Shown here: piece after piece, positions 1 through 64,000 of the stretch
Layout: the number at the start of each line of letters is the position of its first letter
How positions within the stretch are numbered: the stretch's first letter is position 1
Source: Ruminococcus sp.
GTDB taxonomy: Bacteria > Bacillota > Clostridia > Oscillospirales > Ruminococcaceae
Direction: 5' to 3'
NCBI GenBank assembly: GCA_017461395.1
Contig: JAFTYF010000025.1
Location: 13,713 to 77,712, forward strand
DNA length: 64,000 bases
Position numbers and translations under genes: made by a program
Notes under the pieces: generated by a model
The model's input: only the letters and a program-made list of their open reading frames with translations
The model's database searches: none
What the model was told of the DNA's origin: nothing

Positions 1-167
1 GGAAAATCTTGTTTGTTACCCTTAGTAAACGGAAAATTTGTTATATAATACAAACTTTTTTAGTGCAAATGTTGCAATTGCTACTTTTTTTAGATTCCAT
101 TATATGTTATAATATAAATGTAATCAATTGGTGATTCAGAATTTTCCGGAAAAGAGGTAAAAATAAA

Positions 168-1328
168 ATGAAGAATATCACAAATACTATTTATTATATC
201 GGCGTAAACGATCACGAAATCGACCTTTTCGAGGGACTTTATGACGTTCCCAACGGAATGGCTTACAACTCATACGTTATCATGGACGAAAAAATTGCAG
301 TTATGGATACAGTTGACGTGCATTTCGGCGACGAGTGGCTTGCTAATCTTGAAGAAGTTCTTGCCGGAAAAATTCCGGATTATCTGATAGTTCAGCATAT
401 GGAGCCCGATCACTCTGCAAATATCGTGAAATTCATGGAGAAATATCCTACAGCTTCAATCGTCGGAAACTCTAAGACCTTCAACATGATGAAGCTTTTC
501 TTCGAGAATATCACTCTCGACGGCAGAACTGTTGAAGTCAAGGACGGCGAAAAGCTTTCCCTCGGAAATCATGAGCTTACTTTCGTTTTCGCACCTATGG
601 TTCACTGGCCGGAGGTTATGCTCACCTACGACAACACCGATAAGGTTCTTTTCTCCGCTGACGCTTTCGGTAAATTCGGCGCGCTCGACGCTGACGAGGA
701 CTGGGCCTGCGAGGCTCGCCGCTACTACTTCGGCATCGTCGGAAAGTACGGCGTTCAGGTTCAGGGTGTTCTGAAAAAGGCTTTTGCACTGGATATAAAT
801 ACTATCTGTCCGCTTCACGGACCGGTTCTCACCGAAAATCTCCCCTACTATCTTGACCTCTACAACACATGGTCAAGCTATGGCGTTGAGTCCGAGGGCG
901 TAATGATAGCATATACCTCCGTTTACGGCAATACAAAAAAAGCGGCTGAAATTCTTCGTGACAAGCTCACTGAAAAGGGCTGTCCTAAGGTAGTTTTCTG
1001 CGATCTTGCCCGTGAGGATATGGCAGAAGCAGTCGAGGATGCTTTCAGATACGGCAAGCTTGTTCTCGCAACCACAACATACAACGGCGATGTTTTCCCG
1101 TTTATGAAGCATTTTATCGGCGATCTCACAGAAAGAAATTACCAGAACCGTACTATCGGTCTTATCGAGAACGGCGCATGGGCACCTACAGCCGCAAAAA
1201 TCATGAAGGGTATGTTTGAAAAATCCAAAAATATCACATGGCTTGAAACTACAGTTACCGTCAAGGCTGGCGTTAAAACGGAAAATCTCGCTCAGATTGA
1301 AGCTATGGCGGACGAGCTGATGAAATAA
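168..1328 (+). CDS. fprA: FprA-family A-type flavoprotein (flavodiiron protein)
   Basis: Metallo-beta-lactamase-like di-iron motifs HMEPDH, HWPE, SADAFG, CPLHGP, followed by a flavodoxin domain (YTSVYGNT). Confidence 0.92.
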   Translation: MKNITNTIYYIGVNDHEIDLFEGLYDVPNGMAYNSYVIMDEKIAVMDTVDVHFGDEWLANLEEVLAGKIPDYLIVQHMEPDHSANIVKFMEKYPTASIVGNSKTFNMMKLFFENITLDGRTVEVKDGEKLSLGNHELTFVFAPMVHWPEVMLTYDNTDKVLFSADAFGKFGALDADEDWACEARRYYFGIVGKYGVQVQGVLKKAFALDINTICPLHGPVLTENLPYYLDLYNTWSSYGVESEGVMIAYTSVYGNTKKAAEILRDKLTEKGCPKVVFCDLAREDMAEAVEDAFRYGKLVLATTTYNGDVFPFMKHFIGDLTERNYQNRTIGLIENGAWAPTAAKIMKGMFEKSKNITWLETTVTVKAGVKTENLAQIEAMADELMK

Positions 1329-1341
1329 GAAGGGAGCAGAA

Positions 1342-1545
1342 ATGAAAGTTACGCTCAATCCTGACAAGGAAATTGTCGCAAGAATCAAGGAAGGTCTTGA
1401 AAAAAAAGACGGATACTGTCCGTGCCGTCTTGCAAAAACCCCCGAAAATAAATGTATGTGCAAGGAGTTCCGTGATCAGATAGCCGATCCCGAATTTGAG
1501 GGCTTCTGTCACTGTCTGCTTTACTATAAATCACTGGAGGATTAA
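1342..1545 (+). CDS. Ferredoxin:thioredoxin reductase catalytic-subunit-like protein
   Basis: 67 aa with CPC, CMC and CHC motifs spaced as in the FTR catalytic subunit; SD upstream; adjacent to thioredoxin. Confidence 0.8.
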   Translation: MKVTLNPDKEIVARIKEGLEKKDGYCPCRLAKTPENKCMCKEFRDQIADPEFEGFCHCLLYYKSLED

Positions 1546-1547
1546 TT

Positions 1548-1865
1548 ATGAAAGAGCTTGTTATTACTAAAGAAAATTTTGACGATGAGGTTCGCAATTA
1601 TCGTGGAATGCCCATTCTTCTGGATTTCTGGGCTGGCTGGTGCGGTCCGTGCATGATGCTTTCGCCGGTTATTGCCGAAATTGCTGAGGAATACGACGGA
1701 AAAATCAAGGTCGGAAAGGTTAACGTTGACGAACAGCCGGAGCTTGCCGCTGCTTTCAGAGTGGAGAGTATACCGCTTCTCGTCGTTGTCAAGGACGGAG
1801 CTATCACAGCGCAGACTGTCGGAGTTCGTCCGAAAGAGGACATCATAAAGATGATTGGTTTATAA
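1548..1865 (+). CDS. trxA: Thioredoxin
   Basis: DFWAGWCGPC active site, 105 aa, GGAGG SD. Confidence 0.95.
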   Translation: MKELVITKENFDDEVRNYRGMPILLDFWAGWCGPCMMLSPVIAEIAEEYDGKIKVGKVNVDEQPELAAAFRVESIPLLVVVKDGAITAQTVGVRPKEDIIKMIGL

Positions 1866-1880
1866 TAATACCGTTAATAA

Positions 1881-1946
1881 GTAGGGGCGCACCTGTGTGT
1901 GCCCTTTTAATTCGGAATGCGGGCAAACACATGGGTTCGCCCATAC
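1881..1946. repeat. Inverted pair of GTAG-type REP hairpins (REPIN-like)
   Basis: gtaggggcgcacctgtgtgtgccc (1881-1904) and inverted gggcaaacacatgggttcgcccatac (1921-1946), separated by ttttaattcggaatgc. Confidence 0.75.
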
Positions 1947-2024
1947 ATTTTTTCGACGACTATATATATAATCGCGCTGAATAACAAAAACAAAATCAGC
2001 GCATAATATATATGGGGTGATTTT

Positions 2025-2132
2025 ATGCTTAATTTCATTTTAGGCTCAATGTTCGGCGGTATAACAGGAGTTTTCGCAATGTGCCTGTGCGCTGCCGCAA
2101 AAAATGGCGATATTTACATGGATTCTCAATAA
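2025..2132 (+). CDS. Small hydrophobic protein, DUF3789-like (35 aa; not in ORF track)
   Basis: MLNFILGSMFGGITGVFAMCLCAAAKNGDIYMDSQ; ggggtga SD upstream; terminator directly downstream. Confidence 0.65.
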   Translation: MLNFILGSMFGGITGVFAMCLCAAAKNGDIYMDSQ

Positions 2133-2136
2133 AAAC

Positions 2137-2168
2137 AAAGGCGATACCGAAATGGTACCGCCTTTTTT
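2137..2168. terminator. Likely bidirectional intrinsic terminator between the small ORF and serS
   Basis: aaaggcgatacc-gaaat-ggtaccgccttt hairpin with A/T tracts on both sides, between convergent genes. Confidence 0.7.
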
Positions 2169-2172
2169 ACAT

Positions 2173-3498
2173 TTACTTTTTCTCAGGAACAGCAATAATT
2201 TCCTTACGCATATAAGGCTGGAGCGCCTTTGGAATTCTGATAGAACCATCCTCGTTGATGTTGTTTTCGAGGAAAGCAATGAGCATTCTCGGAGGAGCAA
2301 CAACAGTATTGTTGAGCGTATGTGCGAAATGCTTCTGCTTGTCGGGAGTCTTATACTTGATATTCAGACGGCGAGCCTGAGCGTCACCGAGATTTGAACA
2401 GCTTCCAACCTCGAAATACTTCTTCTGACGAGGTGACCACGCTTCGACGTCAATAGATTTAACCTTAAGATCAGCAAGATCTCCGGAACAACATTCGAGT
2501 GTACGAACAGGAATATCGAGTGTGCGGAAGAATTCAACCGTATAGCTGTAGAGCTTGTGGAACCAGTCCATACTTTCCTCCGGCTCGCAGACAACTATCA
2601 TTTCCTGCTTTTCAAACTGGTGGATACGGTAAACTCCCCTCTCCTCGATTCCGTGAGCGCCAACTTCCTTACGGAAACAGGGAGAATAGCTTGTGAGAGT
2701 CTTGGGAAGCTCGTTCTGAGGAATGATAGTGTCGATGAACTTGCCTATCATTGAGTGCTCAGAAGTACCAATGAGGTAGAGATCCTCGCCCTCGATCTTA
2801 TACATCATTCCCTCCATTTCAGCGAAGCTCATAACGCCTGTAACAACATCGCTGCGGATCATAAACGGCGGAATATAGTATGTGAAGCCCTTGTCGATCA
2901 TGAAATCTCTTGCGTAGGAAAGGATGCAGCTCTGAAGCTGAGCGATGTCGCCGCAGAGGTAATAGAAGCCGTTTCCACTTGTCTTTCTTGCGCTGTCGAG
3001 GTCAATTCCGTTGACTTTTTCCATAATGTCAACATGGTATGGAACCTCAAAATCCGGAACGAAAGGCTCACCGAACTTCTCAACTTCAACGTTTTCGCTG
3101 TCATCCTTACCAATCGGAACGCTGTCGTCGATGATATTCGGGATAACAAGCATCATATTGCGGATTTCCTCGTTAAGCTTAGCTTCAATTTCCTCAAGCT
3201 CAGCACGTCTTTTGTCGATTTCCTCGATCTCAGCGGTAAGCTTCTCAACGTTAGCGAGTGCCTCAGCCTTAGCAGCCTCGTCGTCGGATTTATTAATAAT
3301 AGCCTTGTACTTTCCGAACTCCTTGCTCTTTAAATTCTTCTGATTACGGAGATCGTCACCCTCAGACTTTGCCTTTCTGCACTGTTCATCGAATTCGATA
3401 ACCTTGTCTACGAGTTCGATTTTTTCATCCTGAAACTTCTTTTTGATATTTTCCTTTACGATATCAGGATTTGTTCTCAAAAACTTAATGTCAATCAT
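2173..3498 (-). CDS. serS: Serine--tRNA ligase
   Basis: N-terminal coiled-coil arm, class II motifs FRKE..AHG and HQFEKQE, HTLNNT. Confidence 0.97.
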   Translation of the reverse strand: MIDIKFLRTNPDIVKENIKKKFQDEKIELVDKVIEFDEQCRKAKSEGDDLRNQKNLKSKEFGKYKAIINKSDDEAAKAEALANVEKLTAEIEEIDKRRAELEEIEAKLNEEIRNMMLVIPNIIDDSVPIGKDDSENVEVEKFGEPFVPDFEVPYHVDIMEKVNGIDLDSARKTSGNGFYYLCGDIAQLQSCILSYARDFMIDKGFTYYIPPFMIRSDVVTGVMSFAEMEGMMYKIEGEDLYLIGTSEHSMIGKFIDTIIPQNELPKTLTSYSPCFRKEVGAHGIEERGVYRIHQFEKQEMIVVCEPEESMDWFHKLYSYTVEFFRTLDIPVRTLECCSGDLADLKVKSIDVEAWSPRQKKYFEVGSCSNLGDAQARRLNIKYKTPDKQKHFAHTLNNTVVAPPRMLIAFLENNINEDGSIRIPKALQPYMRKEIIAVPEKK

Positions 3499-3518
3499 TT
3501 TACTAACTCCTTAAAATA

Positions 3519-4370
3519 TTATTCTTCTGTAAGCTTTTCAGCAATTGCGGCAAGGTCTTCCTTGTCGTAGAATTCTAGTATAAGCGCACCCTTGTTTTTC
3601 CCGTAATCGACTTTGACTTTTCTGCCAAGACGTTCATTGAGGGAAAGCTCCATTTCCTTGAAATAGTTGTCGATTTTTTTGTCAGATTTTTCGGGCAGAA
3701 CTTCCTCCGAATCAGCATATTTTTGAGCTGCCTTTTCTACTTGACGAACAGTAAGTCCGCCGTCGGATGCTTTCACCGCCATAGCGATAAGAAGCTCCTC
3801 ATCGTCCTCAAATCCGAGGAGCGCACGTCCGTGACCTGCCGATATATCGCCGTTTTCGAGCATTTTGATTACACGCTCAGGAAGCGCAAGAAGTCTGACT
3901 GCATTAGCGACAGCCGAGCGTGATCTTCCCACCATTTTCGCCACTTTATCCTGAGTCATGCCGAAATTTTCGATAAGCTCATTGTATCCCGATGCTTCTT
4001 CAATGGGATTAAGATTTTCACGCTGAAGATTCTCAATAATAGCGATCTGCATCGTTTCCATGTCAGAAAGCTCACGGATATTTACAGGAACCTCGTCCAG
4101 ACCGAGCATTCTTGCGGCACGCCATCTTCTCTCGCCTGCAACTATCTGATAACCGCCTGTACTGAGCGGTCTGACAAGAATTGGCTGGAGCATACCATGT
4201 TCCTGAATGGAATCAGCGAGAGCGGTGATAGCTTCGTCGCTAAAATTCTTTCTTGGCTGATTCCGATTCGGTTCAATTTCGGAAATACGGAGCGTTTTTT
4301 TCACCTGAATATCGCTGGTATTGTCCTCAAAAAGCGAATCGAGACCATTTCCTAAACCACCAATAGCCAT
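3519..4370 (-). CDS. parB: Chromosome partitioning protein ParB/Spo0J
   Basis: NRNQPRKNF, AGERRWRA CTPase motif, ENLQRENL, HTH GRSRSAVANAVRLL; downstream of parA. Confidence 0.95.
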   Translation of the reverse strand: MAIGGLGNGLDSLFEDNTSDIQVKKTLRISEIEPNRNQPRKNFSDEAITALADSIQEHGMLQPILVRPLSTGGYQIVAGERRWRAARMLGLDEVPVNIRELSDMETMQIAIIENLQRENLNPIEEASGYNELIENFGMTQDKVAKMVGRSRSAVANAVRLLALPERVIKMLENGDISAGHGRALLGFEDDEELLIAMAVKASDGGLTVRQVEKAAQKYADSEEVLPEKSDKKIDNYFKEMELSLNERLGRKVKVDYGKNKGALILEFYDKEDLAAIAEKLTEE

Positions 4371-4384
4371 ATTTTACTCCTTTC

Positions 4385-5197
4385 TCAGGATTTTTTGAAA
4401 GTAAAAATTCCTCGTCTTTTTTTCTGCGGAAGCACCATTTCCTCGCCAAGAATCTCATGGCAAAGCAATTCATACGACTCAGCGCCCTTAGAGTTTTTGT
4501 CGTAGTACATAACGGGTTTTCCGTGGCTGGGAGCCTCAGAGATTCTTACATTTCTCGGAATTTTCGTCTTGAACACCTTATTCGGGAAATATTTTTCCAC
4601 CTCGGAAACCACATCATTCGCAACGTTAAGACGAGCGTCGAACATAGTAAAGAGGATTCCCTCAATATCAAGCGACGGATTGTAATTATTTTTTACAATT
4701 TTAATCGTATTAACGAGCTGAGAGAGTCCTTCCAGAGCGTAAAATTCCGCAAGCATGGGAACGAGGATTGTGTCACACGCAACAAGGTTGTTGATCGTGA
4801 TAAGTCCGAGTGCCGGAGGGCAGTCAATGAGAATGTAATCGTAATCGAGCTTGCAGGTGAGGAGCTGCATTTTCATGCGGTTCATCCTGTTTTCATAGCT
4901 GACAAGCTCAACCTCACAGCCGGCAAGACTTTCCGTTGCAGGAAGCAGAGATACATTCTTGAAATCGGTATGGATCACGGCATCCTGAATACGGGTTTTT
5001 CCCGTTATTACGTCATATGTCGAAGCTTTAACGGATTTTTTCTTTATACCAAAGCCAGTGGTTGTGTTTCCCTGAGGATCAGAATCTATGCAAAGAACCT
5101 TAAAATCTCGGGAACCCAGATAAGCAGCGATATTCACAACGGTTGTTGATTTACCGACGCCGCCCTTCTGGTTAGCCACAGCGATAATTTTTCCCAT
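4385..5197 (-). CDS. parA: ParA/Soj ATPase
   Basis: Deviant Walker A NQKGGVGKST, DCPP, PRNVRISEAPSHG. Confidence 0.95.
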   Translation of the reverse strand: MGKIIAVANQKGGVGKSTTVVNIAAYLGSRDFKVLCIDSDPQGNTTTGFGIKKKSVKASTYDVITGKTRIQDAVIHTDFKNVSLLPATESLAGCEVELVSYENRMNRMKMQLLTCKLDYDYILIDCPPALGLITINNLVACDTILVPMLAEFYALEGLSQLVNTIKIVKNNYNPSLDIEGILFTMFDARLNVANDVVSEVEKYFPNKVFKTKIPRNVRISEAPSHGKPVMYYDKNSKGAESYELLCHEILGEEMVLPQKKRRGIFTFKKS

Positions 5198-5287
5198 GAA
5201 ATCTTCCTTTCATTTTTTATACTACTATTATAGCACGTTTCGGTCTAAATGTAAATAAAAATCGGAAATTTTTTCGCAGAAAAAAAT

Positions 5288-5303
5288 TGTTTCACATGAA
5301 ACA
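5288..5303. other. parS site 1
   Basis: TGTTTCACATGAAACA, 1 mismatch to the Firmicute parS palindrome TGTTTCACGTGAAACA. Confidence 0.88.
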
Positions 5304-5312
5304 ATCAGAAAA

Positions 5313-5328
5313 TGTTTCACGTGAAACA
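5313..5328. other. parS site 2
   Basis: Perfect TGTTTCACGTGAAACA. Confidence 0.93.
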
Positions 5329-5336
5329 ATTTGAAC

Positions 5337-6155
5337 TTATGATTTCTTCTGAATCGGAATTCTCACACGATATTCAATGTAATCTTCATTCTGAATTTTC
5401 CTTGAATCGGCAGAAATTCCAGCCGCCTGCATAGTTTCAACAGCCTTATTTATCGTATTTACAAACATTTTTACATTCTGAAACACTTTTGAGCGCTTTT
5501 TATAGCTTGCTCTTTCCTTCTGCAGCCCTATAAAATCATCAATAAGGCGCTCGGATTTCTCGACATTAAGATTATGTTTAATGATTTTATCAAGAATTGT
5601 AAGGCGTTCCTCCGGACTTGCAAGCTTCAGAAGTGCTCGTGCATGACGCTCTGTAAGATTGAATTTCATAATGAGATCACGTTCTTCCGGAGTAATTCGC
5701 AGCAGACGCAGCTTGTTTGCGACGGTACTTTGTGCTTTTCCAAGCTTTGCTGCGGCATCCTCCTGAGTCATTCCATAATATGTAATCAATTTTTCAATTG
5801 CAATTGCCTCCTCGAAAAAAGAAAGATCCTGCCGCTGAATATTTTCTACAAGAGCCAAAATTGCTGAATTTCTATCATTGATCTCATGAACGATGCACGG
5901 AACCGACGTAAAACCGCATAATTTTGCTGCACGAAGCCGCCTTTCACCCGCAATTAGCTCGTATTTATCCTTAAATCGACGTACCGAAAGCGGTTGAAGA
6001 ATCCCATTTTGCGAAATTGATTCAGCAAGCGCTGCAATCTCATTTGAAGGAAACATTTTCCTCGGCTGATGTGGATTCGGTAAAATCAGCTTTGTTTCAA
6101 TTTCGATTACTTTATTTATTGACTTTTCCTTTGTAAAATTCAAAAATCCTGCCAT
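5337..6155 (-). CDS. noc: ParB-family nucleoid-occlusion (Noc-like) protein
   Basis: AGERRLRAA, GKAQSTVANKLRLL; position between rsmG and soj matches B. subtilis noc. Confidence 0.75.
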   Translation of the reverse strand: MAGFLNFTKEKSINKVIEIETKLILPNPHQPRKMFPSNEIAALAESISQNGILQPLSVRRFKDKYELIAGERRLRAAKLCGFTSVPCIVHEINDRNSAILALVENIQRQDLSFFEEAIAIEKLITYYGMTQEDAAAKLGKAQSTVANKLRLLRITPEERDLIMKFNLTERHARALLKLASPEERLTILDKIIKHNLNVEKSERLIDDFIGLQKERASYKKRSKVFQNVKMFVNTINKAVETMQAAGISADSRKIQNEDYIEYRVRIPIQKKS

Positions 6156-6230
6156 AATTTTTACCTCAAATATGTACTTGGGCTAACCCTGTAAGTATAT
6201 TTTAGCATTTTCGGGAAATAATTACTACAC

Positions 6231-6264
6231 AAAAAAATCGACAGTCTTATACAAAACTGTCGAT
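6231..6264 (-). terminator. Intrinsic terminator after rsmG
   Basis: atcgacagt/actgtcgat 9-bp inverted repeat followed on the minus strand by a T7 tract. Confidence 0.65.
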
Positions 6265-6287
6265 AATTTCGCTGTAAATAGGCAAAA

Positions 6288-6992
6288 TCAAAGTGGCTTC
6301 TTCTTAATTTGACCGCTGTTGCGCGGATATTTTGTCGCAGTTTGCGATATTTTTTTTATTTCGATTATTCTGCGATTTTCATTTTCAAGCTCATAAATTG
6401 TTTCACATGAAACAATTCCTCCAAGTGTTTTAATTGCTTTTCCAGCAAGAGTTAAATCCTCATTAGGACCTTTCATAGCTATAAAACGACCGCCAACACG
6501 CACAAAAGGAATACAAAACTCGCTGAGAGTGGACAAATTTGCAACAGCACGAGCACACGATATATCAAATTTTTCGCGATATTCTGGCATTTTTGCAATA
6601 TCTTCAGCTCTGCCATGAACGAATTTCGCTTCAATTTCAAGCTTATCACAAAGCTTTTTTAGAAATTCGATTCTTTTGTTAAGACTATCGAGGAGAGTAA
6701 TTTTCAGCTCCGGAAGAAAAATTTTCAGCGGAACAGAGGGAAATCCGGCGCCTGTCCCAACATCAATAAGCGTTTCATTTCCGGAAAAATCAGCGTATTT
6801 GCACATTAAAATACTGTCAATAAAATGTTTATAGAGTATGTCAACAGGGTCAGTAATAGCCGTCAGATTGATATAATTATTGTATTCAATCAGAAAATCA
6901 CAGTAAATTCCGAGCTTTTTATGAGCATTTTCGGTAAGTTCAAGCCCGTATTTACTGAATTCTTTGCTGCAAAAATCAAAATCAGGAAGCAT
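6288..6992 (-). CDS. rsmG: 16S rRNA m7G527 methyltransferase
   Basis: [15 protein letters not shown] motif, SCARAVA; start moved to ATG 6992 (SD aaggggg); ORF track starts at 7016. Confidence 0.93.
6399..6414. other. parS site 3 (inside rsmG)
   Basis: TGTTTCACATGAAACA, encoding VSCET on the minus strand. Confidence 0.8.
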
Positions 6993-8871
6993 TTTCATCC
7001 CCCTTTCGATGTTCAAGCCAAACTGTAAGAAGTGAAATGTCTGCCGGTGATACGCCAGAAATTCTCGATGCCTGACCTATCGAAGCCGGCTGAACCTTGT
7101 TAAGCTTCTCAACAGCCTCCAATCTCAATCCATAAACATCATTATAATCAGTACCAGCCGGTAATTTTTTAGATTCCAGTTTGCGAATCGCATCAATCTG
7201 CGCCAACTGCTTTGAAATATACCCCTCATATTTGATCTGAAGCTCCACCTGTTCGCAAATTTCTGCGGAAAGCTCAGGTCTGTCGGGATCAAAAGGCGCC
7301 AGCATACCGTAACCAAGCTGCGGTCTGCGAATAAGATCAGCAAGCTTGAATCCGGAATTTATCGGCGCTGTATGATTTTCTTCAAGAAAAGCGTTTAATT
7401 TTGGAGACGGAGCAATATTCAGTGCTGAAACTCGCTTGATTTCTTGTTTGGTGAGCTCAATTTTATTAAGTAATTTCTGATATCTTTTCTCCGAAATAAG
7501 CCCAATTTTATGCCCTATCGGAGAAAGCCGCTGATCTGCGTTGTCCTGACGTAAAATAAGGCGATATTCGCTTCGTGAAGTCATCATTCGGTAAGGATCT
7601 GAACATCCTTTTGTCACGAGATCGTCAATGAGCGTACCAGTATACGAGCTTGCTCTGTCGAGAATCATCGGCGCTTTTCCACGAATTTTCAATGCTGCAT
7701 TGATTCCGGCGACAAGTCCCTGAGCAGCAGCTTCCTCGTAACCTGAGCTTCCGTTGAATTGTCCGGCACCATAAAGTCCGGAGATTTTCTTAAATTCCAA
7801 CGTCTGCGAAAGCTGAACCGGATCACAGCAGTCATACTCTATTGCATAAGCCGGCCGCATAATCTCAACGTCCTCCAACCCCTCAATTGTTCGCAGAAAC
7901 GCGAGCTGCACATCCTCCGGCAGCGAAGATGACATTCCCTGTAAATAGTATTCTTCCGTTGAAAGCCCCATCGGTTCAACGAACAGCTGATGTCTTGGCT
8001 TATCTGAAAATCTGACTATTTTGTCCTCGATAGAAGGACAGTATCTCGGCCCAACTCCCTCTATCCTTCCTGCATATAAAGGTGATCTGTCAAGGTTTGA
8101 AAGTATAATTTCGTGGGTATTACTATTTGTATAAGTTACATAACAGCTCACAATATTTTCAAGTCCCTCTGTCGAGGTTTCAAAAGAAAAAGGAACTATA
8201 TTTTCATCGCCATCTTGCCTTTCCATAATATCAAAATTGATACTTCTCTTGTTGACACGACAAGGAGTTCCTGTCTTAAAACGACGAAGTTCAACTCCAT
8301 TTTTGATGAGACTTTCGGATAAATAAGTGCTTGGAAGTGACGAATCAGGACCGCTTTCAAAGGAAGCCTCACCAATATGAATCTTGCCTTTGAGGTAAGT
8401 TCCTGTAGCAATAATAACCGCCTTTACTCCATATTCAGCTCCGAGGGATGTCCTCACACCAGAAATTCTTCCACTTTCTACGATAATTTCCGAAACCTCA
8501 GCCTGTTTCACAAAGAGATTTTTCTGTTTTTCGCAGACATTTTTCATGTATTCATGGTATTTCATTCTGTCCGCCTGCACTCTTAGACTATGGACAGCAG
8601 GTCCTTTTCCACGATTCAGCATACGACTTTGGATGAAACATTTATCCGCTGCCTTACCCATTTCGCCGCCAAGAGCGTCGATCTCACGGACAAGATGCCC
8701 CTTCGCAGTGCCGCCAATCGACGGATTACAGGGCATATTAGCAATCTGATCGAGTGAAATCGTAAACATTACCGTTTTGCATCCGAGTCGTGCAGAAGCA
8801 AGAGCCGCCTCAACTCCGGCATGACCAGCACCAACAACAGCAACATCAAAATCTCCCATTTTATAATTCAA
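6982..8871 (-). CDS. mnmG: tRNA uridine-5-carboxymethylaminomethyl modification enzyme MnmG (GidA)
   Basis: [14 protein letters not shown] motif, [36 protein letters not shown]. Confidence 0.97.
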
Positions 8872-8889
8872 ACCTATCCCTCATTTCAT

Positions 8890-8905
8890 TGTTTCACGTG
8901 AAACA
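8890..8905. other. parS site 4
   Basis: Perfect TGTTTCACGTGAAACA between mnmE and mnmG. Confidence 0.93.
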
Positions 8906-10276
8906 TTATTTTCCGACGCAGAAGCGTGAGAATACATTATCGACAACCGCATTTGTGATTCTCTCTCCGGTCAGTTCAAGGAGATGTTGTTCTGCTTCGT
9001 CAATAAGAACATTCACCGCATCGAGTAATTCCCCTGAATTTATCGCCTCAATAGAATTATCCACGAACATCAGAGCAGAATCTATACATCTTTTCTGACG
9101 CTCATTTGCAGCGCATACTGAATTTACAGTACTCTCGTTTATCGAAAATATGTTCTCTATTTCCTCACGAAGCTTTTCAATTCCTGTATTTTCCTTAGCA
9201 GAAAGATATACTAAATGTATAAATTCTTTGCTAAGAATCTCATCCTCTATTACAGATTCTTCATCACTTTTATTAATTACAGCAACGCAGTTCATTCCAC
9301 GAATTTTATCAATAAGCGAATAATCGTCCTCACTGAGCGGACAGCTTCCGTCAAAAACTGCAATTACAAGCTCGGCGGACTGCGCCGTTTTTTCAGCGAT
9401 TCCGATTCCGATTCCCTCTATCACATCGTCCGTCTGGTGTATTCCAGCCGTATCAGAAAGCCTCAGCACGATATCCCCGAGGCTTACGGTCTCCTCGATA
9501 ACGTCACGGGTAGTGCCGGCAATATTCGTCACGATACTTCTCTCGCATCCGCTTAGACAATTGAAAAGCGTTGATTTTCCGACGTTTGGTCTGCCAACGA
9601 TAGCCGTAGATATTCCCTCACGGAGAATCCTTCCGCAGTCGTAATTCTCGACCAGAGAGGACAATTTTCCCCTCACATCGGTCAGATCTTTTATCAGATT
9701 TTCCGGCTCTACAGCAGGGATATCCTCCTCCGGATAATCCGCCCATGCAGCAAGATCACCGAGAATACGAACCAGTATATCAGAGCAAGCCTTTGCGCGT
9801 TTGAATGCCGCTCCCTCACGAAGATTTTCCGCCATTTTAAGCTCTCTTTCGCCCTTTGCGGAAATAATTTCCATGACCGCCTCAGCCTGCGTCAGGTCAA
9901 GCTTTCCGTTGAGATAAGCTCTTTTCGTGAACTCGCCGGGCTGTGCTGGTTCGGCACCATTTTTGAAAATCGTTCTGAGAATTCTGCGTGTAACATAAAT
10001 TCCGCCGTGACATGAAAGCTCAGCTGTATTTTCTCCGGTATAGCTGTGCGGTGCACGGAAAATCGTCAGAATACAGTCATCAATTCTCTCTCCGCCGTCG
10101 TGAGCGATGCCGTATGCGCAGGTATATCCATCCATGTCGGAGACCTTTTTTCCGCCGTATGGGGTAAAGATTTTTTCCGCAACGCTGACCGCATCCTCGC
10201 CGGATATCCTTATAACAGCAATTCCTCCCGTAGAATCAGGAGTAGAAATTGCAGCGATAGTTGACAAAATAATCAC
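8906..10276 (-). CDS. mnmE: tRNA modification GTPase MnmE (TrmE)
   Basis: GRPNVGKS, IAGTTRD, DTAG, NKSD, C-terminal FCVGK. Confidence 0.97.
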   Translation of the reverse strand: MIILSTIAAISTPDSTGGIAVIRISGEDAVSVAEKIFTPYGGKKVSDMDGYTCAYGIAHDGGERIDDCILTIFRAPHSYTGENTAELSCHGGIYVTRRILRTIFKNGAEPAQPGEFTKRAYLNGKLDLTQAEAVMEIISAKGERELKMAENLREGAAFKRAKACSDILVRILGDLAAWADYPEEDIPAVEPENLIKDLTDVRGKLSSLVENYDCGRILREGISTAIVGRPNVGKSTLFNCLSGCERSIVTNIAGTTRDVIEETVSLGDIVLRLSDTAGIHQTDDVIEGIGIGIAEKTAQSAELVIAVFDGSCPLSEDDYSLIDKIRGMNCVAVINKSDEESVIEDEILSKEFIHLVYLSAKENTGIEKLREEIENIFSINESTVNSVCAANERQKRCIDSALMFVDNSIEAINSGELLDAVNVLIDEAEQHLLELTGERITNAVVDNVFSRFCVGK

Positions 10277-10335
10277 TTCCTAAAAAGGCAGCAGAGCACA
10301 AAATTTGTGCAGTGCTGCCGTATGTTCAATATGAA

Positions 10336-11469
10336 TTAAAACTCAATTTTTCCGTAAAGACCGCCCTCTATGCTGTCCTCAGGCTTTGGTCTCTTGTAAT
10401 CCTTTTCGAAGCTTGTTTCAAGGTTAACAGATTTGCGCTCCATTGTCACTTCTCTGTCCTTGTTTCTTCTGTCGTTTCTGCGGTCATTTCTTCCGCCGTC
10501 ACGACGATTATCACGTCTTCTGTTGTTCTTAGGATTGTTTGAGGAAACAATAATTCTTCTGTAAGGCTCCTCGCCTACGGACTTTGAAGAAACTCCTTCA
10601 ATCTTTGAAATTGAAGAATGGATAACACGTCTTTCATAGGGATTCATCGGCTCAAGCGGCTGTGAACGGCCTGTTCTGAGAACGGACTTTGCAACCTTAG
10701 CGGCAAGCTGTTCAAGAGTTTCTCTTCTCTTGCTGCGGTAGCCGAGACAGTCGATTGTGATTCTGTAGTAATCCTTATCGCCCTTGTTAGCGATGATAGA
10801 GCAGAGATACTGAATAGCGTCGAGAGTTTCGCCGCGTCTGCCGATAACTGTACCATTATTGCTGCTTTCGATTTCGATAACAGCGCCTGTTTCGTTCTGG
10901 TAAACCTTGAAGCTTACCTCAATATCCATTGCGCCGAGAACGCTTGTGATGTAGTCCTTTGCAAGCTTTACCTTAGGATTTACAAGAGCTTCATCCTCAA
11001 TGAGTGAAAAGCTGTCGAGTGAGAAGAAATCCTCTTCCTCAGCAGAAGCCTCCTTCTTTTCGGGAGCTTCAGAAGCCTTTTCCTCTGCAGCAGCCGGAGC
11101 TTCTTCCTTGATTACCTCAACAGGAGCAGCCGGAACTTCCTTATTAACTTCGGGTTCAGGCTTTACAGCCAGAACTTCCTTTTTAACTTCGGGTTCAGGC
11201 TTTACAGCAGGAACTTTCTTCTTTTCAGCTGCAGGTTCAGCCTTTTTTACCGGAGCTGCGGCAGGCTTTGGAGCAGCCGGTGCAGCAGGAGCAGCAGCCG
11301 GAGCTTCATAAACTGCTTTTACAACAGCTTCTTTTTTACCAATACCGAAAAAGCCCTTTGAACCTTCTTCTAAAACTTCAAATTTAATATTCTTTATATC
11401 CTTGCCGAACTTCTTTGCTGCTTTTGCCTTAGCCTCATCGACTGTAGGCGCCTTAAATACTTCAGTCAT
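10336..11469 (-). CDS. jag: Jag/EloR (KhpB) RNA-binding protein
   Basis: Jag N-domain, Ala/Pro/Glu linker, KH (IGRRGETLDAIQYL), R3H (MNPYERRVIH). Confidence 0.92.
   Translation of the reverse strand: MTEVFKAPTVDEAKAKAAKKFGKDIKNIKFEVLEEGSKGFFGIGKKEAVVKAVYEAPAAAPAAPAAPKPAAAPVKKAEPAAEKKKVPAVKPEPEVKKEVLAVKPEPEVNKEVPAAPVEVIKEEAPAAAEEKASEAPEKKEASAEEEDFFSLDSFSLIEDEALVNPKVKLAKDYITSVLGAMDIEVSFKVYQNETGAVIEIESSNNGTVIGRRGETLDAIQYLCSIIANKGDKDYYRITIDCLGYRSKRRETLEQLAAKVAKSVLRTGRSQPLEPMNPYERRVIHSSISKIEGVSSKSVGEEPYRRIIVSSNNPKNNRRRDNRRDGGRNDRRNDRRNKDREVTMERKSVNLETSFEKDYKRPKPEDSIEGGLYGKIEF
11132..11209. repeat. 39-bp imperfect tandem duplication in the jag linker
   Basis: Two copies encoding V(P/L)AVKPEPEV(K/N)KE. 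Confidence 0.7.
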
Positions 11470-11487
11470 AATAGCAACTCCTTAAAA

Positions 11488-12594
11488 TTAGTCATTATCG
11501 TTTTCATCGTAAATATCGCCGTATTTTTCAGCCATACGCTTGCGGGCTTCATTTATCCTGTCTCTGTTATACTTATTCATCTCAGAGCGTGATATCTTGT
11601 CGCCGTTATTCTTTTTAGCACCATTCTGCTGCTGATTGAGAAGCTCCTGCTGTTCCATCATTCTCTGCATGAAGGTCTTTTTCTCAGGATGCTTTTCTGC
11701 GTATATTCTTGCTTTTTCCTTTTCCTTTTCGTTGATTCTTTCTGTACGTTCAGGAGTAAAATACTGATTCAGACCGAATGTGATAAGGAATGAGAAAAGT
11801 GCTGACCAGATCCAGTAGAAGCCGATACCGGCAGGAACTGAAAATGCAAACCATACTGTAAGAAGCGGGAAGAAATACATCATGAATGTCATGCATCCGC
11901 CGCCCTGCATATCAGGGTTAACCTTTTTCTGATGTCTCTGGCTGTAGAATGAAGAAAGGATCTGTGCCACACCTGCAAGAACAGGAATAAGTGCAAGAAT
12001 TATAGCTTCCTTGTTCCATACGTCGGGGTGCAGAGAGGGTGTCTTACCGAGGTTTGCACCGAAAATCGTGTATTTTTCGGTAAATTCTGAAACCTTGCTG
12101 CCGAAGTCTCCAAGACTTATATAGTCATCGGGGTGCTTCTGAATATGCGTCATTATTTCAAGCTCGCATCTGAGATCCTTGATTTTTGCGCCGGCGATCT
12201 TGCAGGCGTCGATTCTTATATCCTTTGCAAAATCAAGGATATGAGTAATCGGCTTATAGATAACGTCGAGTACGCCGAAAAGCAGGAACATCTGGATGAA
12301 TGCCGGCAGACAGCTTCCCATAGGGTTTATGCCCTCCTGAATGTAGAGCTTCTGCTGTTCTTCCTGAAGCCGCTGCGGATTATTTGCAACGCTCTTTCTG
12401 AGCTTTTTCATTTTAGGGTTAAGCAGCTGCATTCGTGCTGCATTTTTCTGTGTTTTGTAGTTTACGGGGAACAGAAGTATCTTCGTCACGACCGTAAAGA
12501 GAATAATTGCGACGGCATAGTTATTGCAGAGCATATAAATAAGCCGCATTAGGTATCCGAATGGGACACCTATGATATCATAAAGTGCGTTCAA
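11488..12594 (-). CDS. yidC: Membrane protein insertase YidC/Oxa1 family
   Basis: Hydrophobic helices, GINPMGSCLP, PAGIGFYW; canonical position after yidD. Confidence 0.92.
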   Translation of the reverse strand: MNALYDIIGVPFGYLMRLIYMLCNNYAVAIILFTVVTKILLFPVNYKTQKNAARMQLLNPKMKKLRKSVANNPQRLQEEQQKLYIQEGINPMGSCLPAFIQMFLLFGVLDVIYKPITHILDFAKDIRIDACKIAGAKIKDLRCELEIMTHIQKHPDDYISLGDFGSKVSEFTEKYTIFGANLGKTPSLHPDVWNKEAIILALIPVLAGVAQILSSFYSQRHQKKVNPDMQGGGCMTFMMYFFPLLTVWFAFSVPAGIGFYWIWSALFSFLITFGLNQYFTPERTERINEKEKEKARIYAEKHPEKKTFMQRMMEQQELLNQQQNGAKKNNGDKISRSEMNKYNRDRINEARKRMAEKYGDIYDENDND

Positions 12595-12606
12595 ATCTCA
12601 TCCCTC

Positions 12607-12912
12607 TTAATCATTATTGTTGTCGGTTTCCTGTGTTCCGCTGACATATTCCGGAAGATTCATTCCCTCGAAGTACATTTTTTTCGTTCTGAGGGTAAAC
12701 TTGTCCGGAACGTGATCAATTCCGCCGAGTGACCACGGATTGCACCTTAATATCCTCCAGCCTGAGAGAAGAAATCCCCTGAAAAAGCCGAATTTCTTAA
12801 AGGCAGTGAGAGCATAGCTGCTGCACGTCGGATAATATTTGCATTTTGCAGGAAAAAGCGGAGAAATACATTTTCTGTAGAACTTTATAAATGCAAGAGC
12901 TATGTATTTCAT
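12607..12912 (-). CDS. yidD: Membrane protein insertion efficiency factor
   Basis: CKYYPTCSSYA, RILRCNPWSLGGIDHVP. Confidence 0.95.
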   Translation of the reverse strand: MKYIALAFIKFYRKCISPLFPAKCKYYPTCSSYALTAFKKFGFFRGFLLSGWRILRCNPWSLGGIDHVPDKFTLRTKKMYFEGMNLPEYVSGTQETDNNND

Positions 12913-12914
12913 AC

Positions 12915-13289
12915 TCAGCCTTTTCCGGCGGTAAGCCTGCGGAATATGCTGTTTATCTCAGATACTCCGGTATTTTTCATATAATCGCAGAATTCCTGAG
13001 ATTTTACGGTGCAGATAAGGCTTCGTGCCACAATAACGATGTCAATTCCGACTGGAAGACTGACCTCAGATTCTCTGTAGGCGAGGCGGATAATCCTTTT
13101 CGCCCTGTTTCTGTGAACAGCATTGCCGACTTTTTTGCCGGCGGTTATACCGAGCCTGTTGTAAGGTCTGCCGTTAGTTCTGACATATATAACGGAATAT
13201 TTTGAAGCGAAGTATCTTCCTTTTTTGTAGAGAGCGAGAAAATCCCTGTTGTTATTCAAAATTTCAGTATAAAGCATATACTCCCCCAT
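12915..13289 (-). CDS. rnpA: Ribonuclease P protein component
   Basis: RLGITAGKKVGNAVHRNRAKR motif. Confidence 0.95.
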   Translation of the reverse strand: MGEYMLYTEILNNNRDFLALYKKGRYFASKYSVIYVRTNGRPYNRLGITAGKKVGNAVHRNRAKRIIRLAYRESEVSLPVGIDIVIVARSLICTVKSQEFCDYMKNTGVSEINSIFRRLTAGKG

Positions 13290-13316
13290 AAAGAGCGTTC
13301 ATACCTGCAACGTAAC

Positions 13317-13348
13317 AAAAAAGACCACAAAATTAAGATTTTGTGGTC
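13317..13348 (-). terminator. Intrinsic terminator between rpmH and rnpA
   Basis: gaccacaaaat-taag-attttgtggtc perfect 11-bp stem followed by T6 on the minus strand. Confidence 0.75.
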
Positions 13349-13355
13349 AGCGTCG

Positions 13356-13490
13356 TCAGTGAGTTAATCTTGCTCTGCCCTTAGATCTTCTACGAGCTAA
13401 AACCTTTCTGCCGTTCTTTGTAGCCATTCTCTTCATGAAGCCGTGCTCCTTCTTTCTGTGGAGCTTCTTAGGCTGATATGTTCTTTTCAT
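13356..13490 (-). CDS. rpmH: 50S ribosomal protein L34 (not in ORF track)
   Basis: [44 protein letters not shown]; GGAGG SD. Confidence 0.97.
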
Positions 13491-13595
13491 ATTCAGGTCC
13501 TCCTCTCTGCGCATTGTATATTAAGAATACGTTCCGCAAAGGATCGTATTCAGTTTATTGAAGCTATGCGGCATTTGTCCGCATTACACTAAAAC

Positions 13596-13624
13596 ATTAT
13601 ATATTAAAAAAAGCGATATGTCAA
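13596..13624 (-). promoter_or_regulatory. sigma-A promoter of rpmH
   Basis: TTGACA-17 bp-TATAAT on the minus strand. Confidence 0.85.
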
Positions 13625-13723
13625 GCGGTTTTTTAAATTTTTCAGAAAAAAAATATTTTTTCAGATTAATAACCAATTGAAACCATAAATAACAATGGAA
13701 ATTTTATATTTTTGTGGCAATCC

Positions 13724-14083
13724 GTAGGGACGAACTTTGTTTTTAATTCGGAATGCGGAATTCGGAATTCGGAATTATGGTGTCAGCATTCGCCGACGTA
13801 TTAAAAATATTTCCGCCCATGATGTTTCATCGGAAATTATGCGGGACGTCGAGGACGCCGTCCCCTACAATCGGTCATTTAAGATTACCGTTGATATTAT
13901 GTAGGGGCGAACCCATGTGTTCGCCCTTTTCAACATCATACAGAAGCGTGTTGGGTGCAGCGTCACGCAATATAAAATCACCCGCCGCCGGAATTTTTGC
14001 CGCGAGCGAAAGCAGATTTTTTCCGCCGCAGAGAGTAGTGCGCAAAGCGCACGGGAACGTGGAACGGGGGCACCGCTGGTGCC
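13724..14083. repeat. Mosaic intergenic repeat (heptamer tract, GTAG REPs, palindromes)
   Basis: (aattcgg/aatgcgg)n, REPs at 13843-13868 and 13901-13926, gggtgcagcgtcacgc 13953-13968, ggcaccgctggtgcc 14069-14083; each module recurs elsewhere in the window. Confidence 0.8.
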
Positions 14084-14084
14084 T

Positions 14085-14304
14085 GTTGAAAGTTTTGAAA
14101 ACTGTGTTCAAATACATTATCAGAATTAACTTTCAACACATAATTTACTGTTTTAAACAGCCATAAAGTCAGTTTTTTAACCTTGCGGATGTTAATTCCA
14201 CAAAGTTTTCAACAATTTGTCAATTCAGGTGTGGAAACGAGCCTTTTTTTCTAAACCTTTGACATACAAAATTGCTTGCATTTTCAACAGTGATATGATA
14301 TAAT
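14085..14304 (+). promoter_or_regulatory. dnaA promoter with upstream degenerate DnaA-box cluster
   Basis: TTGCAT(14276)-17 bp-TATAAT(14299) with TG extension; TTTTCAACA at 14281 inside the spacer; more ..TCCACA/..TCAACA motifs upstream. Confidence 0.7.
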
Positions 14305-14382
14305 ATTAGTATATTAATATAGGAGAGTATCATCTTCTGAGGTTTAAAACATAAAATTTACATAAAATCACGGAGGTTCAAT

Positions 14383-15753
14383 ATGAATTCATTTGAGGAA
14401 GTTTTTGAAAATGTTAAAAAATACTGCCTTGAAAACCAGAAAATTCCGGAAATCGGCATCACAACATGGATAAATCCGCTGAAGCCCGAAAATTTCAACG
14501 GTACAGACGCCGTTTTCAGAATACAAACGCCCTTTCAGAAAAATATCATCATGACAAAATACGGCGATATCCTTAAAGAGGCATTCTACAACGTTCTTGG
14601 CTTCAATACAAACATAATCATCAACGTTGAATCCGAGGAACACGAAAAAGTAAAGGTTCCCACTGACGCTGAAATCGACCAGAAGCACGCTGAACTTGAA
14701 AAATCCTACAAATTTGCAAATTATGACTACACCTTTGATACATTTATCGAGGGCAGATCAAACGAATTTGCTCTTGCGTGCAGTAAGTCAGTTGCTAAAA
14801 ACTGCGGAGAAAAGGCAGTTCCGGACTATAACCCGCTTTTCATCTACGGTCCTTCCGGAATGGGTAAAACTCACCTTATCACCGCTATCGCAAACGAAGT
14901 CAGAAAAAATCATCCTACTTTCAATATAGTCTACGTTACAAGCGAAACCTTCGGCGGAGATCTTATCAATGCTATCAATCAGAGCACAATGTCTGATTTC
15001 CACGATAAGTACAGAAATGCCGATATACTGCTGATCGACGACGTTCAGTTCTTCGCTGAAAAGGAACGTATGCAGGAAGAATTCTTCCACACCTTCTACA
15101 AGCTTCATCAGGAGGGAAAGCAGATCGTTATCACATCCGATAAGCCTCCGAAGGAGCTCATCACTCTTGAAGAACGTCTCAGAACAAGATTCGAGGGCGG
15201 ACTTATCGCAGATATTTCGGCTCCGGACTATGAGACAAGACTTGCTATCATCAACAGAAAATCAGAACTTTTAGAGCTTAAAATGCCCGGTGAAGTCGCT
15301 GAATTCATGGCAAACCGCCTTAAATCCAACATCCGTCAGCTTGAAGGAGCTGTTGTTCGTCTTAAGGCACTCAATCATTTTGCCGGAAGCCCTATCACAA
15401 TTTCTATGGCTCAGAGCGTTATCCGTGATGTTCTTACCGATGAACAGCCGCTTCCGATCACCGTTGAGAAGATAATTTCTGAAGTTTCTACGGTTTACGG
15501 CGTTTCTCCTGAGGATATCCGCTCCAACAAGCGCTCCGCACAGATCTCGATTGCACGAAAAGTAGCTATTTATGTGGTCAGAGAGGTAACTCAGATGCCT
15601 CTTGCCTCAATCGGTACTGAATTCGGCGGCAGAGATCACTCAACTATCGTTTATTCCGTGACAAGCGTTACTGACGCTATGGCTAAGGATTCCACACTGC
15701 GTACACTCGTAGAGGATATCATCAAGAATATCAAGGACAGAAGCAAGATCTGA
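14383..15753 (+). CDS. dnaA: Chromosomal replication initiator DnaA
   Basis: YNPLFIYGPSGMGKTHL, LLIDDVQF, SNIRQLEGA, FGGRDHST. Confidence 0.98.
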   Translation: MNSFEEVFENVKKYCLENQKIPEIGITTWINPLKPENFNGTDAVFRIQTPFQKNIIMTKYGDILKEAFYNVLGFNTNIIINVESEEHEKVKVPTDAEIDQKHAELEKSYKFANYDYTFDTFIEGRSNEFALACSKSVAKNCGEKAVPDYNPLFIYGPSGMGKTHLITAIANEVRKNHPTFNIVYVTSETFGGDLINAINQSTMSDFHDKYRNADILLIDDVQFFAEKERMQEEFFHTFYKLHQEGKQIVITSDKPPKELITLEERLRTRFEGGLIADISAPDYETRLAIINRKSELLELKMPGEVAEFMANRLKSNIRQLEGAVVRLKALNHFAGSPITISMAQSVIRDVLTDEQPLPITVEKIISEVSTVYGVSPEDIRSNKRSAQISIARKVAIYVVREVTQMPLASIGTEFGGRDHSTIVYSVTSVTDAMAKDSTLRTLVEDIIKNIKDRSKI

Positions 15754-15759
15754 TGATTT

Positions 15760-16260
15760 TTCCTGCGTGGAAAATGTTGGAACTGTTAGGTTTAAAAGTG
15801 GAAAAGTATAGTTATTCAACCGTGTTTTCAACACTATGTTAAAAACTCAGTGGAATACTTTCCAGATAAACTTTCATGTATATATCGCTGAAAGCTCCGG
15901 ACAAGTCCTGATGAAAAAATACATTATTCAACAGTTTCAGATTTTCAACAATCCACAGACTTTTGAAAGTTGAAAGTGAAAAAATAACGATTCCACAGAT
16001 TTGTCAACAATTCATCAACTTCAACTCCACAAGATTCAACTTATTCAACACAAAAAAACGGAATCAAAAAAGCTTCCACATTTATCCCAAATTTTACAAC
16101 ATCCGTTTGTGGAGGGATTTATGGCTTAACACAGAGGAAAACTGCTTATCCAAACTTTTCCACAGCCCCAACAACAACAACAAATATATTATTCTTATCT
16201 TATCTTATTTTTTATTTTCTTATTTCTTAATCTTAGCTTGACTTATCTTAAATAATACAG
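15760..16260. other. oriC (DnaA-box array, trio-like repeats, AT-rich DUE)
   Basis: dnaA-dnaN gap with more than 10 box-like 9-mers; TTATCCAAA-C-TTTTCCACA-GCCC-(CAA)5 at 16146-16183; AT-rich 16184-16260; gene strand bias flips here. Confidence 0.85.
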
Positions 16261-16336
16261 ACAGGATAAAATCAGGCTTCTGATGTCCGTCGTTCACGGA
16301 CACATCCTGACATATTATATATACCGGAGGTTTCAA

Positions 16337-17440
16337 ATGAAATTTACCTGCAATAAATCAGAACTGAGCGAGGCTATCGGTAACGTTTCCAGAGCTGTTT
16401 CTCAGAAATCAACTATTCCCGCTCTCGAAGGAATAAAAGTTAGAATTGAATCCGGAAAGGTTATTCTTACCGCATATAATCTTGAAATGGGTATTCGTAC
16501 CTTTATCAGCGCTCAGACAGAGGGCGAGGGAGATTTTGTTGTCGGAACAAGACTTTTCAGCGAATTTACAAGACGTATGTCCGGCGATGTTATCAGCTTC
16601 GATATCGACGAGAACCTCATTATCAATATCTCCTGCGGTTCGACAGAATGTAGTATTTCGGCTATGTCTGCCGATGATTTCCCTGAGCTTCCCGTTGTTG
16701 ATTCAAACAGAAGCTTCTCTATAAAGCAGACTGTACTGCGCTCCATGATAAATCAGACCAGCTATGCAACCTCCACAAACGAGAGCAAGCCCGTTATGAC
16801 AGGCGAGCTTTTCGATATCGAGGACGGAAATTTCAACATGGTCGCAATTGACGGCTTCCGTCTTGCTATCCGCTGTGAAAAAGCAGGCTGCTCTGATAAG
16901 TATAATTTCGTTGTTCCGAAAAAGGCGCTCACTGAAGTTTCTACTCTTATAAAGGATGACAGCGAAAATGACTGCGTTATCTGCATCAATGACCGCCATA
17001 TCATCTTTCAAATTGACAACGTTATCGTAATTTCACGTCTGCTTGAGGGAGCTTTCCATAATTACAAGCTGAGTATCCCCACAGGCTATAAGACAGAAGT
17101 TATTATCAGCAAGAGAGAATTTTCCACCTGTCTTGAAAGATGCTCGCTTCTCCTTGACGAAAAGAACAAGTCCCCTATCCGCTGCGAGGTAGGAAACGGC
17201 ACTGTCAGAATCAGCTGCCGTACAGGCATCGGAAAGATAAACGACTCTATTCCGGCTGATATTTCCGGGGAAACAGTGACAATCGGCTTCAATAACAAGC
17301 TTATCCTTGAGGCTCTCAGAGCAGCAGAGGGCGATAAGCTGAGAATACGCTTCAACGGCGCTATGAAGGTTATCGAAATTCTTCCCTTTGACGGCGAAAG
17401 CTATATCTACCTTGTAATGCCTATTCAGCTCAAAAACTGA
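16337..17440 (+). CDS. dnaN: DNA polymerase III beta sliding clamp
   Basis: MKFTCNK start with GGAGG SD, AIDGFRLA, SRLLEGAF, LVMPIQLK. Confidence 0.96.
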   Translation: MKFTCNKSELSEAIGNVSRAVSQKSTIPALEGIKVRIESGKVILTAYNLEMGIRTFISAQTEGEGDFVVGTRLFSEFTRRMSGDVISFDIDENLIINISCGSTECSISAMSADDFPELPVVDSNRSFSIKQTVLRSMINQTSYATSTNESKPVMTGELFDIEDGNFNMVAIDGFRLAIRCEKAGCSDKYNFVVPKKALTEVSTLIKDDSENDCVICINDRHIIFQIDNVIVISRLLEGAFHNYKLSIPTGYKTEVIISKREFSTCLERCSLLLDEKNKSPIRCEVGNGTVRISCRTGIGKINDSIPADISGETVTIGFNNKLILEALRAAEGDKLRIRFNGAMKVIEILPFDGESYIYLVMPIQLKN

Positions 17441-17467
17441 TTTATTCCGAATTTCTGAGGTAAAAGT

Positions 17468-17674
17468 ATGAATACAATTAAGATAAATACAGAATTTATA
17501 AAGCTCGACGCTCTGCTTAAATTTGCGTCACTTGCAGGCTCCGGCGGAGAAGCAAAAGCCCTTATTCAGGACGGCTGCGTACTCGTTAACGGCGAGGTAT
17601 GCACTATGAGAGGTAAAAAGATACGTTCCGGCGATACCGTCTCTCTTGACGGTCAGGAGGTAACCGTAGAGTGA
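17468..17674 (+). CDS. yaaA: S4-domain RNA-binding protein YaaA
   Basis: [30 protein letters not shown]; dnaN-yaaA-recF synteny. Confidence 0.9.
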
Positions 17675-18807
17675 TAATCACCTATGCGGAAATCGACGGA
17701 TTCAAAAATCTTTCCGGAATTTCTTTTGCTCCCCATCATAAGTACAACATAATCACAGGACGAAACGCTCAGGGAAAAACAAATCTCCTTGAAGCTATGT
17801 GGATACTTTCCGGCTGCCGGAGCTTTCGCGGCTCTAAAGAAAAAGACTACATTACTATCGGCGGCAGCAGAATGTCCTCTGAAATAAAAATCTATGACGG
17901 CGCAAGAGAACAGAAAATCAGCATCAGAATGGCGAGAAATGCTTCTGTTCCCAAGCAGATAACCCTCAACGGCGTGAAGCAGAAGGGGACACGCTCGCTT
18001 TTCGATGTTTTCAAGTGTATCGCTTTTATTCCGGACGATGTCGAGATAATCAAGGGCTCTCCCGAAAAACGCAGGAATTTCATAGATATGGCGGCTTCAC
18101 AGCTCAATCCCGTTTTCGTGGTGCACATAAACAAGCACAATGCCGTTATGAATCAGCGCAACGCTCTGCTGAAAGAAATAATGCAGGGAAATTCCGGCGC
18201 AGATGTCCTTGAAATATGGGACAGACAGGCGGCTCATGAGGGAACTCTCATTTCCTACATGAGAAACGAGTATATCACCAAAATCAACGAGATATGCGGC
18301 AGGCTCTACAGGACTATCTCCGGCGGAAGCGAGGAAATGGAGCTTGAATATAAATCGGCGGTGTTCCGGCCTGAGGATTTTGAAAAACCCTGCGATAAGG
18401 ACGCCTATGAGCAGTATTACAGAAAACTGCGTGAATCCGCTGAATACGACATCCGCACAGGAACAACTCATACCGGCGTGAACCGTGATGAGATTATAGT
18501 GAAAATTAACGGTCTGAGCGCAAGGGAATACGGCTCACAGGGACAAATAAAGAGCGCCGCCCTCGTAATGAAGCTCGCTCAGGCGGAAATATACAAGAAA
18601 AAATCGAAGGATTCTCCGGTCGTGTTTCTCGACGACGTTATGGGAGAGCTTGACGAAAGCCGTCAGCGCTTCGTTTTCGATATAATAAAGGATATGCAGA
18701 TATTTCTGACAACACCTAATGAAAGTGCGATTCTTCCCGAAATAAAGGGAAAACTCCTGAGAATAGACGGAGGAAAGATTACAGATGTATCTTCACATTG
18801 GGAATAA
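17671..18807 (+). CDS. recF: DNA replication/repair protein RecF
   Basis: GRNAQGKTN Walker [15 protein letters not shown]. Confidence 0.95.
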
Positions 18808-19048
18808 TTATTCCGTAGATATGCGTGATGTGGTGGGAATTTTCGACATTGAGAATACTACTGTTGAAAAGTGCACCAAGCTTCTCCTTGACCGTGCGGT
18901 AAAGGAAAAAAAATGCGTGTATACAAGCTATGAAATGCCGAAAAGCTTCATAATAACTATGGGAAAAGGCATTGAAAAGGTCTATATATCGCCTCTTTCG
19001 GCGGCAACCCTTAGAAAGAGGATGGAAATTGGCGGCGGATTGTTATAA
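18785..19048 (+). CDS. remB: RemB/YaaB (DUF370) family protein
   Basis: MYLHIG..VVGIFD..KSFII..YISPLSAATLRKR; recF-gyrB position. Confidence 0.85.
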   Translation: MYLHIGNNYSVDMRDVVGIFDIENTTVEKCTKLLLDRAVKEKKCVYTSYEMPKSFIITMGKGIEKVYISPLSAATLRKRMEIGGGLL

Positions 19049-19324
19049 TTCGGAATCCGGAATTATTGTGTCGGCTGTCGCCGGCGGGTTGAAAAATATA
19101 TCATCCGGCACCGCTGGTAAATGAAGTAAATTTGCCGTAATAGTCAAGCGAGCGAGCTTTTACTGACTATGACGGACATTGTAAAGATAATAGTTAATAA
19201 ATGTAAAACTACTGTATGCGATTGGCAACTGCCTTTCCGTATAGAGGAGTGTGCGGCAGCACACGGGAACGTGAACTGGGTGCAGCGTCACGCTGCAACG
19301 TAAATCGGGGGCACCGCTGGTGCC
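19047..19324. repeat. Mosaic intergenic repeat upstream of gyrB
   Basis: Heptamer tract, ggcaccgctggt 19107-19118, cacgggaacgtgaactgggtgcagcgtcacgctgc, ggcaccgctggtgcc 19310-19324. Confidence 0.75.
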
Positions 19325-19340
19325 ATATGGAGGTAAGTAA

Positions 19341-21266
<1,926 letters not shown>

Positions 21267-21277
21267 AAGGAACAGAA

Positions 21278-21919
21278 ATGGAAGAAAATTACAGACTTGA
21301 AAAGGAATATACCGTTTCGCCGGAGATATTTGAAAAGGCATACAGAAGCTATCAGAAGAAATTCGTTTATCTGAAAAGCTACATTTTCATGGGAATATTC
21401 CTCATCCTTGCCGCTGATTTCATCTATGCGGCGGTGAAAAATCCCAGCAATACCCTTGTTTATCTTCTTATCGTGGTATGCCTTGCTCTTGCTTTCCGTG
21501 AGTGGCACAATCCAAGATTTGTCAGAAGACGTCTTGTCGAGACTGTCCGTGATATGGGAAAGGTCGTGTATAAGATAGGCGTCGGCGACGGATTTATAGA
21601 TATATCCACCGTTGATGACGGAAGCTATGGCGATGAGGACGAGGACGAGGCTGAGGATTCCGGCGGAAATGCGGAGGAAGCTTCCGCTGAAAACGCTGAT
21701 GAAGATGACGAAATTACGGACGATATCCCTCCGGAGGCTGAGGAGCTTATGCCGGAAAAATCAAGATTGAATACAAAAGAAAACTACAGTCTTCTTGAAT
21801 ATGATGAATACTTTTTGCTCATACAGGGAAAAGAAGTATTCTATATTCTGCCAAAAGCAGGATTTTCTGAGGACGAGCTTGAAATAATCAGAAAAACCAG
21901 TGCGGAATGCACTGAGTAA
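21278..21919 (+). CDS. YcxB-like membrane protein with an acidic insert
   Basis: Two TM helices, C-terminal YILPKAGFSEDE signature, D/E-rich segment of about 45 aa. Confidence 0.6.
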   Translation: MEENYRLEKEYTVSPEIFEKAYRSYQKKFVYLKSYIFMGIFLILAADFIYAAVKNPSNTLVYLLIVVCLALAFREWHNPRFVRRRLVETVRDMGKVVYKIGVGDGFIDISTVDDGSYGDEDEDEAEDSGGNAEEASAENADEDDEITDDIPPEAEELMPEKSRLNTKENYSLLEYDEYFLLIQGKEVFYILPKAGFSEDELEIIRKTSAECTE

Positions 21920-21934
21920 ACGGAGGAAAAGACA

Positions 21935-24565
21935 TTGCTTTATCAGGATAATTCTAAAGTAATAAATACCGAGCTTGTTGATGAAATGGAAAATTCCATG
22001 CTTCATTACGCAATGTCGGTAATCGTATCACGAGCTCTTCCGGATGTAAGAGACGGATTGAAGCCTGTTCACAGAAGAATTCTGTATACGCTTCACGAAA
22101 ATGGACTTACACCCGAAAAGCCCTACAGAAAATGCGCTGATACCGTAGGTGCCGTTCTTGGACGATATCATCCTCACGGCGACGCTTCCGTATACGACGC
22201 ACTTGTACGTCTTGCACAGGACTTTTCACTGAGATATCCCCTTGTTGACGGTCACGGAAACTTCGGCTCTATCGACGGCGACGGCCCTGCGGCTTACCGA
22301 TATACCGAGGCTAAGATGAAAAAACTTACCCTCGATATGCTCACCGATATCAATAAGGATACCGTTGATTTCACATCAAACTATGACGACCGTCTTAAAG
22401 AACCTGTTGTTCTGCCGTCAAGATTCCCGAATCTTCTCGTTAACGGCTCTGTCGGTATCGCCGTAGGTATGGCTACAAATATTCCTCCCCACAATCTCGG
22501 AGAGGTAATCGACGCACTCCGCCTGCTTATCGAGGATCCCGACTGCTCCCTTGAACAGCTTATGGAGCACATTCAGGGACCTGACTTCCCTACCGGCGGA
22601 ATTATCATGGGCAAGGCTGGAATTCGTGCCGCTTATGCTACAGGAAAGGGAAAGATAACTCTCCGCAGCCGTACACATTTTGAGGAAATAAAGGGCAGAA
22701 ACTGCATTATTATCGACGAAATCCCCTATATGCTGAGGAAAGAACGCCTCATCAAGAGCATAAACCAGCTTGCAAGAAGCAAGAAAATTGAGGGACTTTA
22801 CGATCTCCGTGACGAATCCGACAAGGACGGCATGAGAGTTGTTATCGAGCTGAAAAAGGATGCAGTTCCGCAGATAGTACTTAACAAGCTTTTTGCGCTC
22901 ACACAGCTTCAGGATACAGTAGGAATCATCATGCTTGCTCTCGTAAACGGCGAGCCTAAGGTACTTACGCTCAAGAGTATGCTCCAGCATTACCTTGATT
23001 TTCAGGTTGAGGTAATTCAGCGCAGAACACGCTTTGATCTCCGCAAGGCTCTCGAAAGAGCTCATCTTTTACAGGGCTTCGTGCTTGCCGCTGACTACAT
23101 CGACGAGGTAATTGCGATTCTCCGTTCAAGCTCAACGATAGCAGAGGCAAAAGAACGCATGATAGAGCGCTTCAAGGATGTGGATATGTCCGCACTTCTT
23201 GACCGTGCACAGTACGATTTCACCGGACTTCACCTCGAAAAGCAGACCGGACTTTCACAGGAACAGGCAGAAGCTATCGTTCAGATGCGTCTCGGACAGC
23301 TCACAGGTCTTGAAAGACAGAAAATTACTGACGAACTCTACGGAATCCTTACAAAAATCTCTGATTATGAGGATATTCTTGCCGATATCAACCGTGTTTA
23401 CGGCATAATCATGGATGATCTCGACGCTATCCGCAAGAAGTTCAGCGACAAGAGAAGAACTGACATCGAAGCTGTCAGCGGTGAGGTTGATATTGAGGAT
23501 CTCATCCCTGAGGAGGACTGCGTTGTAACTCTCACAAACAACGGATATATCAAGAGAATGCCCGTTACTGAGTACAAGACTCAGAGGAGAGGCGGCAGAG
23601 GTATCACCGGCATGAAGCAGCGTGAAGAAGATTTCGTTGATGAAATGTTCATCTGCGGATCGCATGATAATATCCTTTTCATCTCGAATAAGGGTATCAT
23701 GTACAAGCTGAAATGCTATGAAATTCCGGACGGCTCAAAGGCTTCAAGAGGCTTTAATCTGATAAATCTCATTCCTCTGACAGAGGGCGAGAAGATAGCC
23801 GCAATGATAAAAACGACAGATTTCAGCGATGATAAATTTATCACTATCGTTACAAGAAACGGCAAGATCAAGAGATCAAACCTGTCGCTTTACAAGAATG
23901 TCCGCAAAAATGGTCTTATCGCTATCGGACTTGACGAGGGCGACGAGATTGCCGGCGTAAGAATGACCGACGGAAAACAGCAGATTTTCGTGGCAACTCA
24001 CAACGGTATGGTCATCCGCATCGAGGAGGAAAAGGGACGCTCAATGTCACGTTCTGCTCACGGCGTAAAGGCTATAAGACTGCGTGAGGGCGACTATGTT
24101 GTCGGAATGGCTAAGGTTCGTGAGGGAGCTTCGCTTCTCACGATAACTGAAAACGGCTACGGAAAGAGGACGGAAATTGACAGTTACCGCATCCAGAACA
24201 GAGGCGGCTATGGTCTGACGAACTACAAGGTTGACGATGTTCGAGGATACGTCTGCGGAATCAAGATAGTTGACGAGGAGGACGATATTATCCTCGTTTC
24301 AAGCGACGGAATCATTATCAGAATCCTTGCAAGCGATATCAGAATTATGGGAAGAATCGCAAAGGGTGTTCGTGTAATGAGAGTTACCGACGGCGCAAAG
24401 GTCGTTGCGTTCACAAGAGCTGAGCACGATGATAACGCTGAAACTGAAAAGGTCGAGCAGCTTACTGAGGAGCAGATCCGTGAAGCTGAGGCTGAGGCAG
24501 CTCTTGAGGAGCAGAATGAAGTTATAATCGAAGCAGAACCCGACGATGACGAAGAGATAGAATGA
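21935..24565 (+). CDS. gyrA: DNA gyrase subunit A
   Basis: TTG start; RALPDVRDGLKPVHRR, AAYRYTE catalytic Tyr, GyrA-box QRRGGRG, acidic tail. Confidence 0.97.
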   Translation: MLYQDNSKVINTELVDEMENSMLHYAMSVIVSRALPDVRDGLKPVHRRILYTLHENGLTPEKPYRKCADTVGAVLGRYHPHGDASVYDALVRLAQDFSLRYPLVDGHGNFGSIDGDGPAAYRYTEAKMKKLTLDMLTDINKDTVDFTSNYDDRLKEPVVLPSRFPNLLVNGSVGIAVGMATNIPPHNLGEVIDALRLLIEDPDCSLEQLMEHIQGPDFPTGGIIMGKAGIRAAYATGKGKITLRSRTHFEEIKGRNCIIIDEIPYMLRKERLIKSINQLARSKKIEGLYDLRDESDKDGMRVVIELKKDAVPQIVLNKLFALTQLQDTVGIIMLALVNGEPKVLTLKSMLQHYLDFQVEVIQRRTRFDLRKALERAHLLQGFVLAADYIDEVIAILRSSSTIAEAKERMIERFKDVDMSALLDRAQYDFTGLHLEKQTGLSQEQAEAIVQMRLGQLTGLERQKITDELYGILTKISDYEDILADINRVYGIIMDDLDAIRKKFSDKRRTDIEAVSGEVDIEDLIPEEDCVVTLTNNGYIKRMPVTEYKTQRRGGRGITGMKQREEDFVDEMFICGSHDNILFISNKGIMYKLKCYEIPDGSKASRGFNLINLIPLTEGEKIAAMIKTTDFSDDKFITIVTRNGKIKRSNLSLYKNVRKNGLIAIGLDEGDEIAGVRMTDGKQQIFVATHNGMVIRIEEEKGRSMSRSAHGVKAIRLREGDYVVGMAKVREGASLLTITENGYGKRTEIDSYRIQNRGGYGLTNYKVDDVRGYVCGIKIVDEEDDIILVSSDGIIIRILASDIRIMGRIAKGVRVMRVTDGAKVVAFTRAEHDDNAETEKVEQLTEEQIREAEAEAALEEQNEVIIEAEPDDDEEIE

Positions 24566-25362
24566 AGAAAATTATACAAAAAGTATTGATAGCCGGAGCT
24601 TTATATGCGGCGGCAGAAAATCTTCTGATGCTTAAAACACGGCACGAAAGGCTTGGAAAAGGCATTTGTGCCGTGCAGATATCTGATCTTCACAGGAAAA
24701 AATTCGGCAGGAAAAATGAAATTCTATGCGAAATAGTCCGCCGTGAAAATCCGGATATCATCCTTGTGACAGGCGATCTTGTGACGAGAACCTGCAGTGA
24801 TTTCACAGCGGCGGAGGCTGCTCTGAAAGGACTCTGCGCAATCGCTCCGGTGTTCATGATAGAGGGAAATCACGAACAGAGTTTGGCTTTTGAAAACAAG
24901 AAGAAATATTACGCTATGCTCCGCAGAACTGACGTGATATTGCTAAAAAACAGCTATTCCGATGTTACGCTTGAGGACAGAAAAATCAGGATCTATGGTC
25001 TTTGCGAGCCGTATACTACATACAAGAAAAACAACGGATATTCCGGACTTGACATTGTTACTGAGGATGACCTCAACCGATATCTTGGAAGATGTTCCGG
25101 CAGTGAAGTATGGCTCATGGCGCATAATCCGCTTCATGGGAGGAGCTATGCGCAGTGGGGTGCTGACTATACGTTCAGCGGTCATGTACACGGCGGTGCA
25201 TTGAGAATCTTCGGGCATGGGATACTTTCGCCGGAGAGGAGATTCTTTCCGGAATTTTCAAAAGGAGTTTATACTATCGGTAATATGAAGCTCCTTGTTT
25301 CGGCAGGACTTGGCAAGCTCAGGCTGTTCAATCCGCCGGAAATCGTGACATATTATATATAG
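24562..25362 (+). CDS. Calcineurin-like metallophosphoesterase (YkuE-like)
   Basis: SDLH, GDLV, GNHE, SGHVHGG motifs. Confidence 0.88.
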   Translation: MKKIIQKVLIAGALYAAAENLLMLKTRHERLGKGICAVQISDLHRKKFGRKNEILCEIVRRENPDIILVTGDLVTRTCSDFTAAEAALKGLCAIAPVFMIEGNHEQSLAFENKKKYYAMLRRTDVILLKNSYSDVTLEDRKIRIYGLCEPYTTYKKNNGYSGLDIVTEDDLNRYLGRCSGSEVWLMAHNPLHGRSYAQWGADYTFSGHVHGGALRIFGHGILSPERRFFPEFSKGVYTIGNMKLLVSAGLGKLRLFNPPEIVTYYI

Positions 25363-25381
25363 TAGGGGTGTGCGCCCATTA

Positions 25382-25993
25382 TTATATAAACAACGCAAAC
25401 AATATCAGCATAACTCCTCCTACCCATGAAAAATCATGGTGCAGCGAGGAGATTTTCTTTCCCGTGAGGCTGCCGAGAAGAATGGCTATAAATCCGCAGA
25501 AAACAGCGCAGACGGATGTGCTCAGAGGCGACGTTACGGAAAATCCGCTGCTCAGTCCGATAGCCGCAGAATCAAACGAGCTTGCCAGCGCAAGAGCAGC
25601 AGCTTCGACGGCGGAAAGGCTCTTTGAATTGTCGAAATCCGCCGCAGTTTCATCGAAATACAGCTTCAGAACGATCGGACTTTTCCCCATTTTCATTGAA
25701 ATATCGCCCTTTTCGGAAAGACGTTCACCAAGACTGCGGACAAGGCTTTTGAAAATAGTCACAGCGCCTATAAAGGTAAGTATCCCAACACTGAGAGTGT
25801 GAAAAAAATCGGCGGAAATAAATTCGTGCAGCACGCCGGAAAGTTTCAGTGCAAGAAAAAGTACCGCACCGCTGAGAAGATTTATCACCGCCGCCGACAG
25901 AATCGGGATGCGGATTCCGCTGTTGCAGTAAGCCGCCGCCGCAAGATATGTATCAATGCTGACGATAAAGGCGAGAAAAATGTCTTTTTCCAA
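25382..25993 (-). CDS. YtaF/MntP-family membrane protein
   Basis: Repeated SID/SFD motifs in hydrophobic helices; probable TTG start at 25993 after GGAG SD (ORF track starts at 26122). Confidence 0.75.
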   Translation of the reverse strand: MEKDIFLAFIVSIDTYLAAAAYCNSGIRIPILSAAVINLLSGAVLFLALKLSGVLHEFISADFFHTLSVGILTFIGAVTIFKSLVRSLGERLSEKGDISMKMGKSPIVLKLYFDETAADFDNSKSLSAVEAAALALASSFDSAAIGLSSGFSVTSPLSTSVCAVFCGFIAILLGSLTGKKISSLHHDFSWVGGVMLILFALFI

Positions 25994-26268
25994 GAAATCA
26001 GCTCCCCAAAAATTAGTTGCTCTATATAATATGAAATTGTGACAAATTGTGTACATTCTGACAGATGTGAAAATATTCCTGATGAAATGAATTATTACCG
26101 GATTGTCATTTTTTGATAACAAGCTGAATAATATTTACAAGACGGTAAACACAAAAAATCTGTGCGGAAAATATGCTCCGGAGAATGTTTTCCGGCGAAA
26201 AACAGGCTATAACAAACCGAAAAAGTCGCCGCAGATTATACATATAGTTGTTTATTGTCAGACATATT

Positions 26269-26350
26269 TGTAACCAAAATGTAACTTATTTTGATTTATA
26301 CTTAGAATCAATTAATATTATGTTAATAACGAAGTTACAAATTAGTTATA
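26269..26350. promoter_or_regulatory. WalR-type direct-repeat boxes
   Basis: TGTAAC-N5-TGTAAC at 26269-26285; TATAAC-N5-TGTAAC on the minus strand at 26334-26350; upstream of a cell-wall hydrolase. Confidence 0.55.
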
Positions 26351-26429
26351 AAATATGTGTTGTTTTGCACTAATCTGAAAGAAAAGAAACTCTGTTTTTG
26401 GTCGTAAAATGGAAAAACCACCAAAACCC

Positions 26430-26458
26430 TTGATATTTTCTGCCAGATATGTTATCAT
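26430..26458 (+). promoter_or_regulatory. Putative sigma-A promoter of the hydrolase gene
   Basis: TTGATA-17 bp-TATCAT with TG extension. Confidence 0.5.
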
Positions 26459-26516
26459 TTATGTACCCTGTAAAAGGGTAAAATGCAATTGCTTAATTTA
26501 TTGAAAGGATGAGCTG

Positions 26517-27473
26517 ATGAGAGAAGCTAAGCTTGCAGCTAGTGTCTTCGGCGTAATCACTGCTTGTTTAATAGGCGGCGGGGCTGTTGCTTATAATGCA
26601 GCACCTCAGGTAAGTACAAGAGATAATTTTGAAATTGTAGAACCCGCTTACAACGACGTGACACTCACTGCTGAAACTTCCGATGAGTACAAAACCGCAA
26701 TAACAAAGCCAGCAAAGGAGAAAAAAGCAACAAAAAATTCGGTGTCTGAATCAAATAAAAGCGCAAACACCGTAAATCTTTCCTATATTGTATCTTCAAC
26801 GGATAATACGACAGTTGCTTCAACAGTTGTTTCAACATTCCAGTCTGTAACAGAGACAATTACAAAGGAATCAACAACTAATACAGCAACACAGTCGCCT
26901 TCCACAACAGTGGAAAATACTACAAAAACTGAGGTTCAGACAACATATACAACAGCTGAACCTACAACAGAAGCCGCAACACAGGCTCCTGTTACTACCG
27001 AAGCAACGTCTATTGAGGAAGTAACGGTTACAGTTACAGTTCCTGCAACAGATGCTCCGACAGAAGCACCTACAGAACCGGACACAGAGCCGGCAACAGA
27101 AGATGTTTTTGTTGAAGTTCCTGATACAGGCATCTCAGGACTCCCGATTTCGGAAAGTGATTTCATCCTCCTCTGCAACGTAGTTGCTCACGAGGCAGGA
27201 TCTTACTGGATAGGCCCTTACGAAAAGGCTTATGTGGCAGAGGTTGTTATGAACAGAGTTAACAGTCCCCTCTACCCCAACACAATCTACGGCGTACTTA
27301 CACAGCCGTATCAGTTCTCAGGAAGCGGCGCATATGTCAACCTCGGAACTTACTCAGGCTACGTTACAGAAGCCGTTAAAGAAGCAGTTATGCTTTACTT
27401 CACCGAGCCGGATTCCTTTACTCAGGGATACCTCAGCTTCTACGGTGACGGTTACAGAAACTACTTCCGTTAA
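26517..27473 (+). CDS. Secreted/anchored cell-wall hydrolase (SleB/CwlJ-like Hydrolase_2 domain) with Thr-rich stalk
   Basis: N-terminal hydrophobic segment, long T/S/E/P linker, VAHEA..VAEVVMNRVNSPLYPNTIYGVLTQPYQFS. Confidence 0.82.
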   Translation: MREAKLAASVFGVITACLIGGGAVAYNAAPQVSTRDNFEIVEPAYNDVTLTAETSDEYKTAITKPAKEKKATKNSVSESNKSANTVNLSYIVSSTDNTTVASTVVSTFQSVTETITKESTTNTATQSPSTTVENTTKTEVQTTYTTAEPTTEAATQAPVTTEATSIEEVTVTVTVPATDAPTEAPTEPDTEPATEDVFVEVPDTGISGLPISESDFILLCNVVAHEAGSYWIGPYEKAYVAEVVMNRVNSPLYPNTIYGVLTQPYQFSGSGAYVNLGTYSGYVTEAVKEAVMLYFTEPDSFTQGYLSFYGDGYRNYFR

Positions 27474-27492
27474 AATTAAAAAGAAACACAAC

Positions 27493-27523
27493 AAAGACTC
27501 AGGGCACAACCTGAGTCTTTTTT
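27493..27523 (+). terminator. Intrinsic terminator
   Basis: aaagactcagg-gcacaa-cctgagtcttt plus T tract. Confidence 0.85.
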
Positions 27524-27814
27524 GGCACCGCTGGTTCAATATAAAAATGTCCGGCATAAAATCTGTTCCCACGAGCGAATGGCGAGTTCAGCGACGTACA
27601 TAGGAATGTGCGGAACGCACATGGGAACGTGATTCGGGGGCACCGCTGGTGCCACGGAAACGTGAACAGGGTGCAGCGTCACGCTTTATATATAAATTAC
27701 CGCATTAAATTTTTTTCGTATGCGAAAGCAGACTGCCGCTTTGTACAGAGTGAGTGCGTTTACGCACGGAAACGTGAACAGGGTGCAGCGTCACGCTGCG
27801 GCACCGCTGGTGCC
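27524..27814. repeat. Mosaic intergenic repeat between the hydrolase and gpr
   Basis: Three ggcaccgctggt(gcc) copies (27524, 27639, 27800) and two cacggaaacgtgaacagggtgcagcgtcacgc copies. Confidence 0.8.
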
Positions 27815-28659
27815 TAGAACAATCCTCTTACATCGTCAAGTGTGAGGGAAGGCTGAAGCGCAAGATTGATTCCGAAAGCGATTAGCTGAGAAGCACGTTC
27901 AGTCAGGCGGTCGATATCACGGGGCGTGACCATCATATTCGGAAGCTCTCTGTCGGGGTCGTTTCCTGTGAGACTGCGCACAATAGTATGCATATCAACG
28001 ACAGTCGGCACGCCTATCGCAATGACAGGAATCCCGAAAATCTTCTCGGAAAGCTCCTTTCGTGTGTTGGAAACACCGCTGCCCGGAGAAATTCCCGAAT
28101 CGCATATCTGAATTGTCGTACCAAGACGGCTGATATCGGAACACGCAAGAGCGTCAATGACGATTATAGCTGCCGGACGGATCTGCTGAGCGATAGCGTG
28201 AACTATTTCGGAGGTCTCAATACCGGTCTGACCAAGAACTCCGCCGGCGAATGCGCTTACAGGGCGCAGAGATGTGAGAAAGCGTTCCTCCTCGCTGTCA
28301 AGCTCATCACGGAGATGACGTGTGGCAAGAATTTTTGAAATAACCTGAGGTCCTAAAGCATCCGGCGTTATATCGTTGTTTCCAAGACCGGCAACAAGAA
28401 TTTCGCCGTCAGGAACAAGTCTGCATATCTCGCCGGAAAGCTCGATTATCATCTGTTCATAGTCGTCGGAAAAGCGGCTGAGACTAGTGCCCTCAAGCGT
28501 GATATATGTGCCCTTTCCCTTGCCGATTGTGGAAAGACAGCTGTCGTCGTCGATAGTGATTTCTGTTATGCTGAAGGAGCTTCCTCTCGTTGTGCGGTGA
28601 ACTCCCTCCGGCAGGGAATTTTCCGGAAAACTTTCGACTGCAAGATCGGTACGAATCAT
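27814..28659 (-). CDS. gpr: GPR endopeptidase (spore germination protease)
   Basis: RTDLAVE, GLGNNDITPDALGP, GVLGQTGIET, IDALA, MMVTPRDID; divergent from rpsT. Confidence 0.93.
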   Translation of the reverse strand: MIRTDLAVESFPENSLPEGVHRTTRGSSFSITEITIDDDSCLSTIGKGKGTYITLEGTSLSRFSDDYEQMIIELSGEICRLVPDGEILVAGLGNNDITPDALGPQVISKILATRHLRDELDSEEERFLTSLRPVSAFAGGVLGQTGIETSEIVHAIAQQIRPAAIIVIDALACSDISRLGTTIQICDSGISPGSGVSNTRKELSEKIFGIPVIAIGVPTVVDMHTIVRSLTGNDPDRELPNMMVTPRDIDRLTERASQLIAFGINLALQPSLTLDDVRGLF

Positions 28660-28741
28660 AAAAAACCTCCAGAAATGTGATATTTGTGTATATTGCTATA
28701 AATGTGGAAAATAATTTTTTGAAAATTTCTATTTTTGCCTA

Positions 28742-28895
28742 TTGAAAAGTATGTTGAAAAATGCTATAATATTTAATGTCTCAGTATGATAAGTGTGCGT
28801 TGCACTTATCGGGAGCATATAGAACCCGTGTATGCTCTATTATCTGTAAAATGCGGAAAGATATACATCCGCAGAATTCAAGGAGGTGTAACGAA
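28742..28895 (+). promoter_or_regulatory. rpsT promoter and structured leader of about 120 nt
   Basis: TTGAAA-17 bp-TATAAT (28742-28770), three hairpins, then AGGAGGT SD. Confidence 0.65.
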
Positions 28896-29156
28896 ATGCC
28901 GAACATTAAATCTGCTAAGAAGAGAGTTAAGGTAAATAAGACAAAGGCTGCTGCTAACAAGGCAAGAAAGTCTAATCTCAAGACAATGCTCAAGAAGGCT
29001 GATATCGCTGTTTCAACAGGTGCTGCTGATAAGGCAGAAGCTATCAGAGTTGCTATCAAGAAGGTTGATCAGGCTTGCGCAAAGGGTCTTATGCATAAGA
29101 ATGCAGCTGCAAGAAAGAAGTCTCAGCTCGCTAAGAAGCTCAATGCTGCTGACTAA
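28896..29156 (+). CDS. rpsT: 30S ribosomal protein S20
   Basis: MPNIKSAKKRVK..HKNAAARKKSQL. Confidence 0.97.
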   Translation: MPNIKSAKKRVKVNKTKAAANKARKSNLKTMLKKADIAVSTGAADKAEAIRVAIKKVDQACAKGLMHKNAAARKKSQLAKKLNAAD

Positions 29157-29181
29157 TTGTCTTTTAAGATACAGCAAAATA

Positions 29182-29213
29182 AACTCCCCGATGTTTTTCG
29201 GGGAGCTTTTTTT
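29182..29213 (+). terminator. rpsT terminator
   Basis: ctccccga/tcgggag hairpin followed by T8. Confidence 0.7.
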
Positions 29214-29478
29214 ACACTTAAAAAAATACTGCACAAAACAAATTAATGTTCTTTGTGCAGTATTTTGCTATCCAAAGTAAGCATTGCCGTCAGATACTCG
29301 GCGTAAAGAAAAATTCTCTGTGTCAGAAAGAATTGAAATGCGGCGGAAATCCGGCATTTTCCTTTCATTGATAAATTTTCCTTCTGCCGTCGTATTTTTG
29401 GCAAAGTATAATTGGTGAAGCAATAATAAAAGAAAAATAAATAAATATATAGACATATAAAAAATAAAGGAGATGCTT

Positions 29479-29679
29479 TTATAAAGAGGAATTTATACAG
29501 GTTTCAATTATGAAGTCGAAAACTTCATCCACTGTAGGAATTTCTCCCTCTTTCGGAACGCTTTTTGCAAAGCTGTTCGGATTTTCGTAAGCAGCAGCTA
29601 TGGCCTTGTAAATTTCATCCATAACCTCTTTTTTGCTTACGCCGTAGATTTTAGCTGTTCTTTTGAATGGATCAATCAT
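29479..29679 (-). CDS. Small Spo0A C-terminal-domain-like protein (66 aa)
   Basis: ATG at 29679 with AGGAGG SD; aligns by eye to the C-terminal half of Spo0A encoded at 47548. Confidence 0.65.
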   Translation of the reverse strand: MIDPFKRTAKIYGVSKKEVMDEIYKAIAAAYENPNSFAKSVPKEGEIPTVDEVFDFIIETCINSSL

Positions 29680-29891
29680 TGTAAATGCCTCCTTGTCATA
29701 ATAATTTTTATTTATGGTTTTTGTGATATAATTATTATAAATCAATATTAAAAAAAATGAAACGGGTATATTTTAGGAAGTTTCGCAGAATCGTGTCGAT
29801 GAGTGTCGATGCGTAAAAATAATGTCGAAAAACAGCAGGGAAAATGGCTTTTGAACGGACATTATCTACCCGATATCAGCAAAATTTGTTA

Positions 29892-29920
29892 TTGACATTA
29901 GGCTTCAGATGTTATATAAT
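29892..29920 (+). promoter_or_regulatory. sigma-A promoter
   Basis: TTGACA-17 bp-TATAAT. Confidence 0.8.
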
Positions 29921-29957
29921 ATAATCAGTAATCAAAGAAAATCAGGAGGTAAAAATT

Positions 29958-31562
29958 ATGGTATGCAGCAATTGCGGAAAAGAACTCAATGACGACGCAA
30001 AGTTCTGCACAAACTGCGGAACTAAAGTCGAAAAAGTAAACGATATATATCAGCCGGAAACATCTTTTGATGACGGCGCTGAAAAGAATGTTGATCTTCC
30101 GGAAGAAAAAGCTCCGGCTGTAACAGCAGATGAAATGCCGGCAGATGATCTCAGTGATGCTCCTGCAGAAACAGATACAGACTTTTTAGAAGAAGAAAAA
30201 ACAATTCTCCCCGATGAAGAGCCTGCTGACACAGATATGACATTCCTTGCAGATGAAAATACGGTTCTCCCCGAAGAAGAAGCTCCAAAGGAACAGGTAC
30301 AGGATTTTATTCCGGTACAGCCAGAGCCGCCGGTACAGGATTACGCTCCGGTACAGCCAGAGCCGCCGGTGCAGGATTACGCTCCGGTACAGCCAGAGCC
30401 GCCGGTGCAGGATTACGCTCCGGTACAGCCAGAGCCGCCGGTACAGGATTACGCTCCGGTACAGCCAGAGCCGCCGGTACAGGATTACGCTCCGGTACAG
30501 CCAGAGCCGCCGGTACAGAATTACTCTCAGCAGACGATTTACGGCGGATACGGAAATCCTGATATGGGTGCGGTTCCTCCGGTACCGATGCCGATGCCCG
30601 TTCCTGAGCAGAAAGCTGCTCCTGTAAAGGTGGGTAAGGGAAGAATTTTCGGTGCGTCTGTAGTTGCGTTCTTCGCAATTATATTCCTGCTTGCCGTAAG
30701 TATGCTCACCTGCCTTAAGCTCGGATTATCCGGCAAAATTCTTAGAAATCGTGTGGAAGATATCAACCTCAATACCGTTTTCAATGCTGAGCTTGACGGT
30801 AAGGATGTTTCTGAAAATCTTTATAATTCGCTCGGCTTCGGAACAGTTACTCACGGAAATGCAAGCGCAGGCGACCTTAAGGACTACATAAAGGAATCGG
30901 ATTTCCTTGAATATGCTGGCGAAAATATCGAGAATTACGCTGACTATATCCTTAGCGGCAAGGGAAAGGATCCCTCAATTACTGCCGAGGATATCACATA
31001 TGATTTCTTTGCAGAAAACAATGATGCGGCAGAGGATGTGTTTGGCTATGAGCTCCGCAAGGATGATCTCAAAACTATCCGCAAAAACCTCGAAAAGGAA
31101 GGCGTGGATGAGGCTCTCTCCGTTAATGAATGGGAAAAGAAAATGGGAGTTGATCCCAAAAATATCAGCTATATCGTTTCCTACATTATGATAGGAATCG
31201 TTGCGGCACTCGTTCTGATCCTTCTCATCTGGATAGTGATTATAGTTGACAAGACAGGCCGTCATGTGATGAGCTTATTCGGAAATATCATGTTTATTTC
31301 TGGACTTGTGGTATTTCTCTGCGGCGCTGCTGTTACAGCCGGTTCAATGATCGCATTCTCGCTCACAAGCAATGTTGTATTCTATCTTGCTTCAAATATA
31401 CTTCTTCCTTTCGGAATCCTTGCGCTTATCGTGGGATTTGCAGAGCTTGTCATCGGTCTTATATTCAAGAAGATCGGCAAGGCACTCAAAAACAAGAAGA
31501 AGCTTGCAGACGCACGAAAGCCTGTAAATCAGAATCCCGTGCCTGCTATGATGTATAACTGA
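29958..31562 (+). CDS. Zinc-ribbon membrane protein with acidic/Pro-rich repeat region
   Basis: CSNC..CTNC N-terminus, low-complexity repeats, four TM helices. Confidence 0.75.
   Translation: MVCSNCGKELNDDAKFCTNCGTKVEKVNDIYQPETSFDDGAEKNVDLPEEKAPAVTADEMPADDLSDAPAETDTDFLEEEKTILPDEEPADTDMTFLADENTVLPEEEAPKEQVQDFIPVQPEPPVQDYAPVQPEPPVQDYAPVQPEPPVQDYAPVQPEPPVQDYAPVQPEPPVQDYAPVQPEPPVQNYSQQTIYGGYGNPDMGAVPPVPMPMPVPEQKAAPVKVGKGRIFGASVVAFFAIIFLLAVSMLTCLKLGLSGKILRNRVEDINLNTVFNAELDGKDVSENLYNSLGFGTVTHGNASAGDLKDYIKESDFLEYAGENIENYADYILSGKGKDPSITAEDITYDFFAENNDAAEDVFGYELRKDDLKTIRKNLEKEGVDEALSVNEWEKKMGVDPKNISYIVSYIMIGIVAALVLILLIWIVIIVDKTGRHVMSLFGNIMFISGLVVFLCGAAVTAGSMIAFSLTSNVVFYLASNILLPFGILALIVGFAELVIGLIFKKIGKALKNKKKLADARKPVNQNPVPAMMYN
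30300..30515 (+). repeat. Coding 36-bp tandem repeat x6
   Basis: caggattacgctccggtacagccagagccgccggt(a/g), encoding QDYAPVQPEPPV (first copy QDFIP). Confidence 0.95.
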
Positions 31563-31564
31563 TG

Positions 31565-31600
31565 AAAAGTCTCTCTCATTTTTATGGGGGAGACTTTTTT
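31565..31600 (+). terminator. Intrinsic terminator
   Basis: aaaagtctctct..gggagactttt plus T tract after the stop codon. Confidence 0.65.
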
Positions 31601-31797
31601 AATGCGGAATGCGGAATTGTGGTGTCAGCATTCGCCAACGGATTAAAAAAATTTACGCCCGTGATGATTCTTCGGGAATCATGCGGGACGTCGAGACGCC
31701 GTCCCCTACAATTGGTCATTTATTTTAATCCGTCCCGTCAGGGACACCATAATTCCGAATTCCGCATTCCGAATTAAAACGGCGCACCGCTGGTGTC
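31600..31797. repeat. Mosaic repeat (heptamer tract, REP, inverted heptamer tract, palindrome)
   Basis: About 120 bp homologous to 13746-13870; REP 31685-31709; inverted aattccgaattccgcattccgaatt; gcaccgctggtgtc 31784-31797. Confidence 0.8.
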
Positions 31798-31976
31798 ATC
31801 ATATTTACTAAAATAACGGTGTTATGCTGATATAATATTTAATAATAGAAATTATGATTTTTTGCTTGCATTTTTTTTCATTATGTGTTATTATATAGAG
31901 TAAGAAGTTGCGCCATGATGAATAAATGGCAAATTTAATAACGTACATCTTACAGTGTACGGGTTGGGAGATCAAT

Positions 31977-34900
31977 ATGCCAAAAAGACAGGATATTAAC
32001 AAAATTATGATCATCGGTTCTGGCCCTATCATTATCGGTCAGGCGTGCGAATTTGACTATTCCGGTACACAGGCTTGTAAGGCTCTGCGCAAACTGGGAT
32101 ATGAGATCGTTCTCGTAAACTCAAATCCTGCTACGATCATGACAGATCCGGATGTTGCCGATATCACTTACATCGAACCTCTTAACCTTGCAAGACTTAC
32201 GCAGATCATCGAAAAAGAGCGCCCTGATGCACTCCTTCCGAATCTTGGCGGTCAGTCCGGACTTAACCTCTGCTCCGAACTCGACAAGGCTGGCGTTCTT
32301 GAAAAATACAACGTTCAGGTAATCGGCGTTAAGGTTGACGCTATCGAGCGCGGTGAGGACCGTATCGAGTTCAAAAAGGCTATGGATGAGATTAATATCG
32401 GTATGCCTCGTTCTGAGGTTGCCTATACAGTTGACGAGGCTGTAAAGATCGCTGAACAGCTTAAATATCCAGTTGTTCTTCGTCCTGCATATACAATGGG
32501 CGGTACAGGCGGCGGAATGGTATACAATGTGGACGAGCTTAAGGTTGTCTGCGAAAGAGGTCTCCAGGCGTCACTCGTAAATCAGGTTCTCGTTGAAGAA
32601 TGTATCTTCGGCTGGGAAGAACTTGAGCTTGAAGTCGTAAGAGACGCTGACAACAACAAGATCACTGTTTGCTTTATCGAAAACATCGACCCTGTCGGAA
32701 TCCATACAGGCGATTCCTTCTGCTCTGCACCTATGCTGACAATTCCTGAGGATGTTCAGAAGGAACTTCAGGAAATGTCTTACAAAATTATTGAATCTAT
32801 CAACGTTATCGGCGGATGTAACTGCCAGTTCGCCCGTGATCCCGAAACAGGACGTATCGTTGTTATCGAGATCAACCCCAGAACCTCACGTTCTTCCGCA
32901 CTTGCTTCAAAAGCAACAGGCTTCCCGATCGCTTTCGTATCAGCAATGCTCGCCTGCGGACTTACACTTAAGGATATTCCCTGCGGCAAATATGGTACTC
33001 TCGACAAATATTATCCCGACGGCGACTATGTTGTAATCAAGTTCGCTCGCTGGGCATTTGAGAAATTCAAGGGCTCTGAGGATAAGCTCGGAACTCAGAT
33101 GAGAGCTGTCGGCGAAGTAATGAGCATCGGAAAGACATATAAGGAAGCTTTCCAGAAGGCTATAAGAAGCCTTGAAATCGGCAGATATGGTCTTGGCTCT
33201 GCAAACGGCTATGACAAGCTGACTAAGGATGAGCTTATTGATAAGCTCCGCTTCCCGTCAAGCAACAGACAGTTTATTATATATGAGGCTCTCAGAAAGG
33301 GCGCTTCAATTGAGGAAATCCACGAGCTTACAAAGATAAAGAACTGGTTCCTTGAACAGATGAAGGAGCTTGTTGATGAGGAAGAAAGCCTTATCGCAAT
33401 GAAGGGCTCTGTTCCCGGCAAGGATGTTCTTAAGCAGGCTAAGCTTGACGGCTTCTCAGACCGCTACCTCAGCGAACTTCTCGAAGTTACTGAGGAGGAA
33501 ATCAGAAATGCCCGCATCGGCTTCGGCATCAAGGAAGCTTGGGAGGGCGTTCATGTAAGCGGTACTGAAAACGCTGCATATTACTATTCAACATATCATC
33601 TCGATGAGGACAAGAGCCCTGTAAATACAGAAAAGCCGAAGATCATGATTCTCGGCGGCGGTCCTAACAGAATCGGTCAGGGTATCGAATTTGACTACTG
33701 CTGCGTTCATGCGGCTCTCGCTCTTAAGGAGCTCGGCTTTGAGTCAATTATCGTAAACTGCAACCCTGAGACAGTTTCTACAGACTACGATACATCCGAT
33801 AAGCTCTATTTTGAGCCTCTTACACTGGAGGATGTTCTCAGTATCCACGAAAAGGAAAAGCCCGTCGGTGTTATCGCTCAGTTCGGCGGACAGACTCCCC
33901 TTAACCTCGCAAACGACCTTAAAAAATATGGCGTAAATATCCTCGGAACAACTCCGGAAACTATCGACCTCGCTGAGGACAGAGATAATTTCCGTGAAAT
34001 GATGGATAAGCTTGAAATTCCTATGCCTGAGTCAGGTATGGCTGTAAACGTTGACGAGGCACTTGAAATCGCAAACAGAATCGGTTATCCCGTAATGGTT
34101 CGTCCTTCCTACGTTCTCGGCGGCAGAGGAATGGAAATCGTTCACGATGACGAAATGATGAGAGTTTATATGGGCGCTGCTGTTGGTGTAACTCCCGACA
34201 GACCTATCCTCATCGACCGCTTCCTCAATCACGCTACTGAGTGCGAGGCAGACGCAATTTCTGACGGAACAAACTGCTTTGTTCCCGCTGTTATGGAACA
34301 TATCGAGCTTGCCGGCGTTCACTCAGGCGACTCCGCTTGTATCCTTCCTTCAATGAACCTTTCTGACGAACAGGTTGCGAAGATTAAGGAATATACAAGA
34401 AAAATTGCTGTTGAAATGAATGTATGCGGCCTTATGAATATGCAGTACGCTATCGAGGGCGACAAGGTTTATGTTCTCGAAGCAAATCCCCGTGCATCAA
34501 GAACCGTGCCGCTCGTATCAAAGGTATGCAGCATCAACATGGTAAAGATCGCAACAGAGATCATTACATCAAGCCTTACAGGAAAGCCCTCACCCGTGCC
34601 GGAGCTTCGTGACAAGACGATCACTCACTACGGCGTCAAGGAGGCTGTATTCCCGTTCAATATGTTCCCAGAGGTTGACCCTGTTCTCGGACCTGAAATG
34701 CGTTCTACAGGTGAGGTTCTTGGAATTGCTCCTACATTCGGAGAGGCATATTATAAGGCTCAGGAAGCTACTCAGCAGACAGTTCTTCCCGAGGAGGGCA
34801 CAGTTCTTCTGAGTATCTGCGACAGAGACAAGCCCGAGCTTCTTGATATTGCAAACGCATTCAACGACCTTGGCTTCAGAATCATTGCTACACACAAGTG

Positions 34901-35201
34901 CTATAAGCTTCTTGTTGAGGCTGGAATTCCCTGTGAGAGAATCTTCAAGATCTACGAGGGACGTCCGAACATTGCTGATGAGATTGCAAACGGCGAAATA
35001 CAGCTGATTATCAATACACCTGCCGGAAAGTCAAGTGCACATGATGACAGCTATATCAGAAAGTCTGCTATCAAGCACAGAGTAACATATATCACCACAA
35101 TGGCTGCTGCAAAGGCAAGCGCTGAGGGAATCAAGGCTATGAAGGAGAACAAACACTTCGGTGTTAAGTCGCTTCAGGCACACCACGCTGACATAAAATA
35201 A
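31977..35201 (+). CDS. carB: Carbamoyl-phosphate synthase large subunit
   Basis: MPKRQDINKIMIIGSGP start, two ATP-grasp halves, MGS-like C-terminal domain. Confidence 0.96.
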   Translation: MPKRQDINKIMIIGSGPIIIGQACEFDYSGTQACKALRKLGYEIVLVNSNPATIMTDPDVADITYIEPLNLARLTQIIEKERPDALLPNLGGQSGLNLCSELDKAGVLEKYNVQVIGVKVDAIERGEDRIEFKKAMDEINIGMPRSEVAYTVDEAVKIAEQLKYPVVLRPAYTMGGTGGGMVYNVDELKVVCERGLQASLVNQVLVEECIFGWEELELEVVRDADNNKITVCFIENIDPVGIHTGDSFCSAPMLTIPEDVQKELQEMSYKIIESINVIGGCNCQFARDPETGRIVVIEINPRTSRSSALASKATGFPIAFVSAMLACGLTLKDIPCGKYGTLDKYYPDGDYVVIKFARWAFEKFKGSEDKLGTQMRAVGEVMSIGKTYKEAFQKAIRSLEIGRYGLGSANGYDKLTKDELIDKLRFPSSNRQFIIYEALRKGASIEEIHELTKIKNWFLEQMKELVDEEESLIAMKGSVPGKDVLKQAKLDGFSDRYLSELLEVTEEEIRNARIGFGIKEAWEGVHVSGTENAAYYYSTYHLDEDKSPVNTEKPKIMILGGGPNRIGQGIEFDYCCVHAALALKELGFESIIVNCNPETVSTDYDTSDKLYFEPLTLEDVLSIHEKEKPVGVIAQFGGQTPLNLANDLKKYGVNILGTTPETIDLAEDRDNFREMMDKLEIPMPESGMAVNVDEALEIANRIGYPVMVRPSYVLGGRGMEIVHDDEMMRVYMGAAVGVTPDRPILIDRFLNHATECEADAISDGTNCFVPAVMEHIELAGVHSGDSACILPSMNLSDEQVAKIKEYTRKIAVEMNVCGLMNMQYAIEGDKVYVLEANPRASRTVPLVSKVCSINMVKIATEIITSSLTGKPSPVPELRDKTITHYGVKEAVFPFNMFPEVDPVLGPEMRSTGEVLGIAPTFGEAYYKAQEATQQTVLPEEGTVLLSICDRDKPELLDIANAFNDLGFRIIATHKCYKLLVEAGIPCERIFKIYEGRPNIADEIANGEIQLIINTPAGKSSAHDDSYIRKSAIKHRVTYITTMAAAKASAEGIKAMKENKHFGVKSLQAHHADIK

Positions 35202-35351
35202 GGCACCAGCGGTGCCCCCGTTCCACGTTCCCGTGCGCTTGGCGCACTACTCTCTGCGGCGGAAATAATATGCTTTCGCTCGTGGAAAGAATTCCATTAT
35301 ATTGCGTGACGATGCACGAAATAGTAAGGGCGCACCTATGTGTGCGCCCCT
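35202..35351. repeat. Inverted copy of the 13955-14083 element plus a REP
   Basis: 35202-35285 matches the reverse complement of about 14000-14083 with 4 mismatches; gtaagggcgcacctatgtgtgcgccc at 35324. Confidence 0.85.
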
Positions 35352-35439
35352 TGTTTTGCGATAATTTTTCACAGTGAATACAGTGGCGATCCTTGCGGTC
35401 GCTATTTATTTTTTTGCAATTTGTCTTATCGGAAAGCCG

Positions 35440-35785
35440 AAGTTTTCAACGTTTCTTCTTTGAGATGTTGAAAATCCAGGTGCAGGAAATAACCTGTCAA
35501 ATTGCCGTTTTTTTGCATAAATTACAGGATAATTTATATTAACACAGAAAGATTTTTTAACCAATAAATTACAGCAATATAATCCTAAATCTTGTCCACA
35601 GGATGTGAAGAAACTTTCAACAGTGTGTTGAAACGAATGTGGATCAGCGTTGAGTGCTGTTGATAACTCTGTGGAAAGTGTTGAATTGCACGTTAAATCC
35701 AAGTTTTTCCATACTGGAAAAGTTGAAAACTATGTGGATAAACGGGGGAAATGTGTAAACAATAAAAATATGTTGTGGAAAACCG
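35440..35785. promoter_or_regulatory. Remote DnaA-box cluster
   Basis: TGTGGATAA 35733, TGTGGAAAA 35774, TTGTCCACA 35592, TGTGGATCA 35638, TGTTGATAA 35658, TGTGGAAAG 35670, plus several TTTCAACA-type boxes. Confidence 0.7.
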
Positions 35786-35819
35786 ATCCGCAATAAATTC
35801 AAACAGAGGATATGATTGT

Positions 35820-36173
35820 ATGAAAAAGCTTTTAGCAATATGTTCCGTATTTCTGTCGATTTGTGCAACTTTTACAGGCTGCGGATCGCAGGATAATTCC
35901 GATAGTTCCGACCGTGATGATTCCGCAATTGTAGGCGACGGAGACTATATGGACAGAGACGAAGATCCGACAGCAGAGCGTATCGACGACGAGATCGACG
36001 ATGTAAAGGATGCCGGCGACGACATTATCGAAGGCGCAACGAATGCCATTGACGATATAATCGGTGGTGACGACGACGAAAGCCGTGACAGAGACGACCG
36101 TGACGATGATATTGACCGTGATGATCGTGAAAGACATTCCGAGGCTGACAGAGAGAGAACGACCGACAGATAA
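35820..36173 (+). CDS. Small Asp/Arg-rich lipoprotein
   Basis: Signal peptide with lipobox FTG-C, disordered D/R-rich body, GAGG SD. Confidence 0.7.
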   Translation: MKKLLAICSVFLSICATFTGCGSQDNSDSSDRDDSAIVGDGDYMDRDEDPTAERIDDEIDDVKDAGDDIIEGATNAIDDIIGGDDDESRDRDDRDDDIDRDDRERHSEADRERTTDR

Positions 36174-36175
36174 AC

Positions 36176-36207
36176 AAAAAACCGCAGCTTTTATTGCTGC
36201 GGTTTTT
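36176..36207. terminator. Bidirectional terminator
   Basis: aaaaaccgcagc-ttttatt-gctgcggttttt between convergent genes. Confidence 0.85.
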
Positions 36208-36260
36208 GCGCATATCATCCGATATACAGAAAAGAAAGGATAAATATGAAAAGATTTTTA

Positions 36261-37400
36261 TTAGTTTACGATAGCCTTTTCTGTTTCCTTATCGAAGATG
36301 TGGATTCTGTTAGGATCAATAGCAACCTTGATATCGTCACCGGATCTTGCTGTAGATCTGGGGCTTACTCTAGCTGTAAGCGGGATACCTTCACAGAGGA
36401 GGTAGAGGTAAGTCTCAGCGCCCATCATTTCAGTGATTTCAACGTTACAGTCGATAACACCAGTAGAAGCGTTAGAGAGGTACATTTCCTCATCGTGGAT
36501 GCTCTCAGGACGAACACCGAGGATGATCTCCTTGCCAACGTAGTTGCCGAGTTCAGGAGTAACCTTAGACTCAGGAACGATGATCTGATACTTAACGCCT
36601 GCACGGCCTCTTGTGTCGTTTGAGCCGAATTCTACGATAAACTGACCATATTCTTCCTTAAGAACAGCGTCGATGAAGTTCATCTGAGGTGAGCCGAGGA
36701 AGCCAGCAACGAACTTGTTGATAGGTCTTTCGTAGAGGTTCTGAGGAGTATCAACCTGCTGAACGAAACCGTCCTTCATACAAACGATTCTGTCGCCCAT
36801 TGTCATAGCCTCAGTCTGGTCATGAGTTACATAGATAAATGTAGTACCGAGCTTCTTGTGGATCTTAGCGATCTCGGTTCTCATCTGAGCACGGAGCTTA
36901 GCGTCGAGGTTAGAGAGAGGCTCGTCAAGGAGGAATACCTTAGGTGAACGAACGATACAACGTCCGAGAGCAACTCTCTGACGCTGACCACCTGACATAG
37001 CCTTAGGCTTTCTGTCGAGGAGGTGAGAGAGGTCGAGGATCTTAGCAGCCTCGTTAACCTTTCTTTCGATTTCATCCTTAGGAACCTTACGGAGCTTAAG
37101 TCCGAAAGCCATGTTATCAAAAACAGTCATATGGGGATAGAGAGCGTAGTTCTGGAAAACCATTGCAATATCTCTGTCCTTAGGAGCGATATCGTTTACA
37201 AGGCGGTCGCCGATGTAAAGCTCACCCTCAGAAATTTCTTCGAGTCCGGCAATCATACGGAGAGTAGTTGACTTACCGCAGCCTGACGGTCCTACGAGAA
37301 CGATAAATTCCTTATCTCTTATCTCTAAATTAACATCTGTAACAGCAACAACGCCGCCCGGATATTTTTTATAAATGCCTTTAAGTGTTAAACCTGCCAT
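36261..37400 (-). CDS. msmX: Multiple-sugar ABC transporter ATP-binding protein (MsmX/MalK family)
   Basis: [27 protein letters not shown]-terminal TOBE/OB domain; no permease adjacent. Confidence 0.88.
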
Positions 37401-37527
37401 TTAATCCAGTCCTCCAGTTCAAAATTTCTTGCTAACAGTTAAATATTTTGTTTTATAATTACACTATCAGCTATGATAATATAATACCAAACTTTAAGAA
37501 AATTTTCAAGATGTTAAATCACCAAAG

Positions 37528-38313
37528 TTACAATTGCTTGTTTGTTAAAATAGCCGAAAAAACAGGGCTGAAACCGTCACAAAAAACCTCGAAATCCTGC
37601 TGTTTAAACAAGTTTTCAACATCTTTGTGCAATAATTCTATACAGTCGCCAAATCCCAGTGTTTCGGGCAAAACGAGACCTCCGAGAGAAATTCTCATCA
37701 GAACTTCCACATGATTTCCGACTGCTGCGAACATTCTTTTAACTTGATGATATTTTCCCTCAATAAGTTCCACAAACGCCAGTTTATCGCTGTTTTCAGC
37801 CATTCTGACCTTTGCGGGGAGACACGTTTCGCCGTCAGCCAAAATTATTCCATTTTTGAATATGTCAATATATTTATTTTGAAACGGTCTGTCAAGTTTC
37901 ACAATATAGATTTTGGGTATATGGCTCTTCGGAGAGAGCATCCGGTGCGCAAGTTCGCCGTCGTCGGTGACGAGAAGTGCGCCGAGAGAATCCTTGTCAA
38001 GTCTGCCGGCTGGAAAAAGTCCTTTTGTGCGAAGCTCCGGCGGAATCAGCTCCAGAACGGAAGGACCGTCATTGCTGTTGGTAGAGCAGACATAACCCTC
38101 CGGCTTGTTGAGGAGGATATACCTGAAACGCTGAGCAGTAATTTCCCTGCCGGCGACGGATACACTGTCGCTGTCCGGATCAATTTTCGTATCGGACTTT
38201 TTCACGGCGCATCCGTTGAGCGTAACCTGCCCTTTTGCGGCGAGCTGTTTTATCTGACTGCGTGAGAACTCAGTGCGTTCTGAGATGAATTTGTCAAGAC
38301 GGATAAGCGGCAT
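37528..38313 (-). CDS. RsuA-family pseudouridine synthase
   Basis: S4 domain, LNKPEGY, GRLDKDS, EGKYHQVKRMF. Confidence 0.9.
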   Translation of the reverse strand: MPLIRLDKFISERTEFSRSQIKQLAAKGQVTLNGCAVKKSDTKIDPDSDSVSVAGREITAQRFRYILLNKPEGYVCSTNSNDGPSVLELIPPELRTKGLFPAGRLDKDSLGALLVTDDGELAHRMLSPKSHIPKIYIVKLDRPFQNKYIDIFKNGIILADGETCLPAKVRMAENSDKLAFVELIEGKYHQVKRMFAAVGNHVEVLMRISLGGLVLPETLGFGDCIELLHKDVENLFKQQDFEVFCDGFSPVFSAILTNKQL

Positions 38314-38337
38314 ATTTTTTCCTCCAAAAGCATATTA

Positions 38338-38505
38338 ATAATTCGGAATTCGGAATGCGGAATTCCGAATAATGGTGTCGGCATTCGCCGACGGATTGAA
38401 ATGTTATACCAAATATAAAAAATGATTGATTGTAGGGGACGGCGTCTCGACGTCCCACAAAATAAACCGTAATAATGACGGGCGGATGTGGACATCTGCC
38501 CCAAT
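38338..38505. repeat. Heptamer tract plus inverted REP pair
   Basis: aattcggaattcggaatgcggaatt..ggtgtcggcattcgccgacg; REP 38432-38456; inverted REP 38480-38505. Confidence 0.78.
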
Positions 38506-38534
38506 ATAAACAAACACAAGGGGGTAAATTATAA

Positions 38535-38963
38535 ATGAAAAGACGTACATTTATAGTGATTTCAGCGGCTCTCGCAATAGGAGCGGCTTACATTGCCGTT
38601 AACGGAGAAGAAAAGGGGACTTCCACGAAAAAGAGTGAAAAAGTTCCGGCGGCGACCGTCAGCGAGCGCATTGACTACTTTGCTTCTCACGGGTGGGAGG
38701 TTGAGGAAATCGCCGGAAAGCAGATAACCATTCCGGATGATTTTTCTCAGGCATACGAGGAATACGCACTTATTCAGGACAGGCAGGGGCTTCCTTTGCG
38801 TGAATATGCCGGCAAAAATGGACATCTTTATGTATACGAAGTAAAAAATTACAGCCCTGAGAGCAGAAAAATGCTTGCAGAGCTGCTTGTTTGCGGTGAT
38901 ACGGCAGTGGCTTCCATGATCTACAGTGAAGACGGCGGAAGCCTCCGCTTATCAGTTTCGTGA
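38535..38963 (+). CDS. DUF4830-like protein
   Basis: N-terminal anchor, YFASHGWEV, YALIQDRQGLPL..Y.GK, AELLVC. Confidence 0.7.
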   Translation: MKRRTFIVISAALAIGAAYIAVNGEEKGTSTKKSEKVPAATVSERIDYFASHGWEVEEIAGKQITIPDDFSQAYEEYALIQDRQGLPLREYAGKNGHLYVYEVKNYSPESRKMLAELLVCGDTAVASMIYSEDGGSLRLSVS

Positions 38964-38965
38964 AA

Positions 38966-39337
38966 TCAGAAAATATTTATCATGTTTCCGACAAAGGGTA
39001 TTCTTACTGCCATGCCGCTGTATGCGCCGTAAGCGAGAGCAATAACGAGAGCGAGCATACAGAGTCCTGCGAGAACGCCGATGATAGCGCCGAGCACGGG
39101 AATAAGACCGATAACTGCCAGAGCAAGACCTAAAATTACTGCGAAAATAAACAGTGTGAGCTGCTGATTTGCGTGGAAGCGGCAGTAGCTTGAGCTTTTG
39201 TCGATGAGGAGCGGAACAAAGAACAGAAATGAAAATACATAGCATACAGCTATAAGGATCTTGTTCTTCTGCACGTCAGCCTGATTGAAGCTGCTCTGTG
39301 CGCTCTGGTCGTTGAAGTTTTCAAGGATGTCTTTCAT
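38966..39337 (-). CDS. DUF4870-like membrane protein
   Basis: Three TM helices, RFHANQ motif, terminal RIPFVG. Confidence 0.7.
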   Translation of the reverse strand: MKDILENFNDQSAQSSFNQADVQKNKILIAVCYVFSFLFFVPLLIDKSSSYCRFHANQQLTLFIFAVILGLALAVIGLIPVLGAIIGVLAGLCMLALVIALAYGAYSGMAVRIPFVGNMINIF

Positions 39338-39361
39338 TTGGGTGTACCTCCGTTTGAATAT

Positions 39362-39835
39362 TTATATATTTGAAGCTTCTGCTTCATTTTCATCATTGTC
39401 AAGCTCGCTGATAGCCGCAACAAAGCTGTCTATATCGGTGAAATCCTTATAGACAGATGCAAATCTGATATACGAGATAGGATCAATATCACGGAGCATA
39501 TTCAGCACGAGGTCGCCTATTTCGCTTGATTTTATAGTATTTAGCATTTCATTTGCGCAGAAATTTTCTACAAAATCGGCAATTTCCTCGACCTGATCTA
39601 TAGTGACAGGACGTTTTTTTATTGCGCTGAAGATTCCCTTTATCAGCTTGGAGCGGTCAAAAGTTTCAAATCCGCCGTCACGTTTTTCCACCATAAGCAG
39701 AGGAATTTCAACAACCTCGTAGGTAGTGAATCTTCCACGGCATTTTATGCATTCTCTGCGTCGTTTTATACGGTCGGAAAGATGGCGGGTATCAGTTACC
39801 TTTGAGTCGTCAAATCCGCATATAGGGCAGTTCAT
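39362..39835 (-). CDS. nrdR: Transcriptional repressor NrdR
   Basis: CPIC..RRRECIKC zinc ribbon, ATP cone, YIRFASVY. Confidence 0.95.
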   Translation of the reverse strand: MNCPICGFDDSKVTDTRHLSDRIKRRRECIKCRGRFTTYEVVEIPLLMVEKRDGGFETFDRSKLIKGIFSAIKKRPVTIDQVEEIADFVENFCANEMLNTIKSSEIGDLVLNMLRDIDPISYIRFASVYKDFTDIDSFVAAISELDNDENEAEASNI

Positions 39836-40617
39836 CGCATTATCCTTTCTACCATATTAGTAAGAATATTATAGCTTGAAATAAGCTCGCTTATTCCGCT
39901 GAAATTATTTCTGTACAGCTCCAGAATCACGGAGCAGTCGGGATTGAGCATACGGATAACATTAAGAAAAAGTCTGAAATCGAAGTTTCCCTTTCCTATC
40001 GGGAGACAGTCGCCGTATTCACTGGAATCGCTTATATGGATGTGTTTTATGGAAGTTCTGGCGGCGTCAACGAAACGTGAGGGGCTTTCACCTGCACGGA
40101 TAGCCTGCTTTGTATCGAGGACGAAAGCGAACTCATTGCCGAGCATTTTTGCGATATCCATGATATACAGTGAAGAACCGCTCTGACAGCGGGCAACGTT
40201 CTCGACGGCTACAGTCACGCCGAATTCCTTACCGAGCCTGTAGAGGCGGCTGTATCTTTCGCAGAAAAATTCCCTTGATTTTACGGATTTTCCGCTGTGA
40301 AATACGAAATATTCAGCGCCAACGATATTCATGAATCTGAAATAGTATTTGTAGTATTCAAGGGCGTCATCGAGCCTGCGTTCATAGTCGGAAAAGAACA
40401 GAAGCTGTTCCATTTCGCAGGTGAACGGATGAACCGCAGTACATTTAGCGTCGAAGCGCTTCAGCATAGCCGCCGCACCGTGAGCGAAGCTTTTTTTCAG
40501 CTCCGAGTGAGTATTGATAAAAATTTCCACGCAGGAAACGCCGTTTACCAGAAGATCATAAAGGCTTTCCTCAAGAGGCTTGGGAAAAAGACAGGCTGTA
40601 GAAACACCGGCAATCAA
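39832..40617 (-). CDS. Sugar phosphate isomerase/epimerase (AP endonuclease 2 TIM barrel)
   Basis: VAVEN, VLDTKQA, HIHISD, ILELY metal-binding motifs. Confidence 0.8.
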   Translation of the reverse strand: MIAGVSTACLFPKPLEESLYDLLVNGVSCVEIFINTHSELKKSFAHGAAAMLKRFDAKCTAVHPFTCEMEQLLFFSDYERRLDDALEYYKYYFRFMNIVGAEYFVFHSGKSVKSREFFCERYSRLYRLGKEFGVTVAVENVARCQSGSSLYIMDIAKMLGNEFAFVLDTKQAIRAGESPSRFVDAARTSIKHIHISDSSEYGDCLPIGKGNFDFRLFLNVIRMLNPDCSVILELYRNNFSGISELISSYNILTNMVERIMR

Positions 40618-40873
40618 GATTTAACCTCCAGAATTCATATCGCATTGTGTACAGCAGTAATAAGCTGCTGAGATTGTTGTTTTCTGACAATCTGATTTTA
40701 GTCATATTATACTGATATTATAACCGGAAGTTGAGCCAAAGTCAAGAGGTGACGGAAAAATACACAAATTTTTTCCAGATTTTCAATAAATTCCTTTGAC
40801 AAATAACAAACGATGTGGTATAATAATGATATTTAAAGAAAGTCCATGCGGACGTAAGGAGGATAATATAATA

Positions 40874-41728
40874 ATGAGTGTAAAAATTATTTCTGACAGT
40901 ACCTGCGACCTTTCTCCTGAGCTTATAGAAAAGTACGGTATAAAGATAATGCCGCTTCATATCGTTCTCGGCGACAAGGAATATGAGGACGGCTTTTCGA
41001 TAACTCCCGACGAGATATACAAGTGGTCTGACGAAAACAACGCAACTCCGAAAACCTCGGCGCTGAATATGGAGTATGCAGCGGATGTTTTCCGCCGGAT
41101 AATCGAAGCCGGCGACGAAATAGTGTGTTTTTCGATTTCCGGCGAAATGTCCACAACTGCTAATGTAATGCGGATAGCGGCAGAGGAACTTGACGCGCAG
41201 GACAAGATATTCATCATTGATTCACGCAATCTTTCCACCGGAATCGGACTTCAGGTTATTGAAGCGGCGATTATGGCGGCAGAAGGTCACAGCGGTGCAC
41301 AGATAGCGGCTCACATTGAGGAAATAATTCCCCGTGTGAGGGCGAGCTTTGTTATTGATACGCTGAAATTCCTTCATCGAGGCGGAAGATGCAGCGGAAT
41401 GGCGGCTTTTGCCGGAACAGCTCTGAAGCTTCACCCGAAAATCGTTGTATCTGAGGGAAAAATGACTCCTACAAAGAAATATATGGGCAATATCAGCCGT
41501 GTTGTGATGAATTATGTAAAGGATATGGAAAAAAATCTGAAAAATGCGGAAACTGACCGTGTATTCATTACACATTCCGGATGCAGCAAGGCAATCGTCA
41601 GCGAGGTTCGGGCATATCTTGAGGAGCTTGGAATTTTCCGCGAGATCCACGAAACAAGGGCGGGCTGCGTAATTTCAAGCCACTGCGGACCTAATACTCT
41701 GGGTGTACTCTTTATAGAAAAGGCATAA
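40874..41728 (+). CDS. DegV family fatty-acid-binding protein
   Basis: KIISDSTCDL, KTSA, IDSRNLS, LHRGGR, SHCGP. Confidence 0.92.
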   Translation: MSVKIISDSTCDLSPELIEKYGIKIMPLHIVLGDKEYEDGFSITPDEIYKWSDENNATPKTSALNMEYAADVFRRIIEAGDEIVCFSISGEMSTTANVMRIAAEELDAQDKIFIIDSRNLSTGIGLQVIEAAIMAAEGHSGAQIAAHIEEIIPRVRASFVIDTLKFLHRGGRCSGMAAFAGTALKLHPKIVVSEGKMTPTKKYMGNISRVVMNYVKDMEKNLKNAETDRVFITHSGCSKAIVSEVRAYLEELGIFREIHETRAGCVISSHCGPNTLGVLFIEKA

Positions 41729-41734
41729 CGCAAC

Positions 41735-41767
41735 AAAGGACACAGCGAGCTGTGTCCTTTAATTTTT
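41735..41767 (+). terminator. degV terminator
   Basis: aaaggacacag-cgag-ctgtgtccttt. Confidence 0.8.
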
Positions 41768-41975
41768 GGAGTCAAACTTTTCAACACATTGATCATGATG
41801 TGTTGAAAACCAGACAGCCTGAACCAGAATTACAAAGGCTGAACTATGTGTTCGTCCGTTATATTCTGGTGAAAATCTGCAGGAAGCGAAGGCGCTGTCA
41901 CCTACTTGCATATATTAAGAAAGTGTGATATAATGTATATGATTACCCATTAAAGGGAAAGAAAGGAGCATTCAT

Positions 41976-44285
41976 ATGAACAGAGAAACCGTTCTCAGAT
42001 ATACTTCACCGGCAGAGGATTTCAACAGCGCTCTTCCCGTCGGAAATGGCAGAATAGGCGGAATGATATTCGGCGGTGCTGCTGACGAGCTTATCCGTCT
42101 TAATGAGGATTCATTCTGGTCAGGAAGTCTGCGCCACAGGATAAATCCTGATTCTGCGGAAGGTCTTGAAGAAGTCCGTGCTCTCCTTAAAGAGGGAAAT
42201 ATTCCCGAAGCCGAAAAAATCTCCTTTGAGAAGCTGCAGGGCGTAACTCCCGAAATGCGCCGCTATCTGCCTCTCGGCGATCTCAGACTGCATATGGAAT
42301 TGTCCGGCAGACCAAAGGATTACCGCCGCAGTCTTGATCTTGAAAGCGCCTGCGCAGAGGTGAGCTTCAGTGCAGACGGTCTGAACGTCGAAAGATCGGT
42401 TTTTGTTTCTGCTCCTGACAATGTAATGGTTGTAAAAATTGCCGCTGACTCCCCTGCTTCCGTGAGCATTGAGTGCTCCATTGAGGGACGTGACGACAAC
42501 TACGACGATAACCGCCCGTGCGGTGAGAATATGCTCCTTTATACCGGCGGAAATACCGGTGTATCGTTTGCTGCAGTTCTCGGCGCAAAGGCTTCGGGAG
42601 GAACCGTCAGAACAGTCGGCGGAAAAATATCTGTAAAAAATGCCGATGAGGTAATGCTGATTCTTTCCGTGAGAACAAGCTTCTACGGCAAGCATTATAC
42701 AGAATCCGCCGAGGTCGATGCGGAAATGGCTCTGCAGTGCGAATGGGATGAACTTTACTACCGCCATGTGTGCGATTACCGTGAGCTTTTCGACCGTACT
42801 TCCCTTGAACTCAACGACAACAGCGACGCTCATGTCGGCGATATGACCACGAACGGGCGCCTTGAACGTCTCAGAGGAAACGAGCTTGACAGCAGGGAAT
42901 GTCAGCGCCTTATCCACGACAACAAGCTGATAGAGCTTTACTTCAACTACGGCAGATATCTGATGATATCGGCAAGCCGTACCGGAACTCAGCCGATGAA
43001 CCTTCAGGGAATATGGAACGATGATATGCACCCTATCTGGGGAAGCAGATATACCGTGAACGTCAATACACAGATGAATTACTGGTGCGCTGAAAGCTGT
43101 AATCTGCCGGAATGTCATCTTCCTCTGTTTGACCTTGCCGAGCGTGTCTGCGAAAACGGCAGGATAACGGCAAAGGAAATGTACGGCGTACCAAAGGGCT
43201 TCGTATGCCACCACAATACCGATATATGGGGCGATACTGCGCCGGCTGATCTCTGGATGCCGGCTACGGTATGGCCTATGGGCGGAGCATGGCTTGCACT
43301 GCATATTTTCGAGCACTATGAATATACTCTTGACAGGGAGTTTCTCGAAGAAAAGTACCACATCCTCAGAGAAGCGGCGGAATTTTTCACCGGATATCTC
43401 ATGGAGGACGACAAGGGACGTCTTGTAACGTGTCCGTCTGTTTCGCCGGAGAACACATACCTCACCGACAAGGGCATCAAGGGAAGTCTCTGCATGGGGC
43501 CGTCAATGGATTCGCAGATAATTACGGTACTTTTCAACGATGTTATCAAGGCTGCCGGAATTCTTGAACGTGATTCTGCTCTTGTGAAGAAGCTTAAGGC
43601 AATGCTGGAAAAGATACCGCAGCCGCAGATCGGAAAATACGGTCAGATTCAGGAATGGGCTGAGGATTACGACGAGGTAGAGCCGGGACACAGACACGTT
43701 TCGCAGCTTTTTGCACTTCATCCGGCAGATATGATAACTCCGCACAGCACTCCCAAGCTTGCCGACGCCGCAAGAGCTACGCTGATAAGACGTCTTATCC
43801 ACGGCGGAGGACACATGGGCTGGAGCTGCGCATGGATAGCCAATATGTGGGCAAGGCTCTACGACGGCAGAATGGTTTACGAGAATATCAAGCAGCTTCT
43901 TGTGAATTACACCAATCCAAACCTGCTGAATACGCATCCGCCGTTCCAGATCGACGGAAATTTCGGCGGTGTTTCAGCAATAACAGAGGCACTTCTCCAG
44001 AGCTGCTGCGGCGAGATAAATCTTCTTCCGGCGCTTCCTGACGAGTGGAGCAGCGGAAGCGTAAGCGGACTCCGTGCAAAGGGCGGTTTCGGCGTATCAA
44101 TGGAGTGGAAGGACGGAAAGCTGAGTTCTGCCGAAATAACTTCTGATTTCGGCGGAGAATGTCGTCTGCGTGCAAACTGCGTCGTGAGCATACTCTGCGA
44201 CGGCGAAAGCGTCGGTTCAAAGATAGAAAACGGCGTGGTCATCTTCGATACCGCTGCCGGAAGCACATACACTGTTAAAACTTGA
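41976..44285 (+). CDS. Glycoside hydrolase family 95 (alpha-L-fucosidase/galactosidase)
   Basis: ALPVGNGRIG, NLQGIWN, NVNTQMNYW, SPEN, GHRHVSQL, PPFQIDGNFG. Confidence 0.92.
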   Translation: MNRETVLRYTSPAEDFNSALPVGNGRIGGMIFGGAADELIRLNEDSFWSGSLRHRINPDSAEGLEEVRALLKEGNIPEAEKISFEKLQGVTPEMRRYLPLGDLRLHMELSGRPKDYRRSLDLESACAEVSFSADGLNVERSVFVSAPDNVMVVKIAADSPASVSIECSIEGRDDNYDDNRPCGENMLLYTGGNTGVSFAAVLGAKASGGTVRTVGGKISVKNADEVMLILSVRTSFYGKHYTESAEVDAEMALQCEWDELYYRHVCDYRELFDRTSLELNDNSDAHVGDMTTNGRLERLRGNELDSRECQRLIHDNKLIELYFNYGRYLMISASRTGTQPMNLQGIWNDDMHPIWGSRYTVNVNTQMNYWCAESCNLPECHLPLFDLAERVCENGRITAKEMYGVPKGFVCHHNTDIWGDTAPADLWMPATVWPMGGAWLALHIFEHYEYTLDREFLEEKYHILREAAEFFTGYLMEDDKGRLVTCPSVSPENTYLTDKGIKGSLCMGPSMDSQIITVLFNDVIKAAGILERDSALVKKLKAMLEKIPQPQIGKYGQIQEWAEDYDEVEPGHRHVSQLFALHPADMITPHSTPKLADAARATLIRRLIHGGGHMGWSCAWIANMWARLYDGRMVYENIKQLLVNYTNPNLLNTHPPFQIDGNFGGVSAITEALLQSCCGEINLLPALPDEWSSGSVSGLRAKGGFGVSMEWKDGKLSSAEITSDFGGECRLRANCVVSILCDGESVGSKIENGVVIFDTAAGSTYTVKT

Positions 44286-44295
44286 GGAAAATCAG

Positions 44296-46044
44296 ATGAA
44301 TATAAAGAAATATGCGGCATTTGCGGCGGCACTGATCATGACATCATCCGTCTGCGGATGCAGCAAAAAGAAAAAAGAATCCGGTACATCCGGCAATGCT
44401 CCGGTGTCCGTTGTCGAGGTTGAAACCACAACGGAAGCTCCTACTCAGCCGCCGACTGAGGTCGAAACTTTTCCGGACTATCCCGTTGCTGTTCCGGAGA
44501 TAAAAAAGCAGGATACAGGAGACTTCTACGAGGCGGAAAATGCCGATTTCCCGAAGGCTCTCAGGGTTGAGAGCAAAAAGGATAATTTCAGCGGCGAGGG
44601 CTATCTCACGGGATTTCCCACCGGCGGCGGAATTTCTGCCGTGTTTAAGGTGACTGCTCCGAGCAATCAGCACTACGATCTTTCGTTCAACATAGCGTCG
44701 GAAAAGGAAACGGAATGCAGGATTTCCCTTAACGGAAAACAGCTTACGACGTTCAAGACCGTAAAGGGCGGAAAATTCAATCAGATAACCGTTCACGGCG
44801 TATTTCTCACAAAGGGCGAATCGGAAATATCAATTTCGCCCGTCAAGGGAAATATCTGCCTTGACTATCTCAAACTGACCGACAGCGCAACTCTCGGCGA
44901 TATAAGCTACGAAGCGGACGGCGGAACTTCCAACGAAAACGCCGGAGAAGCCGCACAGGAGCTTATGGATGTTATTTCCGGCTGTTACGGAAAATATATC
45001 ATCACCGGACAGTATGCCGCAGATAACGACAACTCAGAGCTTGACCTCATCTACAGAACAACGGGAAAATACCCTGTAATTCGCTGTTCAAACCTTTCCG
45101 TTGCAAGAGGTTCATACGACGACAGCTACAAGGAAATCGAAGCCTGTGCCGACTGGTACAGAAACGGCGGAATTCCGTGCGTAAGCTGGTACTGGAACGC
45201 TCCGGCAGAAAAAAGCTCGTTCAGGACAGAGGAAACTGATTTCAGCCTTGCCGCCGCAATGACGGAGCTTGATATAGCAATGCTCACTCAGGAGGAGATA
45301 AGAGGACTTTACGGCGAGGGAAACATTTCCGGTGAATGTTACAGCCTTATCCTCGATATCGACAGCATGGCAGGACAGCTTACATCCCTGAAAAACAAGG
45401 GAATTCCCGTGCTCTGGAGACCTCTCCCCGAAGGCAGCGGCGACTGGTACTGGTGGGGAGCGTCCGGCGCAGAAGCCTATAAATGGCTGTGGAATCTCCT
45501 TTATACAAGACTTACAGACTACTTTGAGCTTGATAATCTAATATGGATATGGAACGGTCAGAGCGAGAGCACTCTCGTGGACGAATCCACATTCGACATA
45601 GCCGCCGTTGATATCTACCACAGCGGCGAAAAGGACTACGGCAGCAGCTACTATGAAAATTTTGCGGCTGTTCAGAAATTCGCCGGCAGCAAAAAGCCGA
45701 TAGCTCTCAGCGAATGCGGAAGTGTTCCCGACGTTGACAGCTCCTACAGAGACAACGCATTGTGGTCGTTCTTCGGACTTTGGTTCGGTGAATATATCGA
45801 GGACGAAAACGGCGAATATTCGGAGAAATATACAAGCTGTGAAAATCTTATAAAGACATACAACTCCGAGGGTGCGCTCACTCTGGATGAATTTACAGCG
45901 CTCAGGGGTGAGAAGGAAATTCCGGAGATAACCGTACAGACGGAAAAAGCTTCGGAGCAGGCTTCTGCAGAGGTGGAAACCTCATCAGCAGCGGAAATTA
46001 CCTCACAGGAGGAAATTACATCACAGACGGAAACGGAGGAATGA
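44296..46044 (+). CDS. Lipoprotein with CBM35-like module and GH26 (beta-mannanase-like) domain
   Basis: Lipobox VCG-C, YEAE..GEGY module, WRPLPE..WYWWG acid/base region, ALSECG nucleophile. Confidence 0.8.
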   Translation: MNIKKYAAFAAALIMTSSVCGCSKKKKESGTSGNAPVSVVEVETTTEAPTQPPTEVETFPDYPVAVPEIKKQDTGDFYEAENADFPKALRVESKKDNFSGEGYLTGFPTGGGISAVFKVTAPSNQHYDLSFNIASEKETECRISLNGKQLTTFKTVKGGKFNQITVHGVFLTKGESEISISPVKGNICLDYLKLTDSATLGDISYEADGGTSNENAGEAAQELMDVISGCYGKYIITGQYAADNDNSELDLIYRTTGKYPVIRCSNLSVARGSYDDSYKEIEACADWYRNGGIPCVSWYWNAPAEKSSFRTEETDFSLAAAMTELDIAMLTQEEIRGLYGEGNISGECYSLILDIDSMAGQLTSLKNKGIPVLWRPLPEGSGDWYWWGASGAEAYKWLWNLLYTRLTDYFELDNLIWIWNGQSESTLVDESTFDIAAVDIYHSGEKDYGSSYYENFAAVQKFAGSKKPIALSECGSVPDVDSSYRDNALWSFFGLWFGEYIEDENGEYSEKYTSCENLIKTYNSEGALTLDEFTALRGEKEIPEITVQTEKASEQASAEVETSSAAEITSQEEITSQTETEE

Positions 46045-46047
46045 TAT

Positions 46048-47361
46048 ATGTACAGCGACAACAGTCTGAAGCGTCAGCTTTCTGCGGAACAGACGGCTAT
46101 ACTGGACAAAATGCTTGTCGAGCTGCGCAGTACACGTCATAAAGCGGTGAGCTTCCGTATGCAGGACGTTCTCGTTATGACGCCGTTTTCTGAGGAATGT
46201 GACCTGTTCCTATTTATGGAGGACGATTATGCTCCGTATAAAACGGGCAAGAAATCATTCACAGAGCTTCGCCTTGCGGCTTATGAGGCGGCACTCAAAA
46301 AATGCGAGGTATATCCCCGTGTGACGCTTGAGCTTATCTATGATATCTTCGCAAAGCTCAGCGGAATAAGTCCTGCCGGCAAGGAACAGCTTATGCGCCG
46401 TGAATGTGAGCTTATCGAGTATTTTTCGTTTCCGAGAGAGTGCGGAAAAACGCTTTTCCGAGAAGCCAAATCCTGCAAAAAACGGACGATAATTTTCTCT
46501 GAGTCGGTATATCCGGCTGATGTCGTGAGGAATATCCTCGAAAAGTGCGGATATGGCTCGTATGACGGTCTGGTGATAGTTTCTGAAATAAAAAAATGTA
46601 CCGCCGAAAGCTGGTACGAAGCCGTTCTTTCAAAGGCGGGAGTATCGGCGGATAAGCTTCTCCACATCGGAAGCAATGTTGCATTTGACATTGAGCTTCC
46701 TATTGTTAAGGGCTCGAAGGCTCTGCTTCTGGCTCCGGCAATGCAGCTTATGGAAAAATCCGGCAGAATTCTCGGATATATCCGCAAAAAACACCTCTAT
46801 GACTATGATACGGCAAAATATCTCACGCTTCACTGCGTTTTAGGACTTTATGCATCATACGGCTTTGATTTTCCGCATAACAGAGAGGCTCTCAGTGATT
46901 TCTGCGGCGACGGTTGTCTGATAGGCTTCCTCGGAGCAGGAGCAGCCTCGCTTGACGGGAAAATTCCGGCAAAAAGCGGAAAAATGCGTCCGCTTATCGC
47001 TGACGCTCTCAAACGTGACGAGAAATTCCTTGACGGACTTGACGACTTCCGCACAATGCTTGAGGAGCACTTCGGAAGCAATCTTGAAAAATACGGCACT
47101 GAGGGCTGCGGCGGATTTCTTGATTTTCTTGAGGAATGCTGCGCTTCTGCCGACAGAGAGCTTTTTGTACCTTATATTTCGACAGCGGCTCTGAAAAAAT
47201 GGGCTTCTTCCGTAAAAGAACCGGAGATAGTACCTTTTTCCGGCAAAGAACATAAGGAAAACGCTCTTAACCGCCTTGCCGACAAGATGTTTCCTCCTGG
47301 AACAAGAGTCCGCAATATAACAGAAGGAATCCTTGCAAAAGGTCATAAAAAGCGCAGATAA
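46048..47361 (+). CDS. Degenerate HAD-superfamily hydrolase-like protein
   Basis: KAVSFRMQDVL (motif I remnant), LHIGSN (motif IV remnant). Confidence 0.5.
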   Translation: MYSDNSLKRQLSAEQTAILDKMLVELRSTRHKAVSFRMQDVLVMTPFSEECDLFLFMEDDYAPYKTGKKSFTELRLAAYEAALKKCEVYPRVTLELIYDIFAKLSGISPAGKEQLMRRECELIEYFSFPRECGKTLFREAKSCKKRTIIFSESVYPADVVRNILEKCGYGSYDGLVIVSEIKKCTAESWYEAVLSKAGVSADKLLHIGSNVAFDIELPIVKGSKALLLAPAMQLMEKSGRILGYIRKKHLYDYDTAKYLTLHCVLGLYASYGFDFPHNREALSDFCGDGCLIGFLGAGAASLDGKIPAKSGKMRPLIADALKRDEKFLDGLDDFRTMLEEHFGSNLEKYGTEGCGGFLDFLEECCASADRELFVPYISTAALKKWASSVKEPEIVPFSGKEHKENALNRLADKMFPPGTRVRNITEGILAKGHKKRR

Positions 47362-47547
47362 CTCACGATTTTATCTTTTTGTACAATTTATGGATCAGCC
47401 TTGATTTTTCCCCAGAAAATCGCTGAACATAAGCCTTTATGATAAAATAATCCGTTGCACCGCCAATGTTACATATGATATGATAATAACAGGACAGAAA
47501 AACGCAATTCTGGCACAATATATGTATAACATGGAGGTCAAAAAATA

Positions 47548-48324
47548 ATGAACGGTAAAGTAAAGGTACTTATCGGCGATGATTCAGCCGAAACAGGAGT
47601 AAGCACGGCAAATAAGCTTCGTGAAAGAGGAATGTACGCTTACACAAGACGAAAGGACTGCGGTATCATCCTTGAATCTATCAAAAAGGATCCGCCTGAT
47701 GTTGCTGTGCTCGATATAAGCGCACAGAACGGCGATGTTGTGACTATAATGAAAAGAGTGAGAGAGCTAGGCGTGAAGTTTCCCGTATTCATCATCACAT
47801 CATCCTGCGACAACGAATTCATCGAAAGACAAGTCATGGACAACGGCGCTTCAAAGTTTCTGCTGAAGCCATACGACGCCGATGATCTCTGCGCCGCTAT
47901 AAATTCAGCTCTCGGCGACAAGGTCAGCAGTCTCAGCGACGACATGGAGCTTGTTGTCACGGATATAATACATCAGCTCGGCGTTCCGGCGCATATCAAG
48001 GGATATCACTACCTGAGAACGGCTATACTCTATTCTATCGAAAACAAATCGCTTCTTGACAGCGTCACCAAGCTTCTTTACCCTACCGTTGCGGAGATAT
48101 ATGAAACCACTTCCTCCCGTGTGGAGCGTGCTATCCGCCACGCTATTGAAATCGCATGGGACAGAGGAAATGTAGATACACTCAATTCCTTTTTCGGATA
48201 TACAGTCGATACCGGAAAAGGCAAGCCAACAAACTCTGAATTCATCGCTCTTATCACCGATAAACTGCGTCTGCGCTATAAATCAGCTCTGAGACAGAAT
48301 TATGAATTCAAGGTGAAAAGTTAA
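47548..48324 (+). CDS. spo0A: Sporulation master regulator Spo0A
   Basis: Receiver domain, then [37 protein letters not shown]. Confidence 0.95.
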
Positions 48325-48349
48325 CATTACAGGAGATAATAGTTACTGT

Positions 48350-48593
48350 CAGTATGTCGATAAATTATAAAAACAAACAATAGTGGGTTTCCAAAGGGTT
48401 GATAACCCTTTGGCGGAGTCCAGAGGCAGCGCCTCTGGTGGGGTGCGGGGTGAAACCCTGCTGTTGCCTTAGAAGCGCTTCGCAAGGGGTGAATTTCAAA
48501 ACAGTCCGGTGGACTGTTTTGAAAGAGGGGACGCCTTGCAAGTGAAGGCGTCCCCTACAAAACTGCCTTGCTTGTAACTTTTTCGACAATCTG
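48350..48593. mobile_element. MITE copy 1 (244 bp)
   Basis: 15-bp imperfect TIRs cagtatgtcgataaa / tttttcgacaatctg; 21-bp flanking direct repeats; homologous to 52903-53205; no coding capacity. Confidence 0.75.
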
Positions 48594-48635
48594 ACAGGAG
48601 ACATAAGCTCCTGTATATTAAAGGAGGAAAATCTT

Positions 48636-49142
48636 ATGTCATTCAGAAAAATCGAACTCAGCGAATTACAGTTCAATCCGTTCACAAAAATAGGAAAGGA
48701 ATGGATGCTCATTACAGGCGGAAATATGGACAGCTTCAACACAATGACAGCTTCATGGGGACAGCTTGGCGTACTCTGGAACAAAAATGTTCTCACCTGC
48801 TATATCCGCCCGAACCGCTACACATACGAATTTGTAGAAAAGGGAGACAGCTTTGCTGTTTCGTTCCTCGGCGAGCAGTTCCGCAGTGCGCTTTCATTCT
48901 GCGGTTCACATTCCGGCAGAGACTGCGACAAGATAAAGGAAACAGGTCTTACTCCCGTAGAAGCTGACGGCTGTGTGGCTTTCGATGAGGCTGATCTCGT
49001 GCTTGTATGCCGCAAGCTCTACAGCTACGACATGGAGGAAAAGGGCTTCCTCACAGACGACGGAATTCCGGCGCAGTTCTTCGGAACAGATCCTTACCAC
49101 AGAGCATATATCTGTGAGATCACCGCAGCATACTGCAAGTAA
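48636..49142 (+). CDS. Flavin reductase-like protein
   Basis: KEWMLITGG..NTMTASWG, FCGSHSGRDCDK, DPYHRAY. Confidence 0.85.
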   Translation: MSFRKIELSELQFNPFTKIGKEWMLITGGNMDSFNTMTASWGQLGVLWNKNVLTCYIRPNRYTYEFVEKGDSFAVSFLGEQFRSALSFCGSHSGRDCDKIKETGLTPVEADGCVAFDEADLVLVCRKLYSYDMEEKGFLTDDGIPAQFFGTDPYHRAYICEITAAYCK

Positions 49143-49147
49143 TATAC

Positions 49148-49187
49148 AAGCCTGTCTGCATAGAAGATATGCCGGCAGGCTTTGTTT
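49148..49187 (+). terminator. Probable intrinsic terminator
   Basis: aagcctg..gcata/tatgc..caggctt hairpin followed by tgttt. Confidence 0.55.
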
Positions 49188-49262
49188 GCATCATGAGAGA
49201 AGAAAAAATTGTGCATATTGCCGGAAAAATCCAAAAAAACTTGTAAATTCCACCCGAATCTA

Positions 49263-49291
49263 TTGACATAATATCGGCTGTTTGTTATAAT
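49263..49291 (+). promoter_or_regulatory. Consensus sigma-A promoter of the polysaccharide operon
   Basis: TTGACA-17 bp-TATAAT with TG extension. Confidence 0.85.
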
Positions 49292-49374
49292 TATGTTGTA
49301 TGCTTACAGGAGTGTAAGCTGAATATATAAATAAAAAAGGAGATAACATTCTGAACGTGTTATCGTGAAAAATT

Positions 49375-50751
49375 ATGAACAGTAAAAGAGACAGATACAA
49401 AAGATTTATCTCTTTCGGCGCTGCAATCGTACTTCTTGGTATTCTTACGGGAATTTTCGCCTATACATGGTACAGATATTACAGCGAAGCGATAGTTCTG
49501 CCCTACTATCGGCGCGGAAACTGGGTGCTTATCGGTATCTATGGTCTGCTGACCGTCCTTTTCTTCAAGGCTTACGGCGGCTTTAAGCTGGGATATCTCA
49601 AAAAAACGGATATGCTTTTCTCACAGCTTATCTCAATGGCGTGCGTCAATATCGTGACGTATTTCCTTATAAGCCTTATCGGACGGCGCTTCATGGACGG
49701 AATTCCGGTCGTTCTCATGACGTTTACGGATTTCGGCGTGATATCGCTGTGGACGATATTTACGGGAAAGCTTTATTTCCTCATGTATCCCCCGCGGCGG
49801 CTGATAATCCTCTACGGAAGCAGTCAGGCGGCATCGCTCGTTATGAAAATGAGCCAGCGTGTGGACAAGTATATGATTTGCGAATCAGTCAGCGCAGATG
49901 AAGACCCCGACAGAATAAGAGAGCTGCTCCTGAAATATGAGGGCGTTATTATATGCGATATCCCTGCCGAACAGAGAAATGACTATATCAAATTCTGCTT
50001 TGATAATTCCCTCAGAGCGTATATTGCTCCTAAAATTTCCGATATTATTATAAGAGGCGCTGATGATATCCGCCTTTTTGATACGCCGCTTCTGCTGTGC
50101 CGCAACTACGGCCTTGACTTTGAGGAGCGCTTCATCAAGAGGATATTCGATATCGTATTCTCTCTTATTGCGATAATTCCGGCACTTCCGTTTATGGTGA
50201 TATCGGCGCTTGCCGTGAAGCTATACGACGGCGGCCCTGTTTTCTACAAGCAGAAGCGCCTTACGATAGACGGAAAGGAATTCTATGTGTATAAGTTCCG
50301 GAGCATGATAGTTGACGCCGAAAAGGACGGCAGACCTCAGCTTGCTTCTGAGGAGGATGACAGAATTACTCCGGTGGGAAAAATTCTGCGTAAATTCCGT
50401 ATCGACGAGTTACCGCAGCTTCTGAATATCCTGAAGGGTGATATGTCAGTTGTAGGTCCTCGTCCGGAACGTCCGGAGCTTACCGAGGAATACAAGAAGC
50501 AGATGCCGGAATTTGAATTCCGCCTTAAAGTAAAAGCCGGACTTACAGGCTATGCGCAGGTAACGGGAGTGTATGATACAACTCCGTATGACAAGCTGAA
50601 AATGGATCTGATGTATATTGAGAATTACTCAATACGGCTCGATCTTCAGATAATATTAATGACGATAAAAACTATGCTTTTCCCCGGCAAGACAAACGCC
50701 GAAACAGAGGAAGGCATACTGAACACAAGAAAAGAGGATAAGGATAAATGA
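49375..50751 (+). CDS. Polyprenyl glycosylphosphotransferase (priming sugar transferase)
   Basis: Four TM helices, KRIFDI, YKFRSM, DELPQLLNILKGDMSVVGPRP, GLTGYAQV. Confidence 0.92.
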   Translation: MNSKRDRYKRFISFGAAIVLLGILTGIFAYTWYRYYSEAIVLPYYRRGNWVLIGIYGLLTVLFFKAYGGFKLGYLKKTDMLFSQLISMACVNIVTYFLISLIGRRFMDGIPVVLMTFTDFGVISLWTIFTGKLYFLMYPPRRLIILYGSSQAASLVMKMSQRVDKYMICESVSADEDPDRIRELLLKYEGVIICDIPAEQRNDYIKFCFDNSLRAYIAPKISDIIIRGADDIRLFDTPLLLCRNYGLDFEERFIKRIFDIVFSLIAIIPALPFMVISALAVKLYDGGPVFYKQKRLTIDGKEFYVYKFRSMIVDAEKDGRPQLASEEDDRITPVGKILRKFRIDELPQLLNILKGDMSVVGPRPERPELTEEYKKQMPEFEFRLKVKAGLTGYAQVTGVYDTTPYDKLKMDLMYIENYSIRLDLQIILMTIKTMLFPGKTNAETEEGILNTRKEDKDK

Positions 50752-51812
50752 AAATCACAGCAGTTATAATGGCAGGCGGCAGAGGAGAACGCTTCTGGCC
50801 GAAAAGCAGAAATACCTGTCCTAAGCAGTTTCTCTCGCTTACCTCGGACGGCGAGACAATGATTCAGAAAACAGTCAAGCGTCTTAGTCCGCTTGTGGCA
50901 GCAGATGATGTATTTGTTGTTACAAATGCCGCTTACACTGAGCTTGTCAAGGATCAGCTTCCGGAAATTCCGTCTGAAAACATCCTTGCAGAGCCATGCG
51001 CAAGAAATACAGCTCCATGTATCGCATTTGCGGCGGCTGTTATCGGCAGAAAATACGACGACGCTGTTATGATGGTTCTTCCCTCAGATCACCTTATCGG
51101 CTATGAGGATATCTACATTAATACGCTGAAAAAAGCTGTTGCTGTTGCCGAAAAGGACAAGAACCTCGTTACTATCGGAATCACTCCCACATACCCCGAA
51201 ACAGGCTACGGATACATTAATTTCGGCGCTGAAAACGGCGATGCTTATAATGTTGAGCGCTTCGTTGAAAAGCCGGATCTCGCTACAGCTAAAAAGTACC
51301 TTGCTTCCGGAAAATATCTCTGGAACAGCGGTATGTTCGTGTGGAAGATCTCCTCTATCATGGCGAATATCAAGGAATTCATGCCGACAGTTTACGAGGG
51401 CGCTGTTAAAATCGGCGAAAGCTTCGGAACTCCGGCTTATGAAGAAACTCTTGTGAAGGAATTTACTGCATTCCCAAGTGAATCGGTGGATTTCGGCATC
51501 ATGGAAAAGGCTTCAGATATCTACACACTCCCCGGAAGCTTCGGCTGGGACGACGTCGGAAGCTGGCTCGCTGTTGAACGCATCAACGAGACTGACGAAA
51601 ACAAGAACTTCATCAGCGGCGACGTTATCGCTGTTGATTCCGAAAGAACTACGATATGCGGCGGAAAACGTCTTATCGCAGCTATCGGTACTGAGGATCT
51701 CATTATAGTTGATACTGACGATGTACTTCTTGTGTGCTCCAAGAACAATACTCAGGATGTCAAGAAGGTCATCGCACAGCTTAAGGAAACAGGCAGAACA
51801 GATCTTGTGTAA
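50748..51812 (+). CDS. manC: Mannose-1-phosphate guanylyltransferase
   Basis: MAGGRGERFWPKSR, EPCARNTAP, FVEKP, WNSGMF, GWDDVGSW. Confidence 0.9.
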   Translation: MKITAVIMAGGRGERFWPKSRNTCPKQFLSLTSDGETMIQKTVKRLSPLVAADDVFVVTNAAYTELVKDQLPEIPSENILAEPCARNTAPCIAFAAAVIGRKYDDAVMMVLPSDHLIGYEDIYINTLKKAVAVAEKDKNLVTIGITPTYPETGYGYINFGAENGDAYNVERFVEKPDLATAKKYLASGKYLWNSGMFVWKISSIMANIKEFMPTVYEGAVKIGESFGTPAYEETLVKEFTAFPSESVDFGIMEKASDIYTLPGSFGWDDVGSWLAVERINETDENKNFISGDVIAVDSERTTICGGKRLIAAIGTEDLIIVDTDDVLLVCSKNNTQDVKKVIAQLKETGRTDLV

Positions 51813-51821
51813 ATAAATTAA

Positions 51822-52874
<1,053 letters not shown>

Positions 52875-52902
52875 TTTTTACAGGGCGGTCAATGACTGCA
52901 CA

Positions 52903-53205
52903 GAGATTGTTGAAAAATTATATAAACAAATAATTATGGGATTCCAAAGGGTTTATAACCCTTTGGCGGAGTCCAGAGGCAGAGCCTCTGGCAGGGTGTG
53001 GGGTGCGGGTGTCCAGTGGACACCTCTGCGAAGCAGAAGCACCGACCGAACCGACAGGTGAGATTCAGCGTCCCACATTTGCCTTAGAAGCGCTTCGCAA
53101 AGGGTGAATTGAAAAACAGTCCGGTGGACTGTTTTTCAAGAGGGAACGCCTTGCAAGTGAAGGCGTTCCCTTAAAACATCTTGCTTGTATTTTTTCGACA
53201 GACTG
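52903..53205. mobile_element. MITE copy 2 (303 bp)
   Basis: TIRs gagattgttgaaaaa / tttttcgacagactg; 21-bp flanking direct repeats; same internal hairpins as copy 1 plus an extra internal module. Confidence 0.78.
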
Positions 53206-53258
53206 AGGGCGGTCAATGACCGCCCATTGCGCTATACTAAGAGTAAAGGAGTGCCGGA

Positions 53259-54401
53259 ATGAAAATTACTTTTGACGCTGTTCCGCTTATCGCTGACAAG
53301 ATAACAGGAATCGGCTGGTGTGAAGCCGGTCAGACCATGAAGCTTGCAGAGCTTTATCCCGAAAACCGCTGTGAATACAGCTTTTTCGCTGACCGCAAAG
53401 GAAATGCTGTACGGCAGATAAAGCAGTTTTCCGGCAAAAATATCAAGCTGAATACGTCGCGCTTCCCGAAAAAACTGTACAGACTGCTGTCGGTGCTTCT
53501 TCCGGTGCCGTACTCTGCATTTTTTGGGAAAAAGTCCGATATCACGCACTTTTTCAACTATATCATTCCGTCCGGAGTCAAGGGAAAAACTGTAGTTACC
53601 GTTCATGATATGGTCTATAAGGCTTTTCCGGAGACTGTCAGGGGACGTACACGCTTCATGCTCGACGCCGGACTGAAAAAGTCCCTGAAACGTGCGGATA
53701 TCATCGTTACCGACTCAGAATTTTCACGCACTGAGATAGTTAAATATTTCCCGTGGTGCGAAAATAAGCTCAGAGTTGTGCCGTGCGGGGTTGATACTGA
53801 GAGATTCCACCCGTGCGGTGATTCGCAGAAAATTGCCGATGTAAAGGCGTCTCTCGGCATTGAGGGAGACTATTTCCTCTACCTCGGAACTATTGAGCCG
53901 AGAAAAAATCTGGAGCGCCTTATTTCGGCATACAATGCCTTTTCAAAGAAAGTCAGCAATCCCCCGAAGCTCGTGCTTGCCGGCGGAAAAGGCTGGCTGT
54001 ATGACGGAATTTTCAGCCGTGTGAAGTCTCTCGGACTGGAAGATAAGGTTATTTTCACGAAATACGTCCCTTCCGAGGACATGAACGCTCTCATGTGCGG
54101 TTCGCTGGCATTTGTATTTCCGTCGCTCTACGAGGGTTTCGGTATGCCGCCGCTTGAGGCTATGGCTTGCGGAGTTCCGGTGCTTGTATCGGGGGCTGCT
54201 TCGCTTCCGGAGGTAACAGGCGACTGTGCTGTTATCGTTGATCCCTATGATGTGAAGAGCATTGCACGAGGATTATACAGACTGTATACAGATGAAGCTC
54301 TCCGATGTGATCTCAGCAGACGTGGAATTGAACGTGCAAAGGGATTCACATGGGACAGATCTGCACAGATGCTTCACGACATCTACAAGGAGTTGGTATA
54401 A
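53259..54401 (+). CDS. Glycosyltransferase family 4 (WbpY/MtfB-like)
   Basis: TVHDM, GTIEPRKN, SLYEGFGMPPLEAMACG. Confidence 0.88.
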   Translation: MKITFDAVPLIADKITGIGWCEAGQTMKLAELYPENRCEYSFFADRKGNAVRQIKQFSGKNIKLNTSRFPKKLYRLLSVLLPVPYSAFFGKKSDITHFFNYIIPSGVKGKTVVTVHDMVYKAFPETVRGRTRFMLDAGLKKSLKRADIIVTDSEFSRTEIVKYFPWCENKLRVVPCGVDTERFHPCGDSQKIADVKASLGIEGDYFLYLGTIEPRKNLERLISAYNAFSKKVSNPPKLVLAGGKGWLYDGIFSRVKSLGLEDKVIFTKYVPSEDMNALMCGSLAFVFPSLYEGFGMPPLEAMACGVPVLVSGAASLPEVTGDCAVIVDPYDVKSIARGLYRLYTDEALRCDLSRRGIERAKGFTWDRSAQMLHDIYKELV

Positions 54402-55537
54402 TGACGAAAAAACTGCGGATTTTAGAGGTAAACAAGGCTTATTATCCTCATGTCGGCGGAATTGAAACGCTTGTGAGACTTTACTCCGAGGAGCTTGGCA
54501 GAAGCTATGATGCTGACGTGAAGGTTCTGGTGTGCCGTGATAATCGTGGAAAAACCGTGAGACAGCGCATAAACGGCGTGGAAGTTACCCGTGCCGCAAG
54601 TCTCGGAACTTATTTCAAGTGCCCGATTTCCTTTACTTTTATAAGACTTTTCAGAAAAATGGCGAAAAATGCGGATGTTATCCACATCCATATGCCGTTT
54701 CCGCTTGCGGACGCCGCTGCACTTCTGTCCGGATTCAAGGGAAGAATAGTACTTTCGTGGCACAGCGACATCGTAAAGCAGAAGAAACTCATGCTCGTCT
54801 ATAAACCGTTCATGAAATGGCTTCTCAACCGTGCGGACGCAATTGCAATTGCAACTCCCGGACATTATTCGGGCTCGGATCACCTCACAGACTACGTCGA
54901 AAAATGCCGGATAGTCCCCTATGGAATCGCTCCGGAGAAGTATCTCGGCATCGAAAGAAAGCCGGTTCTTACCGAAAAATGCAGCGATAAAAGAAGCGTG
55001 AAGGTATTCTTCACCGGACGTCTTGTCTACTACAAGGGCGTGGATGTGCTTCTGAAAGCGTTCCGCAGAGTAAAGGGCTGTGAGCTTTTTATCGCCGGAA
55101 CTGGCGATCTTGAACCTACACTTAAAGAATATGCCCACAGAAAAGGGCTTGAAAATAAAGTGCATTTTCTGGGATTTCTCTCCGACCGTGAGCTTAAACA
55201 GGCTTATGCTGACTGTGATATCTTCGTGCTTCCCTCGGTGGAAAAAAGCGAGGCATTCGGTATAGTTCAGCTTGAAGCCATGATTTACGGCAAGCCTGTT
55301 ATAAATACGCTTCTGCCGTCGGGAGTTCCTCATGTAAGCCTCGCCGGAGTTACCGGTCTTACCGTGAAAAAATCTGATCCGGCAGAGCTTGCAGACGCTA
55401 TAAATACACTTGCGGAAAACAAGGATCTGCGTGAAATCCTCGGAAAAGCGGCGGCAGAAAGAGTCTGCTCGCAGTTTAATGAAAAAATCGCTCTGGACAG
55501 CCTTTATCGGGTGCTGTCCGGAAAGGAGAACGGCTGA
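54401..55537 (+). CDS. Glycosyltransferase family 4 (WbpZ-like)
   Basis: YYPHVGGIE, HMPFP, WHSDIVKQ, GRLVYYKG, EAFGIVQLEAM. Confidence 0.85.
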   Translation: MTKKLRILEVNKAYYPHVGGIETLVRLYSEELGRSYDADVKVLVCRDNRGKTVRQRINGVEVTRAASLGTYFKCPISFTFIRLFRKMAKNADVIHIHMPFPLADAAALLSGFKGRIVLSWHSDIVKQKKLMLVYKPFMKWLLNRADAIAIATPGHYSGSDHLTDYVEKCRIVPYGIAPEKYLGIERKPVLTEKCSDKRSVKVFFTGRLVYYKGVDVLLKAFRRVKGCELFIAGTGDLEPTLKEYAHRKGLENKVHFLGFLSDRELKQAYADCDIFVLPSVEKSEAFGIVQLEAMIYGKPVINTLLPSGVPHVSLAGVTGLTVKKSDPAELADAINTLAENKDLREILGKAAAERVCSQFNEKIALDSLYRVLSGKENG

Positions 55538-56472
55538 TGAAAGCTCTTATTATAGGCGGTGCCGGCTTCGTGGGGGGGTATCTCATCCGTGAGCTTGACA
55601 GTGCCGGACAGGAGGTCTTTGCGACCTGTCTGGAAAACGAAAATATAAGCGGAAACTGTTCTGTCCGCACGCTGAATATCCTCGATGCGGACGCAGTAAG
55701 TGAAGTTATCGGCGAAATAAAGCCGGATGTGATATATCATCTTGCGGCGCAGAGCTCTGTTTCCCTGTCGTGGAAAAAACCTCAGCTCACAGCGGATATC
55801 AACGTTATCGGTACGATAAACGTTCTTGAAGCCGTAAAAAACTGCGAAAAAAAGGATATCCGCCTGATTCTTATAGGCTCCGGCGAGGAATACGGCTTCA
55901 TCCGGAAGGACGCTTGTCCGCTTACTGAGGAAGAACCGCTCAATCCCGGAAACATCTACGCCGCAACAAAGGCTTGTCAGGGAATGCTCGGCGAAATTTA
56001 CGCCCGTGCCTACAAAATGGATATCATCATGGTGAGAGCGTTCAATCACTCCGGACCGCAGCAGCTTCCGATGTTTGTTATTTCCGATTTCTGCCGTCAG
56101 ATAGCGCTTATCGAAAAGGGCGATTCTCCGGCTGTTATGAGCGTCGGAAATCTTGCCGCAAAGCGTGATTTCACCGATGTCCGTGACGTTGTAAGAGCAT
56201 ACCGACTTCTCGGTGAAAAGGGAGTCAGCGGACGCACATACAATGTCGGCAGAGGAAAAGCTGTTGAAATTCAGTACATTCTTGATACGGCGCTGAGCTT
56301 CTCGCAGAAGGAAATTGAAGTAAAACAGGATCCGGCAAGAATGAGAGCTTCAGACATTCCCGTTATTGAGCCGGATGTTTCACGGATTTCCGGCGATACG
56401 GGCTGGAAAGCTGAGATATCAATGGAAAAGACGATTGAAGATACATTAAATTACTGGAGGAATACACTATGA
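55537..56472 (+). CDS. GDP-4-keto-6-deoxy-D-mannose reductase-like SDR (Rmd-like)
   Basis: GGAGFVG, HLAAQSSV, GSGEEYG, YAATK, FNHSGP, GNLAAKRDFTDVRDVV. Confidence 0.7.
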   Translation: MKALIIGGAGFVGGYLIRELDSAGQEVFATCLENENISGNCSVRTLNILDADAVSEVIGEIKPDVIYHLAAQSSVSLSWKKPQLTADINVIGTINVLEAVKNCEKKDIRLILIGSGEEYGFIRKDACPLTEEEPLNPGNIYAATKACQGMLGEIYARAYKMDIIMVRAFNHSGPQQLPMFVISDFCRQIALIEKGDSPAVMSVGNLAAKRDFTDVRDVVRAYRLLGEKGVSGRTYNVGRGKAVEIQYILDTALSFSQKEIEVKQDPARMRASDIPVIEPDVSRISGDTGWKAEISMEKTIEDTLNYWRNTL

Positions 56473-57164
56473 AGAAATTTCTGACAATTCTGCTTGCAGT
56501 GTCAATGATGTCATGCGCATTTGCTTCATGCGGAAAAAAGGACAGCGGCAAGGATGATGAAAAAAGCTCCTCTGCTTCTGAGGAAAATCCCGCAGTCGGC
56601 AGATGGGTACCCGTTGAAAAAGAAGGTACTATCTTTGATATACTCAGCGAGGATGAAGCGTATATCTGCGCTGTACAGGATCTTTCTGAAACAATATACT
56701 TTGATGAGAAAGATAACTTCGTGTTCAGCGGAATGGAATTTTCCGGCGACAATTACGATTTCGACGGCGAAACATTCGTGCTTCACGCTTTCAGCGACAA
56801 TGACCTTACTATGAAGAAAACTGACGGCAGCGAGGAGCTTTCCGGCGAATTCCAGTGGACAAGCGGCGATCTCTACGACGACGTTGCAGGAGGTCTTACT
56901 GAAGCCGCCGCCGCTGACGGGCTTGATATCACAGGCGACAATATAAAGACATTCATGAACTGCACTGAGAACAGCACTTCCCTTGAAATCAGAATAAAAG
57001 TAACTGAATTTGAGCTTTCAGACGAAACTATCACAATCGGCGGAAAGATCTTCGGTGAGGATGAACTCAGGGACGCTGAATATTCCATTGACGGCGATAA
57101 AATGATTATTATAAATGCTCAGGATGAAGAAGTAGAGCTTGAAAGAATCACAGAAGCTGAGTGA
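56469..57164 (+). CDS. Acidic lipoprotein of unknown function
   Basis: Lipobox FAS-C, D/E-rich, beta-strand-like pattern. Confidence 0.7.
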   Translation: MKKFLTILLAVSMMSCAFASCGKKDSGKDDEKSSSASEENPAVGRWVPVEKEGTIFDILSEDEAYICAVQDLSETIYFDEKDNFVFSGMEFSGDNYDFDGETFVLHAFSDNDLTMKKTDGSEELSGEFQWTSGDLYDDVAGGLTEAAAADGLDITGDNIKTFMNCTENSTSLEIRIKVTEFELSDETITIGGKIFGEDELRDAEYSIDGDKMIIINAQDEEVELERITEAE

Positions 57165-57174
57165 GGTGATATCT

Positions 57175-57537
57175 ATGGCAGAAACTAAGCTTACTAACGA
57201 ATTTATCCGTGCTTTTGACGGACATGAAAAGGTAAAAATGACTAAGGCGGCGGAAAAACTGACGGAATTCGGTGAAAAACAGAACGATGTCAACGAGGCG
57301 CTTGCCGGAAATATCAACAGCCTTATCAAGCGTGTATGCGCTTTGGAGGACAAGCAGGAAAAAAATACTGAGATCATGAAGAAAATCGCTGCTGAGCTTG
57401 CCTCTTTCAAGCGCGAGCTGGACAGGGTCAGACTTACGGAAAAGCTGAATTCCGGCGCGATTGAAAGACTTTCGAATGCTATGTCTCTGGCGTCTGCTCC
57501 GGCTGAGGAAAGCTCCGGCGAAAACGGTGAGGAATGA
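57175..57537 (+). CDS. Hypothetical coiled-coil protein
   Basis: GAGGTGA SD before ATG 57175; heptad pattern. Confidence 0.65.
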   Translation: MAETKLTNEFIRAFDGHEKVKMTKAAEKLTEFGEKQNDVNEALAGNINSLIKRVCALEDKQEKNTEIMKKIAAELASFKRELDRVRLTEKLNSGAIERLSNAMSLASAPAEESSGENGEE

Positions 57538-57558
57538 TTAAAAATTCACTGTAATCTA

Positions 57559-57690
57559 TTGACAATTTCCGGGTTTTGTTATATTATTAATACTGGAAAC
57601 TGCTCTGCAATATTAAGCAGGGCTTCCGCTGATTCTGCATGAATAAACGGAGGGTTTCAGACTCTCCGTTTTATTATTTATTTAAGAAAG
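57559..57690 (+). promoter_or_regulatory. atp operon promoter and hairpin-containing leader
   Basis: TTGACA 57559-17 bp-TATTAT; hairpins at 57595-57627 and 57645-57671, the second followed by a T-rich tract. Confidence 0.55.
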
Positions 57691-57704
57691 AAGGTGCTGC
57701 ATTT

Positions 57705-58394
57705 ATGGATATTGCTGACAAGCTTCTTGAGGAGCTTGAATGCCGTGTAGCCTTTACTATACCAATTTTCGGGGGAATCCCCGTCCCTGAGTCGTGCGTT
57801 ATGACGTGGGGAATTATGGCGGTTATCGTACTTTTCTGCATACTGTTCGTCCGCAAGCTCAAAACAGTTCCCACAGGAGCGCAGAGTCTCATTGAATCGG
57901 GCATAAACTGGATGAATAACTTTTTCCTTGACATTCTCGGTCCGAAGGGAAAGAAATATCTGCCGATACTTGAAACGATGCTGATTTATATTGGTATCTC
58001 GAATATCGTCGGAATCGTGGGACTGCGTCCGCCGACAAAGGATCTTGGAGTTACCGCAACGCTTGCGATTTTCGCAATACTGCTGATACAGTTCTGCGGT
58101 ATAAAGGAGCGCGGCGGAAAAGGCTGGCTTCACAGCTTTATTGAGCCGATGCCGCTGCTTCTGCCGATCAAGATACTGGAGCTTTTCATCAAGCCGCTTT
58201 CGCTTTGTATGCGTCTTTTCGGAAACATCCTCGGCGCATTCGTTGTAATGGAGCTTATAAGGCTTGTTGTTCCGGTGGGAATCCCGCTGGTTCTCGGCTT
58301 GTATTTTGATATCTTCGACGGATGTATTCAGGCTTATGTATTTGTTTTCCTCACCTCGCTGTTTATGGCGGAGGCAATGGAGGAAGAAGAATAA
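57705..58394 (+). CDS. atpB: F0 subunit a
   Basis: RPPT, KPLSLCMRLFGN with conserved Arg, IQAYVFVFLT. Confidence 0.95.
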   Translation: MDIADKLLEELECRVAFTIPIFGGIPVPESCVMTWGIMAVIVLFCILFVRKLKTVPTGAQSLIESGINWMNNFFLDILGPKGKKYLPILETMLIYIGISNIVGIVGLRPPTKDLGVTATLAIFAILLIQFCGIKERGGKGWLHSFIEPMPLLLPIKILELFIKPLSLCMRLFGNILGAFVVMELIRLVVPVGIPLVLGLYFDIFDGCIQAYVFVFLTSLFMAEAMEEEE

Positions 58395-58413
58395 CTTTTT
58401 GGAGGATTTACTT

Positions 58414-58635
58414 ATGGGATCAATCGCACTTGGCGCCGCAATCGCCGTACTTACGGGCGCAGGCGCAGGAATCGGAATCGGTCTTGCAACCTCAAAGGCT
58501 GCAGAGGCTATCGCACGTCAGCCAGAAGCTAAAGGCGACATCAACAAGGCGCTTCTTTTAGGATGCGCTCTTGCCGAAGCTACAGCTATCTACGGCTTTG
58601 TAATCGCAATTCTTATCATCTTTTTCCTTAAATAA
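58414..58635 (+). CDS. atpE: F0 subunit c, copy 1
   Basis: GAGAGIGIG, ARQPE loop, LAEATAIY; GGAGG SD. Confidence 0.95.
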   Translation: MGSIALGAAIAVLTGAGAGIGIGLATSKAAEAIARQPEAKGDINKALLLGCALAEATAIYGFVIAILIIFFLK

Positions 58636-58650
58636 CCGGAGGTATTTACT

Positions 58651-58872
58651 ATGGGATCAATCGCACTTGGCGCTGCAATCGCCGTACTTACAGGCGCAGG
58701 CGCAGGAATCGGAATCGGTCTTGCAACTTCAAAGGCTGCAGAGGCTATCGCACGTCAGCCCGAAGCTAAAGGCGATATCAACAAGGCACTTCTTTTAGGA
58801 TGTGCTCTTGCCGAAGCAACAGCTATTTACGGCTTTGTAATCGCAATTCTCATCATCTTTTTCCTTAAATAA
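58651..58872 (+). CDS. atpE: F0 subunit c, copy 2 (identical protein)
   Basis: Same 73-aa sequence as copy 1, with its own GGAGGT SD. Confidence 0.95.
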   Translation: MGSIALGAAIAVLTGAGAGIGIGLATSKAAEAIARQPEAKGDINKALLLGCALAEATAIYGFVIAILIIFFLK

Positions 58873-58892
58873 TATCGGGAGGAAGCAATTTT

Positions 58893-59381
58893 ATGCTGGA
58901 TATAGACCACTGGAATTTCATATGGGCAGCGGTGAACCTGATATTGCTGTTCATATTGCTGAAAATATTCCTTTTTAAACCGGTGAACAAGATCATGGAT
59001 GAACGTACCCGTACTATTCAGGATGATCTTGACGCTGCAAAAAAGTCAAAGGAAGAAGCTGAGGCTCTGAAAAAAGAGTATGAGGATACTCTCAGTGACG
59101 CCGACAAAAAGGCTCAGGAAATCATCATGAAGGCTCATGAGGACGCAAAATCGGAGAAATCTGCTATCCTGAAAAAGTCTCAGGAGGAGGCAGAACAGCT
59201 TATTTCCGACGCCAATAAAACTATCGAAAACGAGCGCAAAAGAGTTCTTGCGCAGGCTCAGACGCAGATCGCTGACCTTGCTATAGAAGCCGCCTCGAAA
59301 ATTATCGGTGAAAATCTTGATGACGAGAAGAATCGCCGCCTTGTGGATAAATTCTTATCCGATGAGGAGGTTGAAAGCTGA
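58893..59381 (+). CDS. atpF: F0 subunit b
   Basis: N-terminal TM helix, LFKPV..MDERT..I, coiled coil. Confidence 0.93.
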   Translation: MLDIDHWNFIWAAVNLILLFILLKIFLFKPVNKIMDERTRTIQDDLDAAKKSKEEAEALKKEYEDTLSDADKKAQEIIMKAHEDAKSEKSAILKKSQEEAEQLISDANKTIENERKRVLAQAQTQIADLAIEAASKIIGENLDDEKNRRLVDKFLSDEEVES

Positions 59382-61414
59382 TGGCAAATACCGATAAAGA
59401 GCTTCTGAAAGAGCTTCTCCGCCTTGACATTCCTCAGGATGACGCCGAAGCCGCAATGCATATCTTTACAGATTGTAAAGATGTTGCTGATACTCTTTCA
59501 AATCCGCTTGTCACTTCGGAGGAGAAGCGGGCTGTAATTTCACGGCTTTTCCCTGAGAGTATGCATAAATTCATACTCAGCGCCATAAAGACAAAAAGCG
59601 TTGAAAATATTCCCGCTGCACTTGAAGGCTACAACGACGCACTTCTTGAAAAACAGGGCTGCATAAAGGCTGTAGTCCGCTATGTTACGCCGCTTACCGA
59701 GGTTCAGCAGGCTGATCTTCGCAGGTACATCATGGAACGCTTCGTCAAGGAAGATGTTGCGATAGAGTACAGGCACGATCCCGATATCATCGGCGGATTC
59801 ATCCTCAATGCCGGCGATGTCGAGTACGATAAGAGCTACCGCAGCGCTCTCAGCCGCATGAAGGAAAATCTTCACAGCAAGGCTGCGGAATATACAGATA
59901 GTAATAAAGAAAAAAGTCCACTAAGCTCCATGAGCGATATAATTTCCATGCTGAAAACGGAAATTCAGGACTTCGATGTGAAATCCGGAGCAACCGAAAC
60001 AGGCTTTATCACACGCCTCGGTGACGGAATAGCTCAGGTCAGAGGCATGAATTCCGTTATGTACGGCGAGCTTGTTGAGTTTGAGACGGGTATCAGGGGT
60101 ATCGTTCAGAACCTCGAAGAAAAAACTACGGGCGTTGTGCTTCTCGGCGACGATCACGGACTTACAGAAGGCTCCTCCGTTATCAGAACGGGCAAGCGTG
60201 CCGGAATCGGCGTGAGCGGCGAGCTTTTAGGACGTGTCGTTGACGCTCTCGGTTCGCCTATCGACGGCGGAAGTCCGATAATCGCTGAGGATTACTTCCC
60301 TATCGAGCGTGAGGCTCCCGGAGTTATCGAGAGAAAGCCGGTAAACGTTCCGCTTCAGACGGGAATTCTTGCCATTGACTCGATGTTCCCTATCGGACGC
60401 GGTCAGCGTGAGCTTATCATCGGCGACAGACAGACCGGAAAAACCTCTATTGCTCTCGATACCATTATAAATCAGAAGGACAAGAACGTTATCTGCGTTT
60501 ATGTGGCTATCGGTCAGAAATCCTCGACCGTTGCACAGGTCGTGGGAACTCTTAAAAAATTCGGCGCTATGGATCACACAGTCGTTGTGTGCGCATCTGC
60601 GAGCGATCCGGCACCTTTCCAGTATATTGCCCCCTATTCGGGAACTGCGATAGCTGAATATTTCATGTCAAAGGGACAGGATGTCCTCATTGTGTACGAT
60701 GACCTTTCAAAGCACGCCGTTGCGTATCGTGCGATGTCGCTGCTTCTTCACAGACCTCCGGGACGTGAGGCTTATCCGGGCGATGTTTTCTATCTTCATT
60801 CAAGGCTTCTGGAGCGTTCAAGCCGTCTTGACGATGAACACGGCGGAGGTTCTCTGACTGCTCTGCCGATCATCGAGACTCTTGCCGGCGATATTTCGGC
60901 GTACATTCCTACAAACGTAATTTCTATTACGGACGGACAGATTTTCCTTGAAAGCGAGCTTTTCAATGCCGGACAGCGTCCTGCGGTGAACTACGGTCTT
61001 TCCGTATCCCGTGTAGGCGGAGCTGCACAGACAAAGGCAATGAAAAAAGCCGCCGGAAATCTTAGAATCGACCTTGCGCAGTTCAAGGAAATGGAAATTT
61101 TCACGCAGTTTTCGTCGGAGCTCGACCAGTCCACTACAGAGCTTCTCAATCACGGAAGAATGTTAACGGAAATGCTCAAGCAGCCGCTTTACAATCCGCT
61201 TCCGCAGTATGAACAGGTAATTCTGCTCTATGCGGCACAGCACGGATTTTTCAAGGATATTCCGGCAAAGGAGCTTAAAGAATACTGCTCCGAGCTGATG
61301 AGCTATATCGGCACATACGGTCAGGATATCATTGCTGAGCTTGAACAGAATAAAGTCCTCACCGACGACCTTGCAGAAAGAATCGAGCGCATTGTCACTG
61401 CATTCGAGGAATAA
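59381..61414 (+). CDS. atpA: Fused F1 delta-alpha subunit (AtpH-AtpA)
   Basis: About 165 N-terminal aa are OSCP/delta-like (LSNPLV..EK, DPDIIGGFI..GD..YDKSY); alpha follows with GDRQTGKT and PGREAYPGDVFY; no stop codon between them. Confidence 0.9.
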   Translation: MANTDKELLKELLRLDIPQDDAEAAMHIFTDCKDVADTLSNPLVTSEEKRAVISRLFPESMHKFILSAIKTKSVENIPAALEGYNDALLEKQGCIKAVVRYVTPLTEVQQADLRRYIMERFVKEDVAIEYRHDPDIIGGFILNAGDVEYDKSYRSALSRMKENLHSKAAEYTDSNKEKSPLSSMSDIISMLKTEIQDFDVKSGATETGFITRLGDGIAQVRGMNSVMYGELVEFETGIRGIVQNLEEKTTGVVLLGDDHGLTEGSSVIRTGKRAGIGVSGELLGRVVDALGSPIDGGSPIIAEDYFPIEREAPGVIERKPVNVPLQTGILAIDSMFPIGRGQRELIIGDRQTGKTSIALDTIINQKDKNVICVYVAIGQKSSTVAQVVGTLKKFGAMDHTVVVCASASDPAPFQYIAPYSGTAIAEYFMSKGQDVLIVYDDLSKHAVAYRAMSLLLHRPPGREAYPGDVFYLHSRLLERSSRLDDEHGGGSLTALPIIETLAGDISAYIPTNVISITDGQIFLESELFNAGQRPAVNYGLSVSRVGGAAQTKAMKKAAGNLRIDLAQFKEMEIFTQFSSELDQSTTELLNHGRMLTEMLKQPLYNPLPQYEQVILLYAAQHGFFKDIPAKELKEYCSELMSYIGTYGQDIIAELEQNKVLTDDLAERIERIVTAFEE

Positions 61415-61427
61415 GAGGTGAGCGGAT

Positions 61428-62333
61428 ATGGCTAATATGAGAGAGATACGGGAACGTATCGACAGCATAAAGCAGATACTGAAAATCACCAACGCTATGT
61501 ATCTTATATCCTCGTCAAAGCTTAAAAAGGCACGAAAGGCACTCGATGCGACAGAGCCTTACTTCTACAAGCTGCAGGAGACGATTGAAAGCGTTCTGGA
61601 GCATACTCCGCACATGAGGCAGATGTATTTCGACCGCCGTCTGGATATTCCTCCGGAGAAGCGGAAAAAGGGATATATCGTCATTACAGCCGACAAAGGA
61701 CTGTGCGGAAGCTACAACCACAACATACTTAAATTCACCGAAAACGAGCTTGCAAAATCCCCCGATATCAGCAATTGCTATCTTTTTGTGCTGGGACACG
61801 TCGGCAGAATGTATTTCACAAGCCGTCTGAAAAACAGCAGCAAGCCCTTCGTTGACGGAGAATTCCTCTATACTACGCAGAATCCCACGCTCTACAGGGC
61901 AATGGAGATTGCACAGCTGGTGCTTGATAAATTCGAGAACCGTGAGCTTGATGAGGTCTATGTTATCTACACCGACATGGTGACTTCAAACGTGCAGGAA
62001 GAAAGAATGATACAGCTTCTGCCGTTCAGCCGCAGACATTTCGGAAAAGCTCCGGACGGCACAATGAAGAAGCTCCCGAAAGCGTCGTTCCTTCCGTCGC
62101 CGGAAGAAGTTATGGCGCATCTCATACCGGATTACGCAAAGGGAATCATTTACGGCGCAATGGTAGAAGCGTTCTGCTGTGAGCAGCAGTCGAGAATGAC
62201 GGCTATGGATTCGGCTACCACAAGCGCAAAGGATATGATAAAACAGCTGTCACTGCTCTACAACAGAGCACGACAGGGCGCTATCACGCAGGAAATCACC
62301 GAAGTCGTCAGCGGCGCAGCCAGTCTGGAATAG
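61428..62333 (+). CDS. atpG: F1 gamma subunit
   Basis: KITNAMYLISSSKL, DKGLCGSYN, RMTAM..AT, RQGAITQEITEVVSGA. Confidence 0.96.
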   Translation: MANMREIRERIDSIKQILKITNAMYLISSSKLKKARKALDATEPYFYKLQETIESVLEHTPHMRQMYFDRRLDIPPEKRKKGYIVITADKGLCGSYNHNILKFTENELAKSPDISNCYLFVLGHVGRMYFTSRLKNSSKPFVDGEFLYTTQNPTLYRAMEIAQLVLDKFENRELDEVYVIYTDMVTSNVQEERMIQLLPFSRRHFGKAPDGTMKKLPKASFLPSPEEVMAHLIPDYAKGIIYGAMVEAFCCEQQSRMTAMDSATTSAKDMIKQLSLLYNRARQGAITQEITEVVSGAASLE

Positions 62334-62370
62334 TCTGCATACCGCAATAATCCTCCAATGAAGGAGTTGA

Positions 62371-63774
<1,404 letters not shown>

Positions 63775-63776
63775 TC

Positions 63777-64000
63777 ATGGCTAAGACGTTTCATCTTGAG
63801 ATCATCGCTACCGACCGTGTTTTCTATAAGGGAGAATGTGAGCACCTCGTTATCACCGCTATCGACGGACTTCTCGGAATTATGGCTGGTCATGAACCGC
63901 TTGTAACAGCGCTTCCTGACGGCGAACTGAAATACATGGTTGACGGAAAATGGCACTATGCCGCCATTTCGGAGGGATTTATACAGGTTATGCCGGACAA
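63777..64000 (+). CDS. atpC: F1 epsilon subunit (partial, runs off the window)
   Basis: MAKTFHLEIIATDRVFY..GLLGIMAGHEPLVTAL. Confidence 0.9.
   Translation, partial: MAKTFHLEIIATDRVFYKGECEHLVITAIDGLLGIMAGHEPLVTALPDGELKYMVDGKWHYAAISEGFIQVMPD

What the first reader, a model, noticed from the sequence alone, without database searches (positions are those of the whole stretch)
35440..35785. Second dense DnaA-box cluster about 19 kb from oriC
About 350 bp of non-coding DNA holds at least 10 box-like 9-mers. These include the only perfect TGTGGATAA I noticed in the window (35733), TGTGGAAAA (35774), TTGTCCACA (35592), TGTGGATCA (35638), TGTTGATAA (35658), TGTGGAAAG (35670) and an inverted pair CTTTCAACA/TGTTGAAAC (35614/35626). 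No trio/DUE module follows. It resembles B. subtilis DnaA-box clusters or E. coli datA/DARS, i.e. a titration or nucleotide-exchange locus for initiation control. It could also put the downstream lipoprotein gene under DnaA control.
Basis: partly seen in the sequence, partly recalled or inferred. Interest (0 to 1): 0.65.

Follow-up and report, generated by a model that had tools for sequence, protein, structure and literature searches.

The report
Conserved DnaA-box cluster near oriC
A 220-bp array of about ten binding sites for the replication initiator DnaA sits in front of a tiny lipoprotein gene 19 kb from the origin of a Ruminococcus chromosome and is kept across the genus; it is a new example of the accessory DnaA-box clusters known from Bacillus subtilis, not a new kind of element.

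Summary
Window 35592-35782 carries 10 DnaA boxes, against 0.6 expected in dinucleotide shuffles. It is the densest cluster in the 2.08-Mb assembly.

A box model (TGTKGAAAA) learned only from the matching clusters of ten other species was scanned over this genome. It picks out four places: this cluster, the dnaA-dnaN spacer, the dnaA upstream region, and one further cluster on another contig. So the motif is the organism's own oriC box.

The array is conserved at 70-86% DNA identity in 23 of 24 species of the genus. All 42 public Ruminococcus loci have 4-10 boxes at fixed distances from the start codon of a small acidic lipoprotein gene. The other neighbour varies and the cassette flips orientation, yet it stays 17-45 kb from dnaA on the dnaN side.

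There is no DnaA-trio or unwinding module, no GC-skew switch, no Rfam family and no conserved RNA fold.

Best reading: a B. subtilis-type origin-proximal DnaA-box cluster. It most likely serves as the operator of the lipoprotein gene and, by mass action, as a DnaA sink. DnaA binding and both effects are untested. It is a new member of a known kind, of moderate interest.

The parts
35328..35406 (+). Two terminator-like hairpins after carB (35328-35349 and 35382-35406, the second followed by a T run). They mark the upstream boundary, so the cluster is not read through from carB.
   Evidence: carB identified by Pfam
35443..35474 (.). Two outlying boxes, TTTTCAACG (35443, + orientation) and TGTTGAAAA (35466, - orientation). 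They are shared only with the closest relative.
35573..35588 (+). Conserved element AGCAATATAATCCTAA with a -10-like TATAAT (35578-35583). It lies at a fixed 242-244 nt from the ATG in 31 of 43 loci. No conserved -35 was found. It is a candidate promoter of the lipoprotein gene, which would place all boxes in the 5' leader.
35592..35600 (+). Box a, TTGTCCACA, moderately conserved.
35614..35622 (+). Box b, CTTTCAACA. It is the left half of a convergent pair with a 3-bp gap.
35626..35634 (-). Box c, TGTTGAAAC (reads GTTTCAACA on the - strand). It is the right half of the convergent pair.
35638..35646 (-). Box d, TGTGGATCA. TGTGGA is conserved and the last three bases vary.
35658..35687 (-). Boxes e, f and g: TGTTGATAA (35658), TGTGGAAAG (35670) and TGTTGAATT (35679). 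They form a tandem trio with starts 12 and 9 bp apart. G and T interchange at box position 4 between species.
35721..35741 (-). Boxes h and i: AGTTGAAAA (35721) and the perfect TGTGGATAA (35733). TGTGGATAA is present in 39 of 42 loci.
35744..35769 (+). Conserved GGGG(G) followed by GTAAACAATAAAAAT. Its function is unassigned. It is not on the side of a box where a trio module would lie.
   Evidence: sequence reading
35774..35793 (-). Box j, TGTGGAAAA (35774-35782), the best-scoring box. With it lies an inverted half box, TCCGCAA (35787-35793). Together they give the only conserved hairpin found by RNAalifold.
35807..36173 (+). RBS AGAGGA (35807-35812) and the lipoprotein gene (ATG at 35820, stop at 36171-36173, 117 aa). 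The protein has a signal peptide, a lipobox FTGC, an acidic disordered region (pI about 4) and DAGxDIIxGAx 11-residue repeats. It matches no Pfam or NCBIfam family.
36177..36207 (.). Bidirectional terminator hairpin that closes the one-gene cassette.

Best explanation
Window 35573-35795 is an accessory DnaA-box cluster outside the origin, of the kind described in Bacillus subtilis.

About ten 9-mers of this organism's own DnaA-box type lie between a -10-like element and the ribosome-binding site of a one-gene lipoprotein cassette. The box type is TTTTC[A/C]ACA, with a few classic TTATCCACA. Two boxes point right and eight point left. The two groups meet at a convergent pair with a 3-bp gap. 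Several longer start-to-start distances are near multiples of 10.5 bp (21, 42, 63 bp).

Inferred mechanism:
- DnaA, probably the ATP form acting cooperatively, coats this array.
- If the promoter is the conserved -10 at 35578, the bound array is a roadblock or occluder. It would repress the lipoprotein gene when free DnaA is high.
- The array also holds roughly as many DnaA molecules as the dnaA-dnaN spacer and lies 19 kb from oriC. It is therefore duplicated soon after initiation and lowers the DnaA available to oriC.

What is shown:
- motif identity with oriC
- statistical excess
- genus-wide conservation of box positions
- linkage to the lipoprotein gene
- origin-proximal position

What is inferred:
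- DnaA binding
- the direction of regulation
- any effect on initiation
For: 1. A position weight matrix built only from the orthologous clusters of 10 other species was scanned over this genome. It ranks this cluster (10 boxes), the dnaA-dnaN spacer (10), dnaA upstream (6) and C43:17890-17990 (6) on top. Everything else has 4 or fewer.
2. The same pattern appears on a 397-kb contig of a relative: cluster 8, dnaA-dnaN 8, dnaA upstream 5, the rest 3 or fewer.
3. oriC boxes and cluster boxes share the same variants, with A or C at position 6 and T at position 3.
4. Dinucleotide shuffles give a mean of 0.61 and a maximum of 4, against 10 observed.
5. The non-coding DNA is 70-86% identical in 23 of 24 species of the genus.
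6. All 42 public Ruminococcus loci have 4-10 boxes (median 8) upstream of the lipoprotein gene. Positions relative to the ATG are fixed.
7. Conservation peaks on the boxes and drops in the spacers. TGTTGA and TGTGGA interchange at the same site.
8. The cassette keeps the lipoprotein gene while the upstream neighbour changes.
9. In 9 of 9 genomes with both on one contig, the cluster lies 17-45 kb from dnaA on the dnaN side.
10. carB is terminated before the cluster.
11. The literature reports that B. subtilis DBCs bind DnaA, regulate neighbouring genes and restrain initiation. It also expects them to be common near oriC in Firmicutes (PMC3245932, PMC2533591).
Against: - There is no direct evidence of DnaA binding.
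- The -10-like element has no conserved -35. The promoter could lie elsewhere, and DnaA could then activate the gene, as at sda.
- The literal B. subtilis density criterion (A > 0.3) is not met. The value here is 0.18. No region of this genome meets it, oriC included, because the box consensus differs.
- The orientation of the cassette relative to oriC flips between species, and the distance varies from 17 to 45 kb.
- The second cluster (C43) is not origin-proximal in relative G018. Proximity is therefore not a rule for all such clusters.
Confidence: 0.68

Rival explanations
1. It is purely a transcriptional operator. DnaA binds and controls the lipoprotein gene, but the array has no measurable effect on replication initiation.
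For: The array travels with the lipoprotein gene in every species, at fixed distances from its ATG, while other neighbours change and the orientation to oriC flips. In B. subtilis, single DBCs contribute unequally to initiation control.
Against: Ten boxes are far more than a simple operator would need. The box count equals that of the dnaA-dnaN spacer. Its position within 17-45 kb of dnaA is kept in 9 of 9 genomes despite local rearrangement.
Confidence: 0.2
2. It is a DARS-like nucleotide-exchange site. The convergent pair plus a third tandem box (35614, 35626, 35638) would form a head-to-head DnaA complex that releases ADP and regenerates ATP-DnaA.
For: The DARS core is three boxes with I and II opposed and III in tandem. 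The same pattern lies at 35614-35646 and recurs in the dnaA-dnaN spacer at 15825-15857. The opposed pair also recurs in the C43 cluster.
Against: The gap here is 3 bp, not 5 bp. The triple is embedded in a long co-oriented array that is typical of stable binding sites. The same triple occurs inside oriC itself, so it looks like a general assembly module. No DARS has been described in Firmicutes. From my own knowledge, not tested here, B. subtilis DnaA exchanges nucleotide quickly on its own.
Confidence: 0.05
3. The boxes are sites for another DNA-binding protein, for example Spo0A (0A box TGTCGAA) or an unknown regulator, rather than DnaA.
For: TGTTGAA is one base from the 0A box. spo0A lies in the same window according to an earlier scan note.
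Against: Position 4 is G (51%) or T (48%) and C only 1% over 90 aligned sites, whereas the 0A box requires C. The same motif class fills both flanks of dnaA and ends in the box-GC-trio unwinding module at 16146-16260. One of the best-conserved sites is the textbook TGTGGATAA.
Confidence: 0.04
4. It is a structured 5' leader RNA (a riboswitch or attenuator) of the lipoprotein mRNA, and the 9-mers are RNA motifs.
For: A leader of about 230 nt would be long for such a small gene. One conserved 7-bp hairpin lies at 35773-35793.
Against: There is no Rfam match. RNAalifold on 43 sequences finds only that one hairpin on the + strand, and it is also explained as a box plus an inverted half box. Conservation is confined to 9-mers with free spacers and shows no paired covariation.
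Confidence: 0.02
5. It is a second or displaced replication origin, or a third part of oriC.
For: The box density equals that of oriC.
Against: The GC-skew minimum is at 17-18 kb next to dnaA/dnaN, not at 35 kb. The same is true of relative G018. No GC cluster, trio run or AT-rich unwinding element lies on the ACA side of any box, unlike 16156-16260. The distance and orientation to dnaA vary between species.
Confidence: 0.01

Closest known systems
Bacillus subtilis DnaA-box clusters outside oriC (six DBCs, e.g. yydA-yycS, ywlC-ywlB, yqeG-sda; Ishikawa 2007 PMC2533591; Okumura 2012 PMC3245932)
   Same: - An intergenic array of many DnaA boxes at oriC-like density.
- Close to oriC.
- Sits in the control region of a neighbouring gene.
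- Found in a Firmicute that, like Bacillus, has box clusters on both sides of dnaA.
   Different: - The boxes are mostly TTTTC[A/C]ACA, so the Bacillus A-value rule does not transfer.
- The partner gene is a tiny acidic lipoprotein with no Bacillus counterpart.
- The array and gene form a rigid cassette kept across the whole genus, whereas Bacillus species-specific DBCs sit before different genes.
- Binding and function are untested.
Escherichia coli datA
   Same: A cluster of DnaA boxes away from oriC that could lower the initiation potential after it is duplicated.
   Different: datA acts through IHF-dependent hydrolysis of DnaA-bound ATP. No IHF site was sought or seen here, and from my own knowledge Firmicutes generally lack IHF. 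datA has five boxes over about 1 kb and is not the operator of a gene.
Escherichia coli DARS1/DARS2
   Same: An opposed pair of boxes followed by a third in tandem (35614, 35626, 35638).
   Different: The gap is 3 bp, not 5 bp. The triple is embedded in a ten-box array and also occurs inside oriC. No IHF or Fis region is present. The activity has not been tested.
Streptomyces coelicolor origin-proximal DnaA-box cluster (cited in PMC3245932)
   Same: An origin-proximal cluster in a Gram-positive bacterium, reported to regulate initiation.
   Different: It belongs to a different phylum and uses a different box consensus. No linked lipoprotein gene is known.

Membership tests
B. subtilis-type DnaA-box cluster (DBC) outside oriC | Intergenic cluster of multiple DnaA boxes at a density comparable to oriC and far above the genome background | tested here: met
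   There are 10 boxes per 350 bp against a genome mean of 0.25. This ties with the dnaA-dnaN spacer, and the next non-cluster window has 4. Shuffles give a maximum of 4.
B. subtilis-type DnaA-box cluster (DBC) outside oriC | The boxes are the same motif as those used at the organism's own oriC | tested here: met
   A matrix trained only on other species' clusters recovers both dnaA flanks in this genome and in relative G018. The box variants match.
B. subtilis-type DnaA-box cluster (DBC) outside oriC | Ishikawa 2007 criterion: A value > 0.3 for four successive TTATNCACA boxes at <=1 mismatch | tested here: not met
   The best A here is 0.18, second highest in the genome. No region of the genome, oriC included, exceeds 0.3. 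The rule is calibrated on Bacillus boxes and does not transfer.
B. subtilis-type DnaA-box cluster (DBC) outside oriC | Location close to oriC | tested here: met
   It lies 19.4 kb from the dnaA-dnaN spacer here. In 8 relatives with both on one contig it lies 17-45 kb away, always on the dnaN side.
B. subtilis-type DnaA-box cluster (DBC) outside oriC | Stable DnaA occupancy in vivo or in vitro | not testable with these tools
   This needs ChIP-seq, a DNA pull-down or footprinting.
B. subtilis-type DnaA-box cluster (DBC) outside oriC | Deletion causes early or over-initiation, and/or the neighbouring gene responds to the DnaA level | not testable with these tools
   Only the physical linkage to the lipoprotein gene is shown.
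E. coli datA | An essential IHF-binding site among the boxes that promotes hydrolysis of DnaA-bound ATP | not tested
   No IHF consensus scan was run.
E. coli DARS | Core of three boxes, with I and II opposed and separated by 5 bp, and III in tandem with II | tested here: inconclusive
   The orientation pattern is present at 35614, 35626 and 35638, but the gaps are 3 bp. The same triple lies inside oriC at 15825-15857.
Chromosome origin / basal unwinding system | Box pair, then GC cluster, DnaA-trios and an AT-rich unwinding element on the ACA side of the box, coinciding with a GC-skew switch | tested here: not met
   That layout is present at 16146-16260 and absent at 35573-35795. The conserved GGGG lies on the TAA side of box i. 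The skew minimum is at 17-18 kb.
Spo0A 0A-box array | TGTCGAA core with C at position 4 | tested here: not met
   C is 1% at that position over 90 aligned sites. G is 51% and T is 48%.
Cis-regulatory leader RNA | A conserved secondary structure with covariation, or a match to an Rfam family | tested here: not met
   There is no Rfam match at E <= 1 other than chance-level hits. RNAalifold gives only one 7-bp hairpin on the + strand.

The most novel reading that the evidence does not exclude
The array-plus-lipoprotein cassette could be a dedicated replication-to-envelope signalling unit of Ruminococcus. The amount of free DnaA would set the level of a secreted, acidic, disordered lipoprotein. 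The convergent 3-bp-gap box triple is shared with oriC, and its opposed pair recurs in the second cluster. It could act as a head-to-head DnaA assembly core with DARS-like nucleotide-exchange activity, which would be the first in a Firmicute. The three substitutions in the DnaA DNA-binding domain (P to A, T to S, H to Y relative to B. subtilis) would underlie a shifted box specificity, TTTTC[A/C]ACA.
Probability: 0.1. Interest if true: 0.65.

Novelty: new member of a known kind. Interest (0 to 1): 0.36.

Why it matters
Accessory DnaA-box clusters have been studied experimentally in only a few model bacteria. This one is a clean, genus-wide conserved example in rumen and gut Ruminococcus, a group with no replication-control data.

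It shows three things:
- The genus uses a shifted DnaA-box consensus, so classic TTATCCACA scans barely see its oriC.
- The genome has a very small set of strong DnaA sites: two at oriC and two elsewhere.
- One of these sites is welded to a single lipoprotein gene. That gene is therefore a concrete candidate for a DnaA-regulated target and for a DnaA sink.

The finding is useful for origin annotation and for interpreting replication-rate estimates from metagenomes. It does not change the current picture of initiation control.

Tried and rejected
- **Classic-consensus scan.** It works for this cluster but nearly misses oriC, which has only two boxes at <=1 mismatch. I replaced it with an organism-specific core and then with a matrix trained on other species, to avoid circularity.
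- **C58:80388 hit in the core scan.** It is a Thr-rich coding tandem repeat in a dockerin-type protein, not a DnaA site.
- **Window 26761-27110.** Its 5 core hits inside a SleB-like gene fall to 3 or fewer with the matrix.
- **C54:68692.** It has the top Bacillus-style A value but is only a few scattered weak boxes at a gene end.
- **Duplication of the dnaA upstream region.** The sequence shared between 35203-35330 and 13960-14085 is a dispersed hairpin repeat with many copies in the genome. It lies on the opposite side relative to the boxes. Rejected.
- **Rfam and RNAalifold.** No family and no fold beyond one hairpin.
- **Sigma-70 promoter scan.** Its hits are at chance level, and the one + strand hit near the cluster (35512-35540) lies in non-conserved DNA.
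- **-35 search.** Nothing conserved was found upstream of the conserved -10-like element.
- **Pfam, NCBIfam and AlphaFold2 on the lipoprotein.** No family match. The model has low confidence (pLDDT 52.7), with a signal-peptide helix and one further helix, and is otherwise unstructured.

Full report
**Setting**

The window is contig C9:13713-77712 of a 2.08-Mb, 80-contig assembly. Public relatives carry Ruminococcus names, many of them R. flavefaciens.
- dnaA is at 14383-15753 and dnaN at 16283-17440 (Pfam).
- Cumulative GC skew is lowest at 17-18 kb, so oriC lies at the dnaA flanks.
- The finding lies between carB (31926-35201) and a 117-aa ORF (35820-36173).
- Two terminator-like hairpins (35328-35349, 35382-35406) follow carB. 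A bidirectional terminator (36177-36207) follows the small ORF.

- With the classic TTATCCACA at <=1 mismatch, the region has 5 hits in 190 bp. No other 350-bp window of the genome has more than 3. The genome mean is 0.36 per kb.
- One claim is wrong. Perfect boxes also occur at 20399, 54678 and 59342, inside genes.

**The organism's own box**

Both flanks of dnaA are full of TTTTCAACA, TATTCAACA and xxTTCCACA, and almost lack classic boxes. The dnaA-dnaN spacer ends in TTATCCAAA-c-TTTTCCACA-GCCCC-(AAC)4-AT-rich, the box/GC/trio/unwinding layout.

To test motif identity without circularity, I built a 12-column matrix from 90 aligned sites in the orthologous clusters of ten other species. This genome and its 86%-identical twin were left out. 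The consensus is TGT[G/T]GAAAA.
- Scanned over this genome at 9 bits or more (0.72 sites per kb), the top windows are the finding (10 sites), the dnaA-dnaN spacer (10), dnaA upstream (6) and C43:17890-17990 (6). All others have 4 or fewer.
- On the 397-kb contig of relative G018, the ranking is cluster 8, dnaA-dnaN 8 and dnaA upstream 5, with the rest at 3 or fewer. The skew minimum is at dnaA.
- 2000 dinucleotide shuffles of 35440-35800 give a mean of 0.61 and a maximum of 4.

So the motif is the one that marks oriC. The excess is not due to AT-richness, and similar density is not common elsewhere.

**Anatomy**

- A conserved element AGCAATATAATCCTAA (35573-35588) holds a -10-like TATAAT.
- Two right-pointing boxes follow: 35592 TTGTCCACA and 35614 CTTTCAACA.
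- Eight left-pointing boxes follow: 35626, 35638, 35658, 35670, 35679, 35721, 35733 (perfect TGTGGATAA) and 35774 (TGTGGAAAA).
- The two groups meet at a convergent pair with a 3-bp gap (35614/35626).
- Adjacent tandem boxes start 9-12 bp apart. Several longer start-to-start distances are 21, 42 and 63 bp, close to multiples of 10.5 bp, and these are the same in every species.
- A conserved GGGG-N-GTAAACAATAAAAAT (35744-35769) has no assigned role.
- Box j pairs with an inverted half box, TCCGCAA (35787-35793).
- The RBS and ATG follow.
- The same convergent-pair-plus-third-box triple occurs in the dnaA-dnaN spacer at 15825-15857. The pair also occurs in the C43 cluster.

**Conservation**

- The non-coding stretch matches at 70-86% DNA identity in 23 of 24 other species of the genus.
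- In a 12-species and a 43-sequence alignment, information content peaks on the boxes and falls in the spacers. TGTTGA and TGTGGA replace each other at the same site. This is the behaviour expected of equivalent protein-binding sites.
- All 42 public Ruminococcus loci found through the lipoprotein have 4-10 boxes (median 8) in the 350 bp upstream. TGTGGATAA is present in 39 of them.
- The array always adjoins the lipoprotein gene. The gene on the other side is carB, a gene for an unidentified protein beginning MFNGFS, an ABC ATPase gene or others.
- In all 9 genomes where dnaA and the array share a contig (this one included), the array lies 17-45 kb from dnaA on the dnaN side. The cassette faces either way.

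**The linked gene**

The protein is 80-150 aa. It has a signal peptide and lipobox (T-G/A/S-C-G), an acidic low-complexity stretch (pI about 4), and a variable number (about one to five) of copies of an 11-residue DAGxDIIxGAx repeat. There is no Pfam or NCBIfam match. AlphaFold2 on 41 sequences gives pLDDT 52.7, with a signal-peptide helix and one further helix at 63-81. Its function is unknown.

**Alternatives tested**

- RNA element: no Rfam family. Only one 7-bp hairpin is found on the + strand across 43 sequences.
- Spo0A boxes: C at position 4 is 1%.
- Origin: there is no skew switch, and no trio or unwinding module on the ACA side of any box.
- Duplication of the dnaA upstream region: the shared 120 bp is a dispersed hairpin repeat with many copies in the genome.
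- Promoter: the -10-like hexamer sits 242-244 nt from the ATG in 31 of 43 loci, but no conserved -35 is present. The consensus scan is at chance level.

**Comparison with known systems**

B. subtilis has six DBCs outside oriC.
- They bind DnaA stably.
- Most lie near oriC.
- They regulate neighbours (sda up; ywlC and yydA down) and jointly restrain initiation.
- The authors expect such clusters to be common near oriC in Firmicutes.

The present array fits that description on every sequence-level feature except the literal A-value rule. That rule fails for this genome's oriC too.

datA and DARS membership is not supported. The DARS core has a 5-bp gap between opposed boxes, and here the gap is 3 bp.

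A side observation concerns the six base-contacting DnaA residues listed for E. coli and B. subtilis. This DnaA keeps R, D and H but has A for P, S for T and Y for H. This may relate to the shifted box.

**Verdict**

The array is real, highly non-random and conserved. It is best read as an origin-proximal DnaA-box cluster that doubles as the control region of a lipoprotein gene. It is a new member of a known kind. DnaA binding, the sign of regulation and any effect on initiation are inferred, not shown.

Noticed in passing
G000 contig C43:17890-17990 (locus L075:1579-1665), outside the window: This is a second non-origin DnaA-box cluster, with 6 boxes in 90 bp. It has the same architecture: a convergent pair with a 3-bp gap, then tandem boxes. 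It matches at E<=0.001 in 24 of 40 species of the genus (about 21 with matches longer than 40 bp). In relative G018 it is not on the 397-kb dnaA contig, so it is not origin-proximal there.
   Followed up: partly
window 35203-35330 and 13960-14085 (inverted); many other copies, e.g. C11:6431, C24:12355, C36:1457: A dispersed family of hairpin-rich intergenic repeats (REP-like, about 90-130 bp, 84-91% identical between copies) flanks both the dnaA upstream region and carB. It is unrelated to the boxes.
   Followed up: partly
window 15580-15680 (DnaA residues about 400-432): The DnaA DNA-binding domain differs from B. subtilis and E. coli at three of the six base-contacting positions: LASIG instead of LPxIG, and DHSTIVYS instead of DHTTVIHA. 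This fits a shifted box consensus, TTTTC[A/C]ACA.
   Followed up: partly
window 15825-15857: The dnaA-dnaN spacer contains the same box triple (TTTTCAACA cta TGTTAAAAA ctc AGTGGAATA) as the cluster at 35614-35646. This suggests a recurrent DnaA assembly module.
   Followed up: partly
window 15753-16283 and 13900-14383: oriC of this genome is nearly invisible to a classic TTATCCACA scan at <=1 mismatch, which finds 2 hits. It has 17 boxes of the local type. Origin finders tuned to the classic box could misplace oriC on the accessory cluster.
   Followed up: yes
G000 contig C58:80200-80740: A Thr/Pro-rich coding tandem repeat in a 910-aa secreted dockerin-type protein produces eight ATCCACA/TTCCACA matches. 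It is a false positive in simple box-density scans.
   Followed up: yes
G000 contig C10:39993: An isolated convergent box pair, TTCAACA-gta-TGTTGAA, lies outside any cluster.
   Followed up: no
window 35820-36173 and loci L033-L074: The lipoprotein's 11-residue repeat (DAGxDIIxGAx) varies in number, from about one to five, between species. The acidic linker is hypervariable, whereas the signal peptide is conserved even at the DNA level.
   Followed up: partly

What the first reader, a model, noticed from the sequence alone, without database searches (positions are those of the whole stretch)
48329..48614. MITE 1 sits between two copies of a 21-bp hairpin after spo0A
The 244-bp element has 15-bp TIRs. 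It is flanked by acaggagataatagttactgt (48329-48349) and acaggagacataagctcctgt (48594-48614), 16/21 identical. The right copy is an intact hairpin (acaggag/ctcctgt) and the left copy is decayed. The interior is a chain of hairpins: ccaaagggtt/aaccctttgg, ccagaggc/gcctctgg, aaaacagtcc/ggactgtttt and gggacgcctt/aaggcgtccc. It starts 25 bp after the spo0A stop, so it may alter spo0A mRNA 3' processing.
Basis: seen in the sequence. Interest (0 to 1): 0.62.

Follow-up and report, generated by a model that had tools for sequence, protein, structure and literature searches.

The report
Hairpin-duplicating miniature transposon after spo0A
The 244-bp insert behind spo0A is a real gene-less jumping element of the IS1182 transposon family that landed on a DNA hairpin and copied the whole hairpin to both of its sides; this habit is already known for the family, so it is a well-documented new example, not a new principle.

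Summary
The element (48350-48593) has 12/15-complementary ends and four perfect internal hairpins. It lies between a 21-bp hairpin (48594-48614) and a 16/21 decayed copy (48329-48349).

The predicted empty site exists. A conspecific Ruminococcus strain (spo0A differs at 4 of 777 nt) and two sister species carry one hairpin, identical or near-identical to the right copy. At least eight metagenome contigs carry the filled site.

The element has about 8 copies in this genome. Its core occurs in 28 of 36 sampled Ruminococcus genomes and in 23 of 150 other genera of the family. Its end sequence, CAGTCTGTCGAAAAA, is the exact end of IS1182-family insertion sequences in relatives. This genome has no such transposase.

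About 30 of 87 copies are flanked by 15-30-bp duplications of whole hairpins, five of them perfect. IS1272 (IS1182 family) is published as hairpin-targeting, so this is a new member of a known kind.

Three extras:
- The roughly 170-nt core keeps five hairpins by compensatory changes and folds on one strand. It is absent from Rfam.
- The copy at the element's left end decays far more often than the right one (about 14 to 3). This is unexplained.
- The right copy lies inside a promoter-like site for the downstream gene.

The parts
47548..48324 (+). spo0A (258 aa), the upstream neighbour. Its stop codon lies 4 bp before the left hairpin copy.
   Evidence: Pfam Spo0A_C 1.5e-43 and Response_reg 4.7e-12.
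48329..48349 (+). Left copy of the duplicated target hairpin (TSD-L), decayed. It differs at 5 of 21 positions from the right copy and from the empty site, and the stem is lost.
   Evidence: -1.6 kcal/mol; empty sites.
48350..48364 (+). Left terminal inverted repeat, CAGTATGTCGATAAA.
   Evidence: It is 2 mismatches from the IS1182-family IS end CAGTCTGTCGAAAAA.
48385..48556 (+). Conserved structured core: H1 48391-48413, H2 48420-48438, a variable H3 around 48445-48462, a conserved unpaired stretch, H4 48494-48524, and H5 48526-48556.
   Evidence: Alignment A1 of 74 copies. 98.1% of cells are paired, and 29 of 46 pairs have changes on both sides. Model R1 finds the core in 23 other genera.
48579..48593 (+). 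Right terminal inverted repeat, TTTTTCGACAATCTG (reverse complement CAGATTGTCGAAAAA).
48594..48614 (+). Right copy of the target hairpin (TSD-R), intact. It is identical to the single hairpin of the empty alleles.
   Evidence: 21/21 with G014 and with GCA_054272595.1; stems 14/14 with JAZNBR01.
48591..48619 (+). Sigma-70-like promoter match CTGACA-17-TATATT for the downstream gene. The -35 hexamer is formed from the last 3 bases of the TIR plus the first 3 of the hairpin.
   Evidence: 10/12 match. Empty alleles read ATTACA/TTTACA-17-TATATT/TATAAA/TATAAT. This is a consensus match only.
48636..49142 (+). Downstream flavin-reductase-like gene (168 aa).
   Evidence: Pfam Flavin_Reduct 6.2e-12.
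52882..53226 (+). Second copy of the same MITE family with its own hairpin duplication, behind a GDP-mannose-dehydratase-like gene. TSD-L is 52882-52902, the element is 52903-53205 (with a 73-bp internal insert), and TSD-R is 53206-53226.
   Evidence: Empty sites in G014 and in conspecific contigs L280 and L281.

Best explanation
The element is a non-autonomous miniature transposon (MITE) that uses the ends of an IS1182-family insertion sequence and is mobilised in trans by that family's DDE transposase.

The transposase chooses DNA hairpins (palindromes that can extrude as cruciforms), not a primary sequence, and joins the element ends at the two feet of the hairpin. Repair of the two single-stranded gaps then leaves one full copy of the hairpin on each side. 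The 'target-site duplication' is therefore as long as the hairpin, 21 bp here.

In this lineage the element inserted into a conserved hairpin between spo0A and a flavin-reductase-like gene. The right copy kept the ancestral sequence and its context, including the promoter-like -10 box of the downstream gene. The left copy lost its stem.

- Shown: repeat family, TIR shared with the IS, hairpin duplications, empty sites, polymorphism within the species.
- Inferred: the cruciform-foot joining mechanism (taken from the published IS1272 model), mobilisation in trans, and any effect on expression.
For: 1. Copies. There are 8 copies in the genome. The core is in 28 of 36 sampled genomes of the genus, often more than 10 copies each.

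2. Autonomous partner. An IS in G015:C11 starts with exactly CAGTCTGTCGAAAAA directly after a hairpin. It encodes a 446-aa protein scoring 414 bits on NF033551 IS1182-family transposase (cut-off 270), with Pfam DUF772 plus DDE_Tnp_1_6. Further ISs and fragments with the same end, each abutting a hairpin, are in G009, G032, G002 and G013.

3. Whole-hairpin duplications in about 30 of 87 collected copies. Perfect ones: 26 bp (L025), 23-24 bp (L017, L099), plus L108 and L147. A MITE with a different interior but the same TIR sits behind spo0A in G023 with a 22-bp hairpin duplication. A copy in another genus has a 26-bp one (L253).

4. Empty sites with one hairpin. For this copy: G014, JAZNBR01 and the conspecific GCA_054272595.1. 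For the second copy: G014, L280 and L281.

5. Gene context favours gene 3' ends: 28 convergent against 13 divergent.

6. Literature. IS1272/TnSha1 (IS1182 family) always integrate into hairpins or terminators of unrelated sequence (PMC4923244). The model in PMC5678879, Fig. 13, includes a route in which attack at the 5' feet of the cruciform duplicates the whole stem-loop.
Against: - No IS1182-family transposase is in this genome (0 hits). The assembly is 93% complete and fragmented, so mobility here is not current or cannot be shown.
- The full-length ISs seen in relatives are flanked by two different hairpins, not by a duplication. Whole-hairpin duplication is therefore shown for the MITEs, not for the IS itself.
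- Published IS1272 insertions delete part of the hairpin and do not duplicate it.
- The left copy carries 5 changes, yet the empty allele of a conspecific strain differs from the window by only about 1% in the flanks. Simple post-insertion neutral decay does not predict this.
Confidence: 0.9

Rival explanations
1. The repeat is first of all a multicopy structured RNA gene, or an element that folds as single-stranded DNA. On this reading the roughly 170-nt core is the functional unit, and the IS1182 ends are only one of its vehicles. The core would be transcribed on the + strand and ended at the right-hand hairpin. This would explain why that copy is kept and the left one is not.
For: - Five hairpins are kept with 98.1% of cells paired. 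29 of 46 pairs have changes on both sides, 0 of 500 shuffles reach this, and slid controls score at most 0.093 against 0.339.
- In the local stems, G-U outnumbers A-C 63 to 14. Six pair positions have at least 3 G-U; none has at least 3 A-C.
- The alifold energy is -67.7 on the + strand against -55.4 on the reverse strand.
- Unpaired stretches are conserved (CGCAAGGGGTGAAT).
- The core is found in 23 of 150 other genera, with compensatory changes in H4.
- Many copies have no recognisable TIR.
- The right hairpin copy is the better-folding one in about 14 cases against 3, whatever the orientation of the neighbouring genes.
Against:
- No Rfam family matches. The best hit is Clostridiales-2 at 16 bits against a gathering score of 58.6.
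- Promoter matches are weak consensus hits.
- Palindromes can be 'corrected' by template switching during replication, which mimics compensatory change without selection (my own knowledge).
- G-T is also the most stable mismatch in single-stranded DNA.
- This reading does not exclude the MITE reading. Empty sites and TIRs show that the unit moves as DNA.
Confidence: 0.25
2. The element is mobilised by an IS30-family transposase of the IS1630 type. This is the classic case of an IS that targets inverted repeats and duplicates 19-26 bp of them.
For: IS1630 makes long, variable duplications of 19-26 bp (PMC2853133, Fig. 1 legend). That it is an IS30-type element that targets inverted repeats (Calcutt et al. 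1999) is my recollection and was not read here. One IS30-family gene lies next to a MITE-like end in G015:C11.
Against: IS30-family transposases were found in only 3 of 41 genomes of the genus. None shows the CAGTCTGTCGAAAAA end as its own terminus. In G015:C11 the exact TIR begins the IS1182-family element, not the IS30 gene.
Confidence: 0.03
3. The true duplication is short: 8 bp (ACAGGAGA) here and 15 bp at the second copy. On this reading the rest of the 'left copy' is element or donor-derived sequence that resembles the hairpin by chance. Alternatively, the left copy is made imperfect during insertion.
For: - The left copies differ from the right only in their element-proximal part.
- Conspecific empty alleles have flanks about 1% diverged or identical. 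Five changes in 13 nt are therefore far more than neutral decay since a recent insertion would give.
Against: - Other copies have 21/22, 24/26 and 25/28 identity across the whole hairpin, or perfect 23-26-bp duplications. Whole-hairpin duplication is therefore the family rule.
- 8/13 identity in the proximal part is above chance.
- The filled allele of the second copy is itself polymorphic within the species (one SNP and a 62-bp indel). This points to an older insertion.
- Precise excision through the identical 5' part of the repeats would regenerate exactly the observed empty allele.
- No donor flank matching TAATAGTTACTGT was seen in the other copies.
Confidence: 0.2

Closest known systems
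IS1272 and its derivatives TnSha1/TnSha2 (IS1182 family, staphylococci; PMC4923244, PMC5678879)
   Same: The transposase family of the autonomous partner is the same (NF033551; DUF772 plus DDE_Tnp_1_6). Targets are hairpins or terminators of unrelated sequence and size. Insertion occurs in either orientation. The published cruciform model includes a route that duplicates the whole stem-loop.
   Different: Documented IS1272/TnSha1 insertions delete part of the hairpin and leave no duplication. Here the hairpin is duplicated. This element has no transposase gene and is 244 bp long. Its interior is a conserved chain of hairpins not derived from the IS interior. The host is Ruminococcus.
IS1630 of Mycoplasma fermentans (IS30 family; cited in PMC2853133. 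Calcutt et al. 1999 is recalled from memory and was not read)
   Same: The outcome is the same: long, variable duplications (19-26 bp) that are inverted repeats.
   Different: The transposase family (IS30) and the TIRs differ. IS30-family genes are rare in this genus and are not bounded by this TIR.
Classical bacterial MITEs and palindromic repeats (Correia/NEMIS, RUP, ERIC, BOX, REP/BIME; own knowledge)
   Same: They are short, non-coding, multicopy and intergenic, can fold when transcribed, and can alter neighbouring gene expression.
   Different: Those have short fixed duplications (for example TA) or none, and different parents. None duplicates a whole hairpin of arbitrary sequence.
Earlier notes of this scan on 'IS1182-type MITEs that duplicate whole terminator hairpins' in other genomes
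   Same: They describe the same anatomy and the same inferred parent family. One note also reports folding on one strand.
   Different: They concern other genomes and unrelated interiors. They are unchecked AI notes and were used as leads only.

Membership tests
MITE (non-autonomous DNA transposon) | Short, with no transposase or other conserved ORF | tested here: met
   The element is 244 bp. The only internal ORFs (48 aa on +, 143 aa on -) have no Pfam hit.
MITE (non-autonomous DNA transposon) | Terminal inverted repeats shared with an autonomous IS | tested here: met
   The TIR is 12/15 complementary. The family consensus CAGTCTGTCGAAAAA is the exact end of IS1182-family ISs in G015, G009 and G002.
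MITE (non-autonomous DNA transposon) | Target-site duplication, with empty sites holding one copy | tested here: met
   The 21-bp repeat is 16/21 identical. A single hairpin is present in G014, JAZNBR01 and the conspecific GCA_054272595.1.
MITE (non-autonomous DNA transposon) | Multiple dispersed copies and presence/absence polymorphism | tested here: met
   8 copies are in the genome. Both window copies are polymorphic within the species.
IS1182 family (as parent) | DDE transposase matching NF033551 / DUF772 plus DDE_Tnp_1_6 between the same TIRs | tested here: met
   Met in relatives: G015:C11 scores 414 bits against a cut-off of 270, with the TIR at its start. Not met in the window's own genome: 0 hits.
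IS1182 family (as parent) | Insertion into hairpins/palindromes of unrelated sequence | tested here: met
   About 30 different hairpins are duplicated. IS ends abut hairpins. Literature was read.
IS1182 family (as parent) | Mobilisation of the MITE in trans by that transposase | not testable with these tools
   This needs a transposition assay.
IS30 family, IS1630 type | IS30-family transposase bounded by the element's TIRs | tested here: not met
   NF033563 is in 3 of 41 genomes, and none has this TIR as its own end.
Any Rfam RNA family | Score at or above the family's gathering threshold | tested here: not met
   There are 0 matches in the whole window at gathering thresholds. The best sub-threshold hit is Clostridiales-2, 16.3 bits against 58.6.
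IS200/IS605-derived palindrome-associated elements | No TIR, no duplication, insertion 3' of a fixed tetra- or pentanucleotide | tested here: not met
   TIRs and duplications are present, and no common left-flank motif is seen.
Intrinsic terminator (as identity of the target hairpin here) | G+C-rich stem followed by a T-run | tested here: not met
   No terminator-like sites are found in 48100-48800. The hairpin is followed by ATATTAAAGG.

The most novel reading that the evidence does not exclude
The IS1182-type ends may carry a conserved passenger: a roughly 170-nt module of five covarying hairpins with conserved unpaired bases. It folds on one strand only, is absent from Rfam, and is present in many copies in at least 24 genera of the family. 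If it is a functional RNA transcribed from the left end and ended at the right-hand copy of the duplicated hairpin, that would explain why the right copy is preserved and the left one decays. A second non-excluded reading is that the left copy is already imperfect when the insertion is made, which would point to an asymmetric joining or repair step in hairpin-targeted transposition.
Probability: 0.2. Interest if true: 0.6.

Novelty: new member of a known kind. Interest (0 to 1): 0.35.

Why it matters
Hairpin-targeted insertion with duplication of the whole hairpin lets a transposon land behind genes without destroying the signal it lands on. It also explains many odd 'duplicated terminators' in Bacillota genomes.

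Here the element sits directly behind the master sporulation regulator spo0A and is polymorphic within one rumen/gut Ruminococcus species. Natural filled and empty strains therefore exist, in which its effect on spo0A and on the downstream gene could be compared.

The element family is abundant enough to break assemblies: one contig begins at a copy. Its conserved, one-strand-folding core may be mistaken for, or may be, a structured RNA.

Tried and rejected
- Rfam at gathering and at permissive thresholds gave nothing usable.
- IS30/IS1630-type parent: the transposases are rare and not bounded by the TIR.
- Site-specific recombination (attL/attR) was rejected, because the flanking repeats differ completely between copies.
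- DGR-type repeats and IS200/IS605-type elements were considered from anatomy and rejected, because TIRs and a target duplication are present.
- Literature searches for 'IS1182 + hairpin + target site duplication' and for the IS4-family review gave no direct statement. The relevant papers (PMC4923244, PMC5678879) came as leads from earlier scan notes and were then read.
- Calibrating the age of the insertion on G000 against G014 failed. Divergence is mosaic: 13% at spo0A, 2% at the gmd 3' end, about 1.5% around the C54 copy.
- A fixed-pattern TIR search with 3-4 mismatches was too noisy and missed diverged ends. It was replaced by flank-to-flank alignment.
- No mutation signature was evident in the left-copy changes.

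Full report
**Observation**

- The gene at 47548-48324 is spo0A (Spo0A_C 1.5e-43 plus receiver domain). Its stop codon is 25 bp before position 48350.
- The repeat finder returns the 21-nt direct repeat 48329-48349 / 48594-48614 at 16/21.
- It also returns the four interior hairpins at 100% complementarity, and an inverted repeat that runs through the TIRs into the flanking hairpins (37 nt, 76%) because those hairpins are palindromic.
- The right copy folds at -9.2 kcal/mol and the left at -1.6 kcal/mol.
- The whole stretch folds far better than shuffles on either strand (z about -11).

**It is a repeat family**

- The genome is 2.08 Mb in 80 contigs and 93% complete. The window is C9:13713-77712.
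- It holds about eight copies at 82-91% identity. One lies in the same window at 52903-53205, and one sits at the very start of a contig.
- Aligned with their flanks, the copies share the ends (c/g)AGnnTGTCGAAAAA ... TTTTTCGACAnnCTG.
The left copy is AGGGCGGTCAATGACTGCACA and the right is AGGGCGGTCAATGACCGCCCA. The right copy is a perfect stem and the left is broken in its 3' arm.
- The core (about 48385-48556) is found in 28 of 36 other sampled genomes of the genus, typically ten or more copies each. It is not found by BLAST in 24 other families of the order, apart from one weak hit.
- Record titles identify the genus as Ruminococcus, R. flavefaciens group.

**Empty sites**

Three genomes without the element carry a single hairpin:

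| Genome | Relation to the window | Sequence after the spo0A stop |
|---|---|---|
| G014 | Spo0A 95% identical | TAA ttt ACAGGAGACATAAGCTCCTGT ataaaaggagg..ATG |
| Ruminococcus sp. JAZNBR01 | Spo0A 97% identical | ACAGGAGACACAGCCTCCTGT (same stems, different loop) |
| GCA_054272595.1 | spo0A 4/777 nt different | catt ACAGGAGACATAAGCTCCTGT atattaaaggaggaaaatcttATG |

- In GCA_054272595.1 both flanks are identical to the window.
- At least eight other metagenome contigs encoding the identical Spo0A carry the filled site, with 0-1 differences in 311 bp.
- The second window copy is also polymorphic within the species:
  - filled with a 73-bp internal insert (window, L278);
  - filled without that insert (L279);
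  - empty with window-type flanks (L280);
  - empty with G014-type flanks (L281).
- The second copy's site is also empty in G014.
- In every empty site the single hairpin equals the right copy.

**The parent**

- A search for the end sequence found an exact CAGTCTGTCGAAAAA in a G015 contig, directly after a hairpin.
- It is followed by an ORF of 446 aa. This ORF scores 414 bits on NCBIfam NF033551 'IS1182 family transposase' (cut-off 270) and carries DUF772, DDE_Tnp_1 and DDE_Tnp_1_6.
- The IS ends with ..TTTATTGACAAGCTG followed by another hairpin.
- Related full or partial ISs in G009, G032, G002 and G013 have the same end, each abutting a hairpin.
- The family is in 9 of 41 genomes of the genus. 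It is absent from the window's genome, so the copies here are probably immobile at present.
- IS30-family transposases, the parents of the classic hairpin-duplicating IS1630, are in only 3 of 41 genomes and are not bounded by this TIR.

**The duplication is a family trait**

- I collected 87 copies of the core from 20 genomes.
- About 30 have a recognisable direct repeat of 15-30 bp that is a hairpin, placed just outside the two ends.
- Five are perfect, for example AGATACTCCCAAAAGCGGAAGTATCT (26 bp) and AGACCTCACTGTATGTGAGGTCT (23 bp).
- A MITE with a different interior but the same TIR sits behind spo0A of G023 inside a 22-bp hairpin duplication.
- A copy in another genus has a 26-bp one (L253).
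- Neighbouring genes are convergent in 28 cases, tandem in 33 and divergent in 13. This is what landing on 3'-end hairpins predicts.
- The element occurs in both orientations relative to tandem genes (18 against 15).

**Comparison with the literature**

- PMC4923244 reports that TnSha1 and IS1272 (IS1182 family) always integrate into hairpins, many of them verified terminators, without sequence specificity. There the insertion partially deletes the hairpin. The paper also quotes Siguier et al. 2015 that some IS1182 members target palindromes.
- PMC5678879 shows that IS1272 targets inverted repeats of different sequence and size. [quoted passage not shown]
- PMC2853133 records the 19-26-bp variable duplications of IS1630.
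- The behaviour seen here is therefore the duplication outcome of a known targeting habit. Earlier notes of this scan describe the same kind of MITE in other genomes. I used them only as leads to these papers.

**Beyond the finding, 1: the core is under structural constraint**

- In an alignment of 74 copies, five hairpins are kept with 98.1% of cells paired.
- 29 of 46 pairs show changes on both sides. None of 500 shuffles reaches the observed values. Slid controls reach a covariation score of at most 0.093 against 0.339.
- G-U outnumbers A-C 63 to 14 in the local stems, and the + strand gives the better consensus energy. So one strand folds, as RNA or as single-stranded DNA.
- A covariance model finds the core, multicopy, in 23 of 150 other genera of the family.
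- The 3' half (GCGCUCCGCAAGGGGUGAAU, H4, AGAGG, H5) is the best conserved, with compensatory changes in H4.
- H4 resembles the subterminal hairpin of the IS ends: AAAAAGTCCAG..CTGGACTTTTT against AAAACAGTCC..GGACTGTTTT.
- Caveats:
  - copies are not independent;
  - replication template switching can perfect palindromes without selection (own knowledge);
  - there is no expression evidence.

**Beyond the finding, 2: left/right asymmetry**

- With the element oriented as in the window, the right hairpin copy folds better in about 14-15 insertions. The left folds better in 3, and the two are about equal in 11.
- The right-better cases occur with tandem genes of either direction. So the bias follows the element, not the genes.
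- For the two window copies, the empty alleles of conspecific strains have flanks that are identical or about 1% diverged (17/2281 and about 9/720). Yet the left copies carry 5/21 and 2/21 changes.
- Two readings remain:
  - The insertions are old, and the empty alleles are ancestral or arose by precise excision through the identical 5' part of the repeats (8 and 15 nt), which would restore exactly the observed sequence. The SNP and 62-bp indel between filled alleles of the second copy and the lack of a transposase favour this reading.
  - The left copy is imperfect from the start.
- I could not separate them. Divergence between G000 and G014 is mosaic, so it gives no clock.

**Beyond the finding, 3: local consequences**

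- No terminator-like site is detected in 48100-48800, and the hairpin has no T-run.
- The hairpin lies in the 17-nt spacer of a promoter-like match for the downstream gene:
  - ATTACA-17-TATATT in the conspecific empty allele;
  - TTTACA-17-TATAAA in G014;
  - ATTACA-17-TATAAT in JAZNBR01.
- After insertion the match reads CTGACA-17-TATATT, with CTG supplied by the end of the element.
- Only the right copy keeps the -10 box. At this locus that is a sufficient reason for its conservation.
- The stems are identical in all three empty alleles, despite about 0.3 divergence at four-fold sites between the window and the two sister species, G014 and JAZNBR01.
- spo0A transcripts must now either end inside the element (H4 is flanked by A- and T-runs) or read through about 290 nt of very stable structure.
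- These points are inference.

**Verdict**

- The element is an IS1182-type MITE that duplicated a whole hairpin. This is a new member of a known kind.
- Three open side questions remain: the conserved one-strand-folding core, the left-copy decay, and the effect on spo0A and its neighbour.

Noticed in passing
window 51837-52875 (TAG at 52632-52634): The GDP-mannose 4,6-dehydratase-like gene has an in-frame TAG. A conspecific metagenome contig has TGG (Trp) at that codon and an intact 345-aa product. This is a strain-specific nonsense mutation or an assembly error.
   Followed up: partly
window 52985-53060 (inside the second MITE copy); also G000:C24:1214-1478: A 73-bp insert interrupts hairpin H3 of the second copy and of the C24 copy. 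A conspecific strain (L279) has the same MITE at the same site without the insert. The interior is therefore modular and polymorphic, possibly through gene conversion between copies.
   Followed up: partly
L273 (JGI 3300022661 contig), after spo0A: The left part of this MITE is joined after hairpin H5 to the right end and flank of the C54 copy. This is either recombination between two MITE copies or a chimeric metagenome contig.
   Followed up: no
L053 (G023), L155 (roe-deer caecum MAG), L072, L054, L059: downstream of spo0A: The spo0A / flavin-reductase intergenic region has independently acquired other repeat elements in several Ruminococcus species. These include a different-interior MITE with the same IS1182 TIR and a 22-bp hairpin duplication.
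   Followed up: partly
G000:C12:852-1583: There is a second Spo0A-like gene (52% identity to the window's Spo0A) in the same genome. Similar paralogues occur in most genomes of the genus.
   Followed up: no
G000 against G014: spo0A region, gmd 3' end, C54 region: Nucleotide divergence between the two species representatives is strongly mosaic (13%, 2%, about 1.5%). This suggests frequent recombination or introgression in this Ruminococcus group.
   Followed up: partly
L018 (G010:C15) flanks: The two copies of a 27-bp duplicated hairpin have identical stems, but the loop is inverted (GTTTTTC against GAAAAAT). The left copy matches the reverse complement of the right 26/27.
   Followed up: no
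window 48313-48340 (+) and 48393-48364 (-): Two further promoter-like matches were found. One has a -10 (GATAAT) created by the changes in the decayed left hairpin copy and reads into the element. The other (TGGAAA-18-TATAAT) reads out of the left end, antisense to spo0A. Both are consensus matches only.
   Followed up: no

What the first reader, a model, noticed from the sequence alone, without database searches (positions are those of the whole stretch)
52882..53226. MITE family that appears to target and duplicate terminator hairpins
Copy 2 (303 bp) repeats the pattern of copy 1 at an unrelated target. It is flanked by agggcggtcaatgactgcaca (52882-52902) and agggcggtcaatgaccgccca (53206-53226), 19/21 identical. 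The right copy is a perfect hairpin (gggcggtca-a-tgaccgccc) and the left is decayed. Two different 21-bp palindromic targets, both just after stop codons and both degraded on the upstream side, imply structure-directed insertion with a long target duplication. They may also imply selection to lose the upstream hairpin. Copy 2 carries an extra internal module of about 60 bp (gtgtccagtggacac..ccgacaggtgaga), so the family is modular. The TIRs and palindrome targeting are reminiscent of IS1182-family elements (from memory, untested). It lies inside the polysaccharide operon and could tune downstream GT expression.
Basis: partly seen in the sequence, partly recalled or inferred. Interest (0 to 1): 0.7.

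Follow-up and report, generated by a model that had tools for sequence, protein, structure and literature searches.

The report
Hairpin-duplicating IS1182-type miniature transposon
This is a 303-bp gene-less mobile element in a Ruminococcus genome that landed on a 21-bp DNA palindrome and left a copy of it on each side; the behaviour is real and proven by empty sites, but it is already on record for the IS1182 family.

Summary
Window 52903-53205 is a 303-bp ORF-less element with imperfect terminal inverted repeats. It is flanked by 21-bp repeats at 52882-52902 and 53206-53226 (19/21 identical). Copy 1 (48350-48593) has the same layout. A sister genome, G014, carries both sites empty with exactly one intact palindrome, so the whole palindrome was duplicated on insertion.

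The proposed parent also holds. IS1182-family insertion sequences in 13 of 61 genomes of the genus end in CAGTCTGTCGAAAAA. This is identical over 15 nt to the right end of copy 2. Their transposases score 399-403 bits against NCBIfam NF033551 (cut-off 270).

Of 82 such ends, 59 abut a perfect hairpin, against 1-2% of random positions. Twenty complete elements carry 19-28-bp duplications that track the palindrome length. One of these is a 1538-bp IS with a 28/28 duplication.

- Decay on the upstream side is not general. Half the duplications are perfect, and either side can decay.
- The two window targets lack T-runs, so they are not classical terminators.
- No partner transposase is found in this assembly.

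Hairpin targeting by IS1182 elements is published, so this is a new member of a known kind.

The parts
52882..52902 (+). Left (upstream) copy of the 21-bp target duplication of copy 2, with two changes (C>T, C>A) in the 3' arm
   Evidence: The G014 empty site has a single AGGGCGGTCAATGACCGCCCA. The same decayed left copy is present in G077 (L109).
52903..53205 (+). MITE copy 2, 303 bp, no ORF, made of a chain of hairpins
   Evidence: The RNA fold gives z = -10.4. The boundaries are fixed by the empty site.
52903..52917 (+). Left terminal inverted repeat, GAGATTGTTGAAAAA
   Evidence: It resembles the second (IRR) ends of the genus IS1182 elements, CAGACTGTCCAAAAA and CAGCTTGTCAAAAAA.
53003..53066 (+). 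64-nt extra module, absent from copy 1 and from the orthologous MITE in G077
   Evidence: The module also occurs alone elsewhere.
53191..53205 (-). Right terminal inverted repeat. It reads CAGTCTGTCGAAAAA on the minus strand, 15/15 identical to the left end of IS1182-family elements of the genus.
53206..53226 (+). Right (downstream) copy of the target duplication. It is an intact palindrome, identical to the ancestral empty site.
48329..48349 (+). Left copy of the target duplication of copy 1, with five changes
48350..48593 (+). MITE copy 1, 244 bp, with ends CAGTATGTCGATAAA and TTTTTCGACAATCTG
   Evidence: The site is empty in G014 and G077.
48594..48614 (+). Right copy of the target duplication of copy 1, an intact palindrome ACAGGAG-acataag-CTCCTGT
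51837..52873 (+). Upstream gene, GDP-mannose 4,6-dehydratase, interrupted by an in-frame TAG at 52632-52634
53259..54401 (+). Downstream gene, a GT4-family glycosyltransferase

Best explanation
The element is a non-autonomous miniature transposon (MITE). It is moved in trans by a DDE transposase of the IS1182 family that circulates in this Ruminococcus genus.

The transposase recognises the 15-nt ends (consensus CAGnYTGTCGAAAAA). It picks its target by structure, not sequence: a short palindrome that can extrude as a hairpin or cruciform. The two strands are attacked within 0-4 nt of the two feet of the palindrome. Gap repair then copies the whole palindrome to both sides, so the duplication length (19-28 bp) is set by the palindrome and not by a fixed ruler.

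Shown here:
- the ends;
- the empty sites;
- the hairpin adjacency;
- the long duplications in both MITEs and full-length IS;
- the family of the transposase.

Inferred:
- the cruciform geometry;
- mobilisation in trans;
- the left copies in the window decayed neutrally because one of two redundant copies is free to drift.

The two window copies are probably immobile now, because the assembly holds no partner transposase.
For: Empty sites with one intact palindrome stand at both loci in G014, and at site 1 in G077.

Pfam DDE_Tnp_1_6 hits occur in 13 of 61 genomes of the genus. The proteins carry DUF772, DDE_Tnp_1 and DDE_Tnp_1_6 domains. They score 399 and 403 bits on NCBIfam NF033551 'IS1182 family transposase', cut-off 270.

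These IS begin CAGTCTGTCGAAAAAG and end ...GGACAGACTG. That is a 15/15 match to the right end of copy 2. The pattern CAGNYTGTCGAAAAA has about 128 hits in 33 of 61 genomes, against 17 for the reversed control.

Of 82 ends, 59 abut a perfect hairpin of stem 6 or more within 3 nt. Random positions do so 1.1-2.4% of the time.

Of 37 elements with an identifiable second end, 20 have 19-28-bp flanking duplications covering a palindrome; the null rate is 1.5%. One is a 1538-bp IS with a 475-aa transposase and a 28/28 duplication.

Published precedent exists. IS1272/TnSha1 target hairpins (PMC4923244, PMC5678879). The model in PMC5678879 includes whole-stem-loop duplication as pathway b. ISCbo5 sits in hairpins at gene ends in Clostridium (PMC3098183).
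Against: No IS1182 transposase is found in G000 (Pfam search; tblastn at E<=1) or in G014. Mobilisation in this lineage therefore rests on inference; the assembly is 93% complete and IS copies often fail to assemble.

Only the 15-16 terminal nt are shared between the MITE and the IS.

Seventeen of 37 related elements show no long duplication. One short copy in G000 (C43) has only a 7-bp TTTTTAC repeat at a non-palindromic site.

Some full IS (L019, L020) are flanked by two different hairpins.

Cruciform attack is a geometric inference with no biochemical support here.
Confidence: 0.88

Rival explanations
1. The element is a REP/BIME-like mosaic of palindromic units spread by a Y1 (RAYT, IS200/IS605-type) transposase. 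The flanking hairpins would be further REP units and not target duplications.
For: The interior is a chain of hairpins. One of them (TTGTAGGGGACGCC...GGCGTCCCC on the minus strand of copy 1) carries the GTAG-plus-palindrome signature of REPs. Similar units are scattered through the window and genome without TIRs.
Against: No Y1 transposase (PF01797) is found in the genome. The empty sites show that each flanking pair derives from one pre-existing, site-specific palindrome. The element has DDE-type TIRs identical to IS1182 ends.
Confidence: 0.03
2. The MITE is moved by another DDE family known for long duplications (IS1202/ISNCY at 24-29 bp, or the IS1634 group), and the IS1182 end match is coincidental.
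For: Long duplications are typical of those groups (recalled from ISfinder, not tested). No partner is present in G000.
Against: Complete elements with the same ends and 28-bp hairpin duplications encode a transposase that passes the IS1182 equivalog. The same protein scores only 68-73 bits on the ISNCY model, cut-off 325. The 15/15 end match has a low background.
Confidence: 0.03
3. This is an add-on to the main explanation. The decay of the upstream hairpin copy is selected, for example to avoid a second structure right after the stop codon or to stop precise excision. The element has been domesticated to tune expression of the downstream gene.
For: In both window copies and in one G014 copy (L015), the copy nearer the upstream gene is the decayed one. 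The two changes at site 2 are shared with G077, so they are old. The downstream copy is identical to the ancestral site, and at site 1 the stem is conserved in G014 and G077 while the loop varies. The element folds very stably.
Against: Half of the long duplications in the genus are perfect, and either side can be the worse hairpin. L115, of the same family and orientation, has the right copy decayed. The changes are mostly GC>AT, as in neutral decay.
Confidence: 0.12

Closest known systems
ISCbo5 (also called ISBma2-like), IS1182 family, in Clostridium botulinum group III and C. novyi-NT (PMC3098183)
   Same: It is an IS1182-family DDE element in Clostridia. All but one of its insertion sites are inverted repeats forming hairpins at gene ends, and the element is 'surrounded' by the hairpin.
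   Different: That work describes full-length IS only. It gives no MITE derivatives and no rule linking duplication length to palindrome length. I did not compare sequences with it.
IS1272 and TnSha1 of staphylococci, IS1182 family (PMC4923244, PMC5678879)
   Same: The target is chosen by hairpin structure without a sequence consensus, often at terminators after genes. The published model includes whole-stem-loop duplication as an alternative pathway.
   Different: IS1272 deletes or replaces the stem-loop and leaves no duplication. Here the stem-loop is kept and duplicated (21-28 bp).
MITEPye1 with ISPye18, IS1182 family, Paracoccus yeei (PMC11578231)
   Same: It is an ORF-less element whose TIRs match IS1182-family ends. 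It is intergenic, folds into stem-loops, and is presumed to be mobilised in trans.
   Different: MITEPye1 has 4-bp direct repeats and no reported hairpin duplication.
IS1397 / ISKpn1 (IS3 family), which insert in REP palindromes (recalled, not tested here)
   Same: They insert specifically into extragenic palindromes.
   Different: They belong to a different transposase family, insert in the loop, and make a short duplication.

Membership tests
MITE derived from the IS1182 family | Terminal inverted repeats that match the ends of IS1182-family insertion sequences | tested here: met
   The right end CAGTCTGTCGAAAAA is 15/15 identical to the left end of the IS in L020, L023 and L093. The pattern is enriched about 128 to 17 over the control.
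MITE derived from the IS1182 family | The partner element encodes an IS1182-family transposase | tested here: met
   NF033551 scores 399.4 and 403.4 bits against a cut-off of 270. Pfam finds DUF772, DDE_Tnp_1 and DDE_Tnp_1_6.
MITE derived from the IS1182 family | Small size with no transposase ORF | tested here: met
   The copies are 303 and 244 bp. Only chance ORFs overlap them.
MITE derived from the IS1182 family | Target-site duplication created on insertion, with an empty site available | tested here: met
   A single palindrome stands at both empty sites in G014 and at site 1 in G077.
MITE derived from the IS1182 family | A partner transposase in the same genome | tested here: not met
   No PF13751 hit and no tblastn hit at E<=1 in G000. 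A partner is present in 13 of 61 genomes of the genus. The assembly is 93% complete.
MITE derived from the IS1182 family | Mobilisation in trans by that transposase | not testable with these tools
   This needs a transposition assay.
Hairpin-targeting subgroup of IS1182 (ISCbo5-like) | Insertion sites are palindromes or hairpins, with the element bracketed by the hairpin | tested here: met
   59 of 82 ends abut a perfect hairpin, against 1-2% of random positions. Twenty elements have 19-28-bp palindrome duplications.
IS1272-type stem-loop-replacing transposition | The target stem-loop is deleted and no target duplication is left | tested here: not met
   Here the stem-loop is retained and duplicated.
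REP/BIME with RAYT | A Y1 (IS200/IS605-like) transposase in the genome, and no TIRs or target duplication | tested here: not met
   PF01797 is absent. TIRs and a target duplication are present.
IS1202/ISNCY long-duplication elements | An ISNCY/IS1202-type transposase associated with the ends | tested here: not met
   The ISNCY model NF033593 scores 68-73 bits against a cut-off of 325 on the partner transposases.

The most novel reading that the evidence does not exclude
In this Ruminococcus IS1182 clade the transposase may attack an extruded cruciform, so that an ordinary short stagger across the four-way junction becomes a duplication as long as the palindrome. This would be the mirror image of IS1272's hairpin deletion.

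Two further oddities would then be part of the mechanism:
- In one element (L074), the two flanking copies are each perfect palindromes that differ only by two compensatory base pairs. This looks as if each single-stranded hairpin in the gapped intermediate was corrected against itself.
- The closer relative G014 has a clean empty site, while the more distant G077 shares the insertion. This looks like precise excision through the long repeats.
Probability: 0.2. Interest if true: 0.55.

Novelty: new member of a known kind. Interest (0 to 1): 0.3.

Why it matters
The finding is a clean, well-controlled example of structure-directed transposition, with two empty sites and about 20 sister elements. 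It covers MITEs, full-length IS and cargo-carrying derivatives, all in a gut and rumen genus that is rarely studied for mobile DNA.

It has practical uses:
- It explains many contig breaks and many hairpin-rich intergenic repeats in Ruminococcus MAGs.
- It warns annotators that duplicated hairpins around such elements are not independent terminators.
- It offers a natural series of targets (palindromes of 15-28 nt) for testing how a DDE transposase measures its stagger on a cruciform.

It does not reveal a new principle. Hairpin targeting by IS1182 elements is already published.

Tried and rejected
- An Rfam scan of the region and of loci holding the 64-nt module found nothing above noise. The element is therefore not a known structured RNA.
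- A search of 61 genomes of the genus for this family's specific right end (TTGCTTGTAN{1,2}TTTTTYRACA) hit only G000. That sub-terminal sequence is species-specific, so I switched to the 15-nt TIR pattern.
- A strict TIR-pair scan in G000 found only copy 1. The other families in the window (REP-like units, AATTCGGAAT heptamers) are a separate matter and were not pursued.
- The consensus promoter/terminator scan flagged nothing persuasive inside the element.
- I considered and dropped the idea that the left-copy changes were made at insertion, for example by deamination of the single-stranded gap. The strand predicted to be exposed at the left flank does not fit C>T on the plus strand, and GC>AT drift explains the changes.
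- The RAYT and IS1202 hypotheses were tested and rejected.

Full report
**1. What is in the sequence**

Window 52903-53205 is a 303-bp stretch with no real ORF. It lies between a GDP-mannose 4,6-dehydratase gene, whose stop codon is at 52871-52873, and a GT4 glycosyltransferase gene that starts at 53259. It begins GAGATTGTTGAAAAA and ends TTTTTCGACAGACTG, which are imperfect inverted repeats.

The element is bracketed by agggcggtcaatgactgcaca (52882-52902) and agggcggtcaatgaccgccca (53206-53226). These are 19/21 identical, and the right one is a perfect palindrome.

A second copy at 48350-48593 (244 bp) lies between spo0A and a flavin-reductase-like gene. It is bracketed by acaggagataatagttactgt and acaggagacataagctcctgt, which are 16/21 identical.

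The two copies align at about 88%, apart from a 64-nt insertion in copy 2 at 53003-53066. As RNA the region folds far better than shuffled sequence, with z = -10.4. Rfam has no matching family.

**2. Empty sites**

The window is contig C9 of a 2.08-Mb, 80-contig assembly. Its relatives are Ruminococcus MAGs from gut samples.

In the sister genome G014 the flanks of both sites are 93-97% identical to the window. In each case the two flank alignments overlap by exactly 21 nt. Reading the DNA gives these empty sites:
- Site 2: ...ggctgatttttac AGGGCGGTCAATGACCGCCCA tttgcaat...
- Site 1: ...aattt ACAGGAGACATAAGCTCCTGT ataaaagg...

Each is one intact palindrome with no element. Site 1 is also empty in G077, the genome of the Ruminococcus sp. 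MAG with accession prefix JAZNBR, where the stem is the same and the loop differs.

So the 21-bp repeats are true target duplications of a whole palindrome. The right copy is the ancestral sequence, and the left copy has since changed at 2 and 5 positions.

**3. The partner transposase**

Pfam DDE_Tnp_1_6 is found in 13 of 61 genomes of the genus, though not in G000 or G014. The proteins are 474-476 aa and carry DUF772, DDE_Tnp_1 and DDE_Tnp_1_6 domains. They pass the NCBIfam equivalog for IS1182-family transposases at 399 and 403 bits, cut-off 270. No other family model reaches its cut-off.

These IS begin CAGTCTGTCGAAAAAG and end ...GGACAGACTG. The first 15 nt are identical to the right end of copy 2 read on the minus strand.

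The pattern CAGNYTGTCGAAAAA occurs about 128 times in 33 of 61 genomes, against 17 for the reversed control. Many hits lie about 125 nt from contig ends, as expected of multicopy IS that break assemblies.

**4. Hairpin targeting is general in this clade**

I fetched 80 loci around such ends. Of 82 ends, 59 have a perfect hairpin with a stem of 6 or more ending within 3 nt of the element, and 51 have a stem of 8 or more. Random positions reach only 1.1-2.4% and 0.2-0.8% respectively.

Of 37 elements where a second end could be found, 20 carry a flanking duplication of 19-28 bp. Flanks taken from other loci give such a score in 1.5% of trials. Ten of these duplications are perfect. The elements with long duplications include:
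- MITEs of 140-240 bp from several families;
- a complete 1538-bp IS with a 475-aa transposase and a 28/28 duplication (L093);
- two 2.15-2.2-kb elements that carry cargo instead of a transposase.

The duplication always covers a palindrome of 15-28 nt and exceeds it by only 0-6 nt. The stagger is therefore set by the structure.

About 14 of the 20 targets have an adjacent T- or A-run, which makes them terminator-like. About 5 carry the GTAG/CTAC mark of REP-like units. The two window targets have neither.

**5. How it most likely works**

Shown:
- a DDE transposase family with these ends;
- structure-based target choice;
- duplication of the entire palindrome.

Inferred:
- The palindrome extrudes as a cruciform. 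This brings its two feet together, so the two strand transfers fall a few nt apart in space but a whole palindrome apart in sequence.
- Gap repair then yields a copy on each side. This is pathway b of the model drawn for IS1272 in PMC5678879.
- The MITE is mobilised in trans.

G000 has no IS1182 transposase by Pfam search or by tblastn at E<=1. The window copies are therefore probably fossils, unless an IS lies in the unassembled part.

**6. The claimed upstream decay**

In the window the left copy is the decayed one at both sites. At site 2 the same two changes are present in G077, so they are old.

The pattern does not hold more widely. Half the duplications are perfect, and in the imperfect ones either side can be the poorer hairpin. 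L115, of the same family and orientation, has the right copy decayed.

Five of the seven changes in the window are GC>AT. The simplest reading is neutral drift of one of two redundant copies. The other copy stays constrained: the stems at site 1 are conserved in G014 and G077 while the loop varies. A selected loss remains possible but unsupported.

**7. Modularity**

The 64-nt module of copy 2 is absent from the orthologous MITE at the same gmd site in G077. There a clean hairpin gtgggac-agc-gtcccac stands in its place. The module therefore came or went after insertion, possibly by conversion from a module-bearing copy such as G000:C24.

The module also occurs alone in other contexts and other genomes. 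Copies of the interior without TIRs exist in G000 (C54, C49), as do fragments (C17, C78).

**8. Rivals**

A REP/RAYT system is contradicted by three findings: the empty sites, the TIRs, and the absence of any Y1 transposase. An IS1202/ISNCY partner is contradicted by the family scores.

**9. Comparison with what is known**

Hairpin targeting is published for several IS1182 members:
- ISCbo5 in Clostridium sits in hairpins at gene ends and is 'surrounded' by them (PMC3098183).
- IS1272 and TnSha1 in staphylococci target hairpins but delete them and leave no duplication (PMC4923244, PMC5678879).
- Both staphylococcal papers cite the Siguier et al. review for palindrome targeting in the family.
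- IS1182-derived MITEs are also known; MITEPye1 has 4-bp repeats (PMC11578231).

My recollection that ISfinder lists direct repeats of 0-60 bp for this family was not checked. Earlier notes of this scan report the same behaviour in many other genomes. I used them only as a lead to PMC3098183, which I then read.

**10. Verdict**

The element is a new member of a known kind. It is well documented here but not surprising to a transposon specialist. Interest is 0.3.

Noticed in passing
window 52632-52634: The GDP-mannose 4,6-dehydratase gene (51837-52873) carries an in-frame TAG where the G014 orthologue has TGG (Trp). Both halves still match the Pfam family. It is a nonsense mutation, a pseudogene in the making, or a MAG consensus error.
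   Followed up: partly
window 53003-53066; G000:C78:16679-16743; L121-L132: The 64-nt module (GTGCGGGTGTCCAGTGGACACCTCTGCGAAGCAGAAGCACCGACCGAACCGACAGGTGAGATTC) is conserved at 91-100% across species and in another family of the order. It sits in unrelated contexts, some bracketed by their own long inverted repeats. In G000:C78 it lies about 80 nt upstream of a NikA/MobC-like mobilisation gene, an oriT-like position. It has no Rfam match.
   Followed up: partly
L099 (G014:C27:23308-25460) and L107 (G070:C26): These are 2.15-2.2-kb elements with IS1182-type ends and 24-25-bp hairpin duplications. In place of a transposase they carry a sigma-70 (regions 2 and 4) gene and a gene with a weak, sub-threshold DUF4179 match.
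   Followed up: partly
L074 (G072:C13, about 23500-23763): The two flanking copies of a 140-bp MITE are both perfect palindromes but differ at two base pairs, both changes compensatory (CCCCCTGACAT.. versus AACCGCTGACAT..). No explanation was tested. Self-templated correction of hairpins in the gapped intermediate is one idea.
   Followed up: no
G014:C119 versus G077:C4 (L002, L109): G014, whose flanks are 96-97% identical to the window, lacks the MITE at the gmd site. G077, at 90-92%, has it with the same decayed left copy. This implies precise excision, recombination of the polysaccharide locus, or discordant ancestry.
   Followed up: partly
L019 (G015:C11) and L020 (G009:C216): These full-length IS1182 elements are flanked by two different perfect hairpins and not by a duplication. 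In L019 another element's end abuts the same hairpin from the other side. This points to recombination between copies or repeated use of one hairpin.
   Followed up: no
G022:C8:1422-19373 (L101, L102): Two ends about 18 kb apart carry the same flanking hairpin in reverse-complement orientation, as expected of an inversion between two copies of the element.
   Followed up: no
window 1881-38505 (for example 13889-13926, 38414-38459): The window and genome are rich in REP-like units (GTAGGGGCG...CGCCCC), AATTCGGAAT heptamer runs and GGCACCGCTGGTGCC hairpins. Similar REP-like palindromes are frequent targets of the IS1182-type elements in sister genomes. No Y1 transposase is present in G000.
   Followed up: partly

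Follow-up and report, generated by a model that had tools for sequence, protein, structure and literature searches.

The analyzed window, a stretch of 64,000 nucleotides from a genome of the genus Ruminococcus, encompasses on its forward strand an F-type ATP synthase operon with the gene order atpB, atpE, atpE, atpF, delta-alpha, atpG, atpD, atpC. The first gene, atpB (Fo a subunit, 229 aa, 57705..58394; Pfam ATP-synt_A, 152 bits), lies in an open frame that begins at 57639, and the 229-aa form, which is the one found in the gene calls of relatives, has an anti-SD energy of -12.8 kcal/mol at its ATG. Two tandem copies of atpE follow, each encoding a 73-aa c subunit (58414..58635 and 58651..58872; ATP-synt_C, 65.9 and 65.8 bits, respectively); the two proteins are identical, as are 212 of the 222 nucleotides, and the tandem pair is retained in relatives. 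The b subunit is encoded by atpF (162 aa, 58893..59381; ATP-synt_B, 103.6 bits), and the genes for the a and b subunits are both single, without duplication. Downstream of the delta-alpha gene are atpG (gamma, 301 aa, 61428..62333; ATP-synt, 307 bits), atpD (beta, 464 aa, 62380..63774; ATP-synt_ab, 253.7 bits) and atpC (epsilon, 63777..64000), an open-ended reading frame that is cut by the end of the window and corresponds to a 136-aa ATP-synt_DE gene in relatives.

The gene located between atpF and atpG (59381..61414, + strand) consists of 677 codons plus a stop and is preceded by the SD sequence GAGGAGG, with an anti-SD energy of -14.0 kcal/mol. The first-pass annotation described it as a single open reading frame that combines a delta/OSCP domain, a short linker and alpha, with no stop codon in between; both the list of open reading frames and direct reading of the sequence (zero internal stops) agree with this description, and the profile searches bear out the domain content. 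In the encoded protein, Pfam detects OSCP (PF00213) in residues 19-164 (85.3 bits, cut-off 22.3; profile positions 23-172 of 172, that is, up to the end of the profile), ATP-synt_ab_N in residues 207-271, ATP-synt_ab in residues 328-543 and ATP-synt_ab_C in residues 550-675, and the NCBIfam models for delta (TIGR01145) and atpA (TIGR00962) score 72.3 bits (cut-off 57.5) and 748.7 bits (cut-off 484.45; residues 184-676, model positions 4-498 of 503). The C-terminal part thus has the features of an F-type alpha subunit, namely the full-length TIGR00962 match, the three Pfam domains, a Walker A motif (GDRQTGKT, residues 348-355, 60422..60445) and the position in an atp operon; the N-terminal part has those of delta/OSCP, with PF00213 and TIGR01145 matches above the cut-offs and a predicted two-domain fold. 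The delta N-terminal domain (NTD; residues 1-93, 59381..59659) is a predicted six-helix bundle, and the b-binding C-terminal domain (CTD; residues 94-166, 59660..59878), with a beta/alpha fold in the AF2 model, is the one that reaches position 172 of the 172-position OSCP profile. The linker quoted in the first-pass annotation is present and is placed here at residues 167-183 (KAAEYTDSNKEKSPLSS, 59879..59929); these 17 residues are hydrophilic and fast-evolving. The alpha subunit proper (residues 184-677, 59930..61411) begins with Met184 (59930..59932), the ancestral alpha start codon, an ATG that is now internal and lacks a ribosome-binding site.

The AF2 models place helices at residues 3-15, 19-31, 33-40, 46-56, 59-70 and 74-91 of the NTD (pLDDT 66-87) and a beta/alpha domain in residues 94-174, followed by a drop in pLDDT below 50 around residues 173-184, in the linker region. 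Foldseek aligns the delta part with full-length delta chains (6n2y_I, 166 columns, TM 0.66; 6vmb_d, 178 columns, TM 0.72), so the modeled delta part is a complete two-domain delta fold, the same as that of the canonical delta of Bacillus PS3 (PDB 6N2Y chain I), which, unlike the delta encoded here, is a free polypeptide. The delta part is about 10 residues shorter than the PS3 delta, and the free deltas of the sister genera in which delta and alpha are separate (hereafter split) are equally short. In the model, the two delta domains are joined by no more than 2-3 residues; the overall confidence is moderate (mean pLDDT 70-72), such that domain placement in the monomer is weak evidence.

A search of the assembly as a whole (2.08 Mb, 93% complete) yielded no second OSCP match and no second F-type alpha, in line with the original claim that a separate atpH is missing. 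The genome additionally encodes a V/A-type ATPase and an Rnf complex. Across the genus, the fused operon is the sole F-type ATPase in most species.

The 677-aa protein is found in identical form on 6 contigs that were assembled independently (from NCBI, ENA and Logan), and the same operon is present in the genome of an R. flavefaciens isolate. Among the 117 genomes of the genus that contain an OSCP domain, 111 carry the fusion; hence, the close relatives do not show the separate atpH and atpA genes that would have spoken against it. A survey of domain architectures, suggested in the first-pass annotation, revealed the same OSCP plus alpha layout in hundreds of proteins: there are 793 homologues within the size range of the fusion, and the best 120 of these are nearly all 672-678 aa long and contain the OSCP and alpha domains. 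When the delta part alone was used as the query, a word-based search retrieved nothing but fragments of the same fusion at the ends of contigs, which implies that there is no close free-standing homologue. A library search at 50% clustering returned only fragments and free deltas of 167-170 aa with 25-43% identity; the clusters of the fusion itself were not seen in this search, evidently because at 50% clustering the fusions are represented by their alphas.

Selection on the individual domains was estimated first between four GTDB species of the genus and, given that synonymous sites were saturated at this distance, again with closer relatives. The dN/dS values are 0.12-0.28 for the delta NTD, 0.05-0.14 for the delta CTD and 0.04-0.06 for alpha. 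At matched alpha divergence, in two matched pairs, both delta domains evolve slower than in the split sisters, and the CTD is under approximately 3-4 times tighter constraint. Judging from these substitution rates, the delta NTD is under purifying selection that is not relaxed relative to the split relatives, which suggests that the NTD is still needed. The presence of the V/A-type ATPase might raise the suspicion that the F-type operon is decaying into a pseudogene, or that a stop codon was lost through an assembly or sequencing error, but the identical protein on 6 independent contigs, the fusion shared by 111 genomes of the genus and by isolates, the strong purifying selection on every domain and the exclusively in-frame indels render the probability of an artefact negligible. 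The comparative sequence data therefore confirm the delta-alpha reading frame as a genuine, selected gene fusion.

In the tree of alpha subunits, the fused genus (node value 99) is nested inside a clade of split genera (node values 95 and 97). The alpha part of the fusion is 68-73% identical to the free alphas of the split sister genera, and the delta part is 27-35% identical to their free deltas (167-173 aa), with which it shares the short N-terminus. Another clade of the same family has fusions of 580-600 aa that lost the delta NTD after the fusion (e.g., Pygmaiobacter massiliensis MCI6640131.1), so the NTD is not obligatory once delta is tethered. The alpha tree rejects the idea that all fusions in the family go back to one event: given that the fusions without the NTD (deltaDeltaN-alpha) belong to other clades, the full-length fusion of the genus is an independent event. 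Split, full-length fused and N-terminally truncated forms all occur in one family. A connection between the tandem atpE duplication and the fusion was likewise rejected, as the split sister genera g17, g152 and g162 have the duplication as well, and it is missing in the fused g109 and in one fused operon of the genus Ruminococcus.

ATP synthases contain three alpha subunits, one delta, one stalk and one proton channel, an arrangement that is usually treated as fixed. For the fused gene, three outcomes had been listed at the outset: three delta domains per F1, proteolytic processing of the fusion, or initiation of translation at an internal start. The first of these is best supported, on the strength of comparative data, and internal initiation is disfavored, as laid out below. 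In the split sister genera, the sequence CGG AGG TGA, an SD combined with the stop codon, is located exactly at the point of the fusion junction, such that their free delta ends in ...RR-stop with an embedded GGAGG; at the same place, the fusion has the translated linker. Initiation near Met184 would yield free alpha and a (delta-alpha)1-alpha2-beta3 head with the normal 1:3 ratio restored, and the ATG at codon 184 that the window shares with its two nearest relatives, together with the A-rich 20 nt that precede it, is compatible with this possibility. However, only 3 of the 8 species of the genus have a start codon at position 184; the other 5, among them the R. flavefaciens isolate, have GTA, AAG, ACA, GAG or TCA there, and comparison across relatives identified no other conserved in-frame start ahead of the beta-barrel. 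The anti-SD energy is -1.0 kcal/mol at Met184 of the window and ranges from +0.4 to -2.6 kcal/mol for the junction starts, compared to -9.3 to -14.0 kcal/mol for true starts, which upholds the claim that no clear SD precedes the internal Met codons; moreover, the GGAGG of the sister genera vanished together with the stop. These junction data argue against the outcome, named in the first-pass annotation as incompatible with its claim, that only a normal-size alpha is made from an internal start, and internal initiation in general appears highly improbable.

The linker that replaced the stop differs between species in sequence (11-39% identity) and in length, which varies by as many as 6 codons and is roughly 11-18 residues in the genus as a whole; its indels, of 1, 4 and 6 codons, are all in frame. 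A relationship between the linker length and the retention of the NTD was considered but is not clean, given that the linker is short in g109, whose fusion is full-length. Cleavage within this region, which is exposed, hydrophilic and predicted to be disordered, would release delta and alpha, and degradation of the surplus delta would then abolish the stoichiometry problem. Such processing seems very unlikely, considering that the comparison between species reveals no conserved motif in the linker, that the operon includes no protease gene, and that the destruction of two thirds of the delta produced would bring no gain over the split arrangement of the sister genera; by analogy, an engineered fusion is stable and functional in the uncleaved form (PMC12229609).

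This engineered protein is the closest known counterpart of the Ruminococcus fusion. Ueno et al. (Nat Commun 2025; PMC12229609) constructed a Bacillus PS3 FoF1 with a deltaDeltaN-alpha fusion that assembles and works (PDB 9JC1), with up to three b2-a stalks and an increase of H+/ATP from 3.0 to 5.8, and concluded that the delta NTD, which is positioned on the symmetry axis, restricts the enzyme to one stalk. For the whole Ruminococcus chain, the best Foldseek matches in the PDB are 9jc1_I/J/K (579-580 columns, TM 0.80-0.82), and the sequence of 9jc1_I aligns with residues 93-223 of the fusion, the delta part included; the engineered chain is the best PDB match in both sequence and structure from residue ~93 onward. 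In both proteins, the delta CTD is joined in frame, via a short linker, to the N-terminus of alpha, and there is no free delta gene. The engineered chain, however, lacks delta residues 2-104, so that the crown axis is free, whereas the Ruminococcus protein retains an intact NTD (residues 1-93) that is folded in the model and subject to selection, and its linker is longer. The natural deltaDeltaN-alpha fusions named in the same study (Acidaminococcus fermentans, UniProt G4Q3K6 and A0A1I2C5T3; PMC12229609) share with the Ruminococcus gene the in-frame fusion, the a-c-b-[fusion]-gamma-beta-epsilon operon and the lack of a separate atpH, but of delta they contain the CTD alone (OSCP profile positions ~100-172), with next to no linker. 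Mulkidjanian, Kuchevskiy and Dibrova (bioRxiv 10.64898/2026.10.01.756066) list delta-alpha fusions in one sentence of their phylogenomic survey and couple them with shortening of delta; the main text names no taxa for them and presents no analysis of their translation, selection or consequences. Shortening describes the Ruminococcus fusion only mildly, its delta being ~10 residues below that of PS3, as in the split sisters. Delta-alpha fusions are thus already mentioned in the literature of 2025-26, and the full-length Ruminococcus form is uncharacterized there; a literature search for Ruminococcus proteomics reporting the size of alpha, and for the fusions generally, found nothing relevant.

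The mycobacterial b-delta fusion (e.g., PDB 7NJK, 9VKP) is similar in that a stator subunit is joined to delta, which accordingly is not a free polypeptide. In that case, delta carries b at its N-terminus, and each enzyme has a single copy of the fusion, which preserves the stoichiometry; in the Ruminococcus gene, alpha follows the C-terminus of delta, and three copies are expected. The atpF gene of the window has its own stop (TGA, 59379-59381), which shares one base with the ATG of the fusion (TGATG, read directly from the sequence), and the fusion has its own ATG and SD. The difference from the Actinomycetota-type fusion that had been proposed originally is therefore upheld.

The most plausible scenario is that the fusion arose in the ancestor of the genus through the loss of the atpH stop together with the alpha SD embedded in the last codons of atpH. 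Translation from one start, coupled to that of atpF, would then produce a single polypeptide of ~74 kDa that comprises a complete delta, a flexible linker and alpha. Since the genome has neither a delta nor an F-type alpha outside the fusion, the F1 head would be (delta-alpha)3-beta3, with three tethered deltas in place of one free delta. Taken together, the genomic comparisons make this reading, a genuine fusion with one ~74-kDa product and a (delta-alpha)3-beta3 head, likely, with the product size, the stoichiometry and the number of stalks all being deduced; the engineered deltaDeltaN-alpha PS3 enzyme indicates, by analogy, that the fused design is feasible. The covalent tether would replace or reinforce the non-covalent contacts by which delta normally holds the alpha N-termini, and each delta CTD would be seated on its own alpha, as in 9JC1. 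One delta would be apical, with its NTD on the pseudo-threefold axis, and would bind the b2 stalk. The remaining two would either be undocked on their linkers, in a single-stalk enzyme, or recruit further b2-a stalks; the former appears slightly more likely. What counts against a (delta-alpha)3-beta3 head is that three NTDs cannot all fit into the single axial site, which leaves two deltas without an established role and looks wasteful.

In a natural enzyme with multiple stalks, each tethered CTD would recruit b2 and a, so that every c-ring would have two or three stalks and as many proton channels, with the three NTDs fitted on top of the crown or around it, possibly as a cap. The c subunit of the window has a GxGxGxGxG motif in helix 1, and this motif is typical of small c-rings. 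A small ring would fit the multi-stalk possibility, as does the strictly fermentative lifestyle of a lineage with Rnf, given that more stalks would mean a higher H+/ATP and hence allow a fermenter to synthesize ATP despite its low ion-motive force. The tightened constraint on the CTD relative to the split sisters points in the same direction, and so do the match to 9JC1 from residue ~93 onward and the PS3 experiment, where tethering of the CTD sufficed for up to three b2-a stalks and the rise of H+/ATP from 3.0 to 5.8 (PMC12229609). Conversely, the NTD, which Ueno et al. hold to limit the enzyme to one stalk (PMC12229609), is still present and selectively constrained, the genes for a and b are each single, and the 2-3 residues between the delta domains in the model imply that undocked NTDs might clash. 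On balance, multiple stalks are a tentative possibility that we consider the less probable outcome. A c-subunit motif suggests H+ coupling and, given the Rnf complex, the enzyme could act as a synthase at a low proton-motive force.

The genus Ruminococcus, which includes cultivable rumen cellulose degraders, presents a natural counter-case, with delta joined to alpha, the NTD kept and the fusion conserved genus-wide. The number of stalks in the Ruminococcus enzyme bears directly on the conclusion that the NTD limits the stalks to one (PMC12229609). Should the enzyme have multiple stalks despite the NTD, the NTD would not in itself be the limiter of stalk number, and H+/ATP would be well above c/3, such that a strict fermenter could produce ATP from the small gradient generated by Rnf. 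The coexistence of the three forms in one family provides a comparative series for the study of stator evolution. Given that the fused operon encodes the only F-type ATPase in most species of the genus, the fusion also bears on energy conservation in the fiber degraders of the rumen and gut.

The F-type ATP synthase operon in the window consists of atpB (57705-58394), two tandem copies of atpE (58414-58635 and 58651-58872), atpF (58893-59381), an open reading frame of 677 codons (59381-61414), atpG, atpD and the start of atpC. The stop codon of atpF overlaps the start of the 677-codon frame (TGATG), and the 677-aa product of the latter combines an OSCP/delta match at residues 19-164 (PF00213, 85.3 bits; TIGR01145, 72.3 bits, above the cut-off) with a full-length alpha match at residues 184-676 (TIGR00962, 748.7 bits), joined by the linker KAAEYTDSNKEKSPLSS (residues 167-183). 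Met184 (ATG, 59930-59932) is the ancestral alpha start. The first-pass annotation had described a single frame with delta, linker and alpha and no separate atpH, and both statements hold: the whole assembly (2.08 Mb, 93% complete) contains no further OSCP match or F-type alpha.

The c-subunit proteins encoded by the tandem atpE genes are identical, and the genes differ in 10 of 222 nucleotides, all synonymous. Because the pair is kept not only across the genus but also in sister genera with separate delta and alpha genes (hereafter split; g17, g152 and g162), and a single atpE is present in g62, in g109 and in L073, a fused operon of the window's genus, the duplication is older than the fusion and unlinked to it. 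Two ORFs (56469-57164 and 57139-57537), conserved in position in three fetched loci (L059-L061), lie between glycosyltransferase/epimerase genes and atpB and have no Pfam domain in the gene calls of relatives; one, of 231 aa, resembles a lipoprotein, and the other, with 132 aa in the window but 116-120 aa in relatives' calls, looks by eye like a coiled coil; by appearance they are unlike atpI/atpZ.

A size-restricted search, scored on residues 1-215, yielded 793 proteins in the size range of the fusion. The best 120 of these, drawn from NCBI, ENA, JGI and Logan assemblies and including some named Ruminococcus flavefaciens, are nearly all 672-678 aa long and share the OSCP and three alpha domains, with identity down to 63%. 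One homologue is named 'Multifunctional fusion protein' in UniRef, the exact protein of the window is found on 6 contigs, and the same operon is present in four relatives fetched with flanks, including the R. flavefaciens isolate genome GCA_900108555. An OSCP match is present in 117 of 121 species-level genomes of the genus, and what relatives carry is predominantly the fusion and not separate atpH and atpA: the match lies inside a fusion-length frame in 111 of the 117, 14 of which also encode a second, canonical free delta, and the canonical type is the only one in 6. The fusion is no artefact; it is real and conserved. Weak matches to OSCP (21-26 bits; profile 70-166) occur within 756-765-aa open frames of three genomes of the genus (G381 C19:34967-35251; G339 C13:57441-57725; G383 C13:1774-2055).

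Internal initiation at or near the old alpha start, which would yield free alpha, is unlikely given the junction. The window and the two relatives nearest to it keep ATG at the old start, but the other five of eight aligned species of the genus have GTA, AAG, ACA, GAG or TCA there, none of which is a start codon; linker indels of 1, 4 and 6 codons are, every one, in frame. At the eight true starts of the operon, the 16S anti-SD pairs with the preceding 18 nt at -9.3 to -14.0 kcal/mol, versus +0.4 to -2.6 kcal/mol at junction codons 184 and 190, in agreement with the initial impression that no clear SD precedes the internal Met codons, and the strongest SD of the operon is that of the fusion's own start. 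In the closest split genera, delta ends in ...RR-stop (CGG AGG TGA), so that the GGAGG for alpha, located 4-19 nt before the alpha start or overlapping it, falls within the last codons of delta; compared with these genera, both the stop and the SD have been lost in the fused genus. The fusion polypeptide might conceivably be cleaved, but of all its parts the linker is the most weakly conserved (11-39% identity between species), and no conserved motif was detected in it between species of the genus. There is one gene with one start and no conserved internal start, and the junction sequences indicate that delta-alpha is made as a single polypeptide.

AlphaFold2 gave a mean pLDDT of 72 for the whole chain and 70 for residues 1-200; both models show residues 3-91 as six helices and 94-174 as a beta/alpha domain, followed by a low-confidence linker and then the N-terminal helix of alpha. 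The delta-only model aligns over both domains with the full-length delta/OSCP chains PS3 6n2y_I (166 columns, TM 0.66) and chloroplast 6vmb_d (178 columns, TM 0.72). Calculated with relatives near enough that dS is not saturated, dN/dS is 0.12-0.28 in the N-terminal domain (NTD), 0.05-0.14 in the C-terminal domain (CTD), 0.24-0.64 in the linker and 0.04-0.06 in alpha. At matched alpha divergence (two matched pairs), the fused genus shows slower evolution of both delta domains than split sisters do (NTD 0.75 vs 1.04 and CTD 0.23 vs 0.76 at alpha d~0.14; NTD 0.41 vs 0.75 and CTD 0.16 vs 0.63 at d~0.10), which, together with the low dN/dS, indicates that constraint on the NTD has not been lifted. 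The fusion contains a complete delta under selection, and its delta and F-type alpha are the only ones in the genome.

Most genomes of the family encode a free delta of ~180 aa (130-185 bits); in a second group, delta is either free and short (167-177 aa, 77-107 bits) or part of a fusion. The fusion series comprises full-length forms (the window's genus and g109), a partly truncated form that keeps part of the NTD (g34, 623 aa) and CTD-only forms of 580-600 aa in at least nine genera, one of them annotated as Pygmaiobacter massiliensis (MCI6640131.1); short and truncated forms are represented by loci L049-L058 (genera g34, g110, g84, g128, g94, g58, g113, g100, g54 and g15). The operons of the series are all complete (a-c-b-[fusion]-gamma-beta-epsilon), and no separate NTD gene was found in them. 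In a maximum-likelihood tree built on the first 300 residues of alpha, the window's genus (99) is nested in an otherwise split clade (g17, 95; g62, g152 and g162, 97), apart from two other clades, one with g109 and most of the short forms, the other deep and made up of two more short forms. This placement implies that the window's fusion was an independent, genus-level event and that such fusions arose at least two or three times in the family; Ruminococcus has kept the NTD, and the clade with g109 and most of the short forms lost it after fusion.

Genome G058 carries a short-form fusion and, in a second operon, a free delta. In several short-form operons, the c-subunit gene has 127-137 codons (L051 4813-5205; L055 4767-5180; L057 5065-5448; L054 4744-5154), with a signal-peptide-like, Ala/Thr/Glu-rich N-terminal extension before the two-helix hairpin. 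One g17 operon (L046, genome G173) encodes a free delta of 255 aa with a duplicated CTD (NTD-CTD-linker-CTD), followed by a separate alpha; such a delta, having two b-binding domains, could likewise give rise naturally to an enzyme with more than one stalk.

The family contains two lineages of F-type operon, which occur side by side in 14 genomes of the window's genus. One (L072, G339 C8; L074, G402 C5) has a canonical free delta and the c-subunit signature GIGEG...AE(S/T)TG(I/L)Y, which resembles a two-carboxylate Na+-binding motif; the other (window 58414-58872 and L073) has a short or fused delta and GIGIG...AEATAIY, without these ligands and presumably H+-coupled. Judged by this motif, H+ coupling is likely for the window's enzyme, as its c subunit lacks Na+ ligands. 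The window's own genome encodes RnfD (328 bits; G000 contig C54, 6580-7464) and, on the same contig but a different one from the fusion operon, V/A-type ATPase subunits A (591 aa) and B (470 aa), both at 54672-57505, so that the cell possesses another rotary ATPase and an ion pump driven by ferredoxin. Since RnfD is encoded, it is plausible that the fused enzyme would serve as a synthase at low proton-motive force.

The delta-alpha architecture class is already on record. In the engineered Bacillus PS3 enzyme, delta residues 2-104 were removed and 105-178 joined to alpha, which resulted in up to three b2-a stalks and raised H+/ATP from 3.0 to 5.8; the authors concluded that the delta NTD, because it sits on the symmetry axis, restricts the enzyme to one stalk, and listed Acidaminococcus fermentans and two further UniProt entries as natural examples of N-terminally truncated fusions (Ueno et al., Nat Commun 2025, PMC12229609). 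A single sentence of a 2026 preprint (10.64898/2026.10.01.756066) records delta-alpha fusions with the whole delta-homologous region or its C-terminal part only; no taxa are given for these in the main text. The structure of the engineered enzyme (9JC1) is the best Foldseek PDB match of the whole model (579-580 columns, TM 0.80-0.82, 50-51% identity), and its chain aligns by sequence to window residues 93-223. In both proteins the CTD is joined to alpha, but the NTD, deleted in 9JC1, is present in the window, where delta is full-length, unlike in fusions of the Acidaminococcus type. The window's fusion is a full-length variant of a type characterised only in truncated, engineered form, with natural genomes just briefly mentioned; neither source describes the full-length form, its confinement to a Ruminococcus genus, its translation into a single product or the selection on the NTD.

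The F1 head would be (delta-alpha)3-beta3, with each CTD resting on its own alpha, as in 9JC1, and one delta able to take the canonical pose and hold the b2 stalk. That the other two delta units would stay undocked on the flexible linker, leaving a single stalk, seems slightly more likely, because the axis has room for only one NTD and, in the model, the two delta domains lie only 2-3 residues apart. Recruitment of further stalks by these two units is less likely, although tethering alone is enough in the engineered enzyme and the CTD is unusually constrained in the window's lineage. The full-length fusion offers a natural way to test what determines how many peripheral stalks form, and R. flavefaciens is cultivable.
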